Below are positions 1 through 64,000 of a DNA stretch of 64,000 bases, piece by piece. A model generated the notes under the pieces. The model ran no database searches. It had not been told where the DNA came from and worked only from the letters and a program-made list of their open reading frames with translations. How positions within the stretch are numbered: position 1 is the stretch's first letter; every line of letters begins with the position of its first letter. The DNA is from Candidatus Woesearchaeota archaeon (lineage in GTDB: Archaea > Nanobdellota > Nanobdellia > Woesearchaeales > ARS49). The stretch spans positions 114,492 through 178,491 of the forward strand of contig JAHWHZ010000003.1 of the NCBI GenBank assembly GCA_019322895.1. The letters run 5' to 3'. Both the position numbers and the translations under genes were made by a program.

Positions 1-344
1 CTGTACTGCAAAGCATTCAAAATCCCCCTAATCCTGAACGTCTTAGATTTGGTATTTGGGTGGATGATGCTTTTACAGGAACAATTAATCTCACTCCTTT
101 TGGTTCTGGCAGGTTTGAGATCGGCTATTATCTTGGCAGTGAATTTCAGAAAAGAGGTTATATGACAAGATCAGTAAAGAGAATTGTTGAATACGCATTT
201 AAAGAGAGGGATGCATCTGAAGTTTTTGCAAACGTACACCCAAATAAAACTGCAAGCATGGCTGTCCTGAAAAAAGCAGGTTTTTCTAGAATAGAAGGCA
301 GACTGTCTGAAGATGGCGATTTGTATTATTCGATATGTAAATAG
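1..344 (+). CDS. GNAT-family N-acetyltransferase (RimJ/RimL-like), N-terminus outside window
   Basis: Frame is open from base 3 to the stop at 342-344. FEIGYYLGSEFQKRGYMTRSVKRIVEYAF...MAVLKKAGF resembles the acetyl-CoA loop and KxGF tail of GNAT enzymes. Confidence 0.6.
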   Translation, partial: VLQSIQNPPNPERLRFGIWVDDAFTGTINLTPFGSGRFEIGYYLGSEFQKRGYMTRSVKRIVEYAFKERDASEVFANVHPNKTASMAVLKKAGFSRIEGRLSEDGDLYYSICK

Positions 345-352
345 TGCTGAAG

Positions 353-520
353 TTATTTCAACAGCCTGAATTTTGATGTTGCAATCAAGGCAATTCCTAT
401 GATGCCTATAGTGATTCTTGCTGATAATGGAAGAATTCCAAAGAACATCAGGATTGCACTAATCAAAGCTAAAATAACGCCTGCAGTGAATTGAATTATT
501 GCAAATTTCTTTTTATTCAT
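353..520 (-). CDS. small two-TM membrane protein (55 aa), below ORF-track cutoff
   Basis: Hand translation gives MNKKKFAIIQFTAGVILALISAILMFFGILPLSARITIGIIGIALIATSKFRLLK*. Basic N-terminus followed by two hydrophobic helices. Confidence 0.3.
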   Translation of the reverse strand: MNKKKFAIIQFTAGVILALISAILMFFGILPLSARITIGIIGIALIATSKFRLLK

Positions 521-535
521 ATTAATCAACCAAAA

Positions 536-748
536 TCACATTCCTAAAAACTTCATCAGCTCATACACAAGAAAAGCTGGCCAAACTAACGCTTTCAAGA
601 CACCCAGAACTCCGTTCCAGAATCCTGTTGCAGTTGATATGTAATACACTGCTGCTCCGATAAATCCCAGGAAGTAGAATCCTCCTGCAGGACCGTGCCT
701 GTGAATGTGCTTTGTTGGTCTGATTCTTTGTCTTTTCTTTTTCGCCAT
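536..748 (-). CDS. small membrane protein
   Basis: Track ORF 536..757. The likely start is MAKKKRQRIR, with a basic N-terminus and then two hydrophobic segments. It lies just downstream of the co-oriented 754..1182 gene. Confidence 0.4.
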   Translation of the reverse strand: MAKKKRQRIRPTKHIHRHGPAGGFYFLGFIGAAVYYISTATGFWNGVLGVLKALVWPAFLVYELMKFLGM

Positions 749-753
749 TAATA

Positions 754-1182
754 TCACTTAAGTTTTCTTATTATGGTCATCTTCATGCCATACTTATTGA
801 AGAACCTGATGAGATTAGGTGTTATTATCAGCCAAACCATATCGCCGTAAGGCTTTTTCTTCAGGTAGATTGCACTTCCAGGCCTTTTCTTGATGAACAT
901 CTTCTGGAGTGCAGCTGCTTTTTCCTCAGGAATTAATTTAACTATGCCGTCTATCTGCGCCCCTTTAGTATATTTTGCATCTGCATATACCAAAGAAACT
1001 TTCTTGTTCTTTGCAAGATTCACATATTTCCTGCTGCTCTTGGATGTAACTAAAACTATCTGTTTGCCTTTCCAGACAGAAGTCATTATAGCAGACTCAG
1101 GTTTTCCAGCTGGACTGCTTGTGGAAAGTACACAGAATCTTTGCCTTTCCAGAAAAGTCTTTATATTTTTTGGGATTCTCAT
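754..1182 (-). CDS. pyridoxamine 5'-phosphate oxidase-like FMN-binding split-barrel protein
   Basis: 142 aa. FLERQRFCVLSTSSPAGKPESAIMTSV...VLVTSKSSRKYVNLAKNKKVSLVY matches the general PNPOx-like pattern. Confidence 0.55.
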   Translation of the reverse strand: MRIPKNIKTFLERQRFCVLSTSSPAGKPESAIMTSVWKGKQIVLVTSKSSRKYVNLAKNKKVSLVYADAKYTKGAQIDGIVKLIPEEKAAALQKMFIKKRPGSAIYLKKKPYGDMVWLIITPNLIRFFNKYGMKMTIIRKLK

Positions 1183-1290
1183 TTTAGATAGAATTTGATT
1201 TTTGTGTATTTAAACTTTTCTTTTTAAATCAACTCAAAACAAATCGCAAATCTTATTAATGATGCCCGTTTTCTGCACTGTGGTGGGATT

Positions 1291-1986
1291 ATGGATCCAG
1301 ATTATAAGTTGCAGTTTGCATCATTTTTATTTGCGAGAAATGCCTTGCAGTTTGGAAGATTTGAATTGAGAAGCAAAAGAATTTCTCCTTATTACTTGGA
1401 TCTAGGCCAGATAAATAGCGGTCCAGGACTGGTGACACTGGGGAATTATTATGTGCAGTTCATCAATCACTTGATTGGAGAAGAGCAGATTCGCATACCT
1501 GACTGCTTGTTTGGCCCTGCTTACAAGGGAATCTCTATAGCAAATGCAGCAGTCATTCAGTGCGAGAATAAATTTAAATTTGATGTTAAGTTCAGTTCTG
1601 CAAGAAAAGAAAAAAAAGAGCATGGTGATGCAAGTGAGTTCCTGGGCTATACGCCAACTAAGGATGATGTTGTCTTGATTCTTGATGATGCTTTTTCAAC
1701 AGGCAGGTCAATTGAAGATGCTCGGCTTTCTATACTCCGCAGCACAGAAGAAAAATCCAGCATTGATGCTGTTGTTGTTGCTTTAGATAGAAAAGAGACC
1801 ACAATAAACAAAAGAAGTGCTGCCAAGAATTTCTGGGCCAAATATGGAATTCCAGTGTTCAGCCTTCTGACAGTATATGACTTGATTGATAACCTGCATA
1901 ATAAGGAAATAGAAGGCAGAATCGCCTTGACAGATGAAAACAAGGCAGATATAGAAAAGTATCTAGAACAATACGGTGCTGATTAG
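1291..1986 (+). CDS. pyrE: orotate phosphoribosyltransferase
   Basis: N-terminal ALQFGRFELRSKRISPYYLDLG and the PRPP-binding loop VVLILDDAFSTGRSI. Confidence 0.8.
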   Translation: MDPDYKLQFASFLFARNALQFGRFELRSKRISPYYLDLGQINSGPGLVTLGNYYVQFINHLIGEEQIRIPDCLFGPAYKGISIANAAVIQCENKFKFDVKFSSARKEKKEHGDASEFLGYTPTKDDVVLILDDAFSTGRSIEDARLSILRSTEEKSSIDAVVVALDRKETTINKRSAAKNFWAKYGIPVFSLLTVYDLIDNLHNKEIEGRIALTDENKADIEKYLEQYGAD

Positions 1987-2648
1987 CGTCCGCCATATGC
2001 TGGCAGTCTTTTTCCTATGGTTTCTCCAAGATATAAGTCAGGAACACGTAATGCCTGGCGCATAATCCTTGTTTTTGTCGGTATCTCTGTTCCTTTTAGC
2101 CGGCCTTCCATTGCATACTTGTTAAACAGGTCTGCTGTTGCCTGCACTTCTTCTCCGCTGTAGCCTGTGATTACAACATAGATATGGCTGTATGCCTGCA
2201 CTACTTTTATGAGCCCTTGTTTTGGCTGGAAATAATCCCTGCAGTTTCCTTTTACGCCTAATAGTGTTGCGACAAGAGGATTGTTGCATGGAGTTCCTAC
2301 CACAATTCCATTGCTCATCCGATAGTCAAAATCACTTTCTCCAATTGTTTTCACTGGAAATTCCTGCGGGTACACCTCTACCTGATATGTTCCGTCAAAA
2401 GGCTTTCCTGCTCTGTAAAGATATGGCAGCATTTTGATGATATCATTGATTGCATTTATTTCGCCGCTATCCAGTCTTGAACCTCCTTTAATTATGTTTG
2501 CATTGAATGTATGTCCTGTAAAGAAATAATAAGGATATCCTGATAATGTATAATCCTGGAATACAGGCAGTCCTGTTTTTCCTGGCACAATCAATATGAC
2601 AAGTATTAATATTGCAACTCCTGCAATGAACAATGTGTTTATTTTCAT
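1983..2648 (-). CDS. membrane-anchored extracellular protein, paralog of 2695..3363
   Basis: N-terminal TM helix. Blocks shared with the neighbour: IIKGGSRLDSGEINAINDIIKMLP / IIKGKTRDMGEITAANLIIERLP, VVGTPCNN / LVGIPCHN, YVVITGYSGEEV / YLIITGHSDGDV. Confidence 0.65.
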   Translation of the reverse strand: MKINTLFIAGVAILILVILIVPGKTGLPVFQDYTLSGYPYYFFTGHTFNANIIKGGSRLDSGEINAINDIIKMLPYLYRAGKPFDGTYQVEVYPQEFPVKTIGESDFDYRMSNGIVVGTPCNNPLVATLLGVKGNCRDYFQPKQGLIKVVQAYSHIYVVITGYSGEEVQATADLFNKYAMEGRLKGTEIPTKTRIMRQALRVPDLYLGETIGKRLPAYGGR

Positions 2649-2694
2649 TGTATCTCTCTTTTTTATGCAAATAAGGAGGTCTGTTATTTAAATC

Positions 2695-3363
2695 TTATTC
2701 AAATCCGATATAAAATCGCATTCCAAGTGCGGATAATTCGTCTGTTCTTGTTGTGCGCGCGCTTGGCGTTGTTCTCGCTCCCCTCAATGGCGTTCCTTCT
2801 GCCTGCCTGCTGACACTTATCTGGTTGCTGTCAAGCTTTCCAAGCTGCAGAGCTGAAAGAAAATATCTTGCAGCATTCAATACATCGCCGTCACTGTGGC
2901 CTGTTATTATGAGATATGTGTGTCCGTCTTTGTCCATGAGCTTGACAAACCCTTCTCCTGGCGGGAAAAAGGTCCTGCAGTCCTGTGCATTCAATAGTTC
3001 TGCGATTGCCTTGTTGTGGCAGGGTATTCCAACAAGTATTGCGTCTGTTGTCTTGTAGTCAATCTCGTCTTCTACAAACACCCTGTTTGCAAGTCCTTCT
3101 GGCGGCAGGCTCATCACTAAATCCGGGCGGATTCTTTTCATGAGCATGTACTGATCTGGCAGTCTTTCTATTATCAGGTTTGCTGCAGTTATCTCTCCCA
3201 TGTCTCTTGTCTTTCCCTTTATTATAACTGCATCAAATTCAGGGCCAAAGAATGTGGGATATTGGGATAATGTAGGTGCCATTCCTGTTGTCTGCCCAGG
3301 CATCATGAAGCCCAGTGCAGCTACTAAAACAACCATGAGAAGTATTATTAGTGCGTTTCTCAT
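2695..3363 (-). CDS. membrane-anchored extracellular protein, paralog of 1983..2648
   Basis: Same architecture and conserved blocks as 1983..2648, with an N-terminal TM helix. Confidence 0.65.
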   Translation of the reverse strand: MRNALIILLMVVLVAALGFMMPGQTTGMAPTLSQYPTFFGPEFDAVIIKGKTRDMGEITAANLIIERLPDQYMLMKRIRPDLVMSLPPEGLANRVFVEDEIDYKTTDAILVGIPCHNKAIAELLNAQDCRTFFPPGEGFVKLMDKDGHTYLIITGHSDGDVLNAARYFLSALQLGKLDSNQISVSRQAEGTPLRGARTTPSARTTRTDELSALGMRFYIGFE

Positions 3364-3486
3364 TTTCCTCTTTTTTAGAGGATTAGAATTTACCTGTATT
3401 TAAGCTTTTTTCTTATTTAGAAGCAAATATGCTTTATTTCTTAATGTGCTTTGCTTCTAAACTGAAAAAGACAAACTATCTGACTC

Positions 3487-4092
3487 TTAATTTGTCTTTT
3501 TCTTGTTTCTGCCCCGAGACTGCACTTTCTCTAGTCTTTTCAATACTTTTTCAGCATCTGGATAAGCTTCTTTATAGCCTTCTAGAACTGCTTTAAGGCA
3601 TTCTTCATAGATTTCATGATGCTTTGATTCTAATGCGCGATCTAACAAATGCAGATCAACTGCCTTGTCTTCTTCTTTTGTTGAGAAAAAGCTCAATCCA
3701 AAGTCAATGAAATGAATCTCATCACCTAAAATCATGTTTGATGTGGTCAAGTCTGCGTGGATTATGTCATTTGCATGAAGTTTTGCGACTTTTCTTCCGA
3801 TTTCCTTTGATAATTCAATATGATTCTTGTGCAAGACATCTCTTAACTTATCACCTTCAACAAAACTCATGCTTATCTGCATGTTCTTGTCATCCATCTC
3901 CAATAATTCTGGTCCAGGAACACCAATCTCTTTTAATTTAGTGAGAACTTTTGCTTCCCTTCTTGTTCTTGCTTTTCTTAGAGAAGTATCTAGATCTTTC
4001 TGCCGATAATCCTTGCTTATCCTGTCTTTCAAGACTTTATTTTCTTCTTTATACAGGATTGCTTCTGCTCCTTGGCCGATTATCTCTGTCAT
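3487..4092 (-). CDS. bud32: Kae1-associated serine/threonine kinase Bud32 (KEOPS subunit)
   Basis: 201 aa atypical small kinase. GQGAEAILYK glycine loop, IIHADLTTSNMIL catalytic loop, IDFGLS, and C-terminal EDKAVDLHLL. Confidence 0.9.
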   Translation of the reverse strand: MTEIIGQGAEAILYKEENKVLKDRISKDYRQKDLDTSLRKARTRREAKVLTKLKEIGVPGPELLEMDDKNMQISMSFVEGDKLRDVLHKNHIELSKEIGRKVAKLHANDIIHADLTTSNMILGDEIHFIDFGLSFFSTKEEDKAVDLHLLDRALESKHHEIYEECLKAVLEGYKEAYPDAEKVLKRLEKVQSRGRNKKKTN

Positions 4093-4130
4093 AGAATTAA
4101 AAATAGGATTAGGTGTTTAAAAAGATTTGC

Positions 4131-4718
4131 TTAAACCTGTTTCTTAGGTATGATCAATTCAATATTTCTTATCTCAGAACCAGCTATTGGGTATGTTTTT
4201 CTTAATGAGTCCTGCATTGTTCTTTGGAACTTGCCTTGGAGTATCTCTCTCATCAGGACTTCGTATTTTGTTTTTGTTATTATTTTAGAAAGATATTCTT
4301 TTATTTGTTTTCTTATTGCTGACTTGACACCGCCCTGCGCTCTTCCTCTTGTCACTATGAGCGGTTTTACCCTGACTTTCTTTTCATCTGCTGTCTTGAA
4401 CAGCATAGAATCATCGATTTTTGACCTGTTTCTTCGCATCATTCTTTTTGTTGCAGCTGTGTTCAGCCTGTAGCCAATAAGGTCTGTCTGCAGTTTCTCG
4501 CCGACAACACTGCTTATCAGGAATTTCAGCATAGTGTTCTGCTTTCTCGGGTCTCCTGTCACAGCAGCCATGCTGACAGTCAGTTTCCTGCCTATTGTTG
4601 CCTGCGGCTCTTCTACATGCATCTCTCCTATCTCTTTCTCATTGAAGAGCTTTGGGGCTATCACAGGAACCCATCTCTTCTTCTTCACTACTACTTTTGC
4701 TGCCTTTTTTTTAGCCAT
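4131..4718 (-). CDS. rps3ae: 30S ribosomal protein S3Ae (eS1)
   Basis: KKKRWVPVIAPKLFNEKEIGE... with the length and basic composition typical of archaeal S3Ae. Confidence 0.9.
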   Translation of the reverse strand: MAKKKAAKVVVKKKRWVPVIAPKLFNEKEIGEMHVEEPQATIGRKLTVSMAAVTGDPRKQNTMLKFLISSVVGEKLQTDLIGYRLNTAATKRMMRRNRSKIDDSMLFKTADEKKVRVKPLIVTRGRAQGGVKSAIRKQIKEYLSKIITKTKYEVLMREILQGKFQRTMQDSLRKTYPIAGSEIRNIELIIPKKQV

Positions 4719-4781
4719 GTTATTCTCAGAATTGATGTTTGGTTTATAAAGCTTTTTATTCTGCTATGCTGCCACAAGAAA

Positions 4782-4964
4782 CATTGCTGCCTGCGGAGTT
4801 CTCAAGTTTGCATGCCTGCTTTGATAAACCTGAGTTACAAGCAGGTTAAACAGCGTAACGAAGCGCAGCATTGCTGCATTGCGAAGTTCTCAGATTCTTA
4901 TGCTTGATATGATAAATCTGAATTACAGGCAGTTTCAGCAGCAGAATGGAGCGCAGCATTGCTG
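4782..4964 (+). repeat. tandem repeat family 2: two full units (4782-4868, 4869-4956) plus an 8-nt start of a third
   Basis: Both units share cattgctgc..gcgaagttctca..gcttgata(a/t)..ctga.ttaca.gcag.tt.a.cag....agcgcag. A third copy lies at 9161..9255. Confidence 0.85.
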
Positions 4965-4966
4965 TC

Positions 4967-5278
4967 TTATTCTTCTACAACCTGTGGCTGGCTTAGCTCG
5001 CACTTGTCCTTGTAAGGGCATGGATTTTTTTGCCTGTTCTGCCACTCAATGCACTGTCTTTTATCCTGCCCGTCTTTAGTATCCTTGTATTCAATAAAAT
5101 ATGCTTTCCTGCCAGACAGCGGGCAATCTCCCACGCATAAGATTGCAAAAGAAACTGTCTTTCTTTTCCTGTACCTGGATGCAATCTTTTCTGCAGAATC
5201 AATTATCATAGGGTCTTCATTGAACCTTTCTTCAGCTAAAATTTCTAAGTTTTTCTTGTCTGATTTTCCCATCTTCAC
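4967..5278 (-). CDS. hypothetical protein (103 aa, Cys-containing)
   Basis: Track ORF with no recognisable motif. Its stop abuts the family-2 repeat array. Confidence 0.45.
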   Translation of the reverse strand: MKMGKSDKKNLEILAEERFNEDPMIIDSAEKIASRYRKRKTVSFAILCVGDCPLSGRKAYFIEYKDTKDGQDKRQCIEWQNRQKNPCPYKDKCELSQPQVVEE

Positions 5279-5332
5279 CCACCAATACTTTAGAAAGTAC
5301 TTGTCCTTTATAAAATTATTCAGATATCCAGC

Positions 5333-5450
5333 AAATTTTTAAAAAATTTGACTAAAGCGCTCTTCGTTCAGGCTCCAGAAGCACCCCATTAGCTGTTTGC
5401 TTCGCAAACAGGGGCTCTACTCTTCTCTCGCCTTCACGATATCGCGCGAA
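5333..5450 (+). mobile_element. R-element copy 1 (AT hairpin aaatttttaaaaaattt plus 91-nt core 5357-5447), abutting the gyrB stop codon
   Basis: The core aligns by eye along its whole length with 31711-31802 and with the reverse complement of 57912-58003. It is flanked by ttagatatcaagc (gyrB end) and ttcagatatccagc. Confidence 0.6.
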
Positions 5451-7496
<2,046 letters not shown>

Positions 7497-7752
7497 TTAC
7501 AGCGAGGATAAATGCCTATTTTTATATATGGAAAAAAACTAAAAATGCTTTCTTTCTTTTTCTCTTAGCCATTTCAAATAATCTACTTCAGAGTCTTTCA
7601 GGCCAAGGAGTTCTTGTATTGTTTTAGGGGTTGGGTGCACAGTTATCACCTCTTTAATGCTTTCAGATATCCATTTATTAATACCCTATGAAGCGCGGAT
7701 ACAGGCAGGATTTCCATAAGATTTATAAAGCGAAATCCTATATAAAGCAAGT

Positions 7753-8478
7753 ATGGTCACTCAAGTAATGATTAGTCCGAATTGGTTTCTTACTAAAGAC
7801 ATGCTTATTCATATATTCAGTGTAATTACTTTGATTCTTATAGCAGCATTCAGCATGAGATTCTATTTTTTCAGGAAAAAAGAGAACAAGAATTACCTTT
7901 ATTTTGCAGCATCGTTTATCCTGATAGCAATCTCATTCCTTTGGAAGATAGTTACTGATATAACAATCTATTCTGACATTATTCACACTAAAAAGCTGGG
8001 GATTTTCACTATAACATACAAGACAATATATGCAGAGAAGCTCTTGTTTGTGGCAGGCCATTTTGCGCATTACCTGCTTATGCTTCTGGGATTATACATC
8101 CTGTATGTTGTATTGAACAGGAGATCAACGATGAACCATTTGTTGATACTTTATTTCATCGTCATAACAACTGTGTTCAGTAATTTCTCATATTTCATAT
8201 TTCACTTGACGGCTGGCGCTTTATTGCTTGGCATAGCATACAGGTATTACACAATCTACAGAACTAACAAGAGACGTCTGACAAAGGTAATCTTCATAAG
8301 CTTTGGCATACTTGCCTTGGCTCAGGCATTGTTCATGCCTGTTAAATTATATGCAAACATCTATGTTGCTGCACAGGTAGTGCAATTGACTGGATTTTTG
8401 CTCTTATTGACGGCCTTTGTTTTGGTATTAAAAAATGGCAAGAAGAAGTCGAACAAATATCATAAGCGACATGCTTGA
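7753..8478 (+). CDS. polytopic membrane protein (about 7 TM)
   Basis: 241 aa and strongly hydrophobic throughout. No family recognised. Confidence 0.6.
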   Translation: MVTQVMISPNWFLTKDMLIHIFSVITLILIAAFSMRFYFFRKKENKNYLYFAASFILIAISFLWKIVTDITIYSDIIHTKKLGIFTITYKTIYAEKLLFVAGHFAHYLLMLLGLYILYVVLNRRSTMNHLLILYFIVITTVFSNFSYFIFHLTAGALLLGIAYRYYTIYRTNKRRLTKVIFISFGILALAQALFMPVKLYANIYVAAQVVQLTGFLLLLTAFVLVLKNGKKKSNKYHKRHA

Positions 8479-8704
8479 TTCTATTCAAGCTAAGGGAGGC
8501 AGGATCAGGCAGACACACCTGATGTATAAAGCTAATCTGTCGCATAATCAATTGAAGAATTACCTAGATGATTTAATCAAGGGCGATATGGTCAAGAAGA
8601 TAAAGAACAAGAACTGCTCTTATTTGATAATCACAGACAAGGGCTGCGATTTCTTGGAGAAATTCCGCCAGGTCAAGGAATTCGAGAAAGCATTTGGATT
8701 ATAG
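8435..8704 (+). CDS. winged-helix DNA-binding protein (archaeal HTH_45-like)
   Basis: RRSRTNIISDMLDSIQAKGGRIRQTHLMYKANLSHNQLKNYLDDLIKGDMV...ITDKGCDFLEKF matches the small archaeal wHTH pattern. Confidence 0.65.
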   Translation: MARRSRTNIISDMLDSIQAKGGRIRQTHLMYKANLSHNQLKNYLDDLIKGDMVKKIKNKNCSYLIITDKGCDFLEKFRQVKEFEKAFGL

Positions 8705-9103
8705 ATACAGTATCCTATGCAGTCTTAATGCTCTTTCCTTGAGTGCAGGGTCAGCAAACTGCGTGTATGGGAATGCAGCATCACTAACAGTATTTATCGG
8801 ATCAAATAGTTTTCTTGCTGATTCCTTTCTTCCCAGGCCATATTCTTTTTCTGCAGCCACTAGATGCGCCTTAGCCAGGATACTGTTTGGATTGCTTGCA
8901 TCATTAACAATTCTTTCTGGCATCAAATCAAGTAAAGAATCAAGGTCTCCTGCTGATATTTTAATAACATCAAAATGCCTTTCCATTATCTGCACTTCGC
9001 GCGCAGTCTCATCAACATTCCCTGCCTCAGCAAACTCTCTTGCATTGGCGCGGGCTTTAGCCATCATATCATAAACATCTTGTAATGTTGCCTTCATAAC
9101 CAC
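8699..9103 (-). CDS. hypothetical helical protein (134 aa)
   Basis: Track ORF with no motif recognised. The family-2 repeat lies about 60 nt upstream of its start. Confidence 0.5.
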   Translation of the reverse strand: MVMKATLQDVYDMMAKARANAREFAEAGNVDETAREVQIMERHFDVIKISAGDLDSLLDLMPERIVNDASNPNSILAKAHLVAAEKEYGLGRKESARKLFDPINTVSDAAFPYTQFADPALKERALRLHRILYL

Positions 9104-9160
9104 TCACCCAGCTTGAGAAGGATTGATTTGTTTAAAAAATTATGTGTTTTCAGGCAGCGG

Positions 9161-9255
9161 CAATGCTGCCTGCGAAGTTCTCAGATGCATATTTGTGCTT
9201 TGATAAGTCTGAGTTACGGGCAGGTTCAGCAGCAGAACAAAGCGCAGCATGGCTG
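9161..9255 (+). repeat. tandem repeat family 2, solitary third copy
   Basis: caatgctgcctgcgaagttctcagat...gctttgataagtctgagttacgggcaggttcagcagcagaacaaagcgcagcatggctg aligns with the 4782-4964 units. Confidence 0.8.
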
Positions 9256-9462
9256 TTTTCGCTCTTTTCCCCTTTTTAAACCTTGTGATATTTTGGCCTG
9301 TAACAGCCTTTCACAGCGTATTTATAAAGGCTTTACTTTCTTGTTCTTGAGGTGAATAAAAATGTTCAATGACAAGACACTCAAAGCATTGCCTGTAGAA
9401 AGGCACGAAGTTTCATACTTAAGAATGCTTGGTGCAAAGCAGCAAAGAAGCAAGCACTGGTG

Positions 9463-10128
9463 CTAATTTTTTATTATTATTCCTATACCGCCCCAGTCAT
9501 CTTCGTTTTTATCAATGAATTCTTTATGCTCGTATTTGTCCTTGATTTCATTCCATAACTTGTCAACCTGGCATTCAGGGACAGTTGCGTGCTTGCAGAT
9601 ATCGTGGAAGATTATCACTCCGCCTTTCTTCACAAAGGGAGAATACATCTCAAAGTCTTTCTTGACACCTTCATAAGTGTGGTCGCCGTCAATGAACAAT
9701 ACATCAATCTGCTTGTCTTTTAGCCTGTCAAGCAGGTCTTTTTTTGTGGCTTCGTCATGAGAATCTTTTGGAATCAAGAAAAGAGTCTGGCCTATTTTTG
9801 CATAAGTCTTGAAAATGTGTGCATCACTTGGATCATAACCTCCTCCAAAAGGCCCGCCTGGCAGATCAATGCTTATTATGTGCGCATCTGCAGGAGCTGT
9901 CTGGCATAATGCAAAGAATGTTCCCCCTCCTGCTGTTCCAATCTCAACAACAGTATTCATCTGCCTGCCTTGAAGAAATTCCAATAACCCATGAAGTTCA
10001 GACAATTTCTGCATAGCTCCTCTGTTCATAGCCCCTTTTGCTATCTGCATGGCAGAAGAATCGTCTGAAAATATCTGCTCGCCTAGGTTGATCTCTTCTG
10101 TGTATGAGAATTCTATTTTGTCATCCAT
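9463..10128 (-). CDS. class I SAM-dependent methyltransferase (Methyltransf_24 / CmcI-like)
   Basis: VVEIGTAGGGTFFAL (motif I) and DVLFIDGDHTYEGVKKDFEMY. Confidence 0.7.
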   Translation of the reverse strand: MDDKIEFSYTEEINLGEQIFSDDSSAMQIAKGAMNRGAMQKLSELHGLLEFLQGRQMNTVVEIGTAGGGTFFALCQTAPADAHIISIDLPGGPFGGGYDPSDAHIFKTYAKIGQTLFLIPKDSHDEATKKDLLDRLKDKQIDVLFIDGDHTYEGVKKDFEMYSPFVKKGGVIIFHDICKHATVPECQVDKLWNEIKDKYEHKEFIDKNEDDWGGIGIIIKN

Positions 10129-10163
10129 AGCAGAGCAGAATAAGAGACGATTTATATGTTTTG

Positions 10164-10418
10164 CTATTTATTGAGGCCAAGCTTTTTCCTCACCCATTTG
10201 AACCAATGCACCCTGTCAACAATAAGCTCGCCCAGCGCTGCAAATGGAACAGTAACTAATAATACTATCAAGAAGACCTGCGGTGTTATCTTTGCATCTG
10301 TGGCAAACCATATTGCAACAATATCCTCAACTATACCTAATGCTATGCCGAATATCAGGAATTCAAAGAAAACTTCTAGGCGCTTTCTTCTTGCCTTGTT
10401 CATACAGCCAATTTTCAT
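10164..10418 (-). CDS. small membrane protein (84 aa)
   Basis: Two hydrophobic helices with a basic C-terminus. The antisense ORF 10156..10461 is judged spurious. Confidence 0.45.
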   Translation of the reverse strand: MKIGCMNKARRKRLEVFFEFLIFGIALGIVEDIVAIWFATDAKITPQVFLIVLLVTVPFAALGELIVDRVHWFKWVRKKLGLNK

Positions 10419-10461
10419 TATAGAGTATTTAAATTTTACTCAAAAGGGGAAAATGTTTTAA

Positions 10462-10806
10462 ATGAGCACAAAATCCAAAGGTGATATCAGTAACGAGGTT
10501 GATAAAATGAAAGTAAATGAACTGAAAGACAAGACAAAGGTTGACGAGCTAACACTTAAGATAACTGCTAAAGAAGAGCCAAAGGATGTTCGCGGCGGAA
10601 CACTCAAGATGTGCAACTGCACAGGAGAGGACGAAACCGGTTCTGTCACAGTCACATTATGGCAGGCAGATGTTGACAAGGTCAATGTCGGTGATACAAT
10701 CAAGATAACAGGCGGATGGTCGCAGATGTATCAGGACAAGCTGCAGGTCTCTTCAGGAAGATTCGGCAAATTAGAGGTTGTCGGCAAGGAAGAAGCTGCT
10801 GAATAA
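10462..10806 (+). CDS. OB-fold nucleic-acid-binding protein (SSB/RPA-like)
   Basis: ELTLKITAKEEPKDVRGGTLKMCNCTGEDETGSVTVTLWQADVDKVNVGDTIKITGG follows the beta-barrel OB pattern seen in archaeal single-OB proteins. Confidence 0.6.
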   Translation: MSTKSKGDISNEVDKMKVNELKDKTKVDELTLKITAKEEPKDVRGGTLKMCNCTGEDETGSVTVTLWQADVDKVNVGDTIKITGGWSQMYQDKLQVSSGRFGKLEVVGKEEAAE

Positions 10807-10968
10807 TTTTTATTTTTTAATTTGCCTTTAGAGGCGCTCTAACCAGCGAATTCTGCGTTTTACTTAAATAAACCGAAAACTTTAAATAGTATTATGAATA
10901 TATATTCATTATTATATACTGAATTATGATTCAAATCGACCAAAGAGTTGGTTTGGGAGGAAAACAAA

Positions 10969-11394
10969 ATGCCATATGGAGATGGAACAGGTCCTGATGG
11001 AATAGGACCAATGACTGGAAGAGGCGCAGGATATTGCGCAGGCTATGATAGCCCTGGCTTTACAAGAGGAATGCCAAGAGGAGGCCGTGGAAGAGGCTTT
11101 GGTAGAGGCCGAGGCTATGGAAGAGGAATGGGCCGTGGAAGAGGCTTTGGTTTTGGAAGAGGATTCTTTGGCTTTGCCAGAGGACTTGGAAGAAGCCTTT
11201 TCGGCTATAGAAGACAAGCATACGGGCCGGCATATGCAGAACCTGCATGGGAGCCGTATGCAGAGCCGACAAAAGAAGAGCAAAAAGCAATGATGGAAAA
11301 CGAAGCAAAAGCAATTGAAGAAGAGCAAAAAGCTTTAAAAGAAGAACTGGAATACATTAAAAAGAAACTAGCAGAAATGAACAAAAAGAGGTAA
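10969..11394 (+). CDS. DUF5320-like protein (Gly/Arg-rich centre, C-terminal coiled coil)
   Basis: The likely start MPYGDGTGPDGIGPMTGRGAGYCAGY lies after a GGGAGG Shine-Dalgarno at about 10956. It is followed by (GRG)n repeats and a C-terminal EEQKALKEELEYIKKKLAEM. Confidence 0.6.
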   Translation: MPYGDGTGPDGIGPMTGRGAGYCAGYDSPGFTRGMPRGGRGRGFGRGRGYGRGMGRGRGFGFGRGFFGFARGLGRSLFGYRRQAYGPAYAEPAWEPYAEPTKEEQKAMMENEAKAIEEEQKALKEELEYIKKKLAEMNKKR

Positions 11395-11395
11395 A

Positions 11396-11821
11396 ATGCA
11401 AAAAGCCAGTTTTAAGGAAGCAGTCTTCAAGTCAGCTAAAGCCCTTTGGCATGCTTTGCCAATACTGGCAGGAGTCATGCTTCTTGTATCCTTGGCAAAT
11501 ACACTGATACCAAAACAGGCATATGCACAGCTCTTTTTCAAGAACATTCTGCTTGACTCATTCATCGGCAGTGCAGTAGGCAGTGTGCTTGCAGGCAGCC
11601 CCATAACCAGCTATATAATAGGCGGTGAACTGCTTGTCCAAGGAATAAGCATGACTGCAGTCACGGCATTTATTGTAGCATGGGTCACTGTAGGAATCGT
11701 GCAGCTGCCTGCAGAAGCAATGATGCTGGGCAAGAAATTTGCAATAACCAGAAACATCTGCGCATTTTTATTTTCCATTATTGTTGCAATAATAACAACT
11801 GCAATCATAGGTGCAATATGA
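11396..11821 (+). CDS. permease subunit (DUF318-like split permease, part 1)
   Basis: 141 aa with 4 hydrophobic helices. Starts 1 nt after the upstream stop and has an ATGA overlap with the next gene. Confidence 0.5.
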   Translation: MQKASFKEAVFKSAKALWHALPILAGVMLLVSLANTLIPKQAYAQLFFKNILLDSFIGSAVGSVLAGSPITSYIIGGELLVQGISMTAVTAFIVAWVTVGIVQLPAEAMMLGKKFAITRNICAFLFSIIVAIITTAIIGAI

Positions 11822-12324
11822 CAGGCAAAAAAACCAGCAAAACAGGATGGTATTTTCTGCTTGCTGTAATTGCGCTTTATCTTATCGTAGGATTACTGAA
11901 ACCAGAATCTATACTGCCCAGCCTGAATTTTTTCTGGCAGATTATTAAACAGATATTTTGGGTTTTTATTATTGTATTTGTGTTGTTTGTGATAATCAAC
12001 TACTTCATACAACCAAAACAGGTAGTAAAATATCTGGGGAAAAAAGCAGGCGTGAAAGGATGGCTGATGGCAATCATAGGCGGAATAATCTCCATAGGTC
12101 CGCCCTACATGTGGTATCCGTTACTGAAAGAGATGCGTAAGCACGGCACAAGAAACGGCCTGCTGGTAGCTTTTCTCTATAACTGGGCAGTAAAACCCGC
12201 CTTGCTGCCTTTATTAATATTTTATTTTGGCTGGATTTTTACAATTGTGCTGACAATAGTGATGATGGTAATGTCAATAATTCAAGGACTACTTGTAGAA
12301 AAGCTCCTGGAAATAGAAAAATGA
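11818..12324 (+). CDS. permease subunit (split permease, part 2)
   Basis: The start MTGKKTSKTGWYFLLAVIALY at 11818 overlaps the upstream stop. Hydrophobic, with a GGIISIGPPYMWYPLL motif. Confidence 0.5.
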   Translation: MTGKKTSKTGWYFLLAVIALYLIVGLLKPESILPSLNFFWQIIKQIFWVFIIVFVLFVIINYFIQPKQVVKYLGKKAGVKGWLMAIIGGIISIGPPYMWYPLLKEMRKHGTRNGLLVAFLYNWAVKPALLPLLIFYFGWIFTIVLTIVMMVMSIIQGLLVEKLLEIEK

Positions 12325-12361
12325 AAAAATTTAAAATAATCAAAGATAAGAGGAGAAACAG

Positions 12362-12850
12362 ATGCCAAGACCAAGACTTCATAGAAGGATAAGATTCTGG
12401 CCAGGAGTCACGCACTTCAAGCCGGCAGGAGTGCGGCTTGCAGAACTGCATGAAGTGGTGCTTACGATGGGAGAATTTGAAGCGATACGATTATGTGATC
12501 TTGAGGATACTAGCCAAAAAGATGCGGCAAAAAAGATGAATGTGTCACAGCCGACACTACAAAGAGTGCTTGCATCTGCAAGAAAAAAGATAGCAGATGC
12601 ACTTGCAAATGGAAAATCAATAAGAATTGAAGGAGGCGAATATAAAATGGTAGCACCAAGAGGACAAGGAAGAGGTCTTAGAAGAGGCATGGGCCCGGGA
12701 ATGGGCAGAGGAAGAATGGGAGGCATGGCAGCAGGACCTGCAGGAGAATGCATTTGCCCTAACTGCGGAGAAAGAGTGCCGCACCAGAGAGGAATCCCTT
12801 GCACAGAAAGAAAATGCCCAAAATGCGGGGCAATGATGACAAGAGGTTAA
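12362..12850 (+). CDS. DUF134 (UPF0251) DNA-binding protein with C-terminal Cys4 zinc ribbon
   Basis: MPRPRLHRRIRFWPGVTHFKPAG...LTMGEFEAIRLCDLEDTSQKDAAKKMNVSQPTLQRVLASARKKIADAL, then GMGPGMGRGRMGG, then CPNCG...CPKCG. Confidence 0.75.
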   Translation: MPRPRLHRRIRFWPGVTHFKPAGVRLAELHEVVLTMGEFEAIRLCDLEDTSQKDAAKKMNVSQPTLQRVLASARKKIADALANGKSIRIEGGEYKMVAPRGQGRGLRRGMGPGMGRGRMGGMAAGPAGECICPNCGERVPHQRGIPCTERKCPKCGAMMTRG

Positions 12851-12855
12851 AAAAA

Positions 12856-13296
12856 ATGAAGATAGCAATAAGCTCAAGCGGCGAAAATCTTGACAGCCCT
12901 ATTGACCCAAGATTCGGAAGATGTCCTTTTTTCATGATTGTTGAAATTGAGGACAAGAAAATAAAGGACAGTAATGCGATAAACAATACTGCGATGATGC
13001 AGGGCGGAGGAGCTGGCATAACTGCAGCGCAGGTTGTAGGCAATGCGGGTGCAGAAGCAGTAATTGCAGTAAACTATGGTCCCAGAGCATTCGGAGTTCT
13101 TTCAGAATTAGGTATTGAAATGTATCAAGGAGTGCAGGGCACAGTAAAGGAAAATGTGCAGCAATTAATTGAAGGAAAACTTAAAAAGCTTGAAGCAGCA
13201 ACAGGACCTATGGGAATGGGACCAAAACCCGGCATGGGTCCAGGTGGTGGCCGGGGCCAAGGACCAGGCAGAGGACAAGGAAGAGGAAACATGTAA
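12856..13296 (+). CDS. NifX/NifB-like (dinitrogenase FeMo-cofactor-binding fold) protein with Gly/Pro/Arg-rich tail
   Basis: MKIAISSSGENLDSPIDPRFGRCPFFMIVEIEDKK...GGGAGITAAQVVGNAGAEAVIAVNYGPRAF, with the tail GPMGMGPKPGMGPGGGRGQGPGRGQGRG. Confidence 0.7.
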   Translation: MKIAISSSGENLDSPIDPRFGRCPFFMIVEIEDKKIKDSNAINNTAMMQGGGAGITAAQVVGNAGAEAVIAVNYGPRAFGVLSELGIEMYQGVQGTVKENVQQLIEGKLKKLEAATGPMGMGPKPGMGPGGGRGQGPGRGQGRGNM

Positions 13297-14540
13297 TGAA
13301 AGACAAAAAAGAACTAAAGGAAGGGCAAAAAGCAGCACTATTGTCTATGCTTGTATCTTTTATACTGGCAGTATTGAAAGCAACAGTCGGCTTTTACTCA
13401 GGCGCAGTCGTGCTTATAACAGATGCGCTTGACTCTGCAGCAGATATCATAGCAAGCTTTGCAGCATATTTCGGGCTAAAACTCTCCAGCAAGAAACCCA
13501 CTGAAAAATTTCCATACGGGTTCTATAAAGCAGAGAACCTTGCTTCATTAGTGATATCTGGATTTATTATATACGCGGCAATAAGATTGCTTATTGAAGG
13601 ATACCAACGGCTGTTCATACTGCCACAGCTGTCATATCCGATACTAACACTTGCAACTGCAATTGTCTCTGGCATTGTTGCCTTGATTATATCAATCTAT
13701 CTGAAAAACAAAGGAAAAAAGATAAATTCAGAGAGCCTGATAGCGAACAGCAAGGACCGGCTGAAAGACGTGTTTGCGGCAATCGCAATATTCGCTGCAA
13801 TACTCTGCACATATTACAAAATACCTTATGTAGAGGGGATAATTACAATAATAATATCCTTGCTGATACTAAAAATAGGATTAGAAACAGTCAAGGATGC
13901 AGTTTTTGCATTGATGGATGTAAGCCCCAGCAAAGATATAGAAGAAAAAATCTGCAAAATACTTGATTCAATGCCCGGAGTGGAAAGCTATACAGGACTG
14001 AAATTAAGAAAAGCCGGCCCTTACATATTCGGAGAGGTCAAGATAAAGATAAGAAAATTTGTCAAAGTAGAAAAAGCACACGAGATAGCAGACAGGATAG
14101 AGCAAAAAATACAGAAAAAAGCAAAACAAATAGAATCATTCACAATACATACAGAGCCATTCAAACAGGAAAAACAAAAAATAGCAGTGCCTGTAAAAGA
14201 AAATAACGGCCTGAAATCCAAGGTGATGCCGCAGCTTGCAAGAGCAAACTATTTTCTTTTTATGACAATAAACAAAAAGAAAATAATTAAGCACCATATA
14301 AAGAAAAACCCCTACAAGGGAAAAAAAGTGAGGGCAGGGGTTGCAGTTACGAACTTTTTGCTGAAAGAAAAGATAGATGTGCTGGTTACAAAAGAGATAG
14401 GAAAGATAATGTTCCACACCCTAAGAGACAATCTGGTGGACGTGTTCAAGACAGATGGCAGGACTGCAAAAGAGATTGGAGAAAGATTCATAGCAGGCAA
14501 GCTGAAAAGACTTACAAAACCAACAAAGGTGAAAGTATGA
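13296..14540 (+). CDS. cation diffusion facilitator (CDF) transporter fused to a C-terminal NifX-like domain
   Basis: The N-terminal ~295 aa have 6 TM helices, DALDSAADII, and a cytoplasmic domain ending FTIHTEP. The C-terminal ~110 aa (KIAVPVKENNGLKSKV...YFLFMTI...VDVLVTKEIGKIMFHTL...FIAGKLKRL) resemble the upstream NifX-like protein. Confidence 0.75.
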   Translation: MKDKKELKEGQKAALLSMLVSFILAVLKATVGFYSGAVVLITDALDSAADIIASFAAYFGLKLSSKKPTEKFPYGFYKAENLASLVISGFIIYAAIRLLIEGYQRLFILPQLSYPILTLATAIVSGIVALIISIYLKNKGKKINSESLIANSKDRLKDVFAAIAIFAAILCTYYKIPYVEGIITIIISLLILKIGLETVKDAVFALMDVSPSKDIEEKICKILDSMPGVESYTGLKLRKAGPYIFGEVKIKIRKFVKVEKAHEIADRIEQKIQKKAKQIESFTIHTEPFKQEKQKIAVPVKENNGLKSKVMPQLARANYFLFMTINKKKIIKHHIKKNPYKGKKVRAGVAVTNFLLKEKIDVLVTKEIGKIMFHTLRDNLVDVFKTDGRTAKEIGERFIAGKLKRLTKPTKVKV

Positions 14541-15370
14541 GAATAGCAGTTACAGGAGGAAAAGGAGGCACAGGAAAAAGCGCAATAGCAACAGCAATTA
14601 CAGCGTATCTTGCTGAGAAAAATAAAGTTATGCTGATAGACCTGGATGCAGACTGCCCAAACGACCACCTGATACTAGATATAGAACGAAGAAAGGAAAA
14701 AGATGTTGAAAGCATGATTCCAGATATTGATTTCAGCAAGTGCATCAAGTGCGGAAAATGCAGCGAGGTGTGCCAATTCAAGGCAATAGTTCATGTCAAG
14801 GGGAAAAAGCCAATTCTTATCCCAGAGCAGTGCAGCGGCTGCGGAGCTTGCAAAATAGCATGCCCTGTTAAGTGCATAGGAGAGACCAAGAAAAAAATAG
14901 GCACAATATATTCCGGCAAAAAAGGCAATATAACATTCATCTCAAGCGACCTCAAGCCAGGAGAGCCCGTATCAGAATTTGTGGTAGACGCAGCAAAAGA
15001 CTTTGCAAAAACAAAAGAAAAAGAGCAGGACATCATAATAATAGACACTGCAGCAGGAACGCACTGCGACGTCATAAGCGCCTGCACTGGATGCGACCTT
15101 GCACTTGCAGTGACAGAGCCAACTCCTTTAGGAGCACATGACTTAAAGTTGATACTTGATCTTCTAAAGATACTGAAAGTGCCTGCAAAAATAGTGCTAA
15201 ACAAATCAACAGTGGGAGACAAGAGACTGATACAGGACATAGCAAAAGAATACGATGTAGAGATAACAGCAGAAGTGCCTTATGAAAAATCAATAGTAGA
15301 AGCATACTCCAAAGGAGAGCCGATTAAACACAAAAGCATAGAAAAAATTGCAGGTGAACTGGAAAAATGA
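14537..15370 (+). CDS. MinD/ParA-type P-loop ATPase with inserted 2x[4Fe-4S] ferredoxin domain
   Basis: GGKGGTGKS deviant Walker A, plus CIKCGKCSEVC and CSGCGACKIAC cluster motifs. 4-nt overlap with both neighbours. Confidence 0.85.
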   Translation: MRIAVTGGKGGTGKSAIATAITAYLAEKNKVMLIDLDADCPNDHLILDIERRKEKDVESMIPDIDFSKCIKCGKCSEVCQFKAIVHVKGKKPILIPEQCSGCGACKIACPVKCIGETKKKIGTIYSGKKGNITFISSDLKPGEPVSEFVVDAAKDFAKTKEKEQDIIIIDTAAGTHCDVISACTGCDLALAVTEPTPLGAHDLKLILDLLKILKVPAKIVLNKSTVGDKRLIQDIAKEYDVEITAEVPYEKSIVEAYSKGEPIKHKSIEKIAGELEK

Positions 15371-16257
15371 AAAGAATAACAGTATTTTCAGGAAAAGGCG
15401 GAACAGGGAAAAGCACAATAAGCTCTTCACTGGCAGTAATGCTCTCAAACAAATATAAAATAATAACAGTGGACTGTGATGTTGATGCTCCAGACCTGGG
15501 GCTGTGTTTTGGGGTGATAGACAAGCATTATGAATGGGAACCAGTACAGACCGGCCAAAAAGCAGAACTTGACGAAAGCAAATGCACACACTGCCAAAAA
15601 TGCAAAAACATCTGCAGGTTCGGTGCAATACAATGGGATGAGAAAAAGAACCAACCAATATTCAACAGGATGATATGCGAAGGATGCTGGGCCTGCAAGC
15701 TGATCTGCCCTGAACAGGCAATACACATGGTTGACGTTGAAAATGGAAGGATAGGAAATGCGAAAACAAAATACACTTTTCCCATAGTTACCGGCCAGTT
15801 AAAGATGGGAGAGACAGGCTCTGGAAAGATAGTTCTTTTTATCAAGACAAGAGCAGAAAAAATAGCACACAAAGAGCAAACAGACATAATGCTTGTAGAT
15901 TCTGCTGCAGGAATCGGCTGTCCAGTGATTGCTTCTATCAATGGCTCTGACTTTGTGCTTGCAGTAACAGAACCAACACCAAGCGCACTAAGCGACCTGA
16001 AAAAAGGGCTGCAGGTAGTAGAGCATTTCCAGATACCATACGGCATGGTAATAAACAAACATGACATAAACCCTGATTTCACCAAAGAAATAGAGAAGTT
16101 TGCAAAAGAAAACAACATTCCTATAATAGGAAAAGTGCCGTATGACAAGGAATTCGTGACTGCATTGGTAAATCTAACACCCGCAGTTGAATGGAACAAG
16201 AAGTTTGAGCAAGTGTTTGAGGAAATGCTTGATAATCTTGAAAAGGCGATAAAATGA
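15367..16257 (+). CDS. MinD/ParA-type P-loop ATPase with inserted 2x[4Fe-4S] ferredoxin domain (paralog)
   Basis: GKGGTGKST, CTHCQKCKNIC and CEGCWACKLIC. Paralog of 14537..15370. Confidence 0.85.
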   Translation: MKRITVFSGKGGTGKSTISSSLAVMLSNKYKIITVDCDVDAPDLGLCFGVIDKHYEWEPVQTGQKAELDESKCTHCQKCKNICRFGAIQWDEKKNQPIFNRMICEGCWACKLICPEQAIHMVDVENGRIGNAKTKYTFPIVTGQLKMGETGSGKIVLFIKTRAEKIAHKEQTDIMLVDSAAGIGCPVIASINGSDFVLAVTEPTPSALSDLKKGLQVVEHFQIPYGMVINKHDINPDFTKEIEKFAKENNIPIIGKVPYDKEFVTALVNLTPAVEWNKKFEQVFEEMLDNLEKAIK

Positions 16258-16592
16258 CCAAAATAGACGCATCAGAATACGGCTGGATAAAGATAGACGG
16301 CAAGACATATAATCATGATGTATACATACTGCCATCCGGCAAAGTTGAACAGAGAGAATACGGTCACACATTCACAAAAGAGCAGATAGAACACTTGCTT
16401 GAAGAAAAGCCAGAAGCAGTTGTAGTAGGCCAAGGAACATCTGGAATGGCAAAGCTAAGTGAAGACGCAAAAAAGCTTTTAGAGAAAGCAAAAGTAAAGG
16501 TTCGCGCAGACTGGACACCGAGAATACATGACACTTTTAACAAGCTTGCCAAAGAAAAGAAAACAGCGGCAATAATACATGTCACTTGCTGA
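16254..16592 (+). CDS. Mth938-like (DUF498) domain protein
   Basis: 112 aa. YGWIKIDGKTYNHDVYILPSGKV...EAVVVGQGTSGMAKL matches the Mth938 family pattern. Confidence 0.55.
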   Translation: MTKIDASEYGWIKIDGKTYNHDVYILPSGKVEQREYGHTFTKEQIEHLLEEKPEAVVVGQGTSGMAKLSEDAKKLLEKAKVKVRADWTPRIHDTFNKLAKEKKTAAIIHVTC

Positions 16593-16602
16593 GGGGATTT
16601 AA

Positions 16603-16806
16603 ATGGGATTTTTTTCATTCTTAACAAAAAGAAAACAGCTGAAATGCGACTGGTGCGGGCAGGAACTGGAAACGCCAAGATATACAAAGCAAGCAGGCAG
16701 CAAAACATACAATTTCTGTTCAGAATCCTGCAAAAAAAGTTTCAGGAAATCAGGCAAAGGAAAGGCCTGCAGGACAAGCTGCCCAACCTGCCCTTTTAGC
16801 AGGTAA
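16603..16806 (+). CDS. small Cys-rich metal-binding protein (TRASH/YHS-like)
   Basis: CDWCGQEL...YNFCSESCKKSF resembles the TRASH motif, and the C-terminal CRTSCPTCP adds further cysteines. Confidence 0.5.
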   Translation: MGFFSFLTKRKQLKCDWCGQELETPRYTKQAGSKTYNFCSESCKKSFRKSGKGKACRTSCPTCPFSR

Positions 16807-16814
16807 GAACTGTC

Positions 16815-17645
16815 TCATACGCCGATTATTCCAGGATTAATCAATAAAACAAAACCCAATAAGAGCATTATCGCTCCGCCGATGAATTTTATTATCTGCA
16901 TCTGTCGCTTGCTTATCTGTTTTGTCTTTAATGTGCATCCAAATACACCTATGACAATGCTCAAAGGCAGGATGTAAATCAGATTATAGAGCAAAAGATA
17001 TGCATAATAGCTGAAGCTGTTTTCAAGCACTTTTCCAGCCAACACACCTGTGTAAATTATAGGGAATCCTGCAGTGCAGGGCAGTTCTACAAGAGAAGCA
17101 AATGCCGCCAGCACAAGTGAGGCCAGTATCAGCATAGGTATGCTGCCTTTTACAAAGACTTCCTTGACGCGGTTTATTCTCTTAAGCAAAGGCGCCTTGT
17201 GCTTTTCCTGAATCATCAAGGTAACTCCTTTCCGGAAAAAGAAAAGTTCTTTGCAGTTTATGATGCCTGCTGCGATGGCAATGCCTGCTATTGAATATCT
17301 CAAAGGGTCAACAAATCCCACAAACTTGAAAATATTCAGCCAGGCAGCCATGAACAAGAAGTATATAATATACACTACAAAAATAAATGTGTATCCTGTG
17401 ATGTAAATCTTTTTTCTTGAATGTGACGCTGAAACAAGCAGGCCAAGCAGTAATGTAAGAACAAAAAGATTACAGGGATTAAAGCCGTCAACCAAAGCAA
17501 TAATGAAAGTGAATACAGGAAGAGGGAGGATTAATCCCAGGTTTTCTAGAAAATCAGGCGAGATGTATTTTGCAAGTACAAAGAAACCGACAAGCAAAAG
17601 GATTACCACAAATATCCAAATAAAAGTTTTTTTTCTGGCGTCCAT
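16815..17645 (-). CDS. CcdA/DsbD-like thiol:disulfide electron-transfer membrane protein
   Basis: 276 aa, polytopic. Two intramembrane Cys motifs (DGFNPCNLF and ELPCTAGFP). Immediately upstream of a thioredoxin-fold gene. Confidence 0.5.
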   Translation of the reverse strand: MDARKKTFIWIFVVILLLVGFFVLAKYISPDFLENLGLILPLPVFTFIIALVDGFNPCNLFVLTLLLGLLVSASHSRKKIYITGYTFIFVVYIIYFLFMAAWLNIFKFVGFVDPLRYSIAGIAIAAGIINCKELFFFRKGVTLMIQEKHKAPLLKRINRVKEVFVKGSIPMLILASLVLAAFASLVELPCTAGFPIIYTGVLAGKVLENSFSYYAYLLLYNLIYILPLSIVIGVFGCTLKTKQISKRQMQIIKFIGGAIMLLLGFVLLINPGIIGV

Positions 17646-17647
17646 GC

Positions 17648-18055
17648 TTATCTTGCCTCTATGAATGTATTAATGATCTCTTGATATTCTTCTTTTGTTT
17701 TAGAGCCGATATATACTGAGCAGCCTGCCAGCAAGGTCGGAGTATACATTATGCTGACACCATAGCTTTCCATAACTGCCCGGTCATCCTCTTTAGACAC
17801 ATCTAAAAACTCAAAATCCAGACCTTTTTCCTGCTCAATCTCTTTCAGGATTGGCTCTGCCATCTTGCAGTGTCCGCAGTGCTCAGATTCAAGCATTATT
17901 ATCTTGTTACTTAGGCCCCTTTCTTTGCAGGACTCTGCAGGTATGCTTGTTTCTGAATCCAAGGTTATTGTTGATGCAGTTTCTTCGCCTTGGCTGCATC
18001 CCGCAAGCAAAACCAGCAAAATCATGCTGAACATAATCAAGTTTCTTGTTTCCAT
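17648..18055 (-). CDS. secreted thioredoxin/glutaredoxin-fold lipoprotein (CGHC)
   Basis: Signal peptide with lipobox LLAGC, and the active-site-like motif EHCGHCK. Confidence 0.65.
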   Translation of the reverse strand: METRNLIMFSMILLVLLAGCSQGEETASTITLDSETSIPAESCKERGLSNKIIMLESEHCGHCKMAEPILKEIEQEKGLDFEFLDVSKEDDRAVMESYGVSIMYTPTLLAGCSVYIGSKTKEEYQEIINTFIEAR

Positions 18056-18119
18056 TCTGTGATCACCATAAATTATTTAAATCACCAGTATTTCAGAATA
18101 TGTAACCATATATAAAGGT

Positions 18120-18620
18120 TTGTTACATAAAATGAAACTCGGCATTTTTGAGAAAAATAAAAGCATTTTCCTTGTTTTAGGCATAATAACAGGCTTTGTT
18201 TTTATAGTGGCATTCAGCGCGCTTTATGTATCTGATGCCATCCAGAAAAACAATGCTTGCGGCTGTGTAATCCCAATACCGTATATGATACTGATTCTGT
18301 CATCCCTAGGAATCTTTGTTGGAAGCGCGGCATATTATTTTACTGTGTCAAAATATGTAAAAGAAGGCAAGGCAAGGAATGAGAACATTAATTATACACT
18401 GAATTTTCTAGAGCCAAAGGAAAGAAAAATAATTAAAGAGCTGATTAAAGACAAGTCCGGCCTTAAACAAGCAGATTTAGAAAGGCGCACAGGTTTTCAC
18501 AAAGTTAAAATCCATAGGATAATAAGCAGGCTTCTGGCAAATGAACTGATTGAAAAAGAGAACCATGGAAAAATAAATAAAATAAGATTAAATCCTCACT
18601 TAAAAGATCTTTTTGAATGA
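18120..18620 (+). CDS. membrane-anchored winged-helix transcriptional regulator
   Basis: Two N-terminal TM helices followed by LEPKERKIIKELIKDKSGLKQADLERRTGFHKVKIHRIISRLLANELIEKE (wHTH). Confidence 0.6.
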   Translation: MLHKMKLGIFEKNKSIFLVLGIITGFVFIVAFSALYVSDAIQKNNACGCVIPIPYMILILSSLGIFVGSAAYYFTVSKYVKEGKARNENINYTLNFLEPKERKIIKELIKDKSGLKQADLERRTGFHKVKIHRIISRLLANELIEKENHGKINKIRLNPHLKDLFE

Positions 18621-18664
18621 AACAGCAATAAGTTTAAATACTAGAAATTAAAAAAACTACATTG

Positions 18665-19063
18665 ATGAAAAAAATAGGTGTTATATCATTACTTTTTGTC
18701 TTATTATTTCTGGTTTCATGCATGCCTGAAACCCCTGAAGTAAAAGAAGTTGTTATCTATGAATTTTACGGCAAAAGCTGCCCGCATTGCAAGAAGATGA
18801 ACACGTGGCTTGAGGAAATCAAGCCAAAGTATCCTTCTTTAACTGTGGTCCAGCATGAAGTTTATTCTAATAAGGATAATCAAAAGCTGTTCCAGGACAT
18901 TACAGATGCTTACGGCAAGATAAGGGGCGGTGCTGTTCCTACAATTTTCATCGGTGATAAAAGAATAAGAGGGTTCAGCGCAGAGCTTGGAGAAAAGATT
19001 GAGGCTGAAATCCAGAACTGCCTTAAGATAGGATGCCCTTCGCCTGCAGATAAGCTAAAATGA
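18665..19063 (+). CDS. secreted thioredoxin-fold lipoprotein (CPHC)
   Basis: Signal peptide with lipobox LVSC. FYGKSCPHCKKM active site and cis-Pro region GAVPTIFIG. Confidence 0.7.
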   Translation: MKKIGVISLLFVLLFLVSCMPETPEVKEVVIYEFYGKSCPHCKKMNTWLEEIKPKYPSLTVVQHEVYSNKDNQKLFQDITDAYGKIRGGAVPTIFIGDKRIRGFSAELGEKIEAEIQNCLKIGCPSPADKLK

Positions 19064-19542
19064 AACTTCAGATAAGAAAAGGATTTGGATTTGGCTTGGT
19101 TTCAGGAGTGACAACTACCTTAGGATTGATTGTAGGCCTTGATGCAAGCACTGGCTCAACATTTGTTGTCATTGCAGGAATAATTGCAATAGCGATTTCA
19201 GATTCTCTTTCAGATGCATTAGGTGTTCATATTGCAGAAGAAGCAACTTACAGGAGGACAACCACGCAGATATGGGAAGCCACGATTGCCACGTTTTTCT
19301 TCAAGTTTGTCTTTGCATTGACTTTTATACTTCCTTTTTTCTTTCTTAATCTTCAGAAAGCAGTCATTGCATGTATTATCTGGGGTTTGATACTGGTTAC
19401 AAGCTATAGCTATCATCTTGCAAGAAAAAGAAAAACAGCTCCTTATAAGGCAATATTTGAGCACGTCCTGATAATGGCTGTTGTCATTGCAGCAGCGTAC
19501 TTTGTGGGCAAGGCAACTGCAATGATTCTTGGCTATTATTGA
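19060..19542 (+). CDS. VIT1/CCC1-family (DUF125) membrane protein
   Basis: GFGFGLVSGVTTTLGLIVGL...AISDSLSDALGVHIAEE plus three C-terminal TM helices. 4-nt overlap with the upstream gene. Confidence 0.55.
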   Translation: MKLQIRKGFGFGLVSGVTTTLGLIVGLDASTGSTFVVIAGIIAIAISDSLSDALGVHIAEEATYRRTTTQIWEATIATFFFKFVFALTFILPFFFLNLQKAVIACIIWGLILVTSYSYHLARKRKTAPYKAIFEHVLIMAVVIAAAYFVGKATAMILGYY

Positions 19543-19605
19543 AATCTAAACAGTATTTTTAAGTATAGAAAAATATATAAAACAGCAGTTCTAAGATAAA
19601 GCGGG

Positions 19606-20991
19606 GTGATAGGGTTGAAACAATCCCTAGACGAGCAAATAGCAGTAGCAAGTGTAACAGCAGACAATCAATTTGCGCAAAAGATAGCTGAATTCTGCGG
19701 AGTTGCCACAAATATTGATGATGGATTTAATCCAAGAGTCTATGGCGGAGGAGAATTCTGCCCAAAATCTGAACCTAAAATAATCGCGGGAAAAAGAGTG
19801 TATCTTGTTGCCACGCCAAGCCCAAAAGGGCCTTATGCAGAAGATTCTGGCGGCCCGCAGGACCTTTGCAAAAGGATTGAAATTGCTGCAGATTCTTTAT
19901 ATCGCGGAGGCAAGGCAAGAGAAGTGTGTCTGGTGTATCCTGACATGCATTATTCCAGGCAGGACAGGGGCCCTGATGACCAGGAAGAAGCAGAAAAAGC
20001 AGAAAAATTAGGGAAATCGCATGTAATGGAAGGAGAAGCATTTACTGCAATGCTGCAGGCAAAGGATTTGCTGGGCAAGGGCATAATAAGAGTAATAACA
20101 AAGCATCTGCACAGCGACAGGATATTCAAGATTTGGGGCGGTGCAGCAATGGGTATTGACGAGTATGATATAAAAGACTGGAATGATACAGCCAAGGCAA
20201 AAGAAATGGAAAAGAAAGGCAGGGAAATAATCACTGAACTAGATCCTGCGCCTGCACTGGCACATTACTGGAAAAATAAGTCTTATCTTTCTGATAAGAT
20301 AAAACCAGACGGATCTAATTTTGTTTTATGGGATCCAGACCAAGGCACGATTCCTTTTGGAGACCGGGTGCAGCATTATTTGGCTTTGCTTGGCTGGACA
20401 AATATTTCAAGAGTGAGCTGTGATAAATTCAGGGAAGTGCCAAATGATCCTACCCAGCTGAAAGCAAAAATAAAGGTTTGGCCAGAAGGACTGCAGCTGG
20501 CAGACAAGTACGTGGGTTTTGCAGATGACGGCTCTGATTCTGGAGGAACGCTTGAAGTGAATGCTGAAGTGATGCGAAAAATAAAGCATATCAAAAAAGA
20601 TGAGAATATCGGCTCTCCGCTGGGTGTTGTGATACATATAACACATCCATGGCTTAACGGAATGTATAACAGGGATGCACAGCTACGAATTGCAGGCATA
20701 CCTAAATTAAAAGAGATAACAGTTGGCAACACCTGGCCGTATATAGAAGACCGCAGGATTCCTAAATTCAAGAAACTGTCAACTGTTTTAAGATTTGCAA
20801 AACATTTCAGCCAGACAATCTTGTGCCTTGAGCAGGGAATGGATCCAAATGAATATTTTTCTTTTGAAACAAGAGAAGACATTGAAAGAAATATTCCGCA
20901 ATTATATGATATAAAAAGAAGCGAGATGTGGAGAATACAAAAAAAGAGCAGGAAAACCCGGCCGATAAGAGTTAATGGTTCGTGGTCTTAA
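19606..20991 (+). CDS. divergent ribose-phosphate pyrophosphokinase-like protein with large insertions
   Basis: GTG start. The N-domain pattern is FAQKIAEFCGV...GGGEFCPK...KRVYLVATPSP...LYRGGKAREVCLVYPDMHYSRQDR. The PRPP loop GFADDGSDSGGTL follows much later. At 461 aa it is far longer than the compact archaeal Prs I recall. Confidence 0.55.
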   Translation: MIGLKQSLDEQIAVASVTADNQFAQKIAEFCGVATNIDDGFNPRVYGGGEFCPKSEPKIIAGKRVYLVATPSPKGPYAEDSGGPQDLCKRIEIAADSLYRGGKAREVCLVYPDMHYSRQDRGPDDQEEAEKAEKLGKSHVMEGEAFTAMLQAKDLLGKGIIRVITKHLHSDRIFKIWGGAAMGIDEYDIKDWNDTAKAKEMEKKGREIITELDPAPALAHYWKNKSYLSDKIKPDGSNFVLWDPDQGTIPFGDRVQHYLALLGWTNISRVSCDKFREVPNDPTQLKAKIKVWPEGLQLADKYVGFADDGSDSGGTLEVNAEVMRKIKHIKKDENIGSPLGVVIHITHPWLNGMYNRDAQLRIAGIPKLKEITVGNTWPYIEDRRIPKFKKLSTVLRFAKHFSQTILCLEQGMDPNEYFSFETREDIERNIPQLYDIKRSEMWRIQKKSRKTRPIRVNGSWS

Positions 20992-21099
20992 AATTTCTTT
21001 TTCTTTACTTTTTTCATCAGATATTTCAAAAAAAAGAAAAGGATTATGATTGCAATAATCCATTCAAAATATTCTATCGGAACGCCCAGTAATTCCATA

Positions 21100-21333
21100 T
21101 TACATTCTTCCTGCAACGCCAGGAGGCATTGCTTGTCTTGGCGGGTATGCTGCGCGCGCAGGGGCCCGCATTGCCGGTGCAGGAGCGCCTCCTTCTGCAA
21201 ATTTGTCTATTCCTGTGATGATCAATGCTATTGCCAGCAGTATCAGCGCAAAAAACATCTGGTCTATGAAGCCCAACAGCACTGCAAAAATAGCGCAGGC
21301 TATCTGAACACCTCCAACAATCTTTGGATTCAT
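21100..21333 (-). CDS. small membrane protein with Pro/Ala-rich tail
   Basis: 77 aa with two TM helices, then APAPAMRAPARAAYPPRQAMPP. Confidence 0.4.
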   Translation of the reverse strand: MNPKIVGGVQIACAIFAVLLGFIDQMFFALILLAIALIITGIDKFAEGGAPAPAMRAPARAAYPPRQAMPPGVAGRM

Positions 21334-21351
21334 TGGTTCACCTCCATTTTC

Positions 21352-21537
21352 TTAAGCTTCTTTGGCTCTTTTTTTCAGCCAAGGTATTGCAACATATGCT
21401 ATGAATGCTGCCATTATGATTATGACCCAGAAGAATTTCCAGTCCATTATTCCTGCTGCAACCATGACCAAGGATAAAATAACTATTATCACAAAGATAA
21501 TTGCGATTATTTTTATGAATTTTTTCATTGCAGTCAT
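21352..21537 (-). CDS. small two-TM membrane protein
   Basis: 61 aa. 4-nt overlap with the upstream DUF1385 gene. Confidence 0.45.
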   Translation of the reverse strand: MTAMKKFIKIIAIIFVIIVILSLVMVAAGIMDWKFFWVIIIMAAFIAYVAIPWLKKRAKEA

Positions 21538-22373
21538 TTTACAGTATTCAATGCCTTAATGGCAACCTCAATCTGTTTTAAGGTAGGTTCTTTTGTTGTT
21601 AATTTCTGCGTCCAGATTCCTGGCATGATGATTATCTTGACCAATGGATTTTTCTTGAATCTTGATGCTATCCTCACTGCTTCATATGCAATGCCTGCTA
21701 TCAATGGAACAAATAATATCCTTATCGGGATGTTTACATACCATCTTGGGTCTTTTATCAAAGAGAATAATAATATGCTTACTACAATCACGATGACCAA
21801 CAAGCTTGTTCCGCATCTTATGTGCTCTTTCGGATATTTTTTGGCATTCTTTGGAGTCAATGGAACACCTGCTTCATAGCAATTGACTGCTTTATGCTCT
21901 GCCCCGTGATACCTGAATATCTCTTTCATGTCTGACATGAAGCCTATCAATACAAGGTATGCGAAAAATATGATTACCCTGAAGATGCCGTCAACCAGAT
22001 TGAATAAAAAGTTTGTCTGCTCTATGAAAAGTCTTGTCAAGTAATAAGGCGCAATAATGAATATGACTATTGTTGCCAATAAAGAGACAAGCATTGTTAT
22101 TCCTATCTCTTTTTTTGATATTTTTTCTGATTTTTCTGCCTGCTCATTTGCAGACCATGCAAGTGCTTTTGTTCCCAGTACAAGCATCTCAATAAGATTT
22201 ACAACGCCTCTTAATATCGGCGCCTTGAAAATAGTGTATTTTCTTGATATCGGCTTGTAGCGCATTCTTTTTGTCTTGATCTTGCCTTTCTTTCTCACAG
22301 AAACAGCCACTTTAGAGTCTGACTTCATCATGACTCCTTCAATTACTGCCTGTCCGCCGATATGTTTTTTCAT
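21534..22373 (-). CDS. DUF1385 (YqhQ-like) membrane protein
   Basis: N-terminal IGGQAVIEGVMMK and later FRYHGAEHKAVNCYE are the hallmarks I recall for this family. Confidence 0.7.
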   Translation of the reverse strand: MKKHIGGQAVIEGVMMKSDSKVAVSVRKKGKIKTKRMRYKPISRKYTIFKAPILRGVVNLIEMLVLGTKALAWSANEQAEKSEKISKKEIGITMLVSLLATIVIFIIAPYYLTRLFIEQTNFLFNLVDGIFRVIIFFAYLVLIGFMSDMKEIFRYHGAEHKAVNCYEAGVPLTPKNAKKYPKEHIRCGTSLLVIVIVVSILLFSLIKDPRWYVNIPIRILFVPLIAGIAYEAVRIASRFKKNPLVKIIIMPGIWTQKLTTKEPTLKQIEVAIKALNTVK

Positions 22374-23005
22374 AATGTTACCTCTTTCAACGGTTCTAAT
22401 ATAATAACTTTTATGTTTTTCGCTTCAAGTATCTCCTTGAACCATTCTGCGTCATCTGCTGAGCCGATGAAAGAGCCGTAATGCGACGGTATTGCTATCT
22501 TTGGGTCAATCACTTCTGCTGCTCTTGCAGCTTCTCTTGCACCCATCACAAAAGTCCCGCCAACAGGCAAAATAACAATGTCTGCTTTTATTTTTGTCAT
22601 CTCTGGTATGAAGCCAGTGTCATCTGCATAATAAAGTGTCTTTCCTTCGCTCTCTATCAAGAAGCCGTAGCCAGAGCCTTTAGGATGCGGTCTTGGCTTA
22701 TTGACTGTGTATGCATCAACAGGTGTTATCTTCACATCATCCCCAAAATGCCATGCCTTGCCTGGAATTGCAAGGATTCCTCCAGTGTATTCTCTTGTTT
22801 CTCTTGTTGTCATCACGACAGTAGTCTCCTGCCTTATCTTGCGCACCAATGTAAGGCTGCAGTCACTGAAGTCCCATCTTGACACAAGAATCACGTCTGC
22901 AAGGTCTTTGTAATCGCCTGGCTCTCCTTTGTAAGGGTTGATGTATATTGTCTTTCCACCGGTCTTTAATTCATAGCTTCCGTGGCCAAACCATTTTATT
23001 TGCAT
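22370..23005 (-). CDS. MBL-fold metal-dependent hydrolase (UPF0173-like)
   Basis: MQIKWFGHGSYELKTGGKTIYINPY...ILVSRWDFSDC...IPSHYGSF. 4-nt overlap with the downstream gene. Confidence 0.7.
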   Translation of the reverse strand: MQIKWFGHGSYELKTGGKTIYINPYKGEPGDYKDLADVILVSRWDFSDCSLTLVRKIRQETTVVMTTRETREYTGGILAIPGKAWHFGDDVKITPVDAYTVNKPRPHPKGSGYGFLIESEGKTLYYADDTGFIPEMTKIKADIVILPVGGTFVMGAREAARAAEVIDPKIAIPSHYGSFIGSADDAEWFKEILEAKNIKVIILEPLKEVTL

Positions 23006-23091
23006 GAAATAAAAATAATCAATTCTGTATATAAATATTGTGTCAAAATCTTTAAATACCGCCGACTTTTTCTTTCACTTGGTGGAGATTT

Positions 23092-23415
23092 GTGAGTGAA
23101 ATAAGATTCAGCAGAAGAGCTTTTAGAAGAAACAAGGAAATCTGCAAGATACAAGGAACACCTTTTAGTCCTGATATGCAGGTATCTTATTCTGAGCTGG
23201 AAAAGATTGCTTCTGCTTTCAGGACAGTCTGCCACATCCGACAGATTGATGGAAAAGATATCGTTCCTGTTGAGTTTGCTGTGATTAGAAATGCCAGCGG
23301 AACATTCCTTTACAGGATGAGATATAAAAGGCCGGATTCAAAAGAAGCGCACAGCAAATTTTATTCTGACGCAAGAATGGACAAATTAATTGCCCAATAC
23401 AAGAATAAAGTTTAA
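23092..23415 (+). CDS. hypothetical protein (107 aa)
   Basis: GTG start preceded by GGTGGAG. No motif recognised. Confidence 0.4.
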   Translation: MSEIRFSRRAFRRNKEICKIQGTPFSPDMQVSYSELEKIASAFRTVCHIRQIDGKDIVPVEFAVIRNASGTFLYRMRYKRPDSKEAHSKFYSDARMDKLIAQYKNKV

Positions 23416-23443
23416 ATATAAGTTCTTATTAAACAGCACTAAC

Positions 23444-24061
23444 ATGAAAAAGAGGGTGCTATTTATACTGATGACAGTGTTATTTGCTAGTCTTGTTTAT
23501 GCAGCAGATTCAATGCCCCTGACTGATTCTGTAACAGATCTTCCAAAGATAGAGAGGCAGACTAATTTCATGGGAGACAATGTCCATATCCTTCTGATAG
23601 AAGACCTTGCCAAGAAGATGGGTGTGCAGGTAGAAGAATTGGACCAGAAACTGATAGAGATGCAGCAGAGGATTGATGAGCTGGAGCAGATGAAATCATC
23701 TGTGTCTGGCATAAAAACAACTGGACATGCTGTGCAATTAAGTACCATAAATAATGAATTAGGCAGTTTAAGGCAGTCTGTAAATGACATAAAGCAGCTG
23801 AACACAAAGATGCAGATGGATAAAGATGAGGCCAGTCTTGGCGGATACATAATGCTTTTATTGGGATTAAATGGCGCTTTGCTGATTATTGTGTCCAGCA
23901 TCATCATAAAGAAGTCTACGCAAAAAGAGCAGACAAAGACATTGCATGAATATATTGCAAATTGCCTTGATGCAGGAGAATCTGAAAAAGAAATAAAAGA
24001 AGATTTGCTTGCAGAAGGATGGCCTGAAGAAAGAATTGAAAAAGCTCTTGATGAGCTTTAA
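23444..24061 (+). CDS. secreted coiled-coil protein with C-terminal TM anchor
   Basis: Likely start MKKRVLFILMTVLFASLVYA (signal peptide) after the TATA-like gtttaaatataag. Coiled-coil middle, then the TM helix IMLLLGLNGALLIIVSSIII. Confidence 0.6.
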   Translation: MKKRVLFILMTVLFASLVYAADSMPLTDSVTDLPKIERQTNFMGDNVHILLIEDLAKKMGVQVEELDQKLIEMQQRIDELEQMKSSVSGIKTTGHAVQLSTINNELGSLRQSVNDIKQLNTKMQMDKDEASLGGYIMLLLGLNGALLIIVSSIIIKKSTQKEQTKTLHEYIANCLDAGESEKEIKEDLLAEGWPEERIEKALDEL

Positions 24062-25887
24062 TCCACTTTCAGGGCAGCTAATGCTTTTCTCTGGAGTTCT
24101 GGATATTGGAGCGATAAATCTCCGTTTGTTTTCTCTGTTGCGAGAACTCCGTATCTTGTCTGCCCGACTTCATCGCCAGATGCTTTCTCATAAGTGTGCT
24201 TGTTAAGGTTAACGTCAATCGCTGCATCTTCTCTTTCAAACTCAATGTCAATGTTTTCTGGCTGGTTGTAATCCAGTCTAGAAGCTTCTGTGTGGATTCT
24301 TGCAGTGATTGAGTCAGTGCCAGTTGTTGGAACGCTTATTCTCGCACCATATTTATCAACAACATCAACAGATGATCCATCTACTTTTCCATCGCCGTTC
24401 AAGTCAATAGCCAGTTTTCCTGTTGTCATGTCAACATAAGCAAGGAATGTATGATCGCCCCGCTTAATGCTCGCTGTTGCTGAATCAACAGCAATTATTT
24501 CCTCAACAGTGCCTGAATAATCTGTAATTCCGATATCGTAGCCGCCAATGTCAGTATCTTCCTGGAAACTGGTGTATTTGAAGGCAAAAGTGTCGCCGTC
24601 TTTTGACAATATAACTGTGTCGCCGATATTCACGTGATATTCTGTCTCGCTTGAAGATTCTGTAAATATCAGGTTTCCATCTGCATCGCCAAGCTTTAGG
24701 CTGTTTCCATCATTATGAACTAATGGAACATTGGTGTATGTGCTGCCTTCCTTATTTGTAAAAGAGAAAGTGTATGAACTGTCTGTTGCAGTTGATGTGT
24801 ATGTGAAGTTTATGTCAGACTTGTTGAATGGAGTCTCCAGTCCGTCGAAGGTAACGTCAACAATTGCAGCATCTTTGTTTTCAAGCTTATCTACAAGTGT
24901 CTCTCCTTTCTTGACAAATATGTCTTGCTGCTGTGCATTTGTCGGCATTAGCTGGTAAGCCAGCTCATTCAAAGTGATTGTTCCTGCATTTGGGTCGACT
25001 TTTGCCTTGACCCTGTCTTTTGAGTCATTATCAGCTTCTGCAAAAGCAGTGTCGTTAACATTGTCATCTTTGATATTTACTTTTTTTACGCCGACTCCTA
25101 TCTCTGCCATGTCTGATTCAGTGTCAAAGACGCCTGCATATGATCCGTCTGCTAACTGTACAGCATCTCCTGGCTTCATCCAGCCGAGATTTTGATTGTT
25201 TACAATGACATTTGCTTCTATTACACCGTCTGCTGCTGTCCTGCTGCCAGCATAAGTCACTTCATATGATTTTCCATCAAATGTAAAAGTCTGTGTTGGA
25301 GCTATATCACACAGCGGCACGATTACTTCTCCTGTCATCAGGCCAAGATTAACTTCATCAACATCTCCGCCGTTCCAGGTGGTTGTTGCTTTTGTTATCC
25401 TGTATCTTTTTCCGCACATGAAAAGGTTTTTCTGTATCAGGTCTGTCATGTTTCCGTCTGCATCTACGCTTGATGTCAATCCATCTGCAAAAGTCAGTCT
25501 CCATGTGTAGACTGGCTCTGAATGTGCTGCATGCAAAAACACAGCAACATTTCCAGCATCATCTTTTGTTAATTTAGGGGTGATGTTGCCAAAGTCTAGT
25601 GTCTGGCTGCAGTTTACATCTGCCTGCCCGCCATTTCCGTCTGGCTCCTGCATCTTGAATTCTTGAAGAATGTTTGAATAATCATCTTTTGTGAGGGTTC
25701 CAAAATGGTCCTTAAGTGTCTCTTCTAATTCTAATATGGTTGAATTAGAAACAACTGGCCAGTTTTCTTCAGGGTTTACTGCTGCTGTGTTGTCCTTGTC
25801 TTTGCAGCCAGAAGCCAATCCTAATATAATCATCGCTAATGTTGATAATCCTGCTTTCTTGATAAATCCAGTCTTCCTTGTTTTCAT
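24058..25887 (-). CDS. large Thr/Asp-rich surface lipoprotein with Ca-binding-like DxNGDGKVD loop
   Basis: The likely start MKTRKTGFIKKAGLSTLAMIILGLASGC (lipobox) follows a GGGGG/GGTG Shine-Dalgarno. Beta-rich composition. DLNGDGKVDGSSVD is EF-hand/dockerin-like. Confidence 0.65.
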   Translation of the reverse strand: MKTRKTGFIKKAGLSTLAMIILGLASGCKDKDNTAAVNPEENWPVVSNSTILELEETLKDHFGTLTKDDYSNILQEFKMQEPDGNGGQADVNCSQTLDFGNITPKLTKDDAGNVAVFLHAAHSEPVYTWRLTFADGLTSSVDADGNMTDLIQKNLFMCGKRYRITKATTTWNGGDVDEVNLGLMTGEVIVPLCDIAPTQTFTFDGKSYEVTYAGSRTAADGVIEANVIVNNQNLGWMKPGDAVQLADGSYAGVFDTESDMAEIGVGVKKVNIKDDNVNDTAFAEADNDSKDRVKAKVDPNAGTITLNELAYQLMPTNAQQQDIFVKKGETLVDKLENKDAAIVDVTFDGLETPFNKSDINFTYTSTATDSSYTFSFTNKEGSTYTNVPLVHNDGNSLKLGDADGNLIFTESSSETEYHVNIGDTVILSKDGDTFAFKYTSFQEDTDIGGYDIGITDYSGTVEEIIAVDSATASIKRGDHTFLAYVDMTTGKLAIDLNGDGKVDGSSVDVVDKYGARISVPTTGTDSITARIHTEASRLDYNQPENIDIEFEREDAAIDVNLNKHTYEKASGDEVGQTRYGVLATEKTNGDLSLQYPELQRKALAALKVD

Positions 25888-25972
25888 TGTATTCCCCCAC
25901 TTAACCATATTAATGAAGAATAAGAGCATGATTCTTTATAAAGTTGATGTTTTTTTAATTACTTTTCAGTAA

Positions 25973-28900
25973 CTAACCTGTCAGTCTTCTGTAGATGCCT
26001 GGCAGTTTAGCAGGCACGTCTTCCATCCTGTTGACATGCGCAAACCTGAACCCTCTTGCAATCTTTTCCATCACTTCTTTCTCAGCATCTCCTGTAAATA
26101 TCACTATTGGATGCAGCCCTGCATTCCTTGCCTCGCGCAAGGCTTCTCTTGTGTCTGCAATCGCGTATTCTCCTTTATATTCAATATCATTAGGCGCGCC
26201 TTCAAGCAAGTATGCAAGTATCTTGTGTTTTTCAGGACGTCTGCTCAATACATGGGTTGCGTATCTTATTCCTGCACCATCCCTGTTCTGCTGTAGTGCC
26301 TTTAATGAGCCGATTCTCCGCTGTGTTTCACGATTATATTTTTCATTGAATCCTTTTATCTGGTAAACATCAACCTGCTCTCTTGTTTTTCCGCTGTAGG
26401 CAATGATTGAGTATGCATCTCCTGTCTGATCTATTGCTTCGCACATGTAAAGGCAGGTCTTCTTGCTGATGTCTATGAATCTTCCTTTTCTTGGATTGTC
26501 AAGGTCGAGGAATTTTCTCAGAGAGCCGCTCACTTCTGTCAATAAAAGTGTTGCAACAGACCGTTGGTTCTTGTATGTTCTTATGAATAATTTTTCGCTC
26601 GGCGTCACTCCTGCAGCTATCTGGCCTTTTGCTTCCACAATCGCATTAAAGTCAGGCTCTCCTGACAATTGTTTTTTCAGGGCTTTTCGCTCTTCTGGCT
26701 TCAGCCTTTCAAATTCCCTGCGTATTCTCTCAAGATGAACATAATCCTCGTCAAGCACGCTTGTGACAAAATCATTTTCAACAACTTCTATTGGTCTTTC
26801 ATACACAAGAACATAATTTTCTTTAAGCTGTCCTGTGTCTGCGTCCCATTCTGGGAATAGTATCGGCTTTCCTTCCTGCTCGTCAAGAAGTATTTCTTCT
26901 TCTTTTGGGGCCAGGCCGCTTTCCACTGTGACTGCCTCTTCAAGGTTTATTTCAGATACTGGTTCTGGCGGCTCAACACGTTTTGCGACTTCATCTGCTT
27001 TCATTATATCGTAAAGCCGGTCAGTAAGATGCAGCGAATCTATCACAGTTGCAGAAGGCATTCTTATGTGCTCGTCGATTTCTGACTTGAGTTTTGCTGC
27101 CAGCTTGCTTTTTCGTTTTGAGCTTCCTGTCATGCATATCTGGTAAAGCGCCTCAAACGAACTTTTTGGCTTATTGAAGTTTGAAGATATGTATTCATCA
27201 AATATCGCCATATCATTTCTCAGTCCAGGATATGTTTCCAATAGTTTTGACTTCACTCTTGCTGTCTCAAGCATTGTGAATATGAATTTTGCAGCTTCGC
27301 TGTTTGGATAAGTGCTCATCAGTCTTGCAAGAGATACTTCATCAATCTCTTCTTTGCTGCCTGATTTTTCCATGCAGTCTTGGATCAATTCTTTCAATGC
27401 AGATTCATCAATCTCATAAGTCCCGAATTCAAGGAATGCTGTCTGGTAGGATGTCAAGACCTTGTATATGCTGAAGTTCTGTTCGTCATCCTCAAATGCA
27501 TGCACTGATATCGGCAGGACTATCTTGCCTTCCTGCAGCGAGGATTTCAGCTCAACAGAATCTGTTTTCTCGACTGCAAGCCTTTTGTTGGACAGTGCCT
27601 CTGCATATACTTTTAATTTTCCTACAACATCATCAAATTTCAGTCCTTGCAGGAATTTATCCACGCTTATGCTGCTCGTGTAGCTTCTCCTGCCGTAGAA
27701 CTTGACTGCAGCATCAACAGAATCCAGCTTTGCCCCTTCTTCAGCCCATGCCTGGGCAGTCTCAACTCCGAAAGAATCTATCATCTTCGGCAGGTTGTCA
27801 AAATAATTATCAATGAGCTGTTCAAGCTTCTCGCGAAACTCCCGCCATCTTGCTTCATATTTTTCCTTTTCTCTCAAAGTGCTGTCTTGCTTCTTCAAAA
27901 TCATTCTTGTTTTTTCCACATAAGGAGCGAACATTTGATTGAGCTCATCCATGAAGAATCTTTGGTTTTCTTTAGGTATCTGCTGGAATTTGCGCAGAAA
28001 ACTGTAAAGAAGCAAATCTGGCTGCTTTATTTTTGCTGCACTCATAATTGTTTCAGGCCGCACCACATTCAGGTAATAGCAGAAAAATCCGCAGAAATCA
28101 AACAGCACGTCATTTTCAACATCATCTCCTGCCTGCGCGCGTGCCCTGAGAAAAACAAGGTCTGCATCCAGGAATTCGTCTGGCATGTAATTAAGCTTTC
28201 CAGGAAGCTTTCTTACAATAAGCTGTCTCAAGACATCGTCTCTCTCTTGATACGGCTTGCGAAGCTCTATTGCAAGGTCTCTTATGTTGCTTGCATGCTC
28301 AATAGTCTCTTCATCTGCCTGCGCATATAATGGCGCGCTTTGCAAGATATACGAGCTGAGCGAAGACTGGCCTGGTTTTTGCGTGTCCATTTTCTTCTCA
28401 AGCGCATTCACCCAGGCCTGGAAATTTTCTTTGGAAAACTCATCTGCCAGAAGAGACAGCTGATTGGAAAGTGTTGTCAGATGCCTTCGCAGTTCCCTAT
28501 CATTGGAAGTCATTGCATTTTGAAGCAAGTGATCTATAAATTCTTTGAGGAATTTGCCTTGTTTTTTTGTTATCTGGCACAGGCTTGCATAATTGTCAAG
28601 AAACTCTGCCAGGTCCTGCCCTCCATTGCGCACCAGGTGCAGTCCATTCTCCAGAAATGCATCTCCTGCAGAAAACACCTCCTGCTTGTCCTGCCTTTGC
28701 AGTCCAAAGATGTTTTCCAGCGCATTTTTGGTATCATGGAAAAGATTCACATAACTGCGTTTTTCTTTTTCTGCGCGTGTTTTGTGTCCAAAAGCGATTA
28801 AAAGATAAGAAAGATATCTCTTGAATTCATCTGCAGATGTTTTTTGGGCTGCAATGCCCGGTATATGATTAAGGTATGCATGTAAGAGCTTGTCAAACCT

Positions 28901-29884
28901 CCATCTCCTCCTGAATCTTGCTGCATATTCTATTGCAGGGACAAGCTTTTGCACATCATCTATTTCTGCTATTGCTTCATTTATAGGGTCTATTCTTTCT
29001 ATTTCCCGCGCATCTCCTGCAAAAAGTATGTTTTTTGTGTGCTCAGCCACTTTTTCCTGCACTTTAGAATCAAAAGGCGCAATATTATTGACTAAATCAG
29101 TTAGTTTTTCTGCAACTATTTTTTCTTTTTTCTCAGGCTCCTGCCTGCTCATTGATTCATTTCTTATCTCATAAAGGCGCTGGTATGTCTTGAGAGAAAC
29201 TTTTTGTGCATTGTCTACGAATTCTTTTGCAAATTTTATCTTCTCTTCTGCTTCTTTTTCTTCTGAAACAGCAGCAAGCTTGATGAAGTAAGGCTCTCTT
29301 CCGCGCATTTCTTTGTCAGCGTGCATTACAGCCATTATTTCCTGCCAGTTCACGCAGTATCGTGTAAGGACATGTATGCTGGTGCGCGCATATTCCTCCC
29401 GCATCTTTGTTGGCACGCGCATGCTTATCTGTTCAGCAAGGATTTCAAGCCAGGTATAGCATCCTTTTTTCCTGAAAGTCCCGAACATTGCAGGAAGGTC
29501 TCCTATCATCCTGGGATAATGCGGGAAAAAACAAGCATTTTTTGAAAAAGCATGGTCAAGAAAATCAAAAAGGTCTTTTGAGCCTTTTTCGCCTTTCCTT
29601 TTATCCTGGTCTGCAAATTTCGCAGTAGTTGCTCCTTTGCTGAGCAAAGTGCTTAGATACTTGTCTCTTGTTATTTCATCTTCAACAGAAAGCTTTCTTT
29701 TTCTGTACTTTTTCAGAAGAGAGAATAACGGCTCCTTATATCTTTCTTCCATAGAATTTACAGCGTTTTCAAGTCGCTCGTCAGTAGTTTTTACTCGGAT
29801 ATTATATTTTTTTGCAAGAAGTTCTATTACTTGTGCCTTGTTCAGTCGTGGCTTCTTTGTCTTTTTCTTCTTGCCATCTTGCAT
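25973..29884 (-). CDS. giant CbbO/NorD-like protein with C-terminal von Willebrand factor A domain
   Basis: 1303 aa. The C-terminal ~350 aa follow the NorD/CbbO pattern: FPEWDADTGQLKENYVLVYER, then SVATLLLTEVSGSL (MIDAS-like, with E in place of D), DGAGIRYATHVL and ILAYLLEGAPNDIEY. The start lies 4 nt downstream of the AAA+ gene stop. Confidence 0.8.
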   Translation of the reverse strand: MQDGKKKKTKKPRLNKAQVIELLAKKYNIRVKTTDERLENAVNSMEERYKEPLFSLLKKYRKRKLSVEDEITRDKYLSTLLSKGATTAKFADQDKRKGEKGSKDLFDFLDHAFSKNACFFPHYPRMIGDLPAMFGTFRKKGCYTWLEILAEQISMRVPTKMREEYARTSIHVLTRYCVNWQEIMAVMHADKEMRGREPYFIKLAAVSEEKEAEEKIKFAKEFVDNAQKVSLKTYQRLYEIRNESMSRQEPEKKEKIVAEKLTDLVNNIAPFDSKVQEKVAEHTKNILFAGDAREIERIDPINEAIAEIDDVQKLVPAIEYAARFRRRWRFDKLLHAYLNHIPGIAAQKTSADEFKRYLSYLLIAFGHKTRAEKEKRSYVNLFHDTKNALENIFGLQRQDKQEVFSAGDAFLENGLHLVRNGGQDLAEFLDNYASLCQITKKQGKFLKEFIDHLLQNAMTSNDRELRRHLTTLSNQLSLLADEFSKENFQAWVNALEKKMDTQKPGQSSLSSYILQSAPLYAQADEETIEHASNIRDLAIELRKPYQERDDVLRQLIVRKLPGKLNYMPDEFLDADLVFLRARAQAGDDVENDVLFDFCGFFCYYLNVVRPETIMSAAKIKQPDLLLYSFLRKFQQIPKENQRFFMDELNQMFAPYVEKTRMILKKQDSTLREKEKYEARWREFREKLEQLIDNYFDNLPKMIDSFGVETAQAWAEEGAKLDSVDAAVKFYGRRSYTSSISVDKFLQGLKFDDVVGKLKVYAEALSNKRLAVEKTDSVELKSSLQEGKIVLPISVHAFEDDEQNFSIYKVLTSYQTAFLEFGTYEIDESALKELIQDCMEKSGSKEEIDEVSLARLMSTYPNSEAAKFIFTMLETARVKSKLLETYPGLRNDMAIFDEYISSNFNKPKSSFEALYQICMTGSSKRKSKLAAKLKSEIDEHIRMPSATVIDSLHLTDRLYDIMKADEVAKRVEPPEPVSEINLEEAVTVESGLAPKEEEILLDEQEGKPILFPEWDADTGQLKENYVLVYERPIEVVENDFVTSVLDEDYVHLERIRREFERLKPEERKALKKQLSGEPDFNAIVEAKGQIAAGVTPSEKLFIRTYKNQRSVATLLLTEVSGSLRKFLDLDNPRKGRFIDISKKTCLYMCEAIDQTGDAYSIIAYSGKTREQVDVYQIKGFNEKYNRETQRRIGSLKALQQNRDGAGIRYATHVLSRRPEKHKILAYLLEGAPNDIEYKGEYAIADTREALREARNAGLHPIVIFTGDAEKEVMEKIARGFRFAHVNRMEDVPAKLPGIYRRLTG

Positions 29885-29888
29885 TTTT

Positions 29889-30797
29889 CTAAGGGAATTT
29901 GGTTTTAACTACCTCTTCTAATCCCTCTTTTATGTCCTTGTAGACGTCTGCCTTGTCTGTCAATGTGTCAAGAATCGCTACATTTATCGCTTCCTGCGGA
30001 GCTATTCCTTCCTGCATCAGCTCTGCAGCGTAGATAAGAAGTCTTGTGCTCGCTCCTTCGTCAAGGCCTTTTCCTTTAAGGTTCCTTATCTTTCCAGCAA
30101 CCTCGACAAGCGGCTTTGATAATTTGCTGTCTACACCTGCTTCTGTCTCAATGATTTTTTGCTCAATATCTGCAGGAGGATAATTGAATTCAAGTGTGAT
30201 AAATCTTTGTTTTGTGCTTTGCTTAAGCTCTTTTCCGACATTCTGGTACCCGGGATTATAGCTCATAACAAGCATGAAATTCGGGTCTGCCTCATAGACC
30301 TGGCCGGTCTTTTCTACTGAGATTGTCCTTACGCGCTCTTTTCCTGCACGGTCTGCAAGAGGGTGTGTAATGACTGTGACGTCTTTTCTTGCCTCCACAA
30401 CCTCGTCAAGATAAAGTATTCCTCCGTGCTTGACTGCAACAAGCGCAGGGCCGTCCATAAATTCGCCATTAAGCAGGTATCTTCCTATCAAATCATCTGA
30501 GCATAAATCTTCATGGCAATGCACTGAAACCAAAGGCCCAAGGCCGTCTTTTGGTTTTGCTTTATCTGCTTTTTTTGCTCCTTTTGCAGGCTTTACATGT
30601 GTCAAGTCTACACTCAGCTTATGTGCCATGTAATGTATAAATCTTGATTTTCCGCACCCTGTAGGGCCCTTAAGAAGTACTGGTATGTGTCTTTTGAAAG
30701 CTATCTCAAAAAGCTTTATTTCATTGCCAACAGGCTCATAATATGGCTCTTCTGTAATCCTGTAAGATTCTATTGTGTATTCACTTGATTTAGCCAT
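29889..30797 (-). CDS. CbbQ/NirQ/NorQ-family (MoxR-class) AAA+ ATPase
   Basis: Walker A LLKGPTGCGKSRFIHYMA and Walker B GGILYLDEV. MLVMSYNPGYQ is typical of CbbQ/NorQ. Contains a Lys-rich insertion. Confidence 0.88.
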   Translation of the reverse strand: MAKSSEYTIESYRITEEPYYEPVGNEIKLFEIAFKRHIPVLLKGPTGCGKSRFIHYMAHKLSVDLTHVKPAKGAKKADKAKPKDGLGPLVSVHCHEDLCSDDLIGRYLLNGEFMDGPALVAVKHGGILYLDEVVEARKDVTVITHPLADRAGKERVRTISVEKTGQVYEADPNFMLVMSYNPGYQNVGKELKQSTKQRFITLEFNYPPADIEQKIIETEAGVDSKLSKPLVEVAGKIRNLKGKGLDEGASTRLLIYAAELMQEGIAPQEAINVAILDTLTDKADVYKDIKEGLEEVVKTKFP

Positions 30798-30818
30798 TTT
30801 TCAACCCCCCAAAAAGAA

Positions 30819-31346
30819 TTAATCTTCGTCGCTTCTCTTTGGTGTAACGTCCATGTATAAGTTTGGAAAAAACGGAGTTCTGCCTGCTTCAAGATTTAAA
30901 AACATCCTCTGCAAGATAACTTCATTATCTATGTTTTCTATCTCTCTTTCCAGTGCTGCTTGAACATCTTCTCTTTCTGTTGCAGATAGATATCTTAATG
31001 TTTCCTCAACATCCAGCTGCAGTCCCTGCTCGCCATACTTGAATGCCCTTTTTCCAGGACCGATCTCAGAATCATATTCCCATCCAGGAATATGTGAAAG
31101 AACATTATCTGGCTGTCTTGATGTGTCTATTAGTGCATAGCGATGCTTGCTCTGCTTTGGGCCAGATATCTCTGCTAGTTTAAAACCTGTATGATTTTCT
31201 TCACCAAAGTAAATATTTCGCCTAAGCTGGCTTTGCAGCAAAGCTGTATGAGCATCTCCGCCATCTTCTTGATTAGGCCAGAATTTAGTTATATCTTCAC
31301 CGTCATTGATTCTATCTTCAATATTTTCATCATGATATCTTGCCAT
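30819..31346 (-). CDS. hypothetical acidic protein, first gene of the CbbQ/CbbO-like operon
   Basis: 175 aa with no motif recognised. Sits 21 nt upstream of the AAA+ gene on the same strand. Confidence 0.55.
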   Translation of the reverse strand: MARYHDENIEDRINDGEDITKFWPNQEDGGDAHTALLQSQLRRNIYFGEENHTGFKLAEISGPKQSKHRYALIDTSRQPDNVLSHIPGWEYDSEIGPGKRAFKYGEQGLQLDVEETLRYLSATEREDVQAALEREIENIDNEVILQRMFLNLEAGRTPFFPNLYMDVTPKRSDED

Positions 31347-31619
31347 CGTGTCTTTCCTCCCAAATATCTCTTGTTTTTAAAGTATAAATAACTTTCTATA
31401 TACTTATAGGTAACAGTGACCATTTATAAAGCTTATGGTTTTTTAACTACTTTTCAGTGTCAAAAACAAAAGATTTAAATACTACTAGTGTTTACCTATT
31501 ATTACCATGAAACGAGTTGATTGTATTCATTGTGGATAAACTGAATTCTTATTTTATTAGTTCCAGCTCTATGATGCGAAGTGATTGTATTCATCATCGC
31601 TAGTTCTAAATTCATTCTT

Positions 31620-31687
31620 GGCGGCAGTGGCGTAATGGTAGCGTATGGGACTGTGGCTCCCATGGCGCGGGTTCGATTCCCACCTAA
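31620..31687 (+). pseudogene. truncated tRNA-His relic (5' 62 nt identical to the functional copy, no 3' acceptor strand)
   Basis: 31620-31681 is identical to 31815-31876. The sequence then diverges (cccacctaac vs cccgcctgcc), so the acceptor stem cannot close. Confidence 0.8.
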
Positions 31688-31802
31688 CTTTGAAAAAGTT
31701 AGGATCAAAATGCGTTCTTTGTTCAGGCTCCAGAAGCAATCTATAGGCTGTTTGCTCTGCAAACAGGGATTCAACTCTTCTCTCACCCTCACAATATCAC
31801 GC
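31683..31802 (+). mobile_element. R-element copy 2 (hairpin cctaactttgaaaaagttagg plus core 31711-31802) between the tRNA-His relic and the intact tRNA-His
   Basis: Aligns with 5333-5450 and with the reverse complement of 57912-58032. Confidence 0.6.
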
Positions 31803-31814
31803 AATATTAATTAT

Positions 31815-31886
31815 GGCGGCAGTGGCGTAATGGTAGCGTATGGGACTGTGGCTCCCATGGCGCGGGTTCGATTCCCGCCTGCCGCC
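31815..31886 (+). tRNA. tRNA-His: tRNA-His (GUG) with genome-encoded G-1
   Basis: 8-bp acceptor GGCGGCAG/CTGCCGCC, D arm GGCG..., anticodon arm TGGGA-CTGTGGC-TCCCA (anticodon GTG), T arm GCGGG-TTCGATT-CCCGC. Confidence 0.9.
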
Positions 31887-31936
31887 CTTGATTCTCAAAA
31901 AGATTTATATATAATAATGAATGCAGGTGAATTAAA

Positions 31937-33196
31937 ATGAAATACCAAGCACCAAAAGGGATGGAAGACTATTACCCTGAGAGAGAAGCTGTAAAGAATA
32001 AGATATTTCAGGTATTTAGAGAGGTAGCCATAAGATACGGCTATCAGGAAGTGAGCACTCCTGCAATGGAGTCTTTCAAGCTATTATCTGCTAAGTCTGG
32101 TGAAGAGATAAAACAGCAGATTTTCATGATAGAGAAAAGAGGCGCTGAAAGCCTTGGCTTGAGATTTGATTTGACTGTTCCTATCACAAGGTTATTTATC
32201 ACAAAGCAAAAAGAGCTTGTAAAGCCGGTTAAGTGGTTTTCTATAGGAAAGATGTGGCGCTATGAAGCTCCGCAAAAAGGAAGATTAAGGGAATTCAACC
32301 AATTGAGTGTTGAATTGTTTGGCTCTGACAAGCCAGAGGCAGATGCAGAATTATTGAACATGATAATTGACATAATGAAAGCTCTTGGATTAAGTGACAG
32401 GGATTTCTTTATCAAGATGAACAACAGGAAATTGCTGGAAGGCCTTTTATTGACTGCAATCAAGAAAGACCAGCTGGAAGCAGTTACAAGAGTTATTGAC
32501 AAGAAAAACAAGCTCACAGATGCAGAGTTTGAGCAGGAACTGCTTGACTTGGGGCTGGATAATTTCAAGATCCAGAGGATAAGGCATGCTATACAGTTCA
32601 ATGGCAAGCCGAGCAAGGTCTTGAAAGATATTAAAGAGCATTTTGCAGATGTTCCTGAAGAGACCAAGAGAGGAATAATTGAGATGGAGAATATCTGCAA
32701 GCTAGTTTCAGAAAAATATGTTGTACTGGACTTGTCAGTAGCCCGCGGCCTGGCTTATTACACAGGGACCGTGTTTGAGGTGTTTGACAGGCAGGAAAAA
32801 TTCCGCTCAATGGCAGGCGGAGGCAGGTATGACAATATGGTGAAATTATTTGGAGGAGAAGACTGCCCTGCAACCGGCTTTGCTATCGGAGAAGCTGTAA
32901 CAACTTTAGTGTTAAAGGACTGCAACAAGCTTCCAGAGCCAGAATTAGAGCCAGACTATTTCATAGCTGTCGTGAGCGAGGATGTAAGAAAAGATGCAAT
33001 GAAGCTTGCAGAGAAATTAAGGAAAAAATACAAGGTTGACATTGACCTGATGGGCAGGAAACTGAAAAAGCAATTTGAATATGCGAATTCTATCAAGGCA
33101 AAGAAAGTGATTGTTGTGGGCCCTGATGAAGTCAAGGCAAAGACTTTCACAGTTAAGGACATGAAGACTGGAAAAGAAGAGAAAAAGAAGCTTTAA
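31937..33196 (+). CDS. hisS: histidine--tRNA ligase
   Basis: APKGMEDYYP, class II motif 2 (KMWRYEAPQKGRLREFNQ) and motif 3 (GGGRYDNMV). AGGTGA Shine-Dalgarno upstream. Confidence 0.93.
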   Translation: MKYQAPKGMEDYYPEREAVKNKIFQVFREVAIRYGYQEVSTPAMESFKLLSAKSGEEIKQQIFMIEKRGAESLGLRFDLTVPITRLFITKQKELVKPVKWFSIGKMWRYEAPQKGRLREFNQLSVELFGSDKPEADAELLNMIIDIMKALGLSDRDFFIKMNNRKLLEGLLLTAIKKDQLEAVTRVIDKKNKLTDAEFEQELLDLGLDNFKIQRIRHAIQFNGKPSKVLKDIKEHFADVPEETKRGIIEMENICKLVSEKYVVLDLSVARGLAYYTGTVFEVFDRQEKFRSMAGGGRYDNMVKLFGGEDCPATGFAIGEAVTTLVLKDCNKLPEPELEPDYFIAVVSEDVRKDAMKLAEKLRKKYKVDIDLMGRKLKKQFEYANSIKAKKVIVVGPDEVKAKTFTVKDMKTGKEEKKKL

Positions 33197-33227
33197 ATAG
33201 TTTCATATATTTCTTAAGCAGCATAAA

Positions 33228-33665
33228 ATGACAGAAGAAGCAGATTTACTAAAAATGATAGAAGAATGTGATGAAATTCTCAGTAAAGACAGCAGTAATG
33301 CCAAGGCATATTTGGATAGAGGCTCAGCAGAGTGCAACCTTGCAGCAGAATACATTGACACGAGCAAGGAAAAGATGTATCTTGAAAAAGCGATTGCAGA
33401 TTTCAACAAAGTGATAGACCTAACCTCAGACAAGTCACTCTTGCAGGAAGCACACCATGAAATAGGCAATGCTTACTCTGAAATAGAGCAGCATGAAGAA
33501 GCAGTAAAGCATTTTACAGCAGCAATAGAAATTACATCAGACGTACATGCTTTGACTCCATTGTACCTCAGCCGTTCCTGCTCTTACCAAGAGCTTGGAG
33601 AAGAAGAGCTTGCCAATACGGATCATGAAAAATACGAGGCCTTGGTAAAGGTTACTAGAGGCTGA
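33228..33665 (+). CDS. TPR-repeat protein
   Basis: AKAYLDRGSAECNL..., EKAIADFNKVIDL and GNAYSEIEQHEEAVKHFTAAIEI form repeated 34-aa TPR-like units. Confidence 0.65.
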   Translation: MTEEADLLKMIEECDEILSKDSSNAKAYLDRGSAECNLAAEYIDTSKEKMYLEKAIADFNKVIDLTSDKSLLQEAHHEIGNAYSEIEQHEEAVKHFTAAIEITSDVHALTPLYLSRSCSYQELGEEELANTDHEKYEALVKVTRG

Positions 33666-33765
33666 TTAGCCAAGAAAATAAGTTCTAGAGTAAAGCCCAT
33701 TTAACCGATGCATTTATATATCAAAACTCTACAGACTGCACTATAATCAATTGGGGTGAGCTAAC

Positions 33766-34770
33766 TTGAAAAAAATAAAATTCTGGCATGTTCTGATAGC
33801 GCTTGTAGCTATTGTCTTGATTATTGCAGTAATAGGATATTTTCAGATAACTAAAAGCACCACTGTTGTTGCGTTCCTGAATGTTGAGGAAGGAAACGTG
33901 CAGGTCAATCATGGAAAAGGATGGATTGATGCAGTGGACGAGATGGAACTGGGATTAAAAGACAGGATAAAAACTTTAGAAGACGGATACGCATCTGTTG
34001 TCTTGTTTGAAAGCACAATCATAAGCCTTGACCCTGGAACAGAGATATTAATAGAGAACCTGGAAAAAGCTCACCAGAAAATAAAGCAGGAAGCTGGCTC
34101 TACCTGGAACAAATTTACAGGACTTGCTGGTGTTGAGGGGCTGAGCATTGAGACTCCTACAACTGTGGCTACTGTCAGAGGAACTTCTTTTGGAGTTGAC
34201 ATGAAATCTGTTGTGGTTGGCGAAGGCGAGGTTGAAGTTGATTTTGAGGGAGAGAAATTCATGGTACAAGCAGATGAAAAAGTTGAGATAGAAGAAGTGA
34301 TGGAAGCAGGAAAATTAAGAAGAAGAGCTGTGAAGAAAGCCTTGACACAAGCTGACCGCGAGAGAGTGCTCAAGAAGATGAAGAGAGCTATCAATGTAAT
34401 GAAGAAATTAAGAAAGCTTGAGATAAAGAAAAAAGAGTTCATTGCAAGAAGGCTGCAGAAAAAATACGATATCTCTGACAGGCAGGTAGATGAATACCTG
34501 GAAAAAGCCGACAAAGGAGAGTATGATCTTGAGGAGGTTGAAAGAAAATCTCCTGTAAAGATGGAATCTGTAAGCAAGATAAGGCGCGTGACAGAAAAGA
34601 TTGTTGAGGAAAACAAAGCGATTGAAAGGCTACTGAAAAAAAGGGCTGCAAAAGTGCCTCTTGAAGACAAAACAGAACAGCGCCTGCTGCCTGAAAAACC
34701 TCCTGAGCCTGCAAGAGAAGACATTTCTCCTGTGCAAGCTCCTGAGAAAACAACTGTAGAAAGAAGATGA
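33766..34770 (+). CDS. FecR-domain protein with N-terminal TM anchor and Lys/Glu-rich tail
   Basis: TTG start and a TM helix. EGNVQVNHGKGWIDA...ETPTTVATVRGTSFGVD is the FecR beta-sandwich pattern. 4-nt overlap with the cyclase gene. Confidence 0.7.
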   Translation: MKKIKFWHVLIALVAIVLIIAVIGYFQITKSTTVVAFLNVEEGNVQVNHGKGWIDAVDEMELGLKDRIKTLEDGYASVVLFESTIISLDPGTEILIENLEKAHQKIKQEAGSTWNKFTGLAGVEGLSIETPTTVATVRGTSFGVDMKSVVVGEGEVEVDFEGEKFMVQADEKVEIEEVMEAGKLRRRAVKKALTQADRERVLKKMKRAINVMKKLRKLEIKKKEFIARRLQKKYDISDRQVDEYLEKADKGEYDLEEVERKSPVKMESVSKIRRVTEKIVEENKAIERLLKKRAAKVPLEDKTEQRLLPEKPPEPAREDISPVQAPEKTTVERR

Positions 34771-36683
34771 AAGTAAAACTGAAGAACTGCATATTGATTG
34801 CAGTTATTTGTTCTTTTATTTTATCTGTTATGCTTTACTTGGGAGTTTTCTCAAATATTCAATTAAAATTAAGTGATAATCTTTACGGCGGAAAGACCGC
34901 ATTGGATGGCATAGTGATTGTTGCAATTGATGACAAGAGTCTGCAGGAGATTGGAAGATGGCCTTGGGACAGGTCTGTTTTTGCAAAGACAATTGAATAT
35001 CTTGATTCTAGCAAGGCAATTGGTGTTGATGTTGCTTTTTTTGAAGCGTCTAAGTTAGAGCAAGACAAATTATTAGGCTATGCACTCTCTGACAAGATCG
35101 TGATTCCAGTTGAATACACTGCCTTTGCTAAGGAGAATGGAAAGATTATGGGCAAGAGATTATTGAAGCCTATCAAAGAGCTGGAAAATGCAAAAACAGG
35201 CTATGTAAATATTGTCACAGATAAAGATGGAGTAACAAGAGCAGTGAATATGGACATCAGCGATGAGTATGAGAATTTTGCTTATGTCTTGTATAAATTG
35301 TACTGGAAAAAAGAATTAAAAGAGCTTCCAGGCAGGTTCTTGGTCAATTTTGTAGGGCCTCCTAACAGCTTCAAGTATTATTCCTTGACAGATGTGTATA
35401 ATGAACGGGTTGGTGCAGATGAATTCAAGGACAAATTGGTCTTTATTGGAGCGACCAGTCCTGACATGCATGATGATTATTTTGTTCCTACGTCTAAAGG
35501 AAAGGCAATGCCTGGTGTTGAGATCCATGCAAACACTGTGCAGACAATGATTAACAAGGATTTTCTTCAAGAGCAGTCAAAATTAACTGTTGTCTTATTG
35601 ATGCTTGCAGTCTCTTTATTACTGGCTTTTGCTGTTTACAAGTTCAGGATAGGCGGCGAGATTATCCTGGCTCCTGCATTGATAGTTGCTTATTTGTTCT
35701 TGGCAATCTATGTTTTTAATTATGGAATATTGATGAATCTTGTCTATGTTCCTTTGGCAATTGCTGTGACATTCACTTTTGAGATAATTTATTTTTATCA
35801 CAGCGAGAAAAAAGAAAGGAAAAAGGTTCGCGGAGCTTTCTCAAAATATGTTGCTCCTGCTGTTGTTGATGAATTGATGAAAGATCCTGAAAAATTGAAA
35901 TTAGGCGGTGTCAGGAAAGAGATTACCGTGTTTTTCTCAGACATCCGCGGGTTTACCACGATTTCAGAGAAACTGAGCCCTGAGAAGCTTGTTCATATCC
36001 TGAATGAATACCTTACTGCAATGACTGACATCATAATGAGGCATGCAGGTGTTGTTGACAAGTACATCGGCGATGCTATCATGGCTTTCTGGGGCGCTCC
36101 GATGAAGCAGCCAAATCACGCGGAGATGGCCTGCTCAACATCTCTTGATATGATAAAAAAATTACTTGAGTTGCAGAAAAAATGGGCTAAAGAAAAATTT
36201 CCAGAGATTAACATTGGAATCGGTCTTAATACAGGGCATGCTGTAATCGGAAACATGGGATCTTATGAAAGATTTGATTTTACTGCAATGGGTGACACGA
36301 TTAACATTGGTTCTAGATTAGAAGGTTTGACAAAAGCATATGGAGTTAAAATCATTGCAAGCGAAAATACTAAAAAGGCTGTTAAAGGAAAGTTTATTTT
36401 CAGAAAATTAGATTTAGTCCGCGTCAAAGGAAAGAAAAAGCCAGTTACAATATATGAGCTTGTCTGCAGGAAAAAAGAATCGAATAAAGAGATTGAAGAT
36501 AAGATCAAGTCATACGAATCTGGATTGAAACTCTATTTGAGCAGGAAGTGGGACAAAGCAGTCAAAGAATTCAAGAAAGTCAATGATTTTGCTTCAAAAG
36601 AATTCATGAAAAGATGCAAACTGTTCAAGAAAAATCCTCCTCCAAAAGATTGGGATGGGGCGTGGGTCATGAGGAGTAAATAG
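34767..36683 (+). CDS. CHASE2 sensor / class III adenylate-guanylate cyclase
   Basis: Periplasmic CHASE2 pattern (IVIVAIDDKSLQEIGRWPWDR) and 3 TM helices. Cyclase core: ITVFFSDIRGFTTISE, KYIGDAIMAFWGAP, IGLNTGHAVIGNMGS and FDFTAMGDTINIGSRLEG. Confidence 0.93.
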   Translation: MKVKLKNCILIAVICSFILSVMLYLGVFSNIQLKLSDNLYGGKTALDGIVIVAIDDKSLQEIGRWPWDRSVFAKTIEYLDSSKAIGVDVAFFEASKLEQDKLLGYALSDKIVIPVEYTAFAKENGKIMGKRLLKPIKELENAKTGYVNIVTDKDGVTRAVNMDISDEYENFAYVLYKLYWKKELKELPGRFLVNFVGPPNSFKYYSLTDVYNERVGADEFKDKLVFIGATSPDMHDDYFVPTSKGKAMPGVEIHANTVQTMINKDFLQEQSKLTVVLLMLAVSLLLAFAVYKFRIGGEIILAPALIVAYLFLAIYVFNYGILMNLVYVPLAIAVTFTFEIIYFYHSEKKERKKVRGAFSKYVAPAVVDELMKDPEKLKLGGVRKEITVFFSDIRGFTTISEKLSPEKLVHILNEYLTAMTDIIMRHAGVVDKYIGDAIMAFWGAPMKQPNHAEMACSTSLDMIKKLLELQKKWAKEKFPEINIGIGLNTGHAVIGNMGSYERFDFTAMGDTINIGSRLEGLTKAYGVKIIASENTKKAVKGKFIFRKLDLVRVKGKKKPVTIYELVCRKKESNKEIEDKIKSYESGLKLYLSRKWDKAVKEFKKVNDFASKEFMKRCKLFKKNPPPKDWDGAWVMRSK

Positions 36684-36718
36684 CAAAGTTTTTAAGATAT
36701 GACAGTTTATACTGCCTT

Positions 36719-37330
36719 ATGAAGAACATAATAAAAGTTTCATTCTTGCTTTTGCTTTTATCTATTCTTGTTGCTTGTGGAAATACTTCAGAAAAACCGG
36801 CTGTTGATTCTTCAGAAAAAACACTGCCTGAATTGATGGAGGAACTTGAAGAACAGATAGATTCAGCAGAAAAAACAATGCCTGAGCTAATGGTTGAGCT
36901 TGGGCAAAAAATGGAAGAAATCGAGCCAGAGGTGCCGCAAGAAGAGCCTCTTAAGCTTGATCCTGAGAAATACGGCGAATTGATTGACAAGTATTGCAAA
37001 GAATACTTTTTGCTTAAAGGAAAATACATAGGCAGATCTGCTGAAAACGTTTGTTATACAGATATTGCTAAAGCAACTGAAGATATCTCTTTGTGTGAGC
37101 TGATTATAGATGATGAATTTTTTCCCAGGGAAGAAAATGTGGCTAATTGCTATATCGCCATTGCAGAACTGAAAAAAGATATAAGCATCTGTGAAAACAT
37201 ACCTGACTTGATTAATCACGAATACTGCAGGGCCGCTGTTTGGGTGGAGTTAAAAAAACCTCCGGAGATATGCGATACCTTAAAAACAGAAGAATCAAAG
37301 AAAAGATGTCATGGGGATTTGGATGAATAA
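36719..37330 (+). CDS. acidic lipoprotein with Cys-rich C-terminal half
   Basis: Signal peptide with lipobox ILVACG, a repeated EKT(L/M)PELM unit, and multiple Cys residues later. Confidence 0.55.
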   Translation: MKNIIKVSFLLLLLSILVACGNTSEKPAVDSSEKTLPELMEELEEQIDSAEKTMPELMVELGQKMEEIEPEVPQEEPLKLDPEKYGELIDKYCKEYFLLKGKYIGRSAENVCYTDIAKATEDISLCELIIDDEFFPREENVANCYIAIAELKKDISICENIPDLINHEYCRAAVWVELKKPPEICDTLKTEESKKRCHGDLDE

Positions 37331-37332
37331 AT

Positions 37333-37524
37333 CTATTTCTTTAACTTCTTCCTAAAATCTTCTATCTCTTCTTCTTTTACTTCAGGAAAAATCTTTGCCT
37401 TGAAGCCGCAGGCCTGGCAGATGAAATCCAAAGGTGCTCCGAATCTTACTTTTGCAGGGTTGTCTAATTCTTCCTTTATATCAATGCTTCCGCATTTTGG
37501 GCATATTTTGATGTATTTTTGCAT
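37333..37524 (-). CDS. small zinc-ribbon protein
   Basis: Likely start MQKYIKICPKCGS...FICQACGF (CxxC...CxxC). The longer track ORF start is considered unlikely. Confidence 0.5.
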   Translation of the reverse strand: MQKYIKICPKCGSIDIKEELDNPAKVRFGAPLDFICQACGFKAKIFPEVKEEEIEDFRKKLKK

Positions 37525-37589
37525 CTTGTTCAGGCGTCTGGCTTGATTCAAAGAATAAAGAAAAAAAAAATGCGTTTTATCGCATAGAA

Positions 37590-37850
37590 TCAGAATCTTC
37601 TTCGTGGCTTCTTTTTCTGAAAACAATCTCTGCAGTAAACCGGCCTGTCGCCGCTTGGTTTAAACGGTACAGTGCATTTCTTGCCGCATTCAGCACAAGT
37701 TGCTTCATGTTCTTCGCGCGGACCGCGATCTCCACCACGACCACCTCTGCGAAAGCCTCCGCCGCCTCCGCCAAAGCCTCCTTCATTTCTGCCGCGTCGT
37801 TCCCCAAATCTGCCCCCGCGCCTTCCGCGTGAGCCTTTATTATCTCTCAT
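37590..37850 (-). CDS. CxxC-x17-CxxC domain protein with RGG-rich N-terminus
   Basis: CAEC, then 17 residues (GKKCTVPFKPSGDRPVY), then CRDC. Preceded by GRRGGRFGERRGR...GGGGGGFRRGGRGG. Confidence 0.75.
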   Translation of the reverse strand: MRDNKGSRGRRGGRFGERRGRNEGGFGGGGGGFRRGGRGGDRGPREEHEATCAECGKKCTVPFKPSGDRPVYCRDCFQKKKPRRRF

Positions 37851-37978
37851 GTTTTGCCTCCGAATAATTTGTTATTTATGTGATAAAAGAGTGTTGGGGT
37901 TTATAAACGTTGAGGTTTTAAATCAGTTTAGTTTGTGCACCAACCTTTATAAATCTCTTAAACTTATTAAAAACAACA

Positions 37979-38536
37979 ATGGCGCAAGGGATGGAAAAAG
38001 TTATTCTCAATGCAGGATTAGACAAGATTGCACAAGGTATTGACGTGGAAGAGAATGTCGAAGATTGTGTAGAGGTCTTGATGAAGTTTGCAAGACGGTC
38101 TGATAATGCAAGGATGTTTCAGCGAAAAAGGCAGGGCAGCGAGATATTGCAGGAGACTATTGAACAGCTGGACCTGCCCAAAGTAGGGCTGTATTCTTCT
38201 GCGCGAGTCAAGAAAGGAAAATACTGGATAATTTCCTTCCATAAATCTGGTTATTCTGTCGCGTTTTATTTCAAAAGAGGAGAAGTTGACCAAGGCAAGA
38301 ATTTATTAGAAATGGCAGAAAGAAATGAAGTGACTGATGAAGAAAAGGCTGCAGGCTTATTAAGTGCAGTAATGTCAGACAAGCATCATCATGAAGTCCT
38401 GCTGGGCAGCGAAGCAAGAGCATTGGACTTCTACGAATTAGCCAGAGTTGATGTCTTAACGCAAAAACCCAGAACATTGTTTGGCATGACCCTGCCCCTG
38501 AAAAAGACTGTGGCTAAAACTGTTTATGAGAAATAA
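37979..38536 (+). CDS. hypothetical protein (185 aa)
   Basis: Track ORF preceded by the TATA-like ctttataaat. No motif recognised. Confidence 0.5.
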   Translation: MAQGMEKVILNAGLDKIAQGIDVEENVEDCVEVLMKFARRSDNARMFQRKRQGSEILQETIEQLDLPKVGLYSSARVKKGKYWIISFHKSGYSVAFYFKRGEVDQGKNLLEMAERNEVTDEEKAAGLLSAVMSDKHHHEVLLGSEARALDFYELARVDVLTQKPRTLFGMTLPLKKTVAKTVYEK

Positions 38537-38645
38537 ATTCTTGTGCAGAAGCCCTGTTAGCTCACACAATTTCTGCATAGAAAAGCGTTAGATATTTATA
38601 TAAGAAACGCCATTTTTCTCTTAAAACCTAAAAGGAGGTAATAGT

Positions 38646-39029
38646 ATGACACCAATACAAATAATGGCGCTTATTGTAGCCTTGCTTGGCGCAGTCAAGC
38701 TGATTGTAGTTTTGATGAGCCCGCGGGCTTGGTTGAATAAGATTGTGAAGCCGATCTATGCAAACCCAATGGTTACAGCTGTAGTTGCATTGATAATCGG
38801 CGGAATTTCTTTGTGGTACCTGCTTAAGGAATTGACAATTGTCTATATTTTTGCAGTGATGCTGTTTGTCATGTCCTTGATGCTGCTGGGATTCTCAGCA
38901 TATTCTAAAGAAGCAATAGCAATGGCACAAAAGGTACTGAAAGACAAGGACGCCATAAAAAGAGCATGGCTTCCGATAATAGTCTGGATTTTATTGTTAA
39001 TCTGGGTATTTTACGCACTTTTTGCGTAA
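38646..39029 (+). CDS. membrane protein (4 TM)
   Basis: The Shine-Dalgarno AGGAGGT lies 6 nt upstream. Hydrophobic throughout. Confidence 0.6.
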   Translation: MTPIQIMALIVALLGAVKLIVVLMSPRAWLNKIVKPIYANPMVTAVVALIIGGISLWYLLKELTIVYIFAVMLFVMSLMLLGFSAYSKEAIAMAQKVLKDKDAIKRAWLPIIVWILLLIWVFYALFA

Positions 39030-39083
39030 ATTTTTTATTTTCTTTTCCTAATCTTTTTAAATTACAATTAATTCTATTTAGAC

Positions 39084-39776
39084 ATGCCTGCAATTGATGA
39101 TTTAACTGCACTTCTGAAAGAAAAGATTGATCCTTTAGAGTTCTACAAGGACCATGCACATGATATGGCGCTGTTCTTGAAAAAAAGTTTTGAGTCTGGC
39201 AAGAATATCGGTGATGTTGTTGATGCAGTGGACTTTATTGAGATTCTTGGAGTGTGTGTTTTTGGACCAACCACTCCAGAAGAAGACCGCAAATCTCTTT
39301 TAGAAAAACAAAATCTTGGAGAAGGCATGCCAGAAGCTGGCCTTGTAAAAGGTGTTTCTGACGGAATGTGTGAGCTGACTGAGGCATCTAAAGAATGGTA
39401 TGATAAATTAAGCAAGTATTATGAGACAGAAAGCAAGGATGACTTGACTGAGCTGGCCTTGTATCTGCAGCAAAAGTTTGATGATGCAGACAAGCGGTTT
39501 AGGGCATATGCGCATCACATGGCTCATTTACTGCATACTGAGATTCATCACTGCGGAACTGCTGTTGGAGAAAGATTTGTAAAATACGATGAAGATGAAG
39601 TATTAGAACAATACATGGTTCAGATAGGCATTCTCACAGGCAGCGGATTTGTCTATGAAATAACAGAAGCAGCAAAACAGTGGCATGATAAATTACAAGT
39701 AGAAGGTTTTTACAAAGATGATGAAGATATTACAAATGTTACAGAAGAAATTTCTGATGATGAGGTTCCTTTTTGA
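39084..39776 (+). CDS. acidic hypothetical protein with internal duplication
   Basis: The two halves align: DDLTALLKEK...HAHDMALFL...TEASKEWYDKL versus DDLTELALYL...YAHHMAHLL...TEAAKQWHDKL. Confidence 0.55.
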   Translation: MPAIDDLTALLKEKIDPLEFYKDHAHDMALFLKKSFESGKNIGDVVDAVDFIEILGVCVFGPTTPEEDRKSLLEKQNLGEGMPEAGLVKGVSDGMCELTEASKEWYDKLSKYYETESKDDLTELALYLQQKFDDADKRFRAYAHHMAHLLHTEIHHCGTAVGERFVKYDEDEVLEQYMVQIGILTGSGFVYEITEAAKQWHDKLQVEGFYKDDEDITNVTEEISDDEVPF

Positions 39777-39832
39777 TTATCCTTTTAGCGTTTCAATAGC
39801 TTTTTAAACAATCATAGTTTTCTTTTTATTAA

Positions 39833-40450
39833 TTGGGGGATACAAAAATGAAGATGCGGCCACCTACTGATGAAGAAGCAAAAGATTTAGCACAGTATAC
39901 AGAAGAACAACTAACTTATTGGGATGATATTCGCGCAAAACACAAGACACTTCCTAAAGATACAATGATTATGGCAGGGTTCTTCAAGGGTATTCTGGCA
40001 GATGTTAGGGAAAAATTTCCAAAATCCCGATTGTTGAGGGATGTTTTACACGAATATGCAAAAAGATTAGAAAGACTTGGCACTTACAAGTTAGAAGATA
40101 CTGATCCAAAAATAAGATCAGATCTTTTGCTTCATGCTGCCAATTTATATCAAGAAGCTGATGAAATCTGGGGATACTTGTCTGATAATGGATTCAGGCA
40201 GATGGAGTGCTATGCAGGAGCAATACATTTCAGGAGAGAAGCAGGATTAGAAAATGAAATTGAACAGTTGGGCCTTGCAGAAAGGAAAAGTGCTTTGGTA
40301 AAAGCCGTTTTTGGCAGAGAACCTGACGCTGTGATATCAAGAGAGCAAGCAAAAGAACTGTTTGGTTATGCAGAACAAACTGTTGATGACACTGTTAAAG
40401 TTTATGTTGTTAATATTGAGGAAAAAGACAATCAAAATTCAGGGGGATAA
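39833..40450 (+). CDS. hypothetical protein (205 aa)
   Basis: Track ORF with no motif recognised. Start uncertain (an alternative Met lies at 39848). Confidence 0.5.
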   Translation: MGDTKMKMRPPTDEEAKDLAQYTEEQLTYWDDIRAKHKTLPKDTMIMAGFFKGILADVREKFPKSRLLRDVLHEYAKRLERLGTYKLEDTDPKIRSDLLLHAANLYQEADEIWGYLSDNGFRQMECYAGAIHFRREAGLENEIEQLGLAERKSALVKAVFGREPDAVISREQAKELFGYAEQTVDDTVKVYVVNIEEKDNQNSGG

Positions 40451-40487
40451 AATGCAAGGATATTTCATCACAAAAAAAAGATAGTCA

Positions 40488-40733
40488 GTGACTGATAAAG
40501 AATTTGAAGCTGCTCTTGGAGAGCCGGGCGGGGATTATGAAATCGGAGACGTAAGAAAAGTAGGAAAAACAACAATGAAAGTTTATGGAATCAAGGAAGA
40601 AGGCGCGGTTGCAGGCAGGATTGACGCATCTTTCAGGCCCACTCAAACTTCTGTCGTGATTACAGGAAGCCAGGCAGAAGATATTGCTAACAAATTAATT
40701 GAAGAAACTGATTTTGATTGGGAGCCGCAGTAA
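40488..40733 (+). CDS. hypothetical protein (81 aa)
   Basis: Track ORF, non-ATG start. Confidence 0.4.
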   Translation: MTDKEFEAALGEPGGDYEIGDVRKVGKTTMKVYGIKEEGAVAGRIDASFRPTQTSVVITGSQAEDIANKLIEETDFDWEPQ

Positions 40734-40745
40734 ATCTTTCTTAAG

Positions 40746-41330
40746 ATGGTAGCTAAAATAGAGTCAAAGATAATAAAGTTTGACAAGAAATTCCAGCATT
40801 TATGCAAAAGAAAGTATCGCGGTCATCCGAAAGGCTGCCCAAACTATGGCAAAAAGCCAGGATGTCCGCCAGGCCCTTTGCTTGATGAAGTTTTTGATTT
40901 AAACAAAGAAATGTGCGTTCTCTATACTGAATATGCTGTGGGAGAGCGCGCAGAAATAATGAAGCAAAATCCAAAATTGAAGACACCCGGGCAATGGTAT
41001 AATTCAAGGTATTGGCAGGATGCAGCAAGATCACAGCATGCAAAAGAAATACTTGCCGATGCTGCGCCGATGCTGAACATCACTCCAGACAGACTTCTCA
41101 GACTGAACCTTAACATTTTTTTTGGCTTGGGCACAGTCAAGCCGTCTGAAAGAAAAGCGTTTTTTAATCTGGGTGATTTAGTGCTGGATAAGACACCAGA
41201 AGCAAGAGGAGTTAATGTAACAGACCTGATGCAGAAGTTAGGCATAGAGCTCCGTTGGGGACAATGGCCTCCTCCGCACAGCTTAGATAACACAACATAC
41301 GTTGTTTCCCTGCTTGGGCATCCTTTATGA
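40746..41330 (+). CDS. Cys-motif protein, possibly DUF2284-like metal-binding
   Basis: HLCKRKYRGHPKGCPNYGKKPGCPPGP recalls the CxxYG....CPP signature I associate with DUF2284. This is from memory only. Confidence 0.4.
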   Translation: MVAKIESKIIKFDKKFQHLCKRKYRGHPKGCPNYGKKPGCPPGPLLDEVFDLNKEMCVLYTEYAVGERAEIMKQNPKLKTPGQWYNSRYWQDAARSQHAKEILADAAPMLNITPDRLLRLNLNIFFGLGTVKPSERKAFFNLGDLVLDKTPEARGVNVTDLMQKLGIELRWGQWPPPHSLDNTTYVVSLLGHPL

Positions 41331-41366
41331 GAAAAATTTTTATAATAAAGCCTATTTCCTTAAAAT

Positions 41367-41750
41367 ATGAAACTAAAACCAGGCATAGGTTCTGAGATGT
41401 ATCAATTTCTTTTTGCACAGATGCTTGACCACAATGCAATAATTTACATAGGAGACACTGTAAGGACAGTAATAAACACAGAAAGAAAAGGCATAGCAGG
41501 AAAAGTAGTAGAAGCAAAAGTGACAGGAGTGCATTTTGATGGAGTGATGATGGCTGAGATGGATGACGCAAAATACATTCTTGATGTTCAAGGCAAAAGG
41601 CATTATGCAGGAAGGATGGACTTGGAAAGAATCTCGCAAACTCCAAAAAATGAAGAATTAGAAGAATCTATTCGCGAAGCAATGGATACGCTGGATGAAC
41701 CTGTATATAACCCAGCATATAAGCGCCTAACTCCTAGCTCGAGGAAATAA
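41367..41750 (+). CDS. hypothetical protein (127 aa)
   Basis: Track ORF with no motif recognised. Confidence 0.45.
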   Translation: MKLKPGIGSEMYQFLFAQMLDHNAIIYIGDTVRTVINTERKGIAGKVVEAKVTGVHFDGVMMAEMDDAKYILDVQGKRHYAGRMDLERISQTPKNEELEESIREAMDTLDEPVYNPAYKRLTPSSRK

Positions 41751-41798
41751 TTTCTAAATCCAAAAGCTATTTAAAACAAAGCAATTTTCTAGTATTTT

Positions 41799-42074
41799 AT
41801 GGGGGAAGACACTTATGTTGCAGTTGGATTAATCGCACATACTGACAGGGATCCCACTCCTGTGGGCTTCAAGACATGGGCGGCATATGTTGATATGTTG
41901 ATGAATGGCAACCAAGTCCAGGATGGAGAATACTTTGGTCTTGCTCCAAAATATGCAACAGTAGCAATACATGTTCCGTTGAAAGAGCCAGTGAAAGAAA
42001 GCGGTCTTGAAAGAATAAGCGAACAGCTGCAGGAAGCTCTTAGAACAGGACAGGATATTAGAATCGAGTTGTAA
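41799..42074 (+). CDS. hypothetical protein (91 aa)
   Basis: Track ORF with no motif recognised. Confidence 0.45.
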   Translation: MGEDTYVAVGLIAHTDRDPTPVGFKTWAAYVDMLMNGNQVQDGEYFGLAPKYATVAIHVPLKEPVKESGLERISEQLQEALRTGQDIRIEL

Positions 42075-42150
42075 TTCTTTAATTTGAACCGAAAATCCTC
42101 CGGAAAATTCTCAGCAAGGCATATAAAGAGTAAAAATAAAGAAATAAGCA

Positions 42151-42184
42151 TCGCTTAACCAGGCGACGCAGAGAGCTTACACCT
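42151..42184 (+). pseudogene. relic of the 5' half (positions ~8-41) of the adjacent tRNA
   Basis: tcgcttaaccaggcgacgcagagagcttacacct versus tRNA 42231-42264 tcgcttaatctggtagagcggagagcttacacct (27/34 identical). There is no acceptor strand. Confidence 0.6.
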
Positions 42185-42223
42185 AAAGTACATTAAACAT
42201 TTGAAGTATATAAAGTTTTTCAT

Positions 42224-42338
42224 GCCGGCGTCGCTTAATCTGGTAGAGCGGAGAGCTTACACCTCTCTGCCCGAAAGGGTTTCTGGGTTCAAAACCAGGA
42301 TGAGGTAATCTCTCTGGGTGAAAATCCCAGCGCCGGCG
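42224..42338 (+). tRNA. tRNA-Val: intron-containing tRNA, anticodon UAC (Val) by loop reading
   Basis: Acceptor GCCGGCG/CGCCGGC, D arm GCTT-AATCTGGTA-GAGC, anticodon arm GAGAG-CTTACAC-CTCTC. The T arm CTGGG-TTCA[...]AAT-CCCAG is interrupted by a ~31-nt insert that folds as bulge-helix-bulge. An extra GCCC-GAAA-GGGT hairpin sits in the variable region. Confidence 0.6.
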
Positions 42339-42373
42339 AACTTCAAAATAAAAAGAATTAGAAAATAAAAAAT

Positions 42374-43444
42374 TTAAAGTGTTTCTATTCCAAGCTCTTC
42401 ATTAAAGTGTTTTGCTTGAGGGCTTGATTGGGTTGGATCTGCTTTGCCAAGGATCCACGGTGATTTTACTCCAGTAACGATGGTCATCACCATAAGTTTT
42501 CCTTTCATGTCTTCTGAGACTCTTGCGCCCCAGATAACATTGGCGTCATCATCCATGCTTTCTGTGACTAATTCTCCTGCTCTGCTGATTTCATCAAGGG
42601 TCAGATCAGGTCCCCCACAGACATGTATCAGAGCCCCGGTTGCACCATTATAACTTATGTCCAGAAGAGGATTGCTTAATGCTCCTTTGACAGCTTCTTC
42701 TACCCTGTTGTTTGTGTCAGAGCTTCCTACTCCGATAGCTGCCACTCCGCCATTTGTCATTATTGCCTTTACGTCTGCATAGTCTAGATTGACAAGGCTT
42801 GGAACTGCTATTGTCTCAACTATTCCTTTTATCATTGTGGAAATCAATTCATTTGCCACTGCAAATGCCTGCTGTACAGGTAAATTTCCTGCAATACAAA
42901 CCAGTCTGTTGTTATCAATTACAATAACAGTATCGCAGACTTCTCTTAATTGCTGAAGGCCAAATTCTGCTTTGTCTATTCTTGCTCTTTCAATATTAAA
43001 CGGCATGGTCACTGTGCCAATTACAATGGAACCCATTTCTTTTGCTACTGAAGCCACCACAGGGGCTGCTCCTGTTCCAGTTCCTCCGCCTTGTCCTGCA
43101 CAGACAAATACCATGTCTGTGCCTCTTAGTGCTTCTTTTATCTGAAGCATGCTTTCTTGAGCAGCTTCAGCACCTCTTTGTGGATAGCCGCCGCATCCAA
43201 GTCCGCGTGTCAAGTCACGCCCAATCAAGAACTTGCGGTCAGCTGAAGAAATATCAACATGCTGTTTGTCTGTATTCACAGCGATTATCTCTGCACCACG
43301 GATGCCTTTCTTGTATAGCCAGGAAACCATGTTATTTCCTGCACCGCCGATGCCGATGACTTTTATGTTTGCCTGCCCGAAGTCAGCTTCTTGCGGAGCA
43401 GCTTTTTGTTCCATTGCGCTTTTTACGATGAATTCCATTTTCAC
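42374..43444 (-). CDS. ftsZ: cell division protein FtsZ
   Basis: IKVIGIGGAGNNMV, the tubulin signature GQGGGTGTGAAPVVA, and NIERARI...VIVIDNNRL. Confidence 0.95.
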   Translation of the reverse strand: MKMEFIVKSAMEQKAAPQEADFGQANIKVIGIGGAGNNMVSWLYKKGIRGAEIIAVNTDKQHVDISSADRKFLIGRDLTRGLGCGGYPQRGAEAAQESMLQIKEALRGTDMVFVCAGQGGGTGTGAAPVVASVAKEMGSIVIGTVTMPFNIERARIDKAEFGLQQLREVCDTVIVIDNNRLVCIAGNLPVQQAFAVANELISTMIKGIVETIAVPSLVNLDYADVKAIMTNGGVAAIGVGSSDTNNRVEEAVKGALSNPLLDISYNGATGALIHVCGGPDLTLDEISRAGELVTESMDDDANVIWGARVSEDMKGKLMVMTIVTGVKSPWILGKADPTQSSPQAKHFNEELGIETL

Positions 43445-43770
43445 TCAAAACCTCCTCGATCTTTGGTTGTCTTTGGTATGAATAAGATAAGGCTCTCCAA
43501 ATGTTTGTGGGTTTGGGGGGGTGGTCTTTTAGAGAAACAGTGGAGAGCCTTTGTGACAGCATGATACCGTTCCTCTATGCTAATATCCAAATGTCAATAA
43601 TTTGTATACTGATATAACCAATTCTCAACTCATATATAAATGTTTCTATATTTTTATATACTACAGCGGTCATGTCGGGATTTTATAGTACAGTATAGAA
43701 AACACAACATTTATATAGGATTTAGTATTCCCGTCTATTCGGGTGTGGTATTAGAGAAAGGTGCGAGAGA

Positions 43771-44172
43771 ATGGTAATCTTATTTGATCGATTTAATCTG
43801 CCGTCAGATGTTTTTGAAGTGATATTTTCTACTGAGCAGCAGAGAATTGTGGCAAAAGAATTGATTAAATTCATGGCAGACCATAACTGCGAGATTACCA
43901 AGACACAGATGAGCTTCTTTGCAACGCAGCTGCACGACGGCAAATATGAGTGTGTTCTCGACGAGGGGCCGCACAAGGGAAAGAAAGCAAAACTGAGTTA
44001 CAACAAAAGGCAGTTTTATGACAGGATTCTTACGCCGATGAAATCAATGGGCCTGATTGACTACGACCTTTACAAGAAGACATACAAGATTTCCAACAAG
44101 TTCTCTAATGACCTTATGAAGATAGGCCTGATGTGGAAGGCAGAATTAAGGAAGTATGGCATCAATAGTTGA
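43771..44172 (+). CDS. hypothetical protein, possible winged-helix DNA binder
   Basis: 133 aa. Its promoter/leader (cacaacatttatat...tattccc...tagagaaaggtg) is shared with the Rrf2 gene at 58.4 kb. C-terminal YDRILTPMKSMGLIDYD is wHTH-like. Confidence 0.45.
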   Translation: MVILFDRFNLPSDVFEVIFSTEQQRIVAKELIKFMADHNCEITKTQMSFFATQLHDGKYECVLDEGPHKGKKAKLSYNKRQFYDRILTPMKSMGLIDYDLYKKTYKISNKFSNDLMKIGLMWKAELRKYGINS

Positions 44173-44199
44173 TGTTTTTTAAGATTATCCTCTATTTCT

Positions 44200-44475
44200 T
44201 TAAATAGGAAGATAAAGAGGTTCTCTATTGCTGCTGCGCGCTGTTTTTTTAACTGTCTTGTATAACTTCCGGATTTTCTCTCCGCTGAATGTCTTGACTG
44301 CACGCTCTCCTTCAAATACCCTCAACAGATAAAGCCCGCGGCCTGTTTCACTCAAGCCAAGCACGATTTCTCCATCAACCTCCTTATAGAAATTAAAGCG
44401 AAAAATACCCATTCCCCGCTTTTTTTTTGCTGCTGCCATACCAATGCCCTGAAAGAAATGACAGCATATTTTCAA
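44200..44475 (-). CDS. hypothetical protein (91 aa)
   Basis: Track ORF only. Start uncertain. Confidence 0.3.
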   Translation of the reverse strand: MKICCHFFQGIGMAAAKKKRGMGIFRFNFYKEVDGEIVLGLSETGRGLYLLRVFEGERAVKTFSGEKIRKLYKTVKKTARSSNREPLYLPI

Positions 44476-44598
44476 GAGTTAAATTGCTCATATCCATTAT
44501 ATCATCCCCCACAAAACAAGAAAAAATGTTAAGAATATTTAAAGGTTTTCTAAAAGGATAAAATGGTAAATTTGGTCGCTGCGCAGAATTATCATCTC

Positions 44599-44640
44599 TT
44601 AGTTACTTTAAAGTAGTTACGAAACACAACATTTATAAAT
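44599..44640 (+). promoter_or_regulatory. palindrome (ttagttactttaaagtagttac) plus TATA box (tttataaat)
   Basis: The same palindrome-then-TATA layout occurs at 45793, 47202 and 48486. Lies 22 nt upstream of the 44662 start. Confidence 0.5.
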
Positions 44641-44661
44641 AAGCAAAACATCATATGCACT

Positions 44662-45417
44662 ATGATATTAGACAATCTTGAAGCCCGGTTAAAAAAGAAC
44701 GGCACTCTTGAAGCATTTAATAAAGATACTGCTGAAATAGATGAAGATGTTAGAAATCTACTAAAATTGCTCTTTGGTGTTGCTTCTGAATTAGATAACG
44801 CAAAACAAGAATATGTGATTCATGGAGGATACGCAGTATTGGTTCATCTGGCAGATTGTTTAGGAACTAAAGCCATACCTAAATGGCGAGGGTCTCACGA
44901 CCTAGATTTAGTTGCTAATGAAAGAATAGTGACTATGCTTAAGAGCTATCTTAATATCCTTAGCGATAGGGAAAGCCAAAGAGTCAAAGGAAAAAGAACC
45001 TTAAAAGTCCTACTTGAAGAATCTGAAAAACCGTATAAATTAGACTTGAGAATGATTGAACAGTTCGCAGACGATTCTGCAGAGACATACCGTGGCGAAG
45101 TAGATACTTTAACTGTGTATGGCATCTCTGTTAGAGTTCCTAAACTAATGCGATTATTAAAAGATAAACTGAGTGTTTCAAGAAATCTTGAAAGAGATAA
45201 CGTAGACATCTTAAATTTGATTGGTGTGCTTTATCTTAGAAAAACTCCTGCAGAAAGAGTAATTGGCGGACTTGATTTAAAGGAACGAAAAAGATTGTAT
45301 TCCTTGATTGCTGCCGACTCTGCCAAGGAAAAATTTATAAAGGAGAATGTCTTGATAGAGGTTAGTGACAAGTATCTGCTGCGTTTTAAAAAACAACTTA
45401 AAAAACGAATAAAATGA
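44662..45417 (+). CDS. AbiEii/AbiGii-like nucleotidyltransferase (toxin-type NTase fold)
   Basis: VIHGGYAVLVHL...RGSHDLDLV (the GG...DxD NTase core) and the C-terminal KDKLSVSRNLERDNVDILNL pattern typical of AbiEii (DUF1814). Confidence 0.55.
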   Translation: MILDNLEARLKKNGTLEAFNKDTAEIDEDVRNLLKLLFGVASELDNAKQEYVIHGGYAVLVHLADCLGTKAIPKWRGSHDLDLVANERIVTMLKSYLNILSDRESQRVKGKRTLKVLLEESEKPYKLDLRMIEQFADDSAETYRGEVDTLTVYGISVRVPKLMRLLKDKLSVSRNLERDNVDILNLIGVLYLRKTPAERVIGGLDLKERKRLYSLIAADSAKEKFIKENVLIEVSDKYLLRFKKQLKKRIK

Positions 45418-45785
45418 AAATACAAACATATCAAGGAGAAAATATTAGAGCCATCTTAGATAAAGCCCCTTATGATTGGAGAGCTACAGGGACATATGGT
45501 GTAGAAAGATCATTAAAAAATGGCAAGATATCGAACATATTACTAATCTATGTCAATTCCAGAGATTTAAAAGAGTGGGATAAATATCTAACAGCTAATT
45601 CTGTCAAATCAACAAAAGTTTTGCCCGATCTAAAACTTGTCGGTGTTGATACCCTTCCAGAATCTTCAAAAAAAGATAGAAACGTAGTGGATATAAGCCA
45701 CCTTATTGCTGATTTAGAGAAAGTCGCTCCACGGTATCGTGAAACACATCCTGAAATCGTAGAGCATTTAAGCGATGTTGCTTAA
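45414..45785 (+). CDS. hypothetical protein, translationally coupled to the AbiEii-like gene
   Basis: 4-nt ATGA overlap with the upstream gene. No motif recognised. Confidence 0.5.
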   Translation: MKIQTYQGENIRAILDKAPYDWRATGTYGVERSLKNGKISNILLIYVNSRDLKEWDKYLTANSVKSTKVLPDLKLVGVDTLPESSKKDRNVVDISHLIADLEKVAPRYRETHPEIVEHLSDVA

Positions 45786-45795
45786 TTCTTAGTCA
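45782..45795 (-). repeat. 14-nt stump of a map 3'-end relic
   Basis: ttaattcttagtca is identical to 49768-49781. It encodes TKN* in map sense and is fused directly to the palindrome tcactaaatagtga. Confidence 0.5.
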
Positions 45796-45830
45796 CTAAA
45801 TAGTGATTACAAACCAAAAGCTTTATAAAG
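45793..45830 (+). promoter_or_regulatory. palindrome (tcactaaatagtga) plus TATA box (ctttataaag)
   Basis: Same layout as 47202 and 48486. Confidence 0.5.
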
Positions 45831-45875
45831 GGCGTTTGCCTTTAGTAAATCAATTACCTTTAGAGGGGTGGAAAA

Positions 45876-46556
45876 ATGAGTGAAGAAAAATTAGAAAATA
45901 TGATTCAAAATGGACGAGCAGTAATTGATGCTTCTCCTGATGGTTTTATTTGGTGTCCTTTAGATGATGGATTTATGTGTGACTTAGACAGAAGGGCAGA
46001 GTTAATAGAAAAATATAATTCTGGAGATACTGACGAGCTAAATAAAGAGCTGCTGCCTGGAGCAGTGTATGCAACCTTTGAAGAAATAGAAGGCGCAAGC
46101 AGGTCAAGCGGTGGAGTTGTCAAGATTGATCCTGTAACAGGCAAAATCGTAAGTCTTCATACCCAAGATGAAGGAACTCGAACATACTTGACAGCGGCTT
46201 TTGGAGGCCCGCATATTAACTTTTTTGCATTTAATGATAAAAAGCCAACAGAAAAACCAACAGTCACAATAAAGATTGAATACAACGCTAAAACCGGCAA
46301 ATGGAACTTTGAAGGGCCGCTTCTAAAAACACAAAAAAGCGACTTGATTAAGGGGTTCTTAAATATACATCCCTTTGCAAAAGATTCTGGGAAGACAAAT
46401 CAGCAGGACAAATATACTATCGAACTGAACTGGTACCACAAGACAGATCATGCTGAAATTGTCAGCGACAATACAGGAAATCCCCACTATAGAAATATCC
46501 TTTTAGAAGGCGCGTGGGCAGAATTAAGAAGCGCGGAATTAAAAGGTAAACTTTAG
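45876..46556 (+). CDS. hypothetical protein (226 aa)
   Basis: The Shine-Dalgarno GAGGGGTGG lies upstream. No motif recognised. Confidence 0.55.
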   Translation: MSEEKLENMIQNGRAVIDASPDGFIWCPLDDGFMCDLDRRAELIEKYNSGDTDELNKELLPGAVYATFEEIEGASRSSGGVVKIDPVTGKIVSLHTQDEGTRTYLTAAFGGPHINFFAFNDKKPTEKPTVTIKIEYNAKTGKWNFEGPLLKTQKSDLIKGFLNIHPFAKDSGKTNQQDKYTIELNWYHKTDHAEIVSDNTGNPHYRNILLEGAWAELRSAELKGKL

Positions 46557-46569
46557 GAGGAAAACCAAA

Positions 46570-47094
46570 ATGACTGAAGAAAAATTTATCCCAAAAAAAG
46601 ACTTTAAAGAAGATCTCACGCAAACTTACTTACTAGGTAAAGAGAACTTTCAAAATCCTGAAAGTCCTATTGTAAAACATGAAACCTTATGCAATAAATT
46701 GTTTGCAATGGAACTTGCACCTTCTATTGACATGTCAAACGTAAGAGCAGAAGACAGGCCTTATGTTCACGAGGTTGTGCAATACCTTAGACAGAATGGT
46801 TTAAGACCAGAACTAAAAGGCAGTGCGCTTATGGGAAACATGTATGGTGATATTGACATTCTTGCAACAGGAAGTCTTGAAGATCTAACAAACGTGACAC
46901 GGGCGCTTAATGGAGCACAAGATATTGCAAATCCATTCTACAGCACAGCTGCAGACGGTGAAGAGTATACTGTTGCGCATGAAGGCGAAAATGTTGCTTA
47001 CATGCACGAGAATCTTGCACAGCTGTTCAATATACTTGTCGGCGACACAAAAATTCATCTCGGCCTTAAAGGATCAGGCGTGATAGGAAGTTAA
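46570..47094 (+). CDS. Pol-beta-superfamily nucleotidyltransferase-fold protein
   Basis: KGSALMGNMYGDIDILATGS matches the GS-x(n)-DxD minimal NTase motif. AGGAGG Shine-Dalgarno upstream. Confidence 0.5.
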   Translation: MTEEKFIPKKDFKEDLTQTYLLGKENFQNPESPIVKHETLCNKLFAMELAPSIDMSNVRAEDRPYVHEVVQYLRQNGLRPELKGSALMGNMYGDIDILATGSLEDLTNVTRALNGAQDIANPFYSTAADGEEYTVAHEGENVAYMHENLAQLFNILVGDTKIHLGLKGSGVIGS

Positions 47095-47103
47095 TTTTTT
47101 TAT

Positions 47104-47199
47104 TTATTCTATTTTTGTCAGAATCTCAACTTTATCGTCTACAAGCAATGTATGTTCTGCCTGTGATACAATTCCTTTGTTTTTCTCGACCAAAGGAAA
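47104..47199 (-). repeat. relic A of the map 3' terminus
   Basis: In map sense it reads FPLVEKNKGIVSQAEHTLLVDDKVEILTKIE*. The native map end is FPPLPEKNKGIVSQAEHTLLIEDKVEILTKNTTFK*. Confidence 0.85.
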
Positions 47200-47201
47200 A
47201 A

Positions 47202-47243
47202 TTAATCACTATTAAGTGATTAGAAAACCGAAGATTTAAATAC
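47202..47243 (+). promoter_or_regulatory. perfect palindrome (ttaatcact atta agtgattaa-type) plus TATA box (atttaaatac)
   Basis: TAATCACT/AGTGATTA 8-bp arms. TATA about 25-35 nt upstream of the 47268 start. Confidence 0.55.
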
Positions 47244-47267
47244 TTTTGAATATTAACATGTAGCACC

Positions 47268-48038
47268 ATGAGCAAAGATGAATCTGCGGAATTTCAAACA
47301 AAGGAATTTCAAGAGGATGAATTTAGACAGGTAATTGAAAGGTCTAAAGAATTAATAGCCAGAGGGTATTTTACTGGAATAAATTTTCTGCAATCAGAGG
47401 AGCCTCTGCCGACAAATTCTATAATCGTACACTTTCTTCATGATAGCAAACAGCATTTGGATGAAATCATATCCACTGTGCCTGCTGCGCGTTTGGTAGT
47501 CCCTAGATTCACTTGCTATATGTTAGATCCTAAATATTTTCAAAAGCCCAATTTTGCTGAAGAATACAAAGATGCGGTTTTTTTCGATTCTAATTTCAAG
47601 ATAATTACAGTTGAGGATGCGATTGCAAACCCTTTGGGTACGACAGTACTCAATAGAGAGTTGGATTTAATAGTCCCTCTTCACGACAGTAAAGATTTAT
47701 ACGATACTGTGCATGCTTTGCAAGAGGCAGACGAAGAAGGCCCGTATCAATGGATAGATCCAGTTCTTATTGTAAAAACAAAAACGCCCGTTACTGCTCT
47801 AGAAGGTTTTGTTGACAAACAGTACGTTAGTATCGCAAAAGAAAGAGAAGAGTTTTATTCAATCTTAACCGACGAGGAAAGAACAGATGCCCTATCAAAA
47901 TATTTAGATAAATTATGTGCTGCCACAAAAATAGGGACATTACAAAGAAGCGATATTGTTTTCAATACAAGTCAGGTAAACGAAAAGTTTGCAGACTTTC
48001 TAGTTAATATTCAGAACCAGCTTCAAATCTTTGAATAG
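47268..48038 (+). CDS. hypothetical protein (256 aa)
   Basis: Track ORF with no motif recognised. Confidence 0.55.
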   Translation: MSKDESAEFQTKEFQEDEFRQVIERSKELIARGYFTGINFLQSEEPLPTNSIIVHFLHDSKQHLDEIISTVPAARLVVPRFTCYMLDPKYFQKPNFAEEYKDAVFFDSNFKIITVEDAIANPLGTTVLNRELDLIVPLHDSKDLYDTVHALQEADEEGPYQWIDPVLIVKTKTPVTALEGFVDKQYVSIAKEREEFYSILTDEERTDALSKYLDKLCAATKIGTLQRSDIVFNTSQVNEKFADFLVNIQNQLQIFE

Positions 48039-48321
48039 TTTCTCTCAACTTTTGTTTAGAATAAACATCAGTAAGTTTTTGAGGTCCTCCGCCACGCACT
48101 CCTTTTTCAAACGCCTCTTGTAATGGATTAGAAATACCGTTTTTATGTATGCGGTACTTATATTCTATTTCTCCCCAGCCATATCGCCATTCACTAATAC
48201 ATCCGTCATTGGGCAATTCTGCAAGAACTTCAATTAATTTTGGTAGATTCTCCTGACTAATACAGTCTAAACCTTCTATTTCTGGATCTTCTGATGCTTT
48301 TCTTAGTGTTTCTACTAACAT
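48004..48321 (-). CDS. hypothetical protein (105 aa), convergent and overlapping 47268..48038 by 35 nt
   Basis: Track ORF with no motif recognised. Confidence 0.4.
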   Translation of the reverse strand: MLVETLRKASEDPEIEGLDCISQENLPKLIEVLAELPNDGCISEWRYGWGEIEYKYRIHKNGISNPLQEAFEKGVRGGGPQKLTDVYSKQKLRETIQRFEAGSEY

Positions 48322-48393
48322 TTTCCTATGTGTTATATGCCTCCAGAAGTATATAAATCTTTTGAAATAAATCTGGCAACATGCGTAAAATAA

Positions 48394-48473
48394 CTAATTC
48401 TTAGTCAGAATCTCAACTTTATCATCTACAAGCAAAGTATGCTCTGCCTGAGAGACAATTCCTTTGTTTTTTT
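48394..48473 (-). repeat. relic B of the map 3' terminus
   Basis: In map sense it reads QKNKGIVSQAEHTLLVDDKVEILTKN*. Confidence 0.85.
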
Positions 48474-48485
48474 GTTAAACAACAA

Positions 48486-48537
48486 TTAATTACTATTTAG
48501 TAGTTATAAACCAGAAGATTTAAATATCCTGCTAATT
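48486..48537 (+). promoter_or_regulatory. near-palindrome (ttaattactatttagtagttataa) plus TATA box (atttaaatat)
   Basis: Same layout and position relative to the relic as at 47202. Confidence 0.5.
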
Positions 48538-48549
48538 TAGAAATACTCA

Positions 48550-49407
48550 ATGATACTTATCCATGATTTGACAGGGATTTGTGAAGATAAGAGAAAAGAA
48601 GTGATTGCCTGCTTAGACGAATTATTGACATATAGAGATTCAGATGGTTTGTTAGTTCCGGTGATTTCTGGATACAATTGGTACGCAAAATTAACAAAAT
48701 CTGACCGCGTAATTACTTTCTCTAATATTCATGAAACAGAATCCTACAAAGAAGATATGTTAAGAGATTTAGAAGAATTAGGATATGACCATAAAGATAT
48801 ACTAAATCAAATAAGGGAAAAAGCAGGTGCGTTCATACATGACCTTGAATTCAGACTAAGAGATGATGACGGCAATCTGCTCCCTGGATTGAGAATAAAA
48901 GACACTCGAACAGGAAAATACATTGACTTGGAGAACTACCAAGATGCCTTGATAAATTACCAAGAATTTACTGATGCAGAAGGTTGTTTGATTGATGAAG
49001 ACCAAGGGTGGGAGTTAGATATGCCATTTAAAGGGGAGCGAGAATTAATGAGTCTTGTGAATCTCTTTCTAAAAAAATCCGGAAAGCATATTTATGATGT
49101 AAGAGGCAACATAATCAAAGAAACAGACGAAGAACAAGACGCGCGAGCTCCTTGGTCTGATGCATACAAAGTTCCTGTTTTGCTCTTAGGCGAAACCGCT
49201 TTGCGTTATGCAGATAAATTGCCTCAGTTTGTTCCAGTAACTAAATTTGCACTAAAAGAAAACAACAACGAAATAAGTTTCATAATCCATAACAACATAA
49301 AATATTTAAAAAGCTTGAATCAATATACTCAATTACTTAGATTTGGATTTGCTGAAGAAGAATGTCTGGGGAATAAACCGTTCATAAGGTATGTTGACGA
49401 AATATAA
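48550..49407 (+). CDS. hypothetical protein (285 aa)
   Basis: Track ORF with no motif recognised. Confidence 0.55.
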   Translation: MILIHDLTGICEDKRKEVIACLDELLTYRDSDGLLVPVISGYNWYAKLTKSDRVITFSNIHETESYKEDMLRDLEELGYDHKDILNQIREKAGAFIHDLEFRLRDDDGNLLPGLRIKDTRTGKYIDLENYQDALINYQEFTDAEGCLIDEDQGWELDMPFKGERELMSLVNLFLKKSGKHIYDVRGNIIKETDEEQDARAPWSDAYKVPVLLLGETALRYADKLPQFVPVTKFALKENNNEISFIIHNNIKYLKSLNQYTQLLRFGFAEEECLGNKPFIRYVDEI

Positions 49408-49454
49408 ACAAATAAGTCGATACCTTTAAATAGTTAAATAACTATGTAATAACC

Positions 49455-49736
49455 ATGCCAACAGAAACAATCGTAAAAGATCCTAAGCGAATGACCCTTT
49501 CTGAAATAAAGCAGACACTAACAAATATTATCGCTTATGAGCAAGAAACAAGAGAGTCTTGGGTAGTCCTTAAAATGCAAAACAGGCAATTAGGCGCGAT
49601 TCACTATGTAACATCACAAAAAGAAGCAGAAAAAGAGATTAATGCACCAGTATCCAGCAATCCAAGAACGTGTGAATGGGGCTTAAAATTTTATTCTCGT
49701 TCTGATTTAGAGCAATTAAAAGAAAAATATAGTTAA
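49455..49736 (+). CDS. hypothetical protein (93 aa)
   Basis: The TATA-like cctttaaatag and the palindrome atagttaaataactat lie just upstream. Confidence 0.5.
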   Translation: MPTETIVKDPKRMTLSEIKQTLTNIIAYEQETRESWVVLKMQNRQLGAIHYVTSQKEAEKEINAPVSSNPRTCEWGLKFYSRSDLEQLKEKYS

Positions 49737-49767
49737 ATAAGAAAAACAAAATTATATTCTTGGATTT

Positions 49768-49823
49768 TTAATTCTTAGTCAAAATCTCAACTTTATCATC
49801 TATACGCAATATGCACTCTGCCT
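49768..49823 (-). repeat. relic C of the map 3' terminus (more diverged, truncated)
   Basis: In map sense it reads AECILRIDDKVEILTKN*. Similarity ends exactly at the stop codon of the HEPN gene. Confidence 0.7.
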
Positions 49824-50246
49824 TTACTCCTCGACTAATGACATTAAGAACTGGATAATCTTCATTATTTCTTCCTTGTTTTTCTCATAAAAAGAGATAT
49901 CAACTGCTTCACCGTAATAATTTAGCCTGTTCCTTAAGTAACTCATTTCTGAAATCAAATTAGCTTCAAACTCGCGGTCTGAATGCTTTCGGTAAAAATA
50001 AGAGATGAGGCATTGATGATTCTTTGATTTCAAACCGTGTTTTAGCAATAATGCCACAAGCAATTCCTTGATAATCTCATAATAACCCTCAATGATAAAA
50101 GAAACATTGTCTTTATTAACTTGCTGGCTGTCAATAAATTTTCTTCTTTTACTGACTGTATCGAGTATGGAATTGATCTTTTCCTTGTCAGGAGTCACGG
50201 TTCTGATAAATTGCCGCTTGCATTCGCCCCAATCCATCAAATTCAT
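49824..50246 (-). CDS. HEPN-domain protein (partner of the MNT nucleotidyltransferase)
   Basis: 140 aa, all-helical. The MSYLRNRLNYYGE region resembles the RNxxxY/H HEPN motif. 4-nt overlap with the upstream NTase gene. Confidence 0.6.
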   Translation of the reverse strand: MNLMDWGECKRQFIRTVTPDKEKINSILDTVSKRRKFIDSQQVNKDNVSFIIEGYYEIIKELLVALLLKHGLKSKNHQCLISYFYRKHSDREFEANLISEMSYLRNRLNYYGEAVDISFYEKNKEEIMKIIQFLMSLVEE

Positions 50247-50749
50247 CTTATTTTAAAAAACCCCTCAATCTTGATCCCGTTAACCACGTTATTAAATAAG
50301 TTGTCTGGCAAATCATTGATATCCCGCTCAGCAAAAAGCTGGATTTTGTGGCCTAGTATCTTCTCAAATTGGGCCAGGTCCAAATCCTGCTTCTTTAAGG
50401 CTTCAACAAACAAGTCAATATCACTTTCTTTAGCTGATTCGCCTTTCCTGAAACTGCCAAAAAGAATTATGCACGCAGGCCTTAACTGCTCAGCAAGATA
50501 TGCTATCAAGCCGCTTTCAAATAACTCCTTGATATAAAAAAAGGTCTTTTCTGTCTTAAACAAAGCAGTATTGGCTGCCTTGTTTTCTTTAGTCACCCTC
50601 CTGCTCTTTTTAAGCTCTCTTAGATACTTGTGAACAGTTGATTTTGGAATCCTTGTCTTTTTGGCTAGTTCCCGGACTGTAAACCGCTTCTCAGGATACT
50701 CGTAAAAAATCCTCAGAATTTTGTCCAGATTATTGTACTTTAGTCCCAT
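50243..50749 (-). CDS. wHTH-fused minimal nucleotidyltransferase (MNT)
   Basis: N-terminal wHTH (FTVRELAKKTRIPKSTVHKYLRELKK), then the canonical IILFGSFRKGESAKESDIDLFV NTase motif. Confidence 0.8.
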   Translation of the reverse strand: MGLKYNNLDKILRIFYEYPEKRFTVRELAKKTRIPKSTVHKYLRELKKSRRVTKENKAANTALFKTEKTFFYIKELFESGLIAYLAEQLRPACIILFGSFRKGESAKESDIDLFVEALKKQDLDLAQFEKILGHKIQLFAERDINDLPDNLFNNVVNGIKIEGFFKIR

Positions 50750-50781
50750 TTTATGTCCTTAAGTCCCAATAAATGGACTAA

Positions 50782-51711
50782 CTATTTAAATGTTGTGTTC
50801 TTGGTCAGAATCTCAACTTTATCCTCTATCAGCAAAGTATGCTCTGCCTGTGAGACAATTCCTTTGTTTTTCTCTGGCAGTGGAGGAAACTGCTTTATTA
50901 TGTCGTTTTTCAGAAGTTCTCTTAAAGCAAAATTAGTCTTTCCTAAGCCGAATTTTCTTGAAAGCCATCTTGTTGTAAATGGCAAAGTTTTGTAGTTCTC
51001 TGCAACAAATTTCAGGATTTCCCGTGCAAAAGGGCTGCGGACAGGCTTTGGATTTGTGAGCATAAAGATGTTTGCTCTTTCTTTTTCATATATCATTCCT
51101 GCCCCGTTTGTTGCAAACGGCTCTATTGCGATTATCATACCTTTTTTTAATTCTGTCTTGTCTCCTGTGTCAAAATTAGGTATTGTTGGTTTTGTGTGGA
51201 TGTCATAATAATCCAGCCCATGGCCAGATAAGTTTTTTACAGGCGAGAATCCATAGCTTGATATTGTCTCTTGTATTGTCTTGCCTATCTCTCCCAAGGA
51301 AGTTCCTATCTGGACTATCTTTATTGCATTGTTCAATGCCTCTCTTGATGCTTTCACTAATTCACTCCATTTTCCGCTTAAGTCAACTGTCAGTGCATTG
51401 TCGCCAATAGCGCCACTGACATGAACACCAACATCCAAGCAGGCCACCTGGTTCTCAAAGATGGTCTTGTCATCTGGGTCTGCGCAGTAATGTGCAGCGA
51501 TATTATCGCAGCTTATCTGCGCTGGAAAAGCAATCTGCCCTCCTAAGTCAATTATTTTTTTCTCTATCATGTCAGAGACTTCAAGCAAAGAAGCTCCTTT
51601 CTTGATTAATCCGCCGCCATATTCAAGGGCTTGCGCTGCTATTTTTCCTGCTTTTCTCCAGTGCTCTAAATCCTCTGGAGTTAGGCCGTCTAAGACACTT
51701 TTCTCTTCCAT
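50782..51711 (-). CDS. map: type 2 (archaeal/eukaryotic-like) methionine aminopeptidase
   Basis: IAAHYCADPDD, LDVGVHVSGAIGD, NLSGHGL, IIAIEPFAT and SQAEHTLLI supply the five metal-ligand regions in the expected order. Confidence 0.92.
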   Translation of the reverse strand: MEEKSVLDGLTPEDLEHWRKAGKIAAQALEYGGGLIKKGASLLEVSDMIEKKIIDLGGQIAFPAQISCDNIAAHYCADPDDKTIFENQVACLDVGVHVSGAIGDNALTVDLSGKWSELVKASREALNNAIKIVQIGTSLGEIGKTIQETISSYGFSPVKNLSGHGLDYYDIHTKPTIPNFDTGDKTELKKGMIIAIEPFATNGAGMIYEKERANIFMLTNPKPVRSPFAREILKFVAENYKTLPFTTRWLSRKFGLGKTNFALRELLKNDIIKQFPPLPEKNKGIVSQAEHTLLIEDKVEILTKNTTFK

Positions 51712-51735
51712 GAAAAACGAGAAGAATTAAGACAT

Positions 51736-52362
51736 TTATAATTGTTTGGGTATCAGGCTTTCTTTAAGCTGATCTAGCTGTTCTTTGACTGATGCAAACT
51801 CGTTCTTGCGCCTGTCTATCTCATTCTCAAAAGCATACATCTTGTCAAGCGTTCCTTTTGTGTCAAGTATCTTCTTGTCTGCTGCTTTGCCTGCCGCAAT
51901 ATCCAGCCGGTCTATGCTTTCTTTTATCTTGTCAATCAGCTCAAGTATCTCATTTATAGACTCGCGCGCAAGGTCAAGCTTGTCAATTTCCTTGTGCTCA
52001 AGCGCTTCCATAAGCGGTCTGGACGCCTCAAGTTTCTGCACGACATCAGCCATCAGGATCAGTGTCTTGAATTCTACTGAAAGAAATTCATAATCGCTTT
52101 TCACCCTGCTGATTGTCTCAGGGTCTTCTTCTCTCTCTTCTGCCTTGTTTATCCATTTGTTTATCTTTTCAAGAGACTCGTTTGCAGATATGACCCTGTG
52201 CTTGAACCCGTCAAAGTTCTGCACACTGGCAAGGCCTTCAAGCTGACTCAGCTCGCCTGCCATGTTGTCCATTTCCTGCAATACCTGATCAAGCTCATTT
52301 TCCTGCAGAGTGCATCCTGCAGTCAGAACAAGTGCAATGAATAAAATCAAAATCTTTTTCAT
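51736..52362 (-). CDS. coiled-coil lipoprotein
   Basis: Signal peptide with lipobox LTAGC, followed by heptad-rich acidic sequence. Confidence 0.6.
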   Translation of the reverse strand: MKKILILFIALVLTAGCTLQENELDQVLQEMDNMAGELSQLEGLASVQNFDGFKHRVISANESLEKINKWINKAEEREEDPETISRVKSDYEFLSVEFKTLILMADVVQKLEASRPLMEALEHKEIDKLDLARESINEILELIDKIKESIDRLDIAAGKAADKKILDTKGTLDKMYAFENEIDRRKNEFASVKEQLDQLKESLIPKQL

Positions 52363-52411
52363 ACTGACTGATAAACAAGAGGAATATAAAAAAGTTCTGT
52401 TATTAACCGCG

Positions 52412-52870
52412 TCAGCACATCATAGGATGATCTTCCAGCAATATTCCTGGCTCATCATAGACAACACTGATGCATACTTCAAATATTTCTTCGCCAGTTC
52501 TTTCGTCTACTGAGTCAAATACAATTGCTTCTATGCTGTCTTCGCTTGTGTACTTTCCTGAGAAAAAGTTTTTTGCAAGGCCTGGAAGTATATTTTCGCA
52601 TATATCTCTGCTGTCTTTTGCGCCTTTGCAATTCAATCTCCTAACATAAGCTTTAGGTATCTTTAAAGTAAAGTTAAATCCTAGAGGATAATCTGCGTCT
52701 GTTGTTTTCCAGCCTCTTCGTGCTCTGTTTGTGTCTTCTTCTTTTGTGTCAAAAGGCTTGAAAACAGCATTTTGAGCTATTAAATTATCATATCCTTTCT
52801 CTAGAACAAGCATGTCTAGAAAATATTCTTTTTCTTTCTCAAGGAATTCATGGTAATATTCGTCTTCCAT
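52412..52870 (-). CDS. hypothetical protein (152 aa)
   Basis: Track ORF with no motif recognised. Confidence 0.5.
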   Translation of the reverse strand: MEDEYYHEFLEKEKEYFLDMLVLEKGYDNLIAQNAVFKPFDTKEEDTNRARRGWKTTDADYPLGFNFTLKIPKAYVRRLNCKGAKDSRDICENILPGLAKNFFSGKYTSEDSIEAIVFDSVDERTGEEIFEVCISVVYDEPGILLEDHPMMC

Positions 52871-52929
52871 CTTAGTTACCTTTGGTTCTCAAATTATTTA
52901 TATATTCTGACATAAATAAAAATAAAATT

Positions 52930-53619
52930 TTAGTAGACTAAAGCTACTATTTTTCTTTGGATCTGGTCAAATCTTATTCTTCCAGGGTCTGGAACTGGAT
53001 TGTTGTCGCCTTGGAAGATAGCATACCAGCCGTCCTCGTCTTGTCCGACTTCCTTGACTCTGTGGATTATGCTTCCATACGCTGTCTTGTATGAAACCAT
53101 GTCACCGACCTGGACATCAGTTGTTCTCTGTGGAACAACCTCGATCGCGTTGTGTTTTGCGTCAAACACAGGGTCCATAGAGTTTGTGTCAGCAAAAGCA
53201 GCCAAGATAGGCTGACTGACATCTATAACAACTTTGTCTGGGTAGACGTGAATCTGATATTCTTTGATATAGTCTCCAGGAGAGTCCCTCTCAGGAATCA
53301 ATTCTGGAAATCTGCTGTATTCTGGACCAAATATGCTAAAGTCAATGTTCTGAACCTCTTCCATGGTTATCTCCCTGTAGTCAGGGATTGTTGCTGGTTC
53401 AGGTTCAGGGCATACTGGAACTTCTGGGCATACCTGTTCTTCTGTATCTTCAAAAGTCTTTACTGGTTCAAGGTCTGCACTGTCTATTGGCACAGCTACT
53501 GGAACTGTATCTTGAGTATCATTAACTGAAGTCAAGTTAGCTCCGATTGCTCCGGCTGCAGCGCCTATCGCGAATACAACCATAAGCATCACTGCGAACA
53601 GTTTTTTTTTCAGTTTCAT
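52930..53619 (-). CDS. signal peptidase I (S26, archaeal/SEC11-like) with long acidic linker
   Basis: The start MKLKKKLFAVMLMVV follows a GAGGGGTGG Shine-Dalgarno. Catalytic-type motifs: DTNSMDPVF (SMxP), IIHRV and GDNNPVPD. Confidence 0.65.
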   Translation of the reverse strand: MKLKKKLFAVMLMVVFAIGAAAGAIGANLTSVNDTQDTVPVAVPIDSADLEPVKTFEDTEEQVCPEVPVCPEPEPATIPDYREITMEEVQNIDFSIFGPEYSRFPELIPERDSPGDYIKEYQIHVYPDKVVIDVSQPILAAFADTNSMDPVFDAKHNAIEVVPQRTTDVQVGDMVSYKTAYGSIIHRVKEVGQDEDGWYAIFQGDNNPVPDPGRIRFDQIQRKIVALVY

Positions 53620-53800
53620 TTTAGTGTACCACCCCTCAGTAATCACTGTTATTACTGAATATGCATGTTCTAGTATATAAATGTTTCTATTTTTGCTACT
53701 AAGAAATAGTAAAAACCACCTAAAACGCCTGAAACCAATTTCTCTAATATAAAAAATAATATCCTTCTAATATTTTTCTATATAAAAAAGAAATCAATAT

Positions 53801-56632
53801 TTAGCTAAAAATCTCACTTAAAAGGCGGTTGAGTTTAGCATCAATATCAAGCAAGACCCTGCTTTTCTCTGCCTCAGCCTCTCTCTTGTACCTTTCTGCT
53901 GTATCTCTTGGAGCACCTTCTGCCTTTTTTTGCAGTGCTTCATCAATATCTGCAAATCTTTTCTCTCTTGACAAATAAGCGTTCAAGTAATCATGGAACA
54001 GTTTTCTTTCGTATTGTACTGCATCAATCAAGGCATCTGGGGTATTGCAGTCCCTGCCCAATATATCTGTCATTTGAGTGAAAGGCGCATATTCTGAGGC
54101 ATGCTCTCTTAATTTCTTTGAGTCAACATATGCCCGCAAGCCAGGCAAAGTTTTTTCTTCTAGCGGCAGTTTGCCTGCAAGATTCTGTATCCTTGCCTTC
54201 AAATCTTTCATCGCAGCCCTTGTATTATCCATTGCAGTTATCTGCATTGTTTTAGATTCAACCCATTTATAGAATGCATCAAAAGTCTTTATTCCAGGCA
54301 TTACATTGTATTCCTTCACAAGCTGTCTTTTTCTTTTTTCCAGTTTTTCCTGATCTTTCAATATATCATATACTTCCATTACACGTTTTGTTGCCTGAAC
54401 CTTGCTTCTCAGCCCGTCTATTTTCTTTACAGTCTTTATTAAATCCTCTGCCTCATCAAGCCTCTCTGCAGTTTGCAGTATTCTTTCAGCTGTCCTTAGA
54501 TCTCGCTCTATCTGTCTTTTTGTGACACTCTCCCAGTCAGCGTACAATCTTTTTCTTATCTTTTCATCATTTTTCTTGGCAAGAGACTCGAGGCGCGCGT
54601 GGATTGTATCCAGCCTTTTGTAAGTTTTCTTGAATCTTGACATGAATTCTTCTTCTTTTTGCTCAGCATCTTCCTGCTCTGCAATGACTTTGACTGCCTG
54701 CTTGAATTTTGTGGCGCTTGTGTAGCCGTATTTTTCTGCAAGATTCAGTTTTTCTGCATCAACAAGGTCCTGGTTCTCTGCAAGTGCCTCGCGGCATGCA
54801 TCTACATATGTCTGAAGATATATCCTGTTGTGGCTGTCTAAAAGATCGCTGTCTGCAATCTCTTGGTCAGGATCTGCAGCTCTTTCAAGCAGTCTTTTTT
54901 TGTCTGGCGCATCAGCTTCTGCAAGGATTTTGCTCAAGGCATTTTTGTCAGAATATGCAAAGTCCCTTATCTTCAGGACTTCTTCCTGCAAAAGCCCGTC
55001 CATTCTGTCCAGCATGCATGGTGCCAGGAATCTTTCATTAACAACTGTTTCAACTGCATTCAATACCAGATAATATACTCCAATCAGGTTAAAGAATGCA
55101 TTCTTGTCCTGCAGGTTTTTGTCGCCGTGCATCATTGAATAGCCAAAAATGTCTATGCTCAATCCAGGATTGTCTTCTATGTATTTGTGCACGATTTTCC
55201 TGACAGCGTGATATCTTGAGTGCAGGTCTGCAACATGCTTTGGCATGATCTTTGACATTGTTTTTGGCATGGATTCCAGCTCAAGAAGGCGCGTAGCAAG
55301 CACTGCGTTCTCTTTTCTTAGTTCTTCGATTGATGCTGCATCTGCAACAGCTTCTTTTGCTTCTAATTCTCTCACTTTTTCCTGCAGTGTTGCAACTGTT
55401 TTGTCTGCAGTCTGCAGGTTTTTCTTCAATATATTTACGGTTCTTTCTGCGTGCAGGCTGAGAAGATTTTTTGAGTCCAGCAATTCTTCTTTTGATTTAT
55501 ATATTCCTTCTACTGCTTTTTGCATGCGCTGCATGCTTTCAATCATTATCTTGAGAGAATCAATAGGATTTTTGCTGCCAAGGTCTTCTGTTTTCAGGCC
55601 AAGCAGCGCGGATAATTCACTGTATTTTCTTTCTCCTTCTTCAATAATATTTCTTATCTGCTCTGCCTGCAGATTTTTTTGTGCTAGGACAGCATTCAGT
55701 CTTTCAGTGAAGCCGTGAACTTCTTTTTTTGCGAGCAGGTATGCTTCACGAAGTTCTTCAGGAGTCTGAGGAACATCGTCAAAGTGCTTTACTTCCTGGA
55801 TTCTTTCTGGCTCTGCTTTTTCTTCTGCTTTTCTAAGCACTCTTAATATATATTCTTTTGACAAATCAGTCTCTATGCTTAATTGCTCTGCTGCCTTGTC
55901 AAGCCCTCTTTCCAGCGTGTCTCTTTGTTTTGTCTGCACAAAAGAAATATTTTTTAATTCTCCTGCAAGCAGATTGTTTAGTGCCAGTGCTGTTCTGTAA
56001 TTAAGAATTTTAACTGCAAATTCGCCGTTGTCTGCTTCTATTACATAATCATCATTCTCGCTGAATTTCCCAAGAGCCGCCTTCACGACATTCTTGTGTC
56101 TGGAATGCATCACCCCATATCCTGATGCACCAAATATCTTGGGAAGAGTGTTGACAAAAAAATTAGTCTGCTTGTTTGCCTCTGCAATCAATACAGCTTC
56201 ATCTTCTTTTCTTTCCGCAAGAGCATCTTCTACTGTTGTTGTATCCTGCACAAGCGATGCTTTTTCTTTCTCTATCCTTTGGATAGTGCTGTCTCTCTGG
56301 CTTATCTCTGCATCTCTCCTGTTTAGTTCTTTTTGAAAATAATTAAAACCATCTTCAAGTGTCTTGATCGGCTTTCCAGTTAAAGCAAGAATCTGTGTCA
56401 AAAGACTCTTTTCCTGCTTTGCAAGCTTCCTGTATTTTTGCAAAGTATCTTCCTCATAAGTGCCTGCACGCCTTTCTTCTGTCATCCTGACAGCTTCTAC
56501 AGTAAATTCCTGTTCTCGTACCGCACTTTGCAGCAGCTCCTTTAAGCCAGGATCTATTTCCTGATTATCAAGATCTGTAAGTCTGACTACCTTTTTCCTA
56601 GCTTTAGAACTAATTTCTTTTTCTTCTGCCAT
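53801..56632 (-). CDS. 943-aa coiled-coil-rich protein of unknown function
   Basis: Long uninterrupted ORF with a Glu/Lys/Leu-rich heptad-like composition. No enzymatic motif recognised. Confidence 0.75.
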   Translation of the reverse strand: MAEEKEISSKARKKVVRLTDLDNQEIDPGLKELLQSAVREQEFTVEAVRMTEERRAGTYEEDTLQKYRKLAKQEKSLLTQILALTGKPIKTLEDGFNYFQKELNRRDAEISQRDSTIQRIEKEKASLVQDTTTVEDALAERKEDEAVLIAEANKQTNFFVNTLPKIFGASGYGVMHSRHKNVVKAALGKFSENDDYVIEADNGEFAVKILNYRTALALNNLLAGELKNISFVQTKQRDTLERGLDKAAEQLSIETDLSKEYILRVLRKAEEKAEPERIQEVKHFDDVPQTPEELREAYLLAKKEVHGFTERLNAVLAQKNLQAEQIRNIIEEGERKYSELSALLGLKTEDLGSKNPIDSLKIMIESMQRMQKAVEGIYKSKEELLDSKNLLSLHAERTVNILKKNLQTADKTVATLQEKVRELEAKEAVADAASIEELRKENAVLATRLLELESMPKTMSKIMPKHVADLHSRYHAVRKIVHKYIEDNPGLSIDIFGYSMMHGDKNLQDKNAFFNLIGVYYLVLNAVETVVNERFLAPCMLDRMDGLLQEEVLKIRDFAYSDKNALSKILAEADAPDKKRLLERAADPDQEIADSDLLDSHNRIYLQTYVDACREALAENQDLVDAEKLNLAEKYGYTSATKFKQAVKVIAEQEDAEQKEEEFMSRFKKTYKRLDTIHARLESLAKKNDEKIRKRLYADWESVTKRQIERDLRTAERILQTAERLDEAEDLIKTVKKIDGLRSKVQATKRVMEVYDILKDQEKLEKRKRQLVKEYNVMPGIKTFDAFYKWVESKTMQITAMDNTRAAMKDLKARIQNLAGKLPLEEKTLPGLRAYVDSKKLREHASEYAPFTQMTDILGRDCNTPDALIDAVQYERKLFHDYLNAYLSREKRFADIDEALQKKAEGAPRDTAERYKREAEAEKSRVLLDIDAKLNRLLSEIFS

Positions 56633-56759
56633 ATTTGCCTATATAATAGGGGGGGATTTATAAATCTTGCGGATTTAACCACTGCATAGTGAGTATTTAA
56701 CCAATAAAGCAGAACTTATAAATAGAACGGCCATTTTTTCTCTTATCGGTGGGAAAATA

Positions 56760-57911
56760 ATGAATATTTCAAATATCTTGATGATAGCATTCTTGATAAT
56801 CCTTAGTCTTACGATATTCATATTCAGGAAGAAATTCAAGTTCCACAGATTTGCAAAGATATTCTATTTTGGGATGTACAAGACAAAAGTGGGATTAAGG
56901 TTGATGGATAAGTGGGCAAATAAGTATCCGAGGATATTAAGAAGATTGTGCTATGCTGCGATTGCAGTCGGATTCATCGGCATGGTTATAGTTGTAGTTG
57001 ACTTGGCCAAATCACTTTATTCAATACTTGCAGGAACATCCACCTTGACAGTTGGACTGGTATTGCCTGTTGAAGCCAAAGGAATCTTTTATGTTCCTTT
57101 TATTTACTGGATTATTGCGGTTTTTGCAATTGTTGTTGTGCACGAGTTTGCGCACGGATTGATTGCAAGGCTGCACAAGATCCGCGTGAAAAGCTCTGGC
57201 GTTGCTTTCTTGGGAGCGATAATCCCTATCATTCCAGCTGCTTTTGTTGAGCCAGATGAAAAGCAGTTAAGAAAAGCTTCAAGATTCAAGCAGTTGAGTG
57301 TCTATGCAGCAGGGCCTTTTGCAAACATTATTTTCGGCTTTGCTTGTTTAGGAATATTTGCATTACTGCTTAATCCTCTTGCAGCCTCTGTATATAATTT
57401 AGAGGGTGTCAAGGTAAATGATTTCATGGGCGTTGACAGCCCTGCAGAGATAAGCGGCATGGCAGCAGGAGATGTGATCACACAAATCAATGACAATGAA
57501 ATAAAGAATACAGATGATTTCATTAATGCGATTGACAAGGCAAATCCAGGTGATGTTGCAGAGATACAGACAAAAGAAAAAACTTATGAAGTATTGTTAG
57601 AAGAAGATCCTGTTGAAAAAGATGCTTTCCTTGGAATCTGGGTGTCAACAGAAAAGTCAATGAAAAACAAGAACCCGTTCTCTTATCTTGTAATATGGCT
57701 GACTGACTTGTTTTACTGGTTATTCTTGCTAAACTTGGGAGTAGGATTGTTCAACCTGATTCCAGTCGGCCCGATTGACGGCGGAAGGATGCTCCAGACT
57801 GTTTTAGAAAAAGTGATGCACACTAAAAAAGCAACAAAAGTGTGGCATGCTGTTAGTTTTGTTGTGCTGGCGATAATTTTAAGTAATATAATTTATGCAT
57901 TTGTGGCATAA
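56760..57911 (+). CDS. site-2 protease (M50 family) with PDZ domain
   Basis: HEFAHGLIA (HExxH) within a TM helix, a PDZ-like GMAAGDVITQINDNEI segment, and C-terminal NLIPVGPIDGG. Confidence 0.9.
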   Translation: MNISNILMIAFLIILSLTIFIFRKKFKFHRFAKIFYFGMYKTKVGLRLMDKWANKYPRILRRLCYAAIAVGFIGMVIVVVDLAKSLYSILAGTSTLTVGLVLPVEAKGIFYVPFIYWIIAVFAIVVVHEFAHGLIARLHKIRVKSSGVAFLGAIIPIIPAAFVEPDEKQLRKASRFKQLSVYAAGPFANIIFGFACLGIFALLLNPLAASVYNLEGVKVNDFMGVDSPAEISGMAAGDVITQINDNEIKNTDDFINAIDKANPGDVAEIQTKEKTYEVLLEEDPVEKDAFLGIWVSTEKSMKNKNPFSYLVIWLTDLFYWLFLLNLGVGLFNLIPVGPIDGGRMLQTVLEKVMHTKKATKVWHAVSFVVLAIILSNIIYAFVA

Positions 57912-58040
57912 GCGCGATATTGTGAAGGCGAGAGAAGAGTTAAATCCATGTTTGCGTGAGCAAACATCATATCGATTGCTTCTGGAGCCTGAACAAAGAG
58001 CGCCCTTTGATCCTAACTTTTTTAAAGTTAGGCGATCATA
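57912..58040 (-). mobile_element. R-element copy 3 (core 57912-58003, hairpin 58012-58032), inverted relative to copies 1 and 2
   Basis: Begins at the base after the S2P stop codon. Flanked by 33-nt direct repeats at 57879-57911 and 58041-58073. Confidence 0.65.
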
Positions 58041-58073
58041 TTAAGTAATATAATATACGCATTTGTGGCTTAA
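58041..58073 (+). repeat. displaced copy of the last 33 nt of the S2P protease gene
   Basis: 30/33 identical to 57879-57911. All three differences are synonymous, and both copies read LSNIIYAFVA*. Confidence 0.85.
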
Positions 58074-58074
58074 A

Positions 58075-58398
58075 ATGACGGGAGATCCTCTTTATGAATT
58101 TTTGAAAACTGCATCAGCTGAACAGCTGGACTTGCTGGCAAATGTTGTAGAAGCGCTTGCAAGAGAGAGGCAATTATCTGAACAGATAACAAACATATCT
58201 GACAGAAATGATATCTCTGCTGTCTGCCACCGGACTATTTCTGAAGACCCAACATTGATTCCATCTGCTTTAAAGCTGGAGCGTAAAGAAACAAGAGCTG
58301 AAATAAAAGCCTATTTGCAAACAGCAATAAAACAGTTTGGCAATGTGGATTTTATTAGAAGCTGCTATCGAGATTATGTTGGAGATTTGCCTGAATAA
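58075..58398 (+). CDS. hypothetical protein (107 aa)
   Basis: The ATG at 58075 is preferred over the TTG in the track, which lies inside the duplicated segment. Confidence 0.5.
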   Translation: MTGDPLYEFLKTASAEQLDLLANVVEALARERQLSEQITNISDRNDISAVCHRTISEDPTLIPSALKLERKETRAEIKAYLQTAIKQFGNVDFIRSCYRDYVGDLPE

Positions 58399-58467
58399 TT
58401 CTTTCACAACATTTATATATATGTTATTTTCTATTCCCTAGTAACTCACTAGAGAAAGGTGGTTTAA

Positions 58468-58875
58468 ACGAAACTGTCAACAAAATCAGAGTATGCCTGC
58501 CTTGCACTGGTTGAACTGTCAAAACAATATAATAAAGGGCTTGTCAAGATAGAAGATATCTCAAAAAGACAGCATATACCGAGAAAATATCTTGAGCAGA
58601 TACTTTTGATACTTAAAAGAGCAGGATATCTTCGCAGTAAAAGGGGGGCAGAAGGGGGATACATGCTGGCAAAACCGCCAAAGAAGATTTCCCTTGCAGA
58701 AATTGTGAGATTAATGGATGGCGCATTGGCTCCAGTAGAATCTGTGAGCAAATATTTCTATGACAAGACGCCCATATCAAAGAACAAGCAGCTGATAAAG
58801 ACTTTCAAGGACATAAGAGATTTCATCGCAAACAAGATGGAGAAAACAACATTCGCAGATCTCATCAAAAAATAA
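58468..58875 (+). CDS. Rrf2-family transcriptional regulator (start codon unclear)
   Basis: From 58468 the frame reads TKLSTKSEYACLALVELSKQYNKGLVKIEDISKRQHIPRKYLEQILLILKRAGYLRSKRGAEGGYMLAKPP, a canonical Rrf2 wHTH. A stop lies at 58465-58467, and the first in-frame ATG is at 58606. Confidence 0.8.
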   Translation, partial: TKLSTKSEYACLALVELSKQYNKGLVKIEDISKRQHIPRKYLEQILLILKRAGYLRSKRGAEGGYMLAKPPKKISLAEIVRLMDGALAPVESVSKYFYDKTPISKNKQLIKTFKDIRDFIANKMEKTTFADLIKK

Positions 58876-58936
58876 TTTTTTTGTCATCATTTGTATAGTA
58901 AAACCATAGAGAAAGTATAAATTTAGAGGTGAAATA

Positions 58937-59803
58937 ATGGCAATATTTGAACTGGCGTTAGCTGCCGGCTTGTTAGTAACAATACTTGCATTTTTCGGGG
59001 AATTCATAGATTCAACACTTGGGATGGGTTATGGAACAACATTAACGCCTGTTTTGATGATATTTGGTTTTGAGCCGCTGCAGATAGTGCCGACAGTGCT
59101 TCTTTCTGAATTGATTACAGGATTATTGGCCGGGTTCACGCACCATTTTGTCGGCAATGTTGATTTCAGGCCAAGAACAATGAACCTGTCAAGGATATTT
59201 GCGGCTTTCAAAAAATATGGCATTAAAGAATCCTGGGAAAAAGGAGTGCCTCTTCCATTAAAAGTTGCACTTGTGCTGGCTTTATGCAGTATTGTGGGAA
59301 CAGTTGCAGCGGTTTTCATAGCAATCAGTCTTCCGAAATTGTATCTGAAGCTTTACATAGGAATGCTGGTGCTTGTTATCGGCATTGTGATACTTGCAAC
59401 CATGCATAAACAGTATGGCTTTTCCTGGAAAAAGATAACTGCGCTTGGCACAATAGCTGCATTCAACAAGGGAATGAGCGGAGGCGGCTACGGTCCTGTA
59501 GTTACAGGGGGACAGTTATTGTCAGGAGTGAATGGCAAGAATGCAATAGGAATAACTTCTCTTGCAGAAGGATTGACTTGTGTTGTTGGCGTTATTGTCT
59601 TTGTCATCACAGGAGCAGCAGCTGACTGGACTCTTGCGCCATACTTGATAATTGGAGCAGTGGCTTCAGTTCCCTTGTCTGCATTGTGCGTAAAAAAGAT
59701 GAACATAAATAATCTTAAAATAGTTATAGGAATAGCAACAGTTGCTCTGGGATTATTCACCTTAGGAAAAGTGCTTTGGCCCTTAATTCATTTTATTCTT
59801 TAA
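58937..59803 (+). CDS. TauE/SafE-family anion exporter
   Basis: 288 aa with about 8 TM helices. The IDSTLGMGYGT and FNKGMSGGGYGPV motifs are typical of the family. Confidence 0.7.
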   Translation: MAIFELALAAGLLVTILAFFGEFIDSTLGMGYGTTLTPVLMIFGFEPLQIVPTVLLSELITGLLAGFTHHFVGNVDFRPRTMNLSRIFAAFKKYGIKESWEKGVPLPLKVALVLALCSIVGTVAAVFIAISLPKLYLKLYIGMLVLVIGIVILATMHKQYGFSWKKITALGTIAAFNKGMSGGGYGPVVTGGQLLSGVNGKNAIGITSLAEGLTCVVGVIVFVITGAAADWTLAPYLIIGAVASVPLSALCVKKMNINNLKIVIGIATVALGLFTLGKVLWPLIHFIL

Positions 59804-60847
59804 TTTTCCCTTGCTGTCTGCAAAATAAACTTTTCTGACAGGCCAGGCAATCTCTATCTTTTCTTTGTCATATCTTTTCTTCAGTGCTTTCATAAACTCG
59901 TGCTTCACAAGATATTTGTCAACATAGTTCTCAATCCTTAAAATCACAGAGAAATTTATGTTTGAATCAGCAAACTCGTTATAACGAATAAAAGGCTTGA
60001 AATCCTTTACAGCTCCTTTTATTTTCTTCTGGATTTGTTTTGCGACATCAATCGTCACTTTCTCAACTTTCTCTAGATTAGATTCATAAGCTACGCCTAC
60101 AGGAATCACCAGGCCCATTTCCTGAATAGGCATTGAATTATTCACAAGAGTGCTTTCAGCAAGCTTTGCATTAGGCACAATAACAAAAGAATTTGACAGT
60201 GTTTTTATTCTTGTTGAGCGCCAGCCAATATCCTCAACATAACCAGAGAGGTCTGCATCAGTTAACTGGATAAAATCACCCACCTTGATTGGCTGGTCTG
60301 ATATGATGTGCAGTCCTGCAAAAAAATTAGATAAGGTATTCTGCAAAGCAAGGCCCACTGCAAGGCCGCCCACACCCAATGCAGTTATCAAGGGAGTTAT
60401 CTCTACATCAAAATAACTCAGAATGATTATAAATGCAAATAAGTAGACTATAACAATCACGACTTTGTTCAATAACTGCGGAGTCTTTTGATATCTTTTA
60501 TGGACCTGAAGCCACTTGCTGATTAAAGCGCTTAACAGGCCTGCAACAAACCATGCGACAAGCAGGGAGATGACGACAAAAAATGTGCCATGCACCCAGA
60601 CGGCGTATTTTGTCAGGTAAGAAAGGTATTTCAAGGAAAAATAGACGCCAAGAAATATTACAAACACTGCTATTGGCGCTGTTATTCTCCTTACCGCAAT
60701 GTCATCTAACTTGCTTTTTGTCTTTGCAGTAAGTTCAAGCAGGAATTTCTTCAATACAAAATGAATAAGATACGCAGCAATAAATGAGCCTAGAAGAATG
60801 CTGATTGCGCGGACATAAGGATCATACATCCATATTGGAAGTGCCAT
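59783..60847 (-). CDS. small-conductance mechanosensitive channel (MscS family)
   Basis: TM3-like GVGGLAVGLALQNTLSNFFAGLHIISDQPIKVGDFI followed by a beta domain. Confidence 0.85.
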   Translation of the reverse strand: MALPIWMYDPYVRAISILLGSFIAAYLIHFVLKKFLLELTAKTKSKLDDIAVRRITAPIAVFVIFLGVYFSLKYLSYLTKYAVWVHGTFFVVISLLVAWFVAGLLSALISKWLQVHKRYQKTPQLLNKVVIVIVYLFAFIIILSYFDVEITPLITALGVGGLAVGLALQNTLSNFFAGLHIISDQPIKVGDFIQLTDADLSGYVEDIGWRSTRIKTLSNSFVIVPNAKLAESTLVNNSMPIQEMGLVIPVGVAYESNLEKVEKVTIDVAKQIQKKIKGAVKDFKPFIRYNEFADSNINFSVILRIENYVDKYLVKHEFMKALKKRYDKEKIEIAWPVRKVYFADSKGKLKNKMN

Positions 60848-60924
60848 GCTTTCTTGCTTTACTAAGTAGTATAAAAATGTTGCGAATAGAAAAACATTTA
60901 TACTGAAACAAAAACATCAATAAA

Positions 60925-61152
60925 ATGAACAAGGCAAAACTAAATTATCTTGTTGACATTGGACTGGCAGTCTCTTTTTGTATTGTAGTCGTAACAGGCA
61001 TATTGAAACTTCCTGCATTAGGGAAAAGAACAAGAGAGTATATGCTTCTCCATGACTGGGCAGGCATTGCCTTGGCAGTTTTTGTCTTATTGCATCTGAT
61101 TCTGCACTGGAACTGGATAGTATACATGACAAAAAGTTTTTTCAAGAAATAA
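60925..61152 (+). CDS. small two-TM protein, DUF4405-like
   Basis: YLVDIGLAVSF...HDWAGIALAVFVLLHLILHWNW. Family assignment is from memory only. Confidence 0.4.
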   Translation: MNKAKLNYLVDIGLAVSFCIVVVTGILKLPALGKRTREYMLLHDWAGIALAVFVLLHLILHWNWIVYMTKSFFKK

Positions 61153-61220
61153 TCTGCAAAACTTCTTTTAGATTTTAATTAAAATAATTTAAAGTTCAAA
61201 ACAACGAATGTAGCAATAAA

Positions 61221-61520
61221 TACAATTTATGTAACATTACTTTTTTTCTAGATTACAATTTATGTGAAAACAAAAAACTTTACATGTAAATTTTTCTGAA
61301 ATCCTTTGTACAACTTATGTAGGACAACAAAAATATATAAATACTCTCCATGTAATTGCTTTTTGTGAGGTTTGAGGGAATATTAAGAAATGTACCTACA
61401 ATCTATAACTTGGAATAAGCTGTTTTGCAGAAAAACAAAGTGCCACATACAGAGTACAATATTCCCTACATACAAAGTAAAAAGTACTACATAGAAAGTA
61501 CAAGTACTACATGCGAAGTA
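61221..61520 (+). promoter_or_regulatory. dense array of two palindromic motif classes upstream of the 61535 gene
   Basis: TACAAnTTATGTA-type sites at 61221, 61254, 61279 (TTTACATGTAAA) and 61309. Four (GTA)CTACAT-NNN-AAGTA sites with their CAT at 61446, 61469, 61490 and 61510 (spacing 23/21/20 nt). Confidence 0.6.
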
Positions 61521-61534
61521 TAGGGGTTTGAGTT

Positions 61535-61954
61535 TTGGAAAAGAGGGATGGTCAAAAAAAGAGAGATTTAGCTAGTTCTATCCAGGTTCCAGTAGAGATA
61601 TTCAGCATCGAACTAAGCCCTGCAGAAGCAGTAGTCAAATACCTCAAGGATTATGAAAAGCTAACTTACAGCCAGATAGGCAAGGTGCTCAACAGGGACC
61701 AGAGAGGAATCTGGGGAGCATACCGCAGAGCATTGCAAAAACAAGTCAGCAGCTTCCAAGTAAGCCCGTCACAACTTCTCATTCCAGTCAAGATCTTTCA
61801 GGACAGGACATATCCAATTCTCGAAAAACTTGTCCTGTATCTCAAAGAAAAACAAAACATTCCAGTTGCGCAGATAGCAGAAATGCTTGACAAGAGCAAA
61901 AGCACAATCTGGACAGTATATAACAGAGCAAGGAGGAAGAGCAATGAAGAATAA
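61535..61954 (+). CDS. DNA-binding protein with two tandem HTH repeats
   Basis: TTG start. The repeats are LSPAEAVVKYLKDYEKLTYSQIGKVLNRDQRGIWGAYRRALQK and YPILEKLVLYLKEKQNIPVAQIAEMLDKSKSTIWTVYNRARRK. Confidence 0.6.
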   Translation: MEKRDGQKKRDLASSIQVPVEIFSIELSPAEAVVKYLKDYEKLTYSQIGKVLNRDQRGIWGAYRRALQKQVSSFQVSPSQLLIPVKIFQDRTYPILEKLVLYLKEKQNIPVAQIAEMLDKSKSTIWTVYNRARRKSNEE

Positions 61955-64000
61955 GCTAGCCATACTGCTGATCATTGTGCTTCTGACTAGCTTTGCTGCT
62001 GCGTTTGAGATGAACCTCTCAGGACTGCAGGACCAGCCAGCACAATCTCCTGCGCAAAATATCACACCAGACCAATCACCAAGCGGATTTGACTTCACAG
62101 ATCTGCTTGCAGACAATTCAACAATTGACAGTTCTGCATCACCAGGACAAAATGAATCAAAGCCAGAAAAAGGGCTGGTTCTGTTAGAGCCACTTGCAAA
62201 CAAACAAGAACAAGAAACCCTCAAACCTCAAGAAGACTTGTTCTCTAACCTTGCATCACAGCTTGAAGACTCAAGCCCGGAAAACAAAACCGAGCAAAGC
62301 ACAGAGCCGGTCCTTGAAGGCCTTGAAGATGAAGAGCCCGCAGGAGATATTGAATCAATGCTTGCAGGCAGACTGCAGGACAGCAAGAAACCAGAGAAAA
62401 TAAAAACAAAACCAAGAAGAAAATCACCAGGCGAGCCAGTAAGAAGAGGAGCAAAGATAGTTGTGCCAGAACCAAAAGCATACAAGCCAAGACAGGGAAT
62501 GAAGCTTGAAATCAAGGAAAAAATAGAGAGAACGCAGGCAAAACATTACGCTGGAGAGACAGAAGCATTTGACTACACAATCAAGCAAAGAGAAAACAAG
62601 CATGACCTTGAAATAAAAGACAAGATTGCAAAAATAAAAGACAAGCGCGTAGAAGCAAGAATAACAGGCATAAAAGAATTAAAAGACATAAAAATATTCT
62701 CAGACAGAATACCTGAAGAAAAAATAGAACTGCAGAGAGACAGACTAGTTGCAAGGCATGTGCATGCAGAAATCAGGACACCTGTATTCGCAGTTAATGA
62801 AAGCCTTGAATTTGAAAACGCAACAATAACACTGCCTGTTGCAGGACCTGTTGATACAATACTGCACTGCCCTGACTTTAATCAAGAGAACGGAACATGC
62901 CCAAGCTGGCACAACACAACAACACCATTCAAGCAGGAAAATGGAACAGTTACATTCAGCGTGGAAAAATTCTCAGCATGGTGTGCTGCACAGGTCACAA
63001 TACTAAACGTGCACAGCTCTCCAACAATCAACGGCAACTGGACAGTCAGGTTCACCACAAAAGGAACAGCAAACCTCACAATAACCGCAGTTCAGGGAAC
63101 ATTGTTTGGAAGAGACCTTAAATTCCTCACACTAAAATGCGGAAATACCGTGCTAAATGCAACATACGCAAACAACAAGATAACCTACCCTAATTACGCC
63201 TGCCAACACCAAACAAGCTATGAAATATCACAAGTAAAAACACCAGGAGAGCACGTGCTAAGGTTTGACTTTGGAGGAGCCACTGACCACGCATACAACT
63301 TGGTAAACCTTGACCCGCCAAGCGTCTTGATAGACATCAACATCTCAGGAAAAGCATACGGCCACTATCTGCTGTGGAAGACAAACGCAACAGGCACTTA
63401 TGATGAATTCGGAGGGCCAGTAATCCTGGACGACAGGCTGTTCATAACATCAAAAGAAGGATGGCCAACACCAGGACCAGGACAATACGGACACACATGG
63501 ATTGCATGCCTGAACCACACAACAGGAGCATTCATATGGAACCATACCTACGGAAACAGTGACGCCACACCAGCAGTAAAAGGCGAGAGAGTCTATCATT
63601 TGACATACAACGGATTCAGCACAGCATTCATCTACAACGCAACAACAGGAGCGCAGATATGCAATTACACATTTGAAGGAACAGCAACATACGACGGAGC
63701 AGCAAATTCTCCGCTGGTAGCAGACGGAAGATTCTACTTTTCAGAACTGTATGGAACAAACTCAAAAGCATGGGCTCTCAATGCAACAGACTGCACGCCG
63801 ATTTGGAACGTGACAATTTCCAATAACTGGTGCACGCCAGGCTCATCACTGTCCTACTATGACGACAAAGTGTACATACCAAACTATAACAACAGAAGAG
63901 TATATGTCAAAAACGCAACAACAGGAGCAGCCTTGTTTGACACAGGAGCACTGCAAAATATCTGGGACAGCTCGCCAGTGATTGCAGATGACAAAGAAGT
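61944..64000 (+). CDS. large secreted surface protein, sequon-rich, C-terminus outside window
   Basis: Not in the ORF track because it runs off the window. Hand translation from the ATG at 61944 gives MKNKLAILLIIVLLTSFAAA (signal peptide) with no stop through 64000. There are about 20 N-x-S/T sequons. The later part shows repeated aromatic/Gly beta-propeller-like (PQQ-type) units. Confidence 0.8.
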   Translation, partial: MKNKLAILLIIVLLTSFAAAFEMNLSGLQDQPAQSPAQNITPDQSPSGFDFTDLLADNSTIDSSASPGQNESKPEKGLVLLEPLANKQEQETLKPQEDLFSNLASQLEDSSPENKTEQSTEPVLEGLEDEEPAGDIESMLAGRLQDSKKPEKIKTKPRRKSPGEPVRRGAKIVVPEPKAYKPRQGMKLEIKEKIERTQAKHYAGETEAFDYTIKQRENKHDLEIKDKIAKIKDKRVEARITGIKELKDIKIFSDRIPEEKIELQRDRLVARHVHAEIRTPVFAVNESLEFENATITLPVAGPVDTILHCPDFNQENGTCPSWHNTTTPFKQENGTVTFSVEKFSAWCAAQVTILNVHSSPTINGNWTVRFTTKGTANLTITAVQGTLFGRDLKFLTLKCGNTVLNATYANNKITYPNYACQHQTSYEISQVKTPGEHVLRFDFGGATDHAYNLVNLDPPSVLIDINISGKAYGHYLLWKTNATGTYDEFGGPVILDDRLFITSKEGWPTPGPGQYGHTWIACLNHTTGAFIWNHTYGNSDATPAVKGERVYHLTYNGFSTAFIYNATTGAQICNYTFEGTATYDGAANSPLVADGRFYFSELYGTNSKAWALNATDCTPIWNVTISNNWCTPGSSLSYYDDKVYIPNYNNRRVYVKNATTGAALFDTGALQNIWDSSPVIADDKE

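What the first reader, a model, noticed from the sequence alone, without database searches (positions are those of the whole stretch)
5357..5447. The 91-nt R-core shows compensatory base changes in three stems, suggesting a structured RNA (or DNA) rather than a plain repeat
Three stems covary among the copies at 5357-5447, 31711-31802 and the reverse complement of 57912-58003. (i) Terminal stem: GCGC...GCGC in copies 1 and 3, and GCGT...ACGC in copy 2. (ii) Central hairpin: CTGTTTGC-loop-GCAAACAG in copies 1 and 2, and ATGTTTGC-loop-GCAAACAT in copy 3, with loops TTCG, TCT and TCAC. (iii) An outer extension of that hairpin: CCCC...GGGG, AATC...GATT and ATC...GAT. In gene-sense orientation the core is followed by a hairpin whose loop is a T-run, which would be terminator-like for archaea. 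Next to the terminal stem it also carries weak GTGA ... CTGA boxes (K-turn or C/D-like, not canonical). Conservation of pairing rather than sequence argues for selection on structure.
Basis: seen in the sequence. Interest (0 to 1): 0.7.

Follow-up and report, generated by a model that had tools for sequence, protein, structure and literature searches.

The report
Small structured mobile element of Woesearchaeota
The 91-base repeat is the folded core of a roughly 120-base jumping element found in one group of tiny archaea; selection keeps its hairpin shape, and it inserts at gene ends while duplicating a variable stretch (6-70 bases) of the target, which no described prokaryotic transposon family does.

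Summary
Three copies lie at the stated coordinates, and 14 further distinct copies were recovered from related Woesearchaeota contigs. In a 17-copy alignment, 24 base pairs are 99% maintained. Ten pairs show changes on both sides, and 0 of 500 shuffles reach the observed covariation. The core folds into one interrupted rod of 4+4+4+5+7-9 bp, with invariant purine-rich internal loops on the strand complementary to the finding's orientation. No Rfam family matches.

The core is not a free-standing RNA gene. It is part of a 120-135 nt non-autonomous mobile element: a variable tail, the rod, a CTTTGATC linker and an A/T hairpin "head". Close relatives have clean empty sites at the gyrB and M50 loci. 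Most copies are flanked by direct duplications of the local target, 6 to 70 nt long. These create a pseudo-tRNA-His and duplicated gene ends, and convert TGA stops to TAA. There are no terminal inverted repeats. The head is shared with a second element family. No transposase or reverse transcriptase was seen nearby.

RNA versus single-stranded DNA as the folded intermediate remains unresolved. The insertion mechanism is inferred to be target-primed copying. Known hairpin mobile DNAs (REPINs) also show compensatory changes, so covariation alone does not prove a functional RNA.

The parts
5357..5447 (-). Copy 1, rod-shaped core. The strand given is the one that folds best.
   Evidence: (110.9 bits)
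5332..5356 (-). Copy 1, head hairpin CAAATTTTTAAAAAATTTG plus linker ACTAAA.
   Evidence: The sequence differs from copies 2 and 3, but the hairpin is kept.
5448..5452 (-). Copy 1, tail AATTC (as read on the - strand). Its AA completes the new TAA stop codon of gyrB.
   Evidence: comparison with the empty site in L050
5322..5332 (.). Copy 1, displaced copy of the duplicated target (rc: GCTGGATATCT). It is followed by the original TGA stop and the next gene's TATA box.
5453..5463 (.). Copy 1, retained copy of the duplicated target (rc: GCTTGATATCT). These are the last codons of gyrB (5451-7385, - strand).
31712..31802 (-). Copy 2, core.
   Evidence: 110.4 bits
31685..31711 (-). Copy 2, head hairpin TAACTTTGAAAAAGTTA plus linker GGATCAAAAT.
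31803..31813 (-). Copy 2, tail (AATATTAATTA on the + strand). The same tail occurs in the orthologous insertion in L026.
31619..31685 (+). Copy 2, displaced duplicate of the target. It covers the first about 65 nt of tRNA-His with one mismatch in the T stem and no 3' acceptor strand, so it is a pseudo-tRNA.
   Evidence: D6: 67 nt, 99%; 44 bits against 68 bits for the intact gene
31814..31880 (+). Copy 2, retained duplicate. It lies within the intact tRNA-His gene (31816-31887).
57912..58003 (+). Copy 3, core. It begins directly after the TAA stop of the M50 protease gene (56760-57911).
   Evidence: 111.2 bits
58004..58030 (+). Copy 3, linker CCTTTGATC plus head hairpin CTAACTTTTTTAAAGTTAG.
57869..57911 (+). 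Copy 3, retained duplicate: the last 43 nt of the M50 gene including the stop codon.
   Evidence: D9
58031..58073 (+). Copy 3, displaced duplicate (88% identical; all 5 differences are synonymous in the M50 frame). It abuts the start of the next gene.

Best explanation
WHAT IT IS. The 91-92 nt core is the structured body of a 120-135 nt non-autonomous mobile element family confined, so far, to one clade of Woesearchaeota (DPANN archaea). Read on the folding strand, the element consists of four parts:
- a short variable tail, often AATT.. or AA;
- a rod of five helices separated by invariant purine-rich internal loops (GAUA/AGA, GA/GA, GAG/GGA);
- a CTTTGATC linker;
- an 8-9 bp A/T hairpin, the 'head'.

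SHOWN.
- The element is present or absent at orthologous sites.
- It inserts at gene boundaries: after the stop codons of gyrB and M50, at tRNA ends, and at a promoter or start codon.
- Most insertions are flanked by a direct duplication of 6-70 nt of the target, so the neighbouring gene stays intact.
- The head-side junction lies after a C-rich target end (CGCC| on the finding's strand) with 1-3 nt of microhomology.
- The helices covary, while the loops and the central helices are invariant.

INFERRED.
- The element is copied through a single-stranded intermediate of the folding strand, either RNA or ssDNA.
- The rod and head are what the trans-acting machinery recognises, which is why pairing is preserved.
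- The mechanism I commit to, at about 40%, is target-primed copying. A nick leaves a ...CC-3'OH. That end anneals to the terminal G(G) of the head and primes synthesis across head, linker and rod. The second strand is broken a variable distance away, and fill-in creates the variable duplication.
- Whether the template is RNA (reverse transcription) or DNA is open, roughly even odds.

SECONDARY EFFECTS. Some are shown and some inferred. The copies break assemblies. They serve as sites of homologous recombination (an inversion-type rearrangement in L040). They convert TGA stops to TAA. In sense orientation they place a hairpin with a T5-6 run behind the upstream gene.
For: Copies and structure.
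- Three window copies and chance expectation.
- 14 further distinct copies from Woesearchaeota contigs.
- 17-copy alignment: 99.0% of 408 cells paired, 10 pairs with double changes, 0/500 shuffles reach the covariation score, slid controls 34-50% paired. The 13-copy alignment gives the same picture.
- L010 1322-1415 was not picked up by the search word. There the stem AGGC/GCCU is GAAC/GUUC.
- L015 has an entirely different central helix sequence.

Mobility.
- Flanking duplications: 67 nt, 43 nt; 39, about 57, about 70, 14-18, 8 nt; 11 and 31 nt at the same gyrB junction.
- Empty sites: L050 and L051 for gyrB; L035-L038 and L041 for M50. The window itself is an empty site for the second tRNA-His insertion of L010.
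- Native flank: window gyrB is 92-95% identical to L050 right up to the stop codon.

Other points.
- The head is shared by a second family: L024 431-540, L010 1069-1178, L023 1690-1780.
- Head-only or head-retaining fragments: L028 tRNA-Asp intron and L010 1627-1660.
- Strand: 11 G.U against 3 A.C cells, and GNRA/GAA loops.
- No Rfam match.
Against: - No transposase, reverse transcriptase, HUH or integrase gene was seen among 39 window ORFs or in the Pfam lists of about 250 kb of related loci. The machinery is therefore hypothetical.
- Four copies (L021-L024) show no detectable flanking duplication.
- Truncated remnants exist at both ends. L055 and L039 keep only the first 10-30 nt of the rod. 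Truncation polarity therefore does not clearly favour a primed-copying model.
- The rod-side junction is oddly precise: T|GA at gyrB (twice independently), at M50 and at L015. Simple target-primed copying does not predict this; it may reflect selection for intact genes.
- Differences between the two duplicate copies are mostly synonymous or tRNA-compatible (11 synonymous against 2 non-synonymous codons). Neutral decay of a simple target-site duplication does not predict this. It points to extra recombination or gene conversion.
- The central loop GCGAAGC is also a classic stable DNA mini-hairpin (my own knowledge). The loops therefore do not discriminate RNA from DNA.
Confidence: 0.75

Rival explanations
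1. Host-functional cis-acting RNA. The rod plus hairpin is a 3'-UTR module (transcript stabiliser, terminator or protein-binding platform, for example for L7Ae-type proteins) kept by selection at each locus. Its spread is secondary.
For: - In sense orientation it starts 0-5 nt after the stop codons of gyrB and M50, after the L029 gene, and after the 3' end of a tRNA in L030.
- G.U tolerance and purine-rich loops lie on that strand.
- The head has a T5-6 run.
- The outer 30 nt on each side are nearly identical between lineages whose orthologous genes are only about 75% identical in DNA.
Against: - At the tRNA-His sites (window copy 2, L010, L024, L026, L040) and at L015 the folding strand is antisense to, or upstream of, the neighbouring gene.
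- There is no conserved promoter.
- The closest relatives lack it at the same sites with no visible consequence.
- Flanking duplications mark insertion events.
- There is no canonical K-turn and no Rfam hit.
Confidence: 0.12
2. Single-stranded-DNA hairpin transposon of the REPIN / IS200-IS605 (HUH Y1 transposase) kind. The rod and head are DNA hairpins recognised on one strand at the replication fork.
For: - It is a long imperfect hairpin of about 90 nt located just beyond gene ends.
- The signal is strand-specific.
- Compensatory changes are documented for REPINs (PMC3116915).
- There are no terminal inverted repeats.
- Insertion occurs next to a short preferred target end.
- The GCGAAGC loop is a very stable DNA hairpin (own knowledge).
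Against: - IS200/IS605 elements and REPINs make no target duplication (established knowledge of the family). Here the duplications are 6-70 nt.
- There is no GTAG or CGTC tag.
- No Y1 transposase or RAYT was seen in the sequence held.
- The two end structures are unrelated to each other.
Confidence: 0.2
3. No dedicated machinery. Copies arise by microhomology-mediated template switching during replication or repair. A nascent strand jumps onto an existing copy at the head, is released at the base of the rod, and returns upstream. Copies are then spread between strains by homologous recombination.
For: - Duplication length is variable.
- There are 1-3 nt of microhomology at the head junction.
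- Element boundaries coincide with the bases of stable hairpins.
- Clear recombination is seen: L039 is 98-100% identical to L036 until the last 72 nt of M50 and then 76%.
- L040 shows a rearrangement between copies.
- Duplicate differences are mostly synonymous.
Against: - At least 10 independent insertions of the same unit with the same boundaries occur at unrelated loci.
- Two independent hits occur at the identical gyrB junction.
- Sub-families with coordinated changes in head, linker and stems behave like master-copy lineages of an active element.
Confidence: 0.12
4. Leftover attachment sites of integrative elements (virus or plasmid) that target tRNA genes and gene 3' ends. The direct repeats would be att sites and the 120 nt a remnant of the integrated element.
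For: Repeats of 43-70 nt at a tRNA gene and at gene 3' ends resemble archaeal att duplications.
Against: - The same 120-nt unit lies between repeats of unrelated sequence at many loci. One integrase/attP pair cannot explain them.
- Repeat length goes down to 6-11 nt.
- There are no integrase remnants.
- Nothing was found in viral contigs.
Confidence: 0.03

Closest known systems
REPINs / REP sequences mobilised by RAYTs (bacteria)
   Same: - A non-coding, roughly 70-110 nt imperfect hairpin.
- Many copies, located just outside genes.
- Compensatory changes across the hairpin (PMC3116915).
- Persistence within a lineage.
   Different: - This element is archaeal.
- It makes variable 6-70 nt target duplications.
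- It has an extra head hairpin at one end only.
- It has no GTAG/CGTC tag.
- No RAYT was found.
- Its internal loops are invariant and purine-rich rather than the two arms being near-perfect inverted copies.
SINEs and other target-primed retroposons (eukaryotes)
   Same: - Variable-length target duplications.
- One conserved structured end, shared by different families.
- Variable sequence at the other end.
- Fragments that keep the conserved end.
- A strand-specific structural signal.
   Different: - No A-tail and no internal promoter.
- No partner reverse transcriptase identified.
- This kind of element has not been described in archaea.
- The rod-side junction is unusually precise.
Classical prokaryotic MITEs (including Sulfolobus SM elements, Correia, RUP)
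   Same: Small, non-coding, multi-copy, with insertion polymorphism and the capacity to fold.
   Different: No terminal inverted repeats and no fixed duplication length, so it is not a deletion derivative of a DDE insertion sequence.
IS200/IS605-derived palindrome-associated elements (PATEs)
   Same: Hairpins near the ends, no inverted terminal repeats, insertion next to a short preferred target end, strand asymmetry.
   Different: Those elements make no target duplication, and their left and right hairpins are related and bound by TnpA. Here the two end structures are unrelated.
Integron attC sites
   Same: A structure-conserved, sequence-variable single-strand hairpin with unpaired bases, of similar size.
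   Different: - Not arranged in cassette arrays.
- No R/L boxes (GTTRRRY).
- No integrase nearby.
- Dispersed at gene ends with target duplications.

Membership tests
Any Rfam RNA family | Score at or above the family's gathering threshold | tested here: not met
   (whole window) found only the tRNA and the pseudo-tRNA. One search (31600-31900, E-value up to 10, both strands) found nothing over the element.
Box C/D sRNA / K-turn RNA | C box RUGAUGA and D box CUGA forming a K-turn (3-nt bulge followed by tandem G.A), with guide regions | tested here: not met
   On the folding strand, UGUGA and CUGA face each other as a symmetric 2x2 GA/GA loop flanked by Watson-Crick helices on both sides. There is no bulge, no RUGAUGA, no guide and no Rfam hit.
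Classical MITE (DDE-derived) | Terminal inverted repeats | tested here: not met
   The ends are CTAACTTT... and ...GCGC(AATT) and are not complementary to each other (sequences).
Classical MITE (DDE-derived) | Target-site duplication of fixed length | tested here: not met
   Observed lengths are 6-8, 11, 14-18, about 20, 31, 37-39, 43, about 57 and 67-70 nt.
REPIN / RAYT system | Two inverted REP units forming a long hairpin | tested here: inconclusive
   A long hairpin is present, but the arms differ at invariant asymmetric loops.
REPIN / RAYT system | No target duplication; associated single-copy RAYT gene | tested here: not met
   Duplications are present. No Y1 transposase domain appears in the window ORFs or in the gene lists of related loci. 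Whole genomes were not available.
IS200/IS605-type ssDNA element | Insertion 3' of a fixed tetra- or pentanucleotide, without duplication | tested here: not met
   The target end is only loosely C-rich (CGCC, CTCC, CCAC, CAGC), and duplications are present.
SINE-like retroposon (target-primed reverse transcription) | Variable-length target duplications | tested here: met
SINE-like retroposon (target-primed reverse transcription) | 3' end shared with a partner or with other families; truncation from the 5' end | tested here: inconclusive
   The head is shared with family B. Head-retaining fragments exist in L010 and L028. Fragments that retain only the opposite end also exist in L039 and L055.
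SINE-like retroposon (target-primed reverse transcription) | RNA intermediate and a reverse transcriptase partner | not testable with these tools
   No RNA data are available. No RT domain was seen in the sequence held. Collection scans were exhausted before a partner search could be made.
Integrative element att remnant | Same att core at every integration | tested here: not met
   The flanking repeats are unrelated sequences at each locus.
Casposon-derived element | Terminal inverted repeats and a 14-15 bp duplication | tested here: not met
   No inverted termini, and the duplication length is variable.

The most novel reading that the evidence does not exclude
The element is an archaeal SINE-like retroposon. 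Copies lying in sense behind genes are transcribed. The RNA folds into the rod and head. A still unidentified reverse transcriptase/nuclease recognises the head, nicks C-rich target ends and copies the RNA into the chromosome by target-primed reverse transcription. This gives the variable 6-70 nt duplications. It would be the first non-LTR-type retroposition system described in Archaea.
Probability: 0.15. Interest if true: 0.9.

Novelty: new variant of a known kind. Interest (0 to 1): 0.6.

Why it matters
Small non-autonomous mobile elements are poorly known in archaea and essentially undescribed in DPANN lineages.

This family combines several unusual features:
- a covarying rod with invariant purine-rich loops;
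- a single conserved end shared by two families;
- target duplications that vary tenfold in length.

No described prokaryotic transposition chemistry (DDE, HUH, serine or tyrosine recombinase, Cas1) produces that pattern. The element therefore either reports an unknown machinery, possibly target-primed copying, or an unusually efficient repair-based route of spread.

In practice it has several consequences:
- it creates pseudo-tRNAs and duplicated gene ends;
- it rewrites stop codons;
- it breaks metagenomic assemblies;
- it mediates rearrangement and introgression between Woesearchaeota strains.

It is also a caution that covariation in a repeat does not by itself identify an RNA gene.

Tried and rejected
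- Rfam at gathering and permissive thresholds found nothing over the element.
- Viral contig scans found no element. Five matches to the head pattern were AT-rich chance hits in coding sequence.
- DGR template/variable-repeat reading of the flanking repeats: rejected. The differences are not adenine-specific (window 57869-57911 against 58031-58073).
- Guide or antisense RNA reading of the displaced duplicate: rejected. The duplicate is sense at some loci and antisense at others.
- Coding reading: a frame is open through copies 1 and 2 and L015, but it is stopped in copy 3 and shifted by loop indels. Rejected.
- 'The element always arrives together with donor flanking gene sequence': this holds for the P0008 lineage at M50 but is rejected for window copy 1, whose flank is native.
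- Bulge-helix-bulge intron reading: the rod has symmetric loops, not staggered 3-nt bulges. This was not pursued further.
- The 88-89 nt repeats at 4792-4968 and 9171-9259 were folded. They show no significant structure and no relation to the element.
- Literature searches found no description of this element.
- Fifteen of the 19 genome-collection hits and one of the 11 metagenome hits were chance matches in bacteria.

Full report
OBSERVATION

The invariant 18-mer GTTCAGGCTCCAGAAGCA occurs three times, against 0.07 expected from shuffles. A second 20-mer block behaves the same way.

The terminal stem (GCGC/GCGC versus GCGT/ACGC) and the central hairpin (CTGTTTGC/GCAAACAG versus ATGTTTGC/GCAAACAT) are as described. 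Copy 1's loop is TTC rather than TTCG.

Each core folds as one interrupted rod, much better than shuffled sequence (z from -2.0 to -5.0).

ANATOMY

The repeat is longer than 91 nt. On the strand that folds best it reads, 5' to 3', as follows:
- a short variable tail (AATTC in copy 1, TAATTAATATT in copy 2, AA in copy 3);
- the 92-nt rod;
- a linker (C)CTTTGATC;
- an 8-9 bp A/T hairpin whose loop is a run of 4-6 T. I call this hairpin the head.

The head of copy 1 (CAAATTTTT.AAAAATTTG) differs in sequence from that of copies 2 and 3 (CTAACTTT..AAAGTTAG), but it is still a hairpin.

RELATIVES AND COVARIATION

One scan of species-representative genomes and one of metagenome contigs gave 19 and 11 loci. 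Of these, 4 and 10 carry the element. The rest are chance matches in bacteria.

A covariance model then found a diverged copy in L010 that the search word could not have selected. It also found copies at orthologous gyrB and M50 loci of related genomes.

The hosts are Woesearchaeota. The M50 and gyrB proteins have their best named relatives there. The contig labelled Methanosarcinales (L010/L042) encodes an M50 protein 79% identical to the window's, so it belongs with them (inference).

In the 17-copy alignment:
- 24 pairs are 99.0% paired;
- 10 pairs show changes on both sides (23 cells);
- none of 500 column shuffles reaches the covariation score or the paired fraction;
- sliding the partner by 1-3 columns drops pairing to 34-50% (the 13-copy version is).

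The strongest single cases are two. In L010 1322-1415, AGGC/GCCU has become GAAC/GUUC. In L015 the central helix is AUCCUUGUC/GACAAGGAU.

The 5-bp helix AGAAG/CUUCU and the loops GA/GA and GAG/GGA never or almost never vary.

The alignment was fitted to the model, and the copies are related by descent. The shuffle counts are therefore not probabilities. The slid controls and the independently found diverged copy make chance an inadequate explanation.

STRAND

On the complement of the finding's orientation (for copies 1 and 2) there are 11 G.U cells and 3 A.C cells. Four-base loops are GUGA, GAAA and GCAA (GNRA) in 4 of 5 cases. Three-base loops are mostly GAA. All internal loops are purine-rich.

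This identifies the folding strand. It does not settle RNA versus DNA. G.T is the best-tolerated DNA mismatch, and GCGAAGC is a well-known very stable DNA mini-hairpin (my own knowledge).

THE ELEMENT IS MOBILE

(a) Flanking direct duplications of the local sequence:
- 67 nt at copy 2. This is the first about 65 nt of tRNA-His. The upstream copy is a pseudo-tRNA scoring 44 bits against 68 for the intact gene.
- 43 nt at copy 3, the end of the M50 gene.
- 11 nt at copy 1.
- In other genomes: 39, about 57, about 70, 14-18, about 20, 31 and 6-8 nt.
- Four copies show none.

(b) Empty sites:
- L050, whose gyrB is 93% identical in protein, reads ...GAGCTTGACATCTGAGTAATTTTATAAGG. The window reads ...GAGCTTGATATCT[AATTC-rod-linker-head]CTGGATATCTGAATAATTTTATAAAGG.
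- L036 reads ...GTAGCATGAATTCTGTTTCACAACATTTATATA. L042 has ...GTCGCTT[AA-rod-linker-head]ATTGACAGTAATATTATTTATGCTTTTGTCGCTTGAGTTCTCTTTCATAACATTTATATA.
- The window itself is the empty site for a second insertion that L010 and L024 carry directly after tRNA-His.

(c) Independent events:
- The window and L052 carry the element at the same gyrB junction (T|AATTC(T)GCGCG) but with duplications of 11 and 31 nt.
- The window's gyrB is 92-95% identical to the empty L050 right up to the stop codon. The element therefore entered native DNA on its own.
- In both lineages the gene's stop is now TAA (T plus the element's AA), while the displaced copy keeps the original TGA.

(d) Contigs of other assemblies of the same strain end inside or just after the element, as expected of a multi-copy repeat.

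JUNCTIONS, FRAGMENTS AND A SECOND FAMILY

On the finding's strand the head is always joined to the end of the upstream duplicate. That end is C-rich (CGCC four times; also CTCC, CCAC, TGCC, CAGC). The join has 1-3 nt that could belong to either partner.

There are no terminal inverted repeats.

Head-plus-linker occurs without the rod in two places:
- in the canonical-position intron of a tRNA-Asp gene, L028 7057-7185 (25/25 identical to the element 230 nt upstream);
- as a remnant beside the L010 insertion.

Rod-start remnants occur in L039 (10 nt) and L055 (about 30 nt).

A second element family has a different multi-hairpin body but the same head and linker. It is found at L024 431-540, L010 1069-1178 and L023 1690-1780. 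It is absent from the corresponding place in the window, and one copy is flanked by a degenerate duplicate of a tRNA 3' end.

The head is therefore the constant module of the mobile unit.

AFTERLIFE OF THE DUPLICATES

Differences between the two duplicates are mostly of a kind compatible with function:
- All 5 differences at copy 3 are synonymous. Both copies encode AIILSNIIYAFVA*.
- There are 2 in L025, 2 in L052, and 1 each at copy 1 and in L029. That gives 11 synonymous differences, against 2 non-synonymous codons (L039, L042).
- The pseudo-tRNA-His of L010 differs from the resident tRNA-His at about 15 positions, yet keeps a compensated anticodon stem and resembles the window's allele.

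Simple neutral decay of one copy does not predict this.

Recombination is clearly at work:
- L039 is 98-100% identical to the empty L036 over nt 630-1080 of M50. It then falls to 76% in the last 72 nt, where it resembles the window.
- The L026 pseudo-tRNA is a mosaic.
- L040 has the same M50 gene and element as L039. After the head, however, it continues into the reverse complement of tRNA-His and its upstream flank. This is as expected from recombination between two inverted copies.

I regard the synonymous bias as unexplained in detail. Candidates are gene conversion, allelic recombination with crossovers in the conserved element, or repeated excision through the duplicates.

WHAT IT IS NOT

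- It matches no Rfam family.
- It is not a canonical K-turn or C/D RNA.
- It is not a DDE-type MITE: no inverted termini and no fixed duplication length.
- It is not an IS200/IS605 element or a REPIN, because those make no duplication.
- It is not an att remnant, because the flanks are unrelated at each locus.
- It is not a casposon derivative.
- It is not on viral contigs.

No transposase, reverse transcriptase, HUH or integrase domain was found in 39 window ORFs, which are ordinary chromosomal genes: ribosomal protein S3Ae, RIO kinase, GyrB, HisRS, FtsZ and the M50 protease. None appears in the gene lists of related loci.

MECHANISM

Shown: mobility, variable duplication, one shared end, a strand-specific structural constraint, and microhomology at the head junction.

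Inferred: the element is copied through a single-stranded form of the folding strand, and the rod and head are the features recognised in trans.

The route I think most likely (about 40%) is target-primed copying from the head, with the second-strand break at a variable distance. The template is RNA or DNA with roughly equal odds.

Rivals are:
- an HUH-type ssDNA element with an unexplained duplication step;
- spread by template switching and recombination without a dedicated enzyme;
- a host-functional 3'-UTR RNA.

Any benefit to the host, such as a terminator or a 3' protective structure behind gyrB and M50, is possible but untested.

LIMITS

No expression data and no complete genome were available.

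Noticed in passing
window 31621-31691: A pseudo-tRNA-His (Rfam tRNA 44 bits; one T-stem mismatch; acceptor 3' strand replaced by the element's head). It lies 125 nt upstream of the intact tRNA-His (31816-31887), which sits directly upstream of the histidyl-tRNA synthetase gene (31937-33196).
   Followed up: yes
L028 7057-7185 (= L004): A tRNA-Asp(GTC) gene that ARAGORN misses. Its canonical-position intron of about 57 nt contains the element's head plus linker (CAAACTTTAGAAAAGTTTGATCAAA), identical to the full element 230 nt upstream.
   Followed up: partly
L024 431-540, L010 1069-1178, L023 1690-1780: A second small element family ('B') has the same head hairpin and linker but a different multi-hairpin body. 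It is absent from the corresponding position in the window (between 31568 and 31569).
   Followed up: partly
L040 1836-2030 versus L039 11151-11330: The M50 protein is identical, but the sequence after the element differs. L040 continues into the reverse complement of tRNA-His and its upstream flank. This suggests an inversion by recombination between two inverted element copies. In the window, copies 2 and 3 are inverted and 26 kb apart.
   Followed up: partly
L014 about 4624-4865: An element copy whose central hairpin is interrupted by an insert of about 125 nt with inverted ends TGTCAGAA.../...TTCTTGACA. This is a different, classical-looking MITE nested inside it. It was not found elsewhere in the sequence held.
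   Followed up: partly
window 4792-4968 and 9171-9259: Three copies of an 88-89 nt repeat (two in tandem between the S3Ae gene and the gene downstream of gyrB, one 4.3 kb away). Each ends in a GCAGCATTGCTGC hairpin. They show no significant fold (z from -1.0 to +0.9) and no Rfam hit.
   Followed up: partly
window 31507-31535 and 31571-31599: Two related boxes lie upstream of tRNA-His: ATGAAACGAGTTGATTGTATTCATTGTGG and ATGATGCGAAGTGATTGTATTCATCATCG. They are conserved in L010 and L024. Family B inserts between them. Their function is unknown; they are possibly a small RNA or a promoter element.
   Followed up: no
window 45784-50871: An array of paralogous genes with no Pfam match (45876-46556, 47268-48038, 48550-49407 and others). 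They have repeated promoter-like boxes (AAGATTTAAATA) and repeated 74-nt segments spaced about 1.3 kb apart.
   Followed up: no
window 11083-11162, 12662-12693, 13249-13280: Glycine/arginine-rich coding repeats (GRGRGFGRG-type) occur in several small ORFs.
   Followed up: no
L010 / L042 (CAZXEZ010000001.1): This contig is labelled as a Methanosarcinales MAG. It encodes M50 and neighbouring genes 79% identical to, and syntenic with, the Woesearchaeota window, so it is probably mis-binned or mislabelled.
   Followed up: partly
L055 10259-10300: After the gyrB stop only the tail and the first about 30 nt of the rod remain, followed by unrelated sequence. This is a deletion or rearrangement with a breakpoint inside the element.
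   Followed up: no

What the first reader, a model, noticed from the sequence alone, without database searches (positions are those of the whole stretch)
31620..31886. Same R-element sandwiched between a truncated tRNA-His copy and the intact tRNA-His next to hisS
31620-31681 is base-for-base identical to the first 62 nt of the intact tRNA-His (31815-31886). The relic lacks the 3' acceptor strand and runs straight into the R-element hairpin (cctaactttgaaaaagttagg) and core. The architecture is functional gene, then core, then hairpin, then displaced copy of the gene terminus. That matches the gyrB and S2P insertions, except that here the duplicated terminus is the 5' part of a tRNA. The element therefore appears to target or rebuild gene ends regardless of whether they are protein- or RNA-coding. 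It also leaves a promoter-proximal tRNA 5' fragment that could be transcribed.
Basis: seen in the sequence. Interest (0 to 1): 0.7.

Follow-up and report, generated by a model that had tools for sequence, protein, structure and literature searches.

The report
Structured repeat duplicating archaeal gene ends
A 125-base non-coding, tightly folded repeat found in a group of tiny archaea (Woesearchaeota) sits at gene ends next to a spare copy of that gene end. Here the spare copy is a dead 5' fragment of the histidine tRNA gene, and the way the repeat spreads looks unlike any described mobile element.

Summary
Window 31620-31681 is a 62/62-base copy of intact tRNA-His (31815-31886). The copy lacks the 3' acceptor strand and runs into a hairpin (31683-31703) and a ~100-nt core (31704-31802).

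The same hairpin+core ("E") lies after gyrB (5332-5447) and after the M50/S2P protease gene (57912-58032). Each is flanked by a copy of that gene's end (12 and 43 nt).

E is a covarying rod-like fold. It matches no Rfam family, and no transposase or integrase was found among 59 of 84 window ORFs.

Close relatives have clean empty sites at gyrB and S2P. There the "relic" is the native gene end, with its native TGA stop and native downstream DNA. At tRNA-His, four relative loci (three arrangements) keep the upstream tRNA intact and have decayed the downstream copy instead.

E identity disagrees with host relatedness, and the five S2P copy differences are all synonymous.

Best reading: a non-autonomous element moves together with a copy of the neighbouring gene end. 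It integrates by one homologous join and one microhomology join at the hairpin base. The mechanism is inferred.

Verdict: a real feature and a new variant of a known kind.

The parts
31620..31685 (+). Relic tRNA-His. It covers G-1 to position 61 exactly, then A (G in the gene), then CCT shared with the hairpin. The 3' acceptor strand is missing.
   Evidence: (D6)
31683..31703 (+). Hairpin module of element copy B (CCTAACTTT-GAA-AAAGTTAGG).
   Evidence: helix 5: 8 pairs, 2 with compensatory changes
31704..31802 (+). Core of element copy B. It forms a rod-like four-helix fold, and the reverse strand is the better folder.
   Evidence: (D4)
31803..31814 (+). 12-nt AT-rich spacer (aatattaattat) between the core and the intact tRNA. 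It is homologous to the native tRNA-His upstream sequence of the L036/L010 lineages.
   Evidence: the L036 repeat of 76 nt includes it
31815..31886 (+). Intact tRNA-His(GTG), with encoded G-1 and discriminator C.
31937..33196 (+). hisS (histidyl-tRNA synthetase), the downstream neighbour.
5320..5331 (-). Relic of the gyrB end (ctggatatcTGA). It is the native end, with native stop and native downstream DNA.
   Evidence: the empty sites L053 and L054 end ...atcTGA/...attTGA
5332..5447 (+). Element copy A: hairpin 5332-5350 (caaattttt-a-aaaaatttg) and core 5351-5447.
5451..5462 (-). Functional gyrB end (cttgatatcTAA), 3 nt from the core end.
57869..57911 (+). Functional 3' end of the M50/S2P protease gene (AIILSNIIYAFVA*). 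It abuts the core end with 0 nt between them.
57912..58032 (-). Element copy C: core 57912-58011 and hairpin 58012-58032.
58031..58073 (+). Relic copy of the S2P 3' end. It has 5 differences from the functional copy, all synonymous.
   Evidence: (D9)

Best explanation
The R element (E, about 125 nt) consists of a short hairpin plus a rod-like core. It is a non-coding, non-autonomous repeat that spreads within and between related Woesearchaeota genomes.

It does not move alone. The unit that integrates is hairpin-core-(0-30 nt filler)-copy of the neighbouring gene terminus. One end of the unit is fixed at the base of the hairpin and is joined to the target by 1-4 nt of microhomology. The other end is anchored by homology in the gene terminus. 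This is either single-crossover (Campbell-type) integration of a small circle, or homology-facilitated illegitimate recombination or copy-choice.

The product is [gene end]-E-[gene end]. One copy stays attached to the gene and works. The other is a relic.

At tRNA-His the product was tRNA-hairpin-core-spacer-tRNA. In the window's lineage the upstream copy then lost its 3' acceptor strand through an 8-nt deletion at a CCT repeat and became the relic. In sister lineages the downstream copy decayed instead.

The intact tRNA-His now has no recognisable promoter of its own at the usual distance. It is probably made from a precursor that starts at the relic's promoter and runs through E.

Shown: the anatomy, the fold, presence/absence polymorphism, the native status of the relics, and the discordant phylogeny.
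Inferred: the circular or copy-choice intermediate, the enzyme, and the transcription.
For: (1) E is a defined family. There are three copies in the window and no weaker ones (nhmmer; covariance model with filters off). About a dozen further distinct copies occur only in Woesearchaeota/Nanoarchaeota-type contigs.

(2) The fold is conserved. 98.9% of cells pair, 10 pairs show compensatory changes, and 0/500 shuffles reach this. The reverse strand folds at -43.2 kcal/mol (z -4.9) against -31.9 (z -3.3) for the forward strand. The reverse strand also has purine-rich internal loops and more G-U pairs.

(3) Relatives have clean empty sites. At gyrB, L053 (93% aa) and L054 read ...atcTGAgtaattttataagg. 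The window reads ...atcTAAttc[E]ctggatatcTGAataattttataaagg. At S2P, L048/L049 are empty. In L052 the relic ends TGA and is followed by the native downstream DNA.

(4) Flanking repeats vary from 12 to 76 nt and always match the local gene: tRNA-His 5' part, S2P, gyrB, the L039 and L014 3' ends, the L015/L032 5' end, and the L038 promoter.

(5) Differences between the two copies look allele-like. At S2P, 5/5 are synonymous (chance 3e-4). At gyrB there are 2/2 (Leu, stop), at L039 1/1, and at L032 2/2. The L010 relic differs from its gene by compensatory stem changes. The L036 relic is a chimera of two tRNA-His types.

(6) E moves independently of the chromosome. L010 and L031 are 82% identical in hisS but 95-96% identical in the tRNA 3' half plus E. 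The window and L031 are 93% identical in hisS but only 83% in E.

(7) The filler between core and repeat varies (0-30 nt), while the hairpin side abuts the repeat with 1-4 nt of shared bases.

(8) tRNA-His locus series. L031/L041, L042 and L047 carry full tRNA + hairpin + core + a 3' relic. L010 carries 5' relic + E + full tRNA + E + 3' relic.

(9) No transposase or integrase was found among the 59 of 84 window ORFs scanned.
Against: No intermediate (circle or junction) has been seen, and no enzyme is identified.

The core-side boundary of the duplication coincides with the last base of the stop codon (gyrB, S2P in three lineages, L014) or lies 2 nt before the ATG (L015). A purely homology-driven model does not predict this.

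The E-proximal stop is TAA where the native one is TGA, in two genes. This may mean something more specific is happening.

The repeats in L015 and in window copy B are identical. That fits a duplication made on the spot as well as an imported copy.

Some relics (L050, L052, L014) also carry non-synonymous or indel changes near the hairpin.

Synonymous-only differences can also arise if a simple target duplication was followed by allelic replacement of one copy.

No relative with tRNA-His next to hisS but without E was found, so polarity at this particular locus is inferred from the other loci.
Confidence: 0.55

Rival explanations
1. E is a classical cut-and-paste or copy-and-paste miniature transposon. 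Its unseen transposase makes widely staggered cuts, so each insertion creates a long target-site duplication. Later differences between the copies come from drift and from allelic replacement of the functional copy.
For: E is flanked by direct repeats of local sequence, and relatives have clean empty sites. The repeats are identical at window copy B and at L015. The two ends of the core are inverted-complementary.
Against: Repeat length ranges from 12 to 76 nt, whereas transposases give a fixed length. Variable, copy-specific filler lies between the core end and the repeat. In L050 the repeat includes the first 10 nt of E itself. The 5/5 synonymous differences at S2P need an extra assumption. 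No transposase was found in the 59 window ORFs scanned, though one could lie elsewhere in the genome.
Confidence: 0.15
2. E is primarily a host RNA module, such as a 3'-UTR or leader structure, a terminator, a stabiliser, or a small RNA. It is kept by selection. The duplicated gene ends are by-products of unequal crossing-over and gene conversion between copies, not of mobility.
For: There is strong structural covariation and an invariant 18-mer. E sits immediately after stop codons on the strand that folds best. E is better conserved than neighbouring coding DNA between L010 and L031. In L051 the S2P locus is joined to the tRNA-His locus through E, which suggests recombination between copies.
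Against: At tRNA-His, L015 and L038 the well-folding strand is antisense to the adjacent gene. Presence/absence polymorphism at essential genes in close relatives shows E is dispensable there. Unequal crossing-over does not create a first copy at a new gene. No Rfam family matches.
Confidence: 0.17
3. The hairpin and core are the joined left and right ends (att scars) of a larger integrase-borne element, a plasmid or virus, that integrates into gene ends and carries a replacement end. The 125-nt form is what remains after the interior was deleted.
For: The 5'-fragment / insert / intact-tRNA architecture matches archaeal integrative elements, for example the 1.8-kb recombinase-carrying insert at tRNA-Thr of Caldiarchaeum (PMC3293823). 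In L031 E is followed by a 60-codon ORF before a tRNA 3' relic. Extra hairpins, or a ~125-nt insert, occur inside some copies (L015, L022, L014).
Against: The same ~125-nt boundaries are found at more than 10 unrelated loci. No copy has a recombinase between hairpin and core. E is absent from 2.9 million viral contigs. An integrase would not target gyrB, S2P, tRNA-His, a phosphoesterase 5' end and a tRNA promoter alike.
Confidence: 0.07
4. The upstream fragment is the 5' piece of a split or permuted tRNA-His that is completed in trans.
For: Split tRNA genes exist in Nanoarchaeota (own knowledge). The Rfam tRNA model still scores the fragment at 44 bits.
Against: An intact tRNA-His lies 195 nt downstream. 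No separate 3' piece is present in the window. The missing part is only 8 nt, and in relatives the same position holds a complete gene.
Confidence: 0.01

Closest known systems
Archaeal integrative elements that split tRNA genes (e.g. the recombinase-carrying 1.8-kb insert at tRNA-Thr(GGU) of Caldiarchaeum subterraneum, PMC3293823; pNOB8/SSV-type integration)
   Same: A 5' tRNA fragment is left upstream, foreign DNA lies in the middle, and an intact tRNA downstream owes its 5' part to the insert. The arrangement is polymorphic in natural populations.
   Different: E is 125 nt, non-coding and has no recombinase. The same element also duplicates protein-gene 3' ends, a protein-gene 5' end and a promoter. 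Repeat lengths run from 12 to 76 nt instead of a fixed att core.
Structured intergenic repeats of bacteria: REP/BIME, ERIC/IRU, Correia (CREE), Rickettsia palindromic elements (own knowledge)
   Same: They are about 100-150 nt imperfect palindromes present in many copies. They sit at gene ends, are co-transcribed, fold into long hairpins, and lack coding capacity.
   Different: Those elements have no or short fixed target duplications (for example TA) and known or suspected transposases (RAYT for REP). E carries along and duplicates tens of bases of the adjacent gene, is archaeal (DPANN), and has a separate terminal hairpin module that it shares with a second element type.
Campbell-type or homology-facilitated illegitimate recombination, and prophage insertions that carry a substitute gene end (e14/phage 21 in icd of E. 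coli; own knowledge)
   Same: Integration duplicates the homologous gene segment. The gene stays intact because the incoming DNA supplies an alternative end. The two ends differ mostly at synonymous sites. One junction is homologous and the other uses microhomology.
   Different: In those cases a large element with an integrase, or experimental transformation, is involved. Here the passenger is a 125-nt structured repeat found at many different genes.
Integron attC sites (own knowledge)
   Same: Both are single-strand-folding imperfect palindromes. The hairpin arms CCTAAC...GTTAGG resemble the RYYYAAC/GTTRRRY core sites.
   Different: Other copies use CAAAC...GTTTG, which violates the core-site consensus. 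No IntI, no attI and no cassette ORFs are present, and the hairpin is only 21 nt.

Membership tests
tRNA-targeting integrative element (tyrosine/serine recombinase) | A recombinase gene lies inside the inserted DNA. | tested here: not met
   The insert is 133 nt (31682-31814) with no ORF of its own. No integrase Pfam hit was found in the 59 window ORFs scanned.
tRNA-targeting integrative element (tyrosine/serine recombinase) | Direct repeats of part of the target gene flank the insert, and the gene is reconstituted. | tested here: met
   A 67-nt repeat flanks the insert and an intact tRNA-His lies downstream.
tRNA-targeting integrative element (tyrosine/serine recombinase) | One specific att site is used per element family. 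| tested here: not met
   The same element is found at gyrB, S2P, tRNA-His, L015, L039, L014 and L038.
MITE (miniature inverted-repeat transposable element) | Small, non-coding and multi-copy, with presence/absence polymorphism. | tested here: met
MITE (miniature inverted-repeat transposable element) | Short target-site duplication of fixed length. | tested here: not met
   The duplications are 12, 18, 25, 37, 43, 57, 67 and 76 nt.
MITE (miniature inverted-repeat transposable element) | Terminal inverted repeats matching those of an autonomous IS. | tested here: inconclusive
   The core ends are inverted-complementary (GCGC...GCGC), but the hairpin lies outside them. No parent IS was seen in the window or loci, and whole genomes were not available.
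REP/BIME-type repeats | Palindromic unit at gene 3' ends with an associated RAYT (IS200/IS605-like Y1 transposase). | tested here: inconclusive
   The palindrome and its position are met. No Y1/HUH protein was found in the window ORFs scanned. The rest of the genome was not searched.
Split or permuted tRNA | A separately encoded complementary 3' piece, and no intact gene copy. | tested here: not met
Integron attC | RYYYAAC / GTTRRRY core sites conserved across members, plus an IntI integrase. | tested here: not met
   The hairpin arms covary (CTAAC/GTTAG versus CAAAC/GTTTG). No integrase was found.
Known RNA family (Rfam 15) | A match at or near the gathering score. | tested here: not met
   Only the tRNA model matches. 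The best other hit has E = 3.2.

The most novel reading that the evidence does not exclude
E represents a previously undescribed kind of archaeal mobile DNA. It would be a structured about 125-nt element with one defined end (the hairpin base). It would copy out into whatever flanks its other end and re-enter the chromosome through that captured gene terminus. It would thereby replace native gene ends (including TGA>TAA stops), leave relic termini, seed tRNA gene fragments, and mediate rearrangements between loci. The hairpin would be the recognition site of an unknown strand-specific enzyme and would be shared with at least one other element type and with a tRNA intron.
Probability: 0.3. Interest if true: 0.85.

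Novelty: new variant of a known kind. Interest (0 to 1): 0.62.

Why it matters
If the reading holds, three consequences follow.

(1) It gives a concrete, sequence-level route by which tRNA gene fragments, chimeric tRNAs and possibly split or intron-bearing tRNA genes arise in DPANN archaea without an integrase. This is a long-standing question in tRNA gene evolution.

(2) It shows that very small non-coding elements can hitch-hike between lineages on the conserved ends of essential genes. In doing so they swap gene termini and stop codons and rewire promoters. Here the only intact tRNA-His appears to depend on the relic's promoter.

(3) It supplies a well-defined, covarying about 125-nt fold with an invariant 18-mer. 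This is a handle for finding the protein that recognises it in organisms that cannot yet be cultured alone.

For annotation, such relics are a source of false tRNA calls. Rfam scores this one above its gathering threshold, and ARAGORN calls the L036 relic a tRNA.

Tried and rejected
- Rfam at gathering and at permissive thresholds found no family for E.
- IMG/VR scans with two conserved motifs gave only one chance hit in GC-rich DNA, L040.
- The genome and metagenome scans with the 18-mer returned mostly chance hits. True copies were separated by their flanking motifs.
- Pfam on 59 of 84 window ORFs found no transposase, integrase, HUH or RT protein.
- A covariance model with filters off found no further diverged copies in the window.
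- The literature searches gave no description of this element.
- I looked for a relative with tRNA-His next to hisS but without E and found none. L043-L046 have hisS in another context without the tRNA.
- A diversity-generating retroelement (TR/VR pair) was considered and rejected, because the copy differences are not adenine-specific.
- C/D-box, H/ACA and K-turn readings were rejected. The core has symmetric GA/GA and GAG/GGA loops, no 3-nt bulge and no ACA box.
- The bulge-helix-bulge intron motif does not fit the core.
- An outward promoter in the core end was examined. The spacing to the tRNA or ATG is inconsistent between copies.
- The 12-nt match between the L015 gene (CTCGCCTTCACA) and the core was noted, but it does not explain the junctions.
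- The last look-up (L055-57) returned the same genome as the window and no new copies.

Full report
**1. What is in the sequence**

The window comes from a Woesearchaeota (DPANN) archaeon.
- It is about 40% GC.
- It encodes ribosomal protein S3Ae, a RIO kinase, FtsZ, GyrB and HisRS.
- The nearest named HisRS, S2P and GyrB homologues are all "Candidatus Woesearchaeota".

ARAGORN finds one tRNA in the window, tRNA-His(GTG) at 31816-31887. With its encoded G-1 the gene is 31815-31886.

The repeat finder shows that 31619-31685 copies 31814-31880, 67 nt with a single mismatch (D6). The first 62 bases from G-1 are identical.

After position 61 the upstream copy reads A-CCT-AAC..., while the gene reads G-CCT-GCCGCC. 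The 3' acceptor strand is therefore missing. Rfam still scores the copy at 44 bits, but 3 of 7 acceptor pairs and one T-stem pair are broken.

The copy runs into a 9-bp hairpin (31683-31703). A ~100-nt core follows (31704-31802), then a 12-nt AT-rich spacer, then the intact gene.

**2. The element**

The hairpin+core unit, called E here, occurs three times in the window and nowhere else in it. This holds for nhmmer and for a covariance model with filters off.
- Copy A is at 5332-5447 (+).
- Copy B is at 31683-31802 (+).
- Copy C is at 57912-58032 (-).

An 18-mer, GTTCAGGCTCCAGAAGCA, is invariant in the three window copies; the other copies were found by searching with it (L010 copy 1, found independently, differs at 5 positions). 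Scanning 596 Gb of genomes and the metagenome collection with it gave about 17 chance hits each, plus true copies. All true copies are in DPANN-type contigs: L004/L038, L010/L020, L014/L024, L015/L032, L022, L025, L030, L031, L036 and L039.

Eleven copies align at 84% mean column identity. Together they define five helices.
- Four nested helices make a rod: GCGC/GCGC, TTGT/ACAA, AGGC/GCCT and AGAAG/CTTCT, capped by an 8-bp stem-loop.
- The fifth helix is the separate terminal hairpin.

98.9% of cells form standard pairs, and 10 of 33 pairs show compensatory double changes. In L010 copy 1, for example, three adjacent pairs change together (AGGC>GAAC with GCCT>GTTC). No shuffle out of 500 reaches this, and slid registers drop to 35-47% paired.

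The reverse strand (5'-GCGCGAYATTGTGAAGGCGAGAGAAG...hairpin-3') appears to be the functional one.
- It folds better: -43.2 kcal/mol, z -4.9, against -31.9, z -3.3.
- It tolerates more G-U pairs: 7 cells against 3.
- It places purines in every internal loop (GA/GA, GAG/GGA).

So E works as a single strand, either RNA or ssDNA, and that strand is probably the reverse one. No Rfam family matches, and E is not found in IMG/VR.

**3. Flanking duplications are the rule, and relics are the native ends**

Copy C. The last 43 nt of the S2P gene (57869-57911) recur at 58031-58073 with 5 differences. All five are synonymous, and both copies encode AIILSNIIYAFVA*. The probability under random substitution is 3e-4.

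Copy A. The gyrB end cttgatatcTAA (5451-5462, minus strand) recurs as ctggatatcTGA (5320-5331), directly abutting the hairpin.

Related loci:

| Locus | Repeat length | What is duplicated | Differences between copies |
|---|---|---|---|
| L039 | 57 nt | protein 3' end | 1, synonymous; the last codons differ (MGL* against LF*) |
| L014 | 25 nt | protein 3' end | diverged (LSINPIC* against LINPIY*) |
| L015 | 37 nt | protein 5' end, starting 2 nt before the ATG | none |
| L032 | 37 nt | same protein 5' end | 2, both synonymous |
| L038 | 18 nt | BRE/TATA region of a tRNA-Asp gene | 2 (16/18 identical) |
| L036 | 76 nt | tRNA-His | chimeric, see section 4 |
| L010 | 65 nt | tRNA-His | compensatory stem changes |

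Close relatives supply empty sites.
- gyrB in L053 (93% aa identity) reads gagcttgacatcTGAgtaattttataagg. The window reads gagcttgatatcTAAttc[E]ctggatatcTGAataattttataaagg. L054 is also empty.
- S2P in L048/L049 is empty: ...gtagcaTGAattctgtttcacaacattta.
- In L052, from the genome of L010, the order is S2P-TAA, then E, then a relic ending TGAgttctctttcataacattta.

The relic is therefore the original gene end, still joined to its original stop codon and downstream DNA. The working end next to the core is a second copy.

In both genes the native stop is TGA and the E-proximal stop is TAA.

On the core side, the repeat boundary falls on the last base of the stop codon (gyrB, S2P in three lineages, L014) or 2 nt before the ATG (L015). 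Between the core and the repeat there is copy-specific filler of 0-30 nt.

On the hairpin side, the relic abuts the hairpin with 1-4 shared bases.

In L050 the relic also contains the first 10 nt of E itself.

**4. The tRNA-His locus in relatives**

L031/L041 share 93% nt identity in hisS with the window and are syntenic with it over about 20 kb. They have a complete tRNA-His exactly where the window has the relic, behind the same upstream sequence.
- The discriminator base is followed at once by the hairpin and core.
- Next comes a 60-codon ORF, then a probable 3' tRNA relic (gatcttat-cttgccc), then hisS.

L042 and L047 have full tRNA, hairpin, core, 4 nt, ggttc-(c/t)gccc (a 3' relic with an internal deletion), then hisS. 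L047 also has a second hairpin.

L036 resembles the window: 5' relic, E, the identical 12-nt spacer, then the tRNA. Its relic is a chimera of two tRNA-His sequence types.

L010 has 5' relic, E1, full tRNA, E2, 3' relic plus a truncated third hairpin/core, then hisS.

Compared with the full tRNA+hairpin arrangement (...CCCGCCTGCCGCCCTAAC...), the relics of the window, L036 and L010 (...CCC[G/A]CCTAAC...) differ by an 8-nt deletion between two CCT repeats.

The locus is therefore best described as tRNA-E-tRNA, with or without more units, in which one copy decays. Which copy decays differs between lineages.

I found no relative with tRNA-His next to hisS and no E. L043-L046 have hisS in another context.

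**5. E moves independently of its host chromosome**

| Comparison | hisS identity | E identity |
|---|---|---|
| L010 vs L031 | 82% | 95-96% (tRNA 3' half plus E) |
| Window vs L031 | 93% | 83% |

The window relic is also only 82% identical to the L031 tRNA.

E copies do not cluster by locus.

In L051, whose S2P protein is identical to that of L050, S2P-TAA-E is followed by tRNA-His in reverse orientation. That E is 99% identical to the tRNA-His copy of L042. This is either a recombinant between two inverted E copies or, less likely given only about 30 nt of shared identity, an assembly chimera.

**6. Mechanism (inferred)**

The facts to explain are these:
- one fixed end at the hairpin base, joined by microhomology;
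- one variable end that carries filler plus a copy of the adjacent gene terminus;
- duplication lengths from 12 to 76 nt;
- allele-like differences between the copies;
- native relics;
- clean empty sites;
- discordant phylogeny.

Together these fit a unit [hairpin-core-filler-gene end] that enters a homologous gene end by a single homologous exchange. It could do so as a small circle (Campbell-type). It could also enter by homology-facilitated illegitimate recombination or copy-choice, with the second join at the hairpin base.

A hairpin that stalls synthesis, or that is nicked by a strand-specific enzyme, would explain the fixed end. The same hairpin type heads a second, unrelated about 100-nt element (L031 434-536). 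It also sits alone in a tRNA-Asp intron (L038 7099-7121). This suggests the hairpin is the recognised module.

None of these steps has been observed, and no enzyme is known.

A fixed-stagger transposase, an integrase scar and a split tRNA fit worse (see the rival explanations). A host RNA function for E is compatible with mobility and remains open.

The coincidence of the boundary with the stop or start codon, and the TGA>TAA change, are unexplained. Two possibilities are microhomology at the stop codon inherited from the parent copy, or selection against read-through of UGA followed by a stable structure.

**7. Consequence for tRNA-His here (inference)**

The relic keeps the upstream region that carries the functional gene in L031. 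The intact gene has only E and a 12-nt AT-rich spacer upstream, with no TATA-like box at about -26.

The only tRNA-His gene found in the window is therefore probably transcribed from the relic's promoter as a precursor of about 270 nt (relic-hairpin-core-tRNA) and released by RNase P.

**8. Verdict**

It needs correction on how the relic arose and on which copy is native.

The closest known things differ in the following ways:
- integrase-borne tRNA-disrupting elements of archaea (PMC3293823): E lacks an integrase;
- bacterial structured repeats such as REP, ERIC and Correia: E is not intergenic-only with a short fixed duplication;
- substitute-gene-end prophage insertions: E is not locus-specific.

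I rate it a new variant of a known kind. There is a real chance, about 0.3, that it is a new class of mobile element.

Noticed in passing
window 42148-42184 and about 42225-42346 (+): A second 'tRNA 5' relic upstream of a tRNA', this time without the R element. A 37-nt, 78%-identical copy of the D-arm-to-anticodon-loop part lies about 43 nt upstream of an unannotated tRNA-Val(TAC)-like gene. That gene has acceptor gccggcg...cgccggc and carries a ~45-nt insert between the anticodon arm and the T arm. ARAGORN and Rfam both miss the gene.
   Followed up: partly
window 4792-4968 and 9171-9259; L025 4343-4436: Another repeat family. Its 89-nt unit, TGCGAAGTTCTCAG...GCGCAGCATTGCTG, is tandem x2 next to the rpS3Ae gene and single at 9171. 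It is also present near an E copy in L025.
   Followed up: no
L031 434-536 (also L041, L010); empty in window between 31571 and 31572: A second small element of about 100 nt. It begins with the same kind of hairpin (ctaaactttacaaaagtttag) but has a different core (gaagtcaaagatgtgagacgcaaggtctcac...). It is inserted upstream of tRNA-His in relatives, is absent from the window, and is 95.5% identical between L010 and L031.
   Followed up: partly
window 31511-31532 and 31577-31598: A short diverged direct repeat (ga[g/a]gt[t]gattgtattcat) lies upstream of the relic. The second copy is at about -26 to -43 from the relic and may be its promoter. The element described in the previous item sits between the two copies in relatives.
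   Followed up: no
L038 7058-7185: A tRNA-Asp(GTC) gene has an intron of about 55 nt that contains a solitary copy of the element's hairpin plus ATCAAA (7099-7121). It lies about 100 nt downstream of a full E copy. ARAGORN does not call this tRNA.
   Followed up: partly
L051 1778-2050 vs L050 and L042: The S2P gene end plus E is joined to tRNA-His in reverse orientation. This E is 99% identical to the tRNA-His-linked copy of L042. It suggests an inversion by recombination between two E copies in one population, or a chimeric contig.
   Followed up: partly
window 5451-5453 vs 5320-5322; L052 vs L048: Where the native stop codon is TGA (relic and empty-site relatives), the stop next to the element's core end is TAA. 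This is seen in both gyrB and S2P.
   Followed up: partly
L014 4691-4813 (= L024): One E copy is itself interrupted, inside its central stem, by an insert of about 125 nt with TGTCA...TGACA-type inverted ends. This may be another miniature element.
   Followed up: no
window 58075-58398; L050 2850-3158; L031 806-987: Small ORFs without Pfam hits lie just beyond E-associated relics. They are 107 and 102 codons after S2P, both ending ...YVG(D/EE)LPE*, and 60 codons after the tRNA-His-linked E in L031. They are absent from L048 and L052. It is unknown whether they are cargo or ordinary variable genes.
   Followed up: no
one search hit list (relatives of window 5451-7385): Several Woesearchaeota GyrB homologues are 800-1100 aa with an intein domain (PF14890). 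The window's GyrB (644 aa) has none.
   Followed up: no
L036 213-285: ARAGORN calls the L036 relic a tRNA-His, and Rfam scores the window relic above the tRNA gathering score. Such relics will inflate automated tRNA counts.
   Followed up: yes

What the first reader, a model, noticed from the sequence alone, without database searches (positions are those of the whole stretch)
43771..50749. Orphan-rich island between ftsZ and map with three separate nucleotidyltransferase-fold modules
About 7 kb carries an AbiEii-like NTase with a translationally coupled partner (44662..45785). It also carries a minimal NTase (GSALMGNMYGDIDIL) preceded by a 226-aa orphan (45876..47094), and a canonical wHTH-MNT/HEPN pair (49824..50749). 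These are interleaved with four further orphans. AbiE and MNT-HEPN are established toxin-antitoxin or abortive-infection modules in bacteria and archaea, and clustering of such modules is typical of defence islands. The orphans sharing cassettes with them (47268..48038, 48004..48321, 48550..49407, 49455..49736, 45876..46556) are candidate uncharacterised defence or addiction components. They would be delivered by the map-terminus cassette mechanism.
Basis: partly seen in the sequence, partly recalled or inferred. Interest (0 to 1): 0.65.

Follow-up and report, generated by a model that had tools for sequence, protein, structure and literature searches.

The report
Gene-cassette array at map's 3' end
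Between ftsZ and the methionine aminopeptidase gene of an uncultured archaeon lies a strain-variable array of five small two-gene cassettes, three of them carrying nucleotidyltransferase-fold proteins that look like toxin-antitoxin modules, each inserted into the end of the map gene and separated by leftover copies of that end.

Summary
The ORFs are all at the stated coordinates. The region is a real variable island, but its left edge is 44173, not 43771: the 133-aa gene is conserved core.

From 44.5 to 50.78 kb there are five compact two-gene cassettes. They are separated by direct-repeat copies of the last 60-105 nt of map. Four cassettes start with the same operator-plus-TATA promoter.

Close relatives carry 0, 1, 2 or at least 5 cassettes at this same site, in different orders. 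One relative shows a textbook single-crossover insertion next to an empty-site genome.

All three NTase calls hold, with unequal strength:
- wHTH-MNT passes Pfam.
- The "AbiEii-like" protein has no profile hit. Its model (pLDDT 89) matches JHP933, the structural neighbour of the DUF1814/MenT toxins, and it keeps the S-x-D-x-D, K, D set.
- The "minimal NTase" is supported only by motif and weak fold hits.

The HEPN is sub-threshold and lacks Rx4-6H, so it is not canonical. Two "orphans" belong to lineage-restricted families of about 50 clusters each with no known domain.

A toxin-antitoxin or defence role is plausible but untested. No recombinase was found in the window.

The parts
43771..44172 (+). 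o133: conserved core gene that forms the left border of the insertion site. It is not part of the island.
   Evidence: 85-99% aa identity beside ftsZ in L011, L017, L018, L025, L026, L030, L034 and L036. In empty-site genome L030 its stop overlaps the map stop.
44200..44496 (-). o91m: frameshifted homologue of the 122-aa gene that lies next to map in L018, L025 and L011. The frameshift is in an A9 run at 44420-44428.
   Evidence: The N-terminus (GHWYGSSKKK) and the rest (GMGIFRFNFYKEV...LYLLRVF) match o122 in two different frames. The sequence is identical in independent assemblies.
44594..44639 (+). D2 copy 1: operator palindrome TTAGTTACTTTAAAGTAGTTA plus TATA box, 23 nt before the AbiEii-like ATG.
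44662..45417 (+). Cassette 1, gene 1: DUF1814/MenT/AbiEii-like nucleotidyltransferase (251 aa).
   Evidence: AF2 pLDDT 89.2. Foldseek top hits are JHP933 4OK0/4O8S, E 1e-6, TM 0.51-0.56. Residues G55, G56, A58, R76, G77, D80, D82, K169 and D182 are invariant in the 8-member family. No Pfam hit.
45414..45785 (+). Cassette 1, gene 2: 123-aa partner, start overlapping the NTase stop (ATGA).
   Evidence: Kept beside the NTase in L011 (75% identity) and in a different context in L013 (70% identity). No family or PDB match.
45784..45829 (+). D2 copy 2, fused directly to the end of cassette 1. The map fragment expected here is missing.
   Evidence: An alternative contig junction at 45794 in run X3 marks this as a cassette boundary.
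45876..46556 (+). Cassette 2, gene 1: o226, unknown function.
   Evidence: No family hit. Absent next to the minNT homologues in L017 and L034. A divergent allele occurs in L003/X3 from position 45938 on.
46570..47094 (+). Cassette 2, gene 2: minimal NTase-like protein (174 aa; G84-S85...D94-I-D96).
   Evidence: 9-cluster family. S85, D94 and D96 are invariant in all 8 aligned members, and G84 is present in 7 of 8. AF2 core (residues 58-170) has pLDDT about 70-89. Top Foldseek hits are almost all pol-beta-superfamily NTases, but at E 6e-3 or weaker. Strain L002 carries D96G plus G115stop.
47111..47196 (-). D1 copy: displaced fragment of the map 3' end (codons about 277-304).
   Evidence: 89-91.5% identical to 50798-50871. 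tblastn E 4e-10.
47197..47242 (+). D2 copy 3 (operator plus TATA), 26 nt before the o256 ATG.
47268..48321 (.). Cassette 3: o256 (+, 47268-48038) and o105 (-, 48004-48321). The genes are convergent and their 3' ends overlap by 35 nt.
   Evidence: The same pair occurs in L017 at 92% and 91% identity. The o256 family has 50 representatives at 25-60% identity and no known domain.
48388..48474 (-). D1 copy: displaced fragment of the map 3' end (codons about 280-308).
   Evidence: 93% identical over 74 nt.
48481..48526 (+). D2 copy 4 (operator plus TATA), 24 nt before the o285 ATG.
48550..49736 (+). Cassette 4: o285 (48550-49407) plus o93 (49455-49736).
   Evidence: The pair is kept in L036 (80% and 78% identity, there next to map) and in L037 (60% and 30%, among PIN and HicAB genes). 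The o285 family has 54 clusters and no Pfam or PDB match.
49771..49863 (-). D1 copy, short form. Homology to map starts at GGCAGAG immediately after the HEPN stop codon.
   Evidence: The same junction occurs in L017 and L036.
49824..50749 (-). Cassette 5: HEPN-like protein (49824-50246) plus wHTH-MNT (50243-50749), with a 4-nt overlap.
   Evidence: MNT: Polbeta 1.5e-8, NTP_transf_2 2.1e-7, wHTH families, PADLOC PDC-M05A 5e-13. HEPN: PF05168 E=0.049, no Rx4-6H. The pair is 90-91% identical in L017 and L036.
50782..51711 (-). map (methionine aminopeptidase, M24). Its last 60-105 nt are the attachment site; the master D1 copy is 50798-50871.
   Evidence: Peptidase_M24 5e-32. Its C-terminal tail (309 aa, ending ...TKNTTFK) comes from the adjacent MNT/HEPN cassette. 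The same tail is found on the fragment beside MNT in L036.

Best explanation
SHOWN. The stretch 44.5-50.78 kb is an array of five small mobile cassettes of 1.0-1.4 kb, each with two genes. They accumulated at one chromosomal hotspot: the 3' end of the essential map gene, where it converges on o133. Each cassette behaves as a circle that carries a copy of the last 60-105 nt of map. A single crossover with the chromosomal copy inserts the cassette, rebuilds an intact map gene and pushes the previous 3' end inward as a fragment. Cassettes are therefore separated by map-3' direct repeats. Four cassettes bring the same promoter module (a 21-nt palindromic operator plus TATA), which this genome also uses at a chromosomal operon.

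INFERRED. The recombination is done in trans, either by a site-specific recombinase encoded elsewhere or by homologous recombination. No recombinase lies in the window or in any cassette.

INFERRED FROM FOLD, MOTIFS AND GENE PAIRING. The cargo is toxin-antitoxin-like addiction or defence modules:
- Cassette 1 holds a MenT/AbiEii-like NTase that would block translation by modifying tRNA 3' ends. Its coupled 123-aa partner would hold it in check.
- Cassette 2 holds a minimal NTase.
- Cassette 5 holds a wHTH-MNT with a non-canonical HEPN partner.
- Cassettes 3 and 4 are gene pairs from lineage-restricted families of unknown biochemistry.
For: REPEATS. map-3' copies are 89-93% identical over 71-74 nt at 47111, 48398 and 49772.

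OCCUPANCY SERIES in relatives with FtsZ 89-95% identical:
- L030 and L026 are empty, with overlapping map and o133 stops.
- L018 and L025 have one gene.
- L011 adds the AbiEii-like pair. The displaced map fragment there is still joined to the native downstream sequence seen in L018.
- L036 has two cassettes in inverted order relative to the window.
- L017 has at least five, in another order.
- L034 has a SpoIIE+117-aa cassette bounded by a fragment with the same limits, map codons 277-304.

CARGO HISTORY DIFFERS FROM CORE HISTORY.
- Against L017, cargo is 90-92% identical while map, M50 and g238 are 77-85%.
- Against L036, o285 and o93 are 78-80% while map, M50 and o133 are 95-99%.

POPULATION VARIANTS.
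- Alternative contig junctions fall exactly at D1 and D2 edges.
- L003 has a divergent o226 allele beside identical flanks.

CARGO FUNCTION.
- Fold match of the 251-aa protein to JHP933. JHP933 is the best structural match of the DUF1814 toxins MenT3 and MenT4 (PMC7450476).
- Invariant D80, D82, K169 and D182, with Ser/Thr at position 78.
- MNT profile hits.
- minNT motif and fold hits.
- All five cassettes are gene pairs.
- In a 99.945%-identical strain, 3 of 4 SNPs fall in minNT, giving D96G in the DxD motif and a stop codon. My binomial estimate for this clustering is p about 0.001.
Against: - No integrase or recombinase is present in the 64-kb window or in any cassette.
- No circular form or excision joint was seen. 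Only assembled contigs were available.
- The cassette 1/2 boundary has no map fragment, and the fragment left of cassette 1 is a short degenerate relic.
- The extent of map homology differs between cassette types: about 57-62, 105 and 207 nt. Repeat copies are homogenised within each genome. Both points fit homologous recombination as well as a site-specific enzyme.
- For function: no Pfam or PADLOC support for 9 of the 10 island proteins.
- AbiEii-like homologues at 28-32% identity are solitary genes beside GatDE/AspRS or other ordinary genes.
- The HEPN lacks Rx4-6H.
- The minNT partner is not conserved.
Confidence: 0.68

Rival explanations
1. The cassettes are not mobile mini-elements. They are the decayed cargo remnants of successive larger integrative elements (proviruses or plasmids with their own integrase) that targeted the map 3' end and then lost everything else by deletion.
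For: Tandem target-gene fragments and missing integrases are what decayed integrated elements leave behind, as described for tycheposon islands (10.1101/2020.12.28.424599). Homology lengths differ between cassettes. L034 has a 5.4-kb stretch without internal fragments.
Against: The same compact units recur with the same boundaries in different genomes, at different array positions and with different neighbours. These are MNT/HEPN, o256/o105 and o285/o93. Independent decay would not reproduce identical 1.0-1.4-kb units. Four cassettes share one promoter module placed directly against the repeat.
Confidence: 0.15
2. An ancestral long array is simply being lost differentially by deletion between the map-3' direct repeats. 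There is no ongoing insertion or horizontal transfer, and the genes are ordinary lineage-specific chromosomal genes (for example regulatory NTases).
For: Direct repeats of 70-100 nt promote deletions. o285 and o256 belong to families with about 50 clusters spread through the lineage. Distant AbiEii-like homologues are solitary in housekeeping contexts.
Against: Deletion cannot invert cassette order (window versus L036) or place minNT on different sides of o256 (window versus L017). Cargo identity departs from flanking-gene identity in both directions. The AbiEii-like pair and the o285 pair also occur away from map (L013, L037).
Confidence: 0.1
3. It is an archaeal integron or CALIN-type array: cassettes bounded by attC hairpins and moved by an IntI integrase.
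For: Small cassettes stockpiled in an array, a TA-like content typical of chromosomal integrons, and integrons reported in archaeal MAGs (PMC9668308).
Against: The repeats are copies of a coding sequence, not attC sites. As single strands they fold no better than shuffles, with z from -0.2 to -0.8. No integrase is present in the window. Four of the five cassettes carry their own promoter module.
Confidence: 0.03

Closest known systems
Tandem arrays of integrative elements at the 3' end of a target gene (tRNA-targeting genomic islands; tycheposon islands of Prochlorococcus, 10.1101/2020.12.28.424599)
   Same: Each element is flanked by a partial copy of the target gene. The target gene is rebuilt on insertion. 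New arrivals push older ones inward. Arrays vary between strains and empty sites exist in relatives.
   Different: The target is a protein-coding essential gene (map), not a tRNA. The units are only 1.0-1.4 kb with two genes and no integrase, replication or excision gene. Four share one host-type promoter module.
Integron cassette arrays (chromosomal integrons; archaeal integrons, PMC9668308)
   Same: A stockpile of small, reorderable cassettes at one site, rich in paired TA-like genes and genes of unknown function.
   Different: There is no IntI nearby and no attC hairpin. The recombination sequence is a copy of the target gene's end. Four of the five cassettes carry their own promoter.
DUF1814 NTase toxins: AbiEii (AbiE, PMC3985639) and MenT1-4 (PMC7450476, PMC11375011)
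   Same: A two-domain NTase fold closest to JHP933. GG-x-A, S/T-x-D-x-D, K and D residues are conserved. The gene sits in a translationally coupled bicistron.
   Different: There is no PF08843 match. The partner is downstream, has no detectable wHTH and is not an AbiEi/MenA homologue. More distant family members have no partner. The family has only 8 clusters in 5.8 billion proteins.
MNT-HEPN modules (HepT/MntA type VII TA; PADLOC candidate PDC-M05)
   Same: An MNT with GS...DxD, overlapping a small helical HEPN-like partner. The MNT hits PDC-M05A at 5e-13.
   Different: The MNT has an N-terminal wHTH. The HEPN is below the Pfam threshold and has no Rx4-6H, so an RNase toxin role is doubtful. 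It may instead be a substrate- or NTP-binding subunit.

Membership tests
AbiE (AbiEi/AbiEii) / MenAT DUF1814 TA systems | Sequence-profile membership in DUF1814/AbiEii (PF08843) | tested here: not met
   No Pfam hit for the window protein at E<=0.1, nor for any of 8 family members at E<=10. No NCBIfam, PHROG or PADLOC hit. The profile against PDB sequences found nothing.
AbiE (AbiEi/AbiEii) / MenAT DUF1814 TA systems | Two-domain NTase fold of the JHP933/MenT type | tested here: met
AbiE (AbiEi/AbiEii) / MenAT DUF1814 TA systems | Catalytic residues (phospho-acceptor Ser, Asp, Lys, Asp as in MenT3 S78/D80/K189/D211) | tested here: met
   D80, D82, K169 and D182 are invariant. Position 78 is Ser in 7 members and Thr in 1. 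G55, G56 and A58 are also invariant. The correspondence to MenT residues is by motif order, not by superposition.
AbiE (AbiEi/AbiEii) / MenAT DUF1814 TA systems | Upstream wHTH antitoxin (AbiEi/MenA) in the same operon | tested here: not met
   The partner is downstream, 123 aa, with no HTH or any other profile hit. Homologues at 28-32% identity have no partner.
AbiE (AbiEi/AbiEii) / MenAT DUF1814 TA systems | Toxicity neutralised by the partner; phage exclusion | not testable with these tools
   Needs expression and infection assays.
MNT-HEPN TA module | MNT with the hG[GS]x9-13Dh[DE]h motif and a profile match | tested here: met
   Polbeta 1.5e-8 and NTP_transf_2 2.1e-7, both above their cut-offs. 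The motif is FGSFRKGESAKESDIDLFV.
MNT-HEPN TA module | HEPN domain profile match | tested here: inconclusive
   PF05168 E=0.049, 14.2 bits against a cut-off of 22, covering profile positions 31-110 of 117. No PDB or plasmid hit.
MNT-HEPN TA module | Rx4-6H RNase motif in HEPN | tested here: not met
   No R.{4,6}H in the window, L017 or L036 orthologues. The site reads LRNRLNYYG.
Minimal nucleotidyltransferase (pol beta superfamily) | G[SG] ... DxD motif and the alpha-beta-beta-alpha core fold | tested here: inconclusive
   S85, D94 and D96 are invariant in all 8 aligned members, and G84 is present in 7 of 8. The model has pLDDT 65.6 overall and about 70-89 in the core. Top Foldseek hits are almost all pol-beta-superfamily NTases, but the best E is 6e-3. 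No Pfam hit.
Integron | attC sites that fold as hairpins; IntI integrase next to the array | tested here: not met
   D1 fragments fold no better than shuffles, z -0.2 to -0.8. No recombinase domain was found among the window ORFs of 100 aa or more that were scanned; these cover most of the 64 kb.
Target-gene 3'-end integrative elements in tandem (tycheposon-like islands) | Direct repeats of the target gene's 3' end flank each unit; the target is rebuilt; empty sites exist in relatives | tested here: met
Target-gene 3'-end integrative elements in tandem (tycheposon-like islands) | Element-encoded integrase | tested here: not met
   No cassette in the window, L011, L017, L034 or L036 holds a gene larger than 285 aa or one with a recombinase domain.

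The most novel reading that the evidence does not exclude
These archaea (MAGs labelled Woesearchaeota or Methanosarcinales) have a previously undescribed gene-capture platform. Integrase-less two-gene cassettes of 1.0-1.4 kb, each with a standard operator/TATA promoter, are shuffled in and out of the last roughly 100 nt of the essential map gene by a trans-acting recombinase. The platform is functionally an integron analogue built on a coding-gene attachment site. The unannotated pairs (o256/o105, o285/o93, o226/minNT, AbiEii-like/123-aa) would be new toxin-antitoxin or defence families.
Probability: 0.3. Interest if true: 0.8.

Novelty: new variant of a known kind. Interest (0 to 1): 0.64.

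Why it matters
Gene flow in small-genome, uncultured archaea is poorly understood, and classic mobile elements are scarce in them. This site offers a natural series of empty, one-, two- and multi-cassette states among near-identical strains. That gives a directly testable model of how such genomes take up and reshuffle accessory genes without cassette-borne integrases.

The cargo gives a short list of compact two-gene modules for toxin/antitoxin or defence assays. It includes a very divergent MenT/AbiEii-like NTase and two families of about 50 clusters each with no known fold.

Tried and rejected
- Pfam, NCBIfam, PHROGs and PADLOC on all island proteins found only the MNT, plus a weak HEPN.
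- PDB sequence searches with single proteins and with family profiles (AbiEii-like, o285, o256, partner, o226, HEPN) gave nothing significant.
- tblastn of the HEPN against plasmids found no match.
- The attC-like hairpin idea for the map fragments was rejected.
- The idea that the D2 palindrome is the recombination site was rejected. The same operator+TATA module sits at two chromosomal promoters, 25955 and 31444.
- No tRNA or known ncRNA lies at the site as a hidden target.
- A scan of viral contigs for the att core and for o285 relatives found none. The o256 alignment was too variable to scan.
- A metagenome scan for the att core returned 9 short loci, useful only for the empty-site states.
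- Reads: only Logan contigs were available. They showed no excision joints, only alternative junctions at repeat edges. No RNA runs were found.
- A literature search for map-targeted cassettes in archaea found nothing relevant.
- pI and charge of the gene pairs were uninformative.

Full report
CONTEXT

The window is chromosomal DNA of an uncultured archaeon. It carries GyrB, ribosomal protein S3Ae, a RIO kinase, HisRS with tRNA-His, FtsZ, methionine aminopeptidase (map), an M50 protease and many genes without known domains. Near-identical sequence (99.4-100%) occurs in sediment and seawater metagenomes from several studies. The closest genome records are MAGs labelled either 'uncultured Methanosarcinales archaeon' or 'Candidatus Woesearchaeota archaeon'.

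OBSERVATION

GC is 0.335-0.39 across 44-50 kb, against about 0.40-0.43 around it.

ANATOMY

Two repeat families organise the stretch.

D1 is a copy of the last part of map.
- The master copy is 50798-50871.
- Displaced copies lie at 47111-47196, 48388-48474 and 49771-49863 (a short form), at 89-93% identity.

D2 is a 46-nt module found at 44594, 45784, 47197 and 48481.
- It consists of a palindrome, TTARTYACT-N4-AGTRRTTA, then an A-rich stretch, then a TATA box.
- It ends 23-47 nt before the first ATG of the following gene.
- The palindrome gives 11 matches in the window against 0.23 expected by chance.
- Two of the sites lie outside the island, at 25955 and 31444, at promoters of a MoxR-type operon. 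They have the same palindrome/TATA layout. D2 is therefore a host-type regulated promoter, not a recombination site.

The resulting units are:
- C1: D2, AbiEii-like NTase, 123-aa partner.
- C2: D2, o226, minimal NTase.
- C3: D2, o256, with o105 convergent on the other strand.
- C4: D2, o285, o93.
- C5: HEPN and MNT, co-directional with map.

All five units are gene pairs. The C1/C2 junction lacks a D1 copy. Left of C1 only a degenerate relic of D1 remains, followed by a frameshifted copy of a 122-aa gene.

COMPARATIVE EVIDENCE THAT THESE ARE INSERTIONS

Relatives with FtsZ 89-95% identical show a graded series of states at the same site:
- L030 and L026: map and o133 converge with overlapping stop codons and nothing between them.
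- L018 and L025: only the 122-aa gene.
- L011: the 122-aa gene plus the AbiEii-like pair. The displaced map fragment is still joined to the downstream sequence that follows map in L018, while the intact map gene now ends in cassette-derived sequence. This is the signature of a single-crossover (Campbell-type) insertion.
- L036: a very close strain (map 95%, M50 97%, o133 99%). It has only MNT/HEPN and o285/o93, in the opposite order to the window.
- L017: MNT/HEPN, a 206-aa gene with a TPR-fused minNT homologue, o105/o256 and several further small genes, in yet another order.
- L034: a more distant genome (map 75%). It has a SpoIIE-phosphatase+117-aa unit bounded by a map fragment with the same limits, map codons 277-304. 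The interval also holds a minNT homologue, TPK and CYTH genes.

Cargo identity is decoupled from core identity.
- Against L017, cargo is 90-92% identical while map, M50 and g238 are 77-85%.
- Against L036, o285 and o93 are 78-80% while map, M50 and o133 are 95-99%.

The AbiEii-like pair and the o285/o93 pair also occur away from map. In L013 the AbiEii-like pair lies in a different context. In L037 the o285/o93 pair lies among PIN and HicAB modules.

Within the species there is further variation.
- Contigs of run X3 break exactly at D1 and D2 edges.
- L003 is identical to the window up to 45937 and then carries a divergent o226 allele.

D1 copies are homogenised within each genome. The extent of map homology differs by cassette type: about 105 nt for D2-type cassettes, 57-62 nt for MNT/HEPN, and 207 nt for one L017 unit. 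This leaves open whether a site-specific recombinase or homologous recombination does the work. No recombinase is present in the window or in any cassette.

THE THREE NTASE MODULES

1. wHTH-MNT. It passes Pfam thresholds (Polbeta 1.5e-8, NTP_transf_2 2.1e-7) and has several wHTH hits. It also matches the PADLOC candidate families PDC-M05A (5e-13) and PDC-S09. Its HEPN partner is sub-threshold (PF05168 E=0.049). None of the three orthologues has an Rx4-6H motif; the site reads LRNRLNYYG. 'Canonical' is therefore too strong, and an RNase-toxin role is doubtful.

2. The 251-aa protein.
- It belongs to a family of only 8 clusters among 5.8 billion proteins.
- It has no profile match in Pfam, NCBIfam, PHROGs, PADLOC or PDB sequences.
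- The AlphaFold model from the 8-sequence alignment is confident (pLDDT 89.2, pTM 0.88).
- Its best PDB matches are JHP933 (4OK0, 4O8S; E about 1e-6; TM 0.50-0.56), followed by other NTases.
- JHP933 is reported as the best structural match of the DUF1814 toxins MenT3 and MenT4 (PMC7450476).
- The family keeps G55, G56, A58, R76, G77, D80, D82, K169 and D182 invariant, with Ser or Thr at position 78. This parallels MenT3 S78, D80, K189 and D211.
- The 123-aa partner travels with it in L011 and L013.
- Homologues at 28-32% identity are solitary genes beside GatDE/AspRS or other ordinary genes.
- It therefore works like a MenT/AbiEii-type NTase, but it is not a demonstrable member of AbiE.

3. 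The 174-aa protein.
- It belongs to a 9-cluster family. S85, D94 and D96 are invariant, and G84 is present in 7 of the 8 aligned members.
- Its model is moderate: pLDDT 65.6 overall and about 70-89 for residues 58-170.
- The top Foldseek hits are almost all pol-beta-superfamily NTases or the related RelA/SpoT fold, but at weak E-values of 6e-3 or worse.
- Its neighbour is not conserved: o226 here, an unrelated 206-aa protein in L017, and none in L034.
- Strain L002 is 99.945% identical over 7267 nt. Three of its four differences fall in this gene: one silent change, D96G in the DxD motif and G115stop. This is a natural loss-of-function pattern. It fits a costly or toxic activity, though simple pseudogenisation is not excluded.

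THE 'ORPHANS'

- o285 has 54 full-length relatives at 43-80% identity, one of them named Ca. Woesearchaeota.
- o256 has 50 representatives at 25-60% identity.
- Neither family matches Pfam or PDB by profile.
- o226, o105, o93 and the 123-aa partner have no matches at all.
- Their biochemistry remains unknown.

COMPARISON WITH KNOWN SYSTEMS

The architecture is closest to tandem integrative elements at the 3' end of a target gene. Prochlorococcus tycheposon islands are an example: partial tRNA copies separate the elements, and new arrivals push older ones inward (10.1101/2020.12.28.424599). In spirit it also resembles integron arrays, including those reported in archaeal MAGs (PMC9668308).

It differs from both in several respects:
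- The target is an essential protein-coding gene.
- The units are minimal, two-gene and without an integrase.
- Most carry one host-type promoter.
- There is no attC-like structure.

I found no description of such an array in the literature search.

VERDICT

- The island interpretation and the link to the map terminus are well supported.
- The three NTase folds are supported with decreasing strength: MNT, then the DUF1814-like protein, then the minimal NTase.
- A TA or defence function is a reasonable but untested inference.
- The recombination enzyme is unknown.

Noticed in passing
window 25955-25975 and 31444-31464: The cassette operator palindrome, with the same A-rich spacer and TATA box, also sits at two promoters of a chromosomal operon: a 175-aa gene, a MoxR-type AAA_5/CbbQ_C ATPase, and 1303-aa and 623-aa proteins with no known domains. 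This suggests one transcription factor co-regulates the cassettes and that operon.
   Followed up: partly
window 44200-44496, A9 run at 44420-44428: The small ORF left of cassette 1 is a frameshifted homologue of the 122-aa gene that follows map in L018, L025 and L011. The shift is in a run of nine A. It is reproduced in independent assemblies, so it is either a pseudogene or slippage-prone.
   Followed up: yes
L002 5860-6204 (= window 46836, 46856, 46912): In a strain 99.945% identical to the window, 3 of 4 SNPs fall in the minimal NTase gene: one silent change, D96G in the DxD motif, and G115stop.
   Followed up: yes
L003 (= window 45938-46283) and run X3: This strain is identical to the window across ftsZ to cassette 1, then carries a clearly divergent o226 allele (about 8% differences and a 6-nt deletion). 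That is a cassette-level mosaic within the species.
   Followed up: partly
window 50782-50800; L036 1289-1391; L017 10909-10933: The C-terminal tail of map depends on which cassette lies next to it. It is 309 aa, ending ...TKNTTFK, beside MNT/HEPN here, and 302-305 aa elsewhere. Insertions therefore rewrite the last codons of an essential gene.
   Followed up: partly
L037 7756-7850 and 9884-9978: In a more distant genome the o285/o93-like pair, with an 88-aa gene and a HicA gene, is bracketed by 95-nt AT-rich direct repeats (82% identical). It lies inside a PIN/HicAB-rich stretch, possibly a second kind of repeat-bounded cassette.
   Followed up: no
L017 15665-15772: A second, partial copy of the 3' end of the o133 homologue (aa 96-131, 75% identical) lies inside the array. 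At least one insertion therefore duplicated the other side of the convergent map/o133 junction.
   Followed up: no
window 45873-45892 and 46567-46586: The two genes of cassette 2 begin with nearly the same 20 nt, AAAATGAsTGAAGAAAAATT (MSEEKL and MTEEKF).
   Followed up: no
L017, L018, L019 and L020 record titles: Close relatives of this genome are labelled 'Methanosarcinales' in some MAG records and 'Candidatus Woesearchaeota' in others. At least one label is wrong.
   Followed up: no
window 31621-31691: Rfam calls a second tRNA (44 bits) about 125 nt upstream of tRNA-His, next to the HisRS gene. ARAGORN does not report it.
   Followed up: no
L011 171-2353: In this relative an rve-type DDE transposase, a cold-shock-domain gene and a 269-aa NTP_transf_2 protein lie on the far side of ftsZ. 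This is another variable insertion next to the same core block.
   Followed up: no
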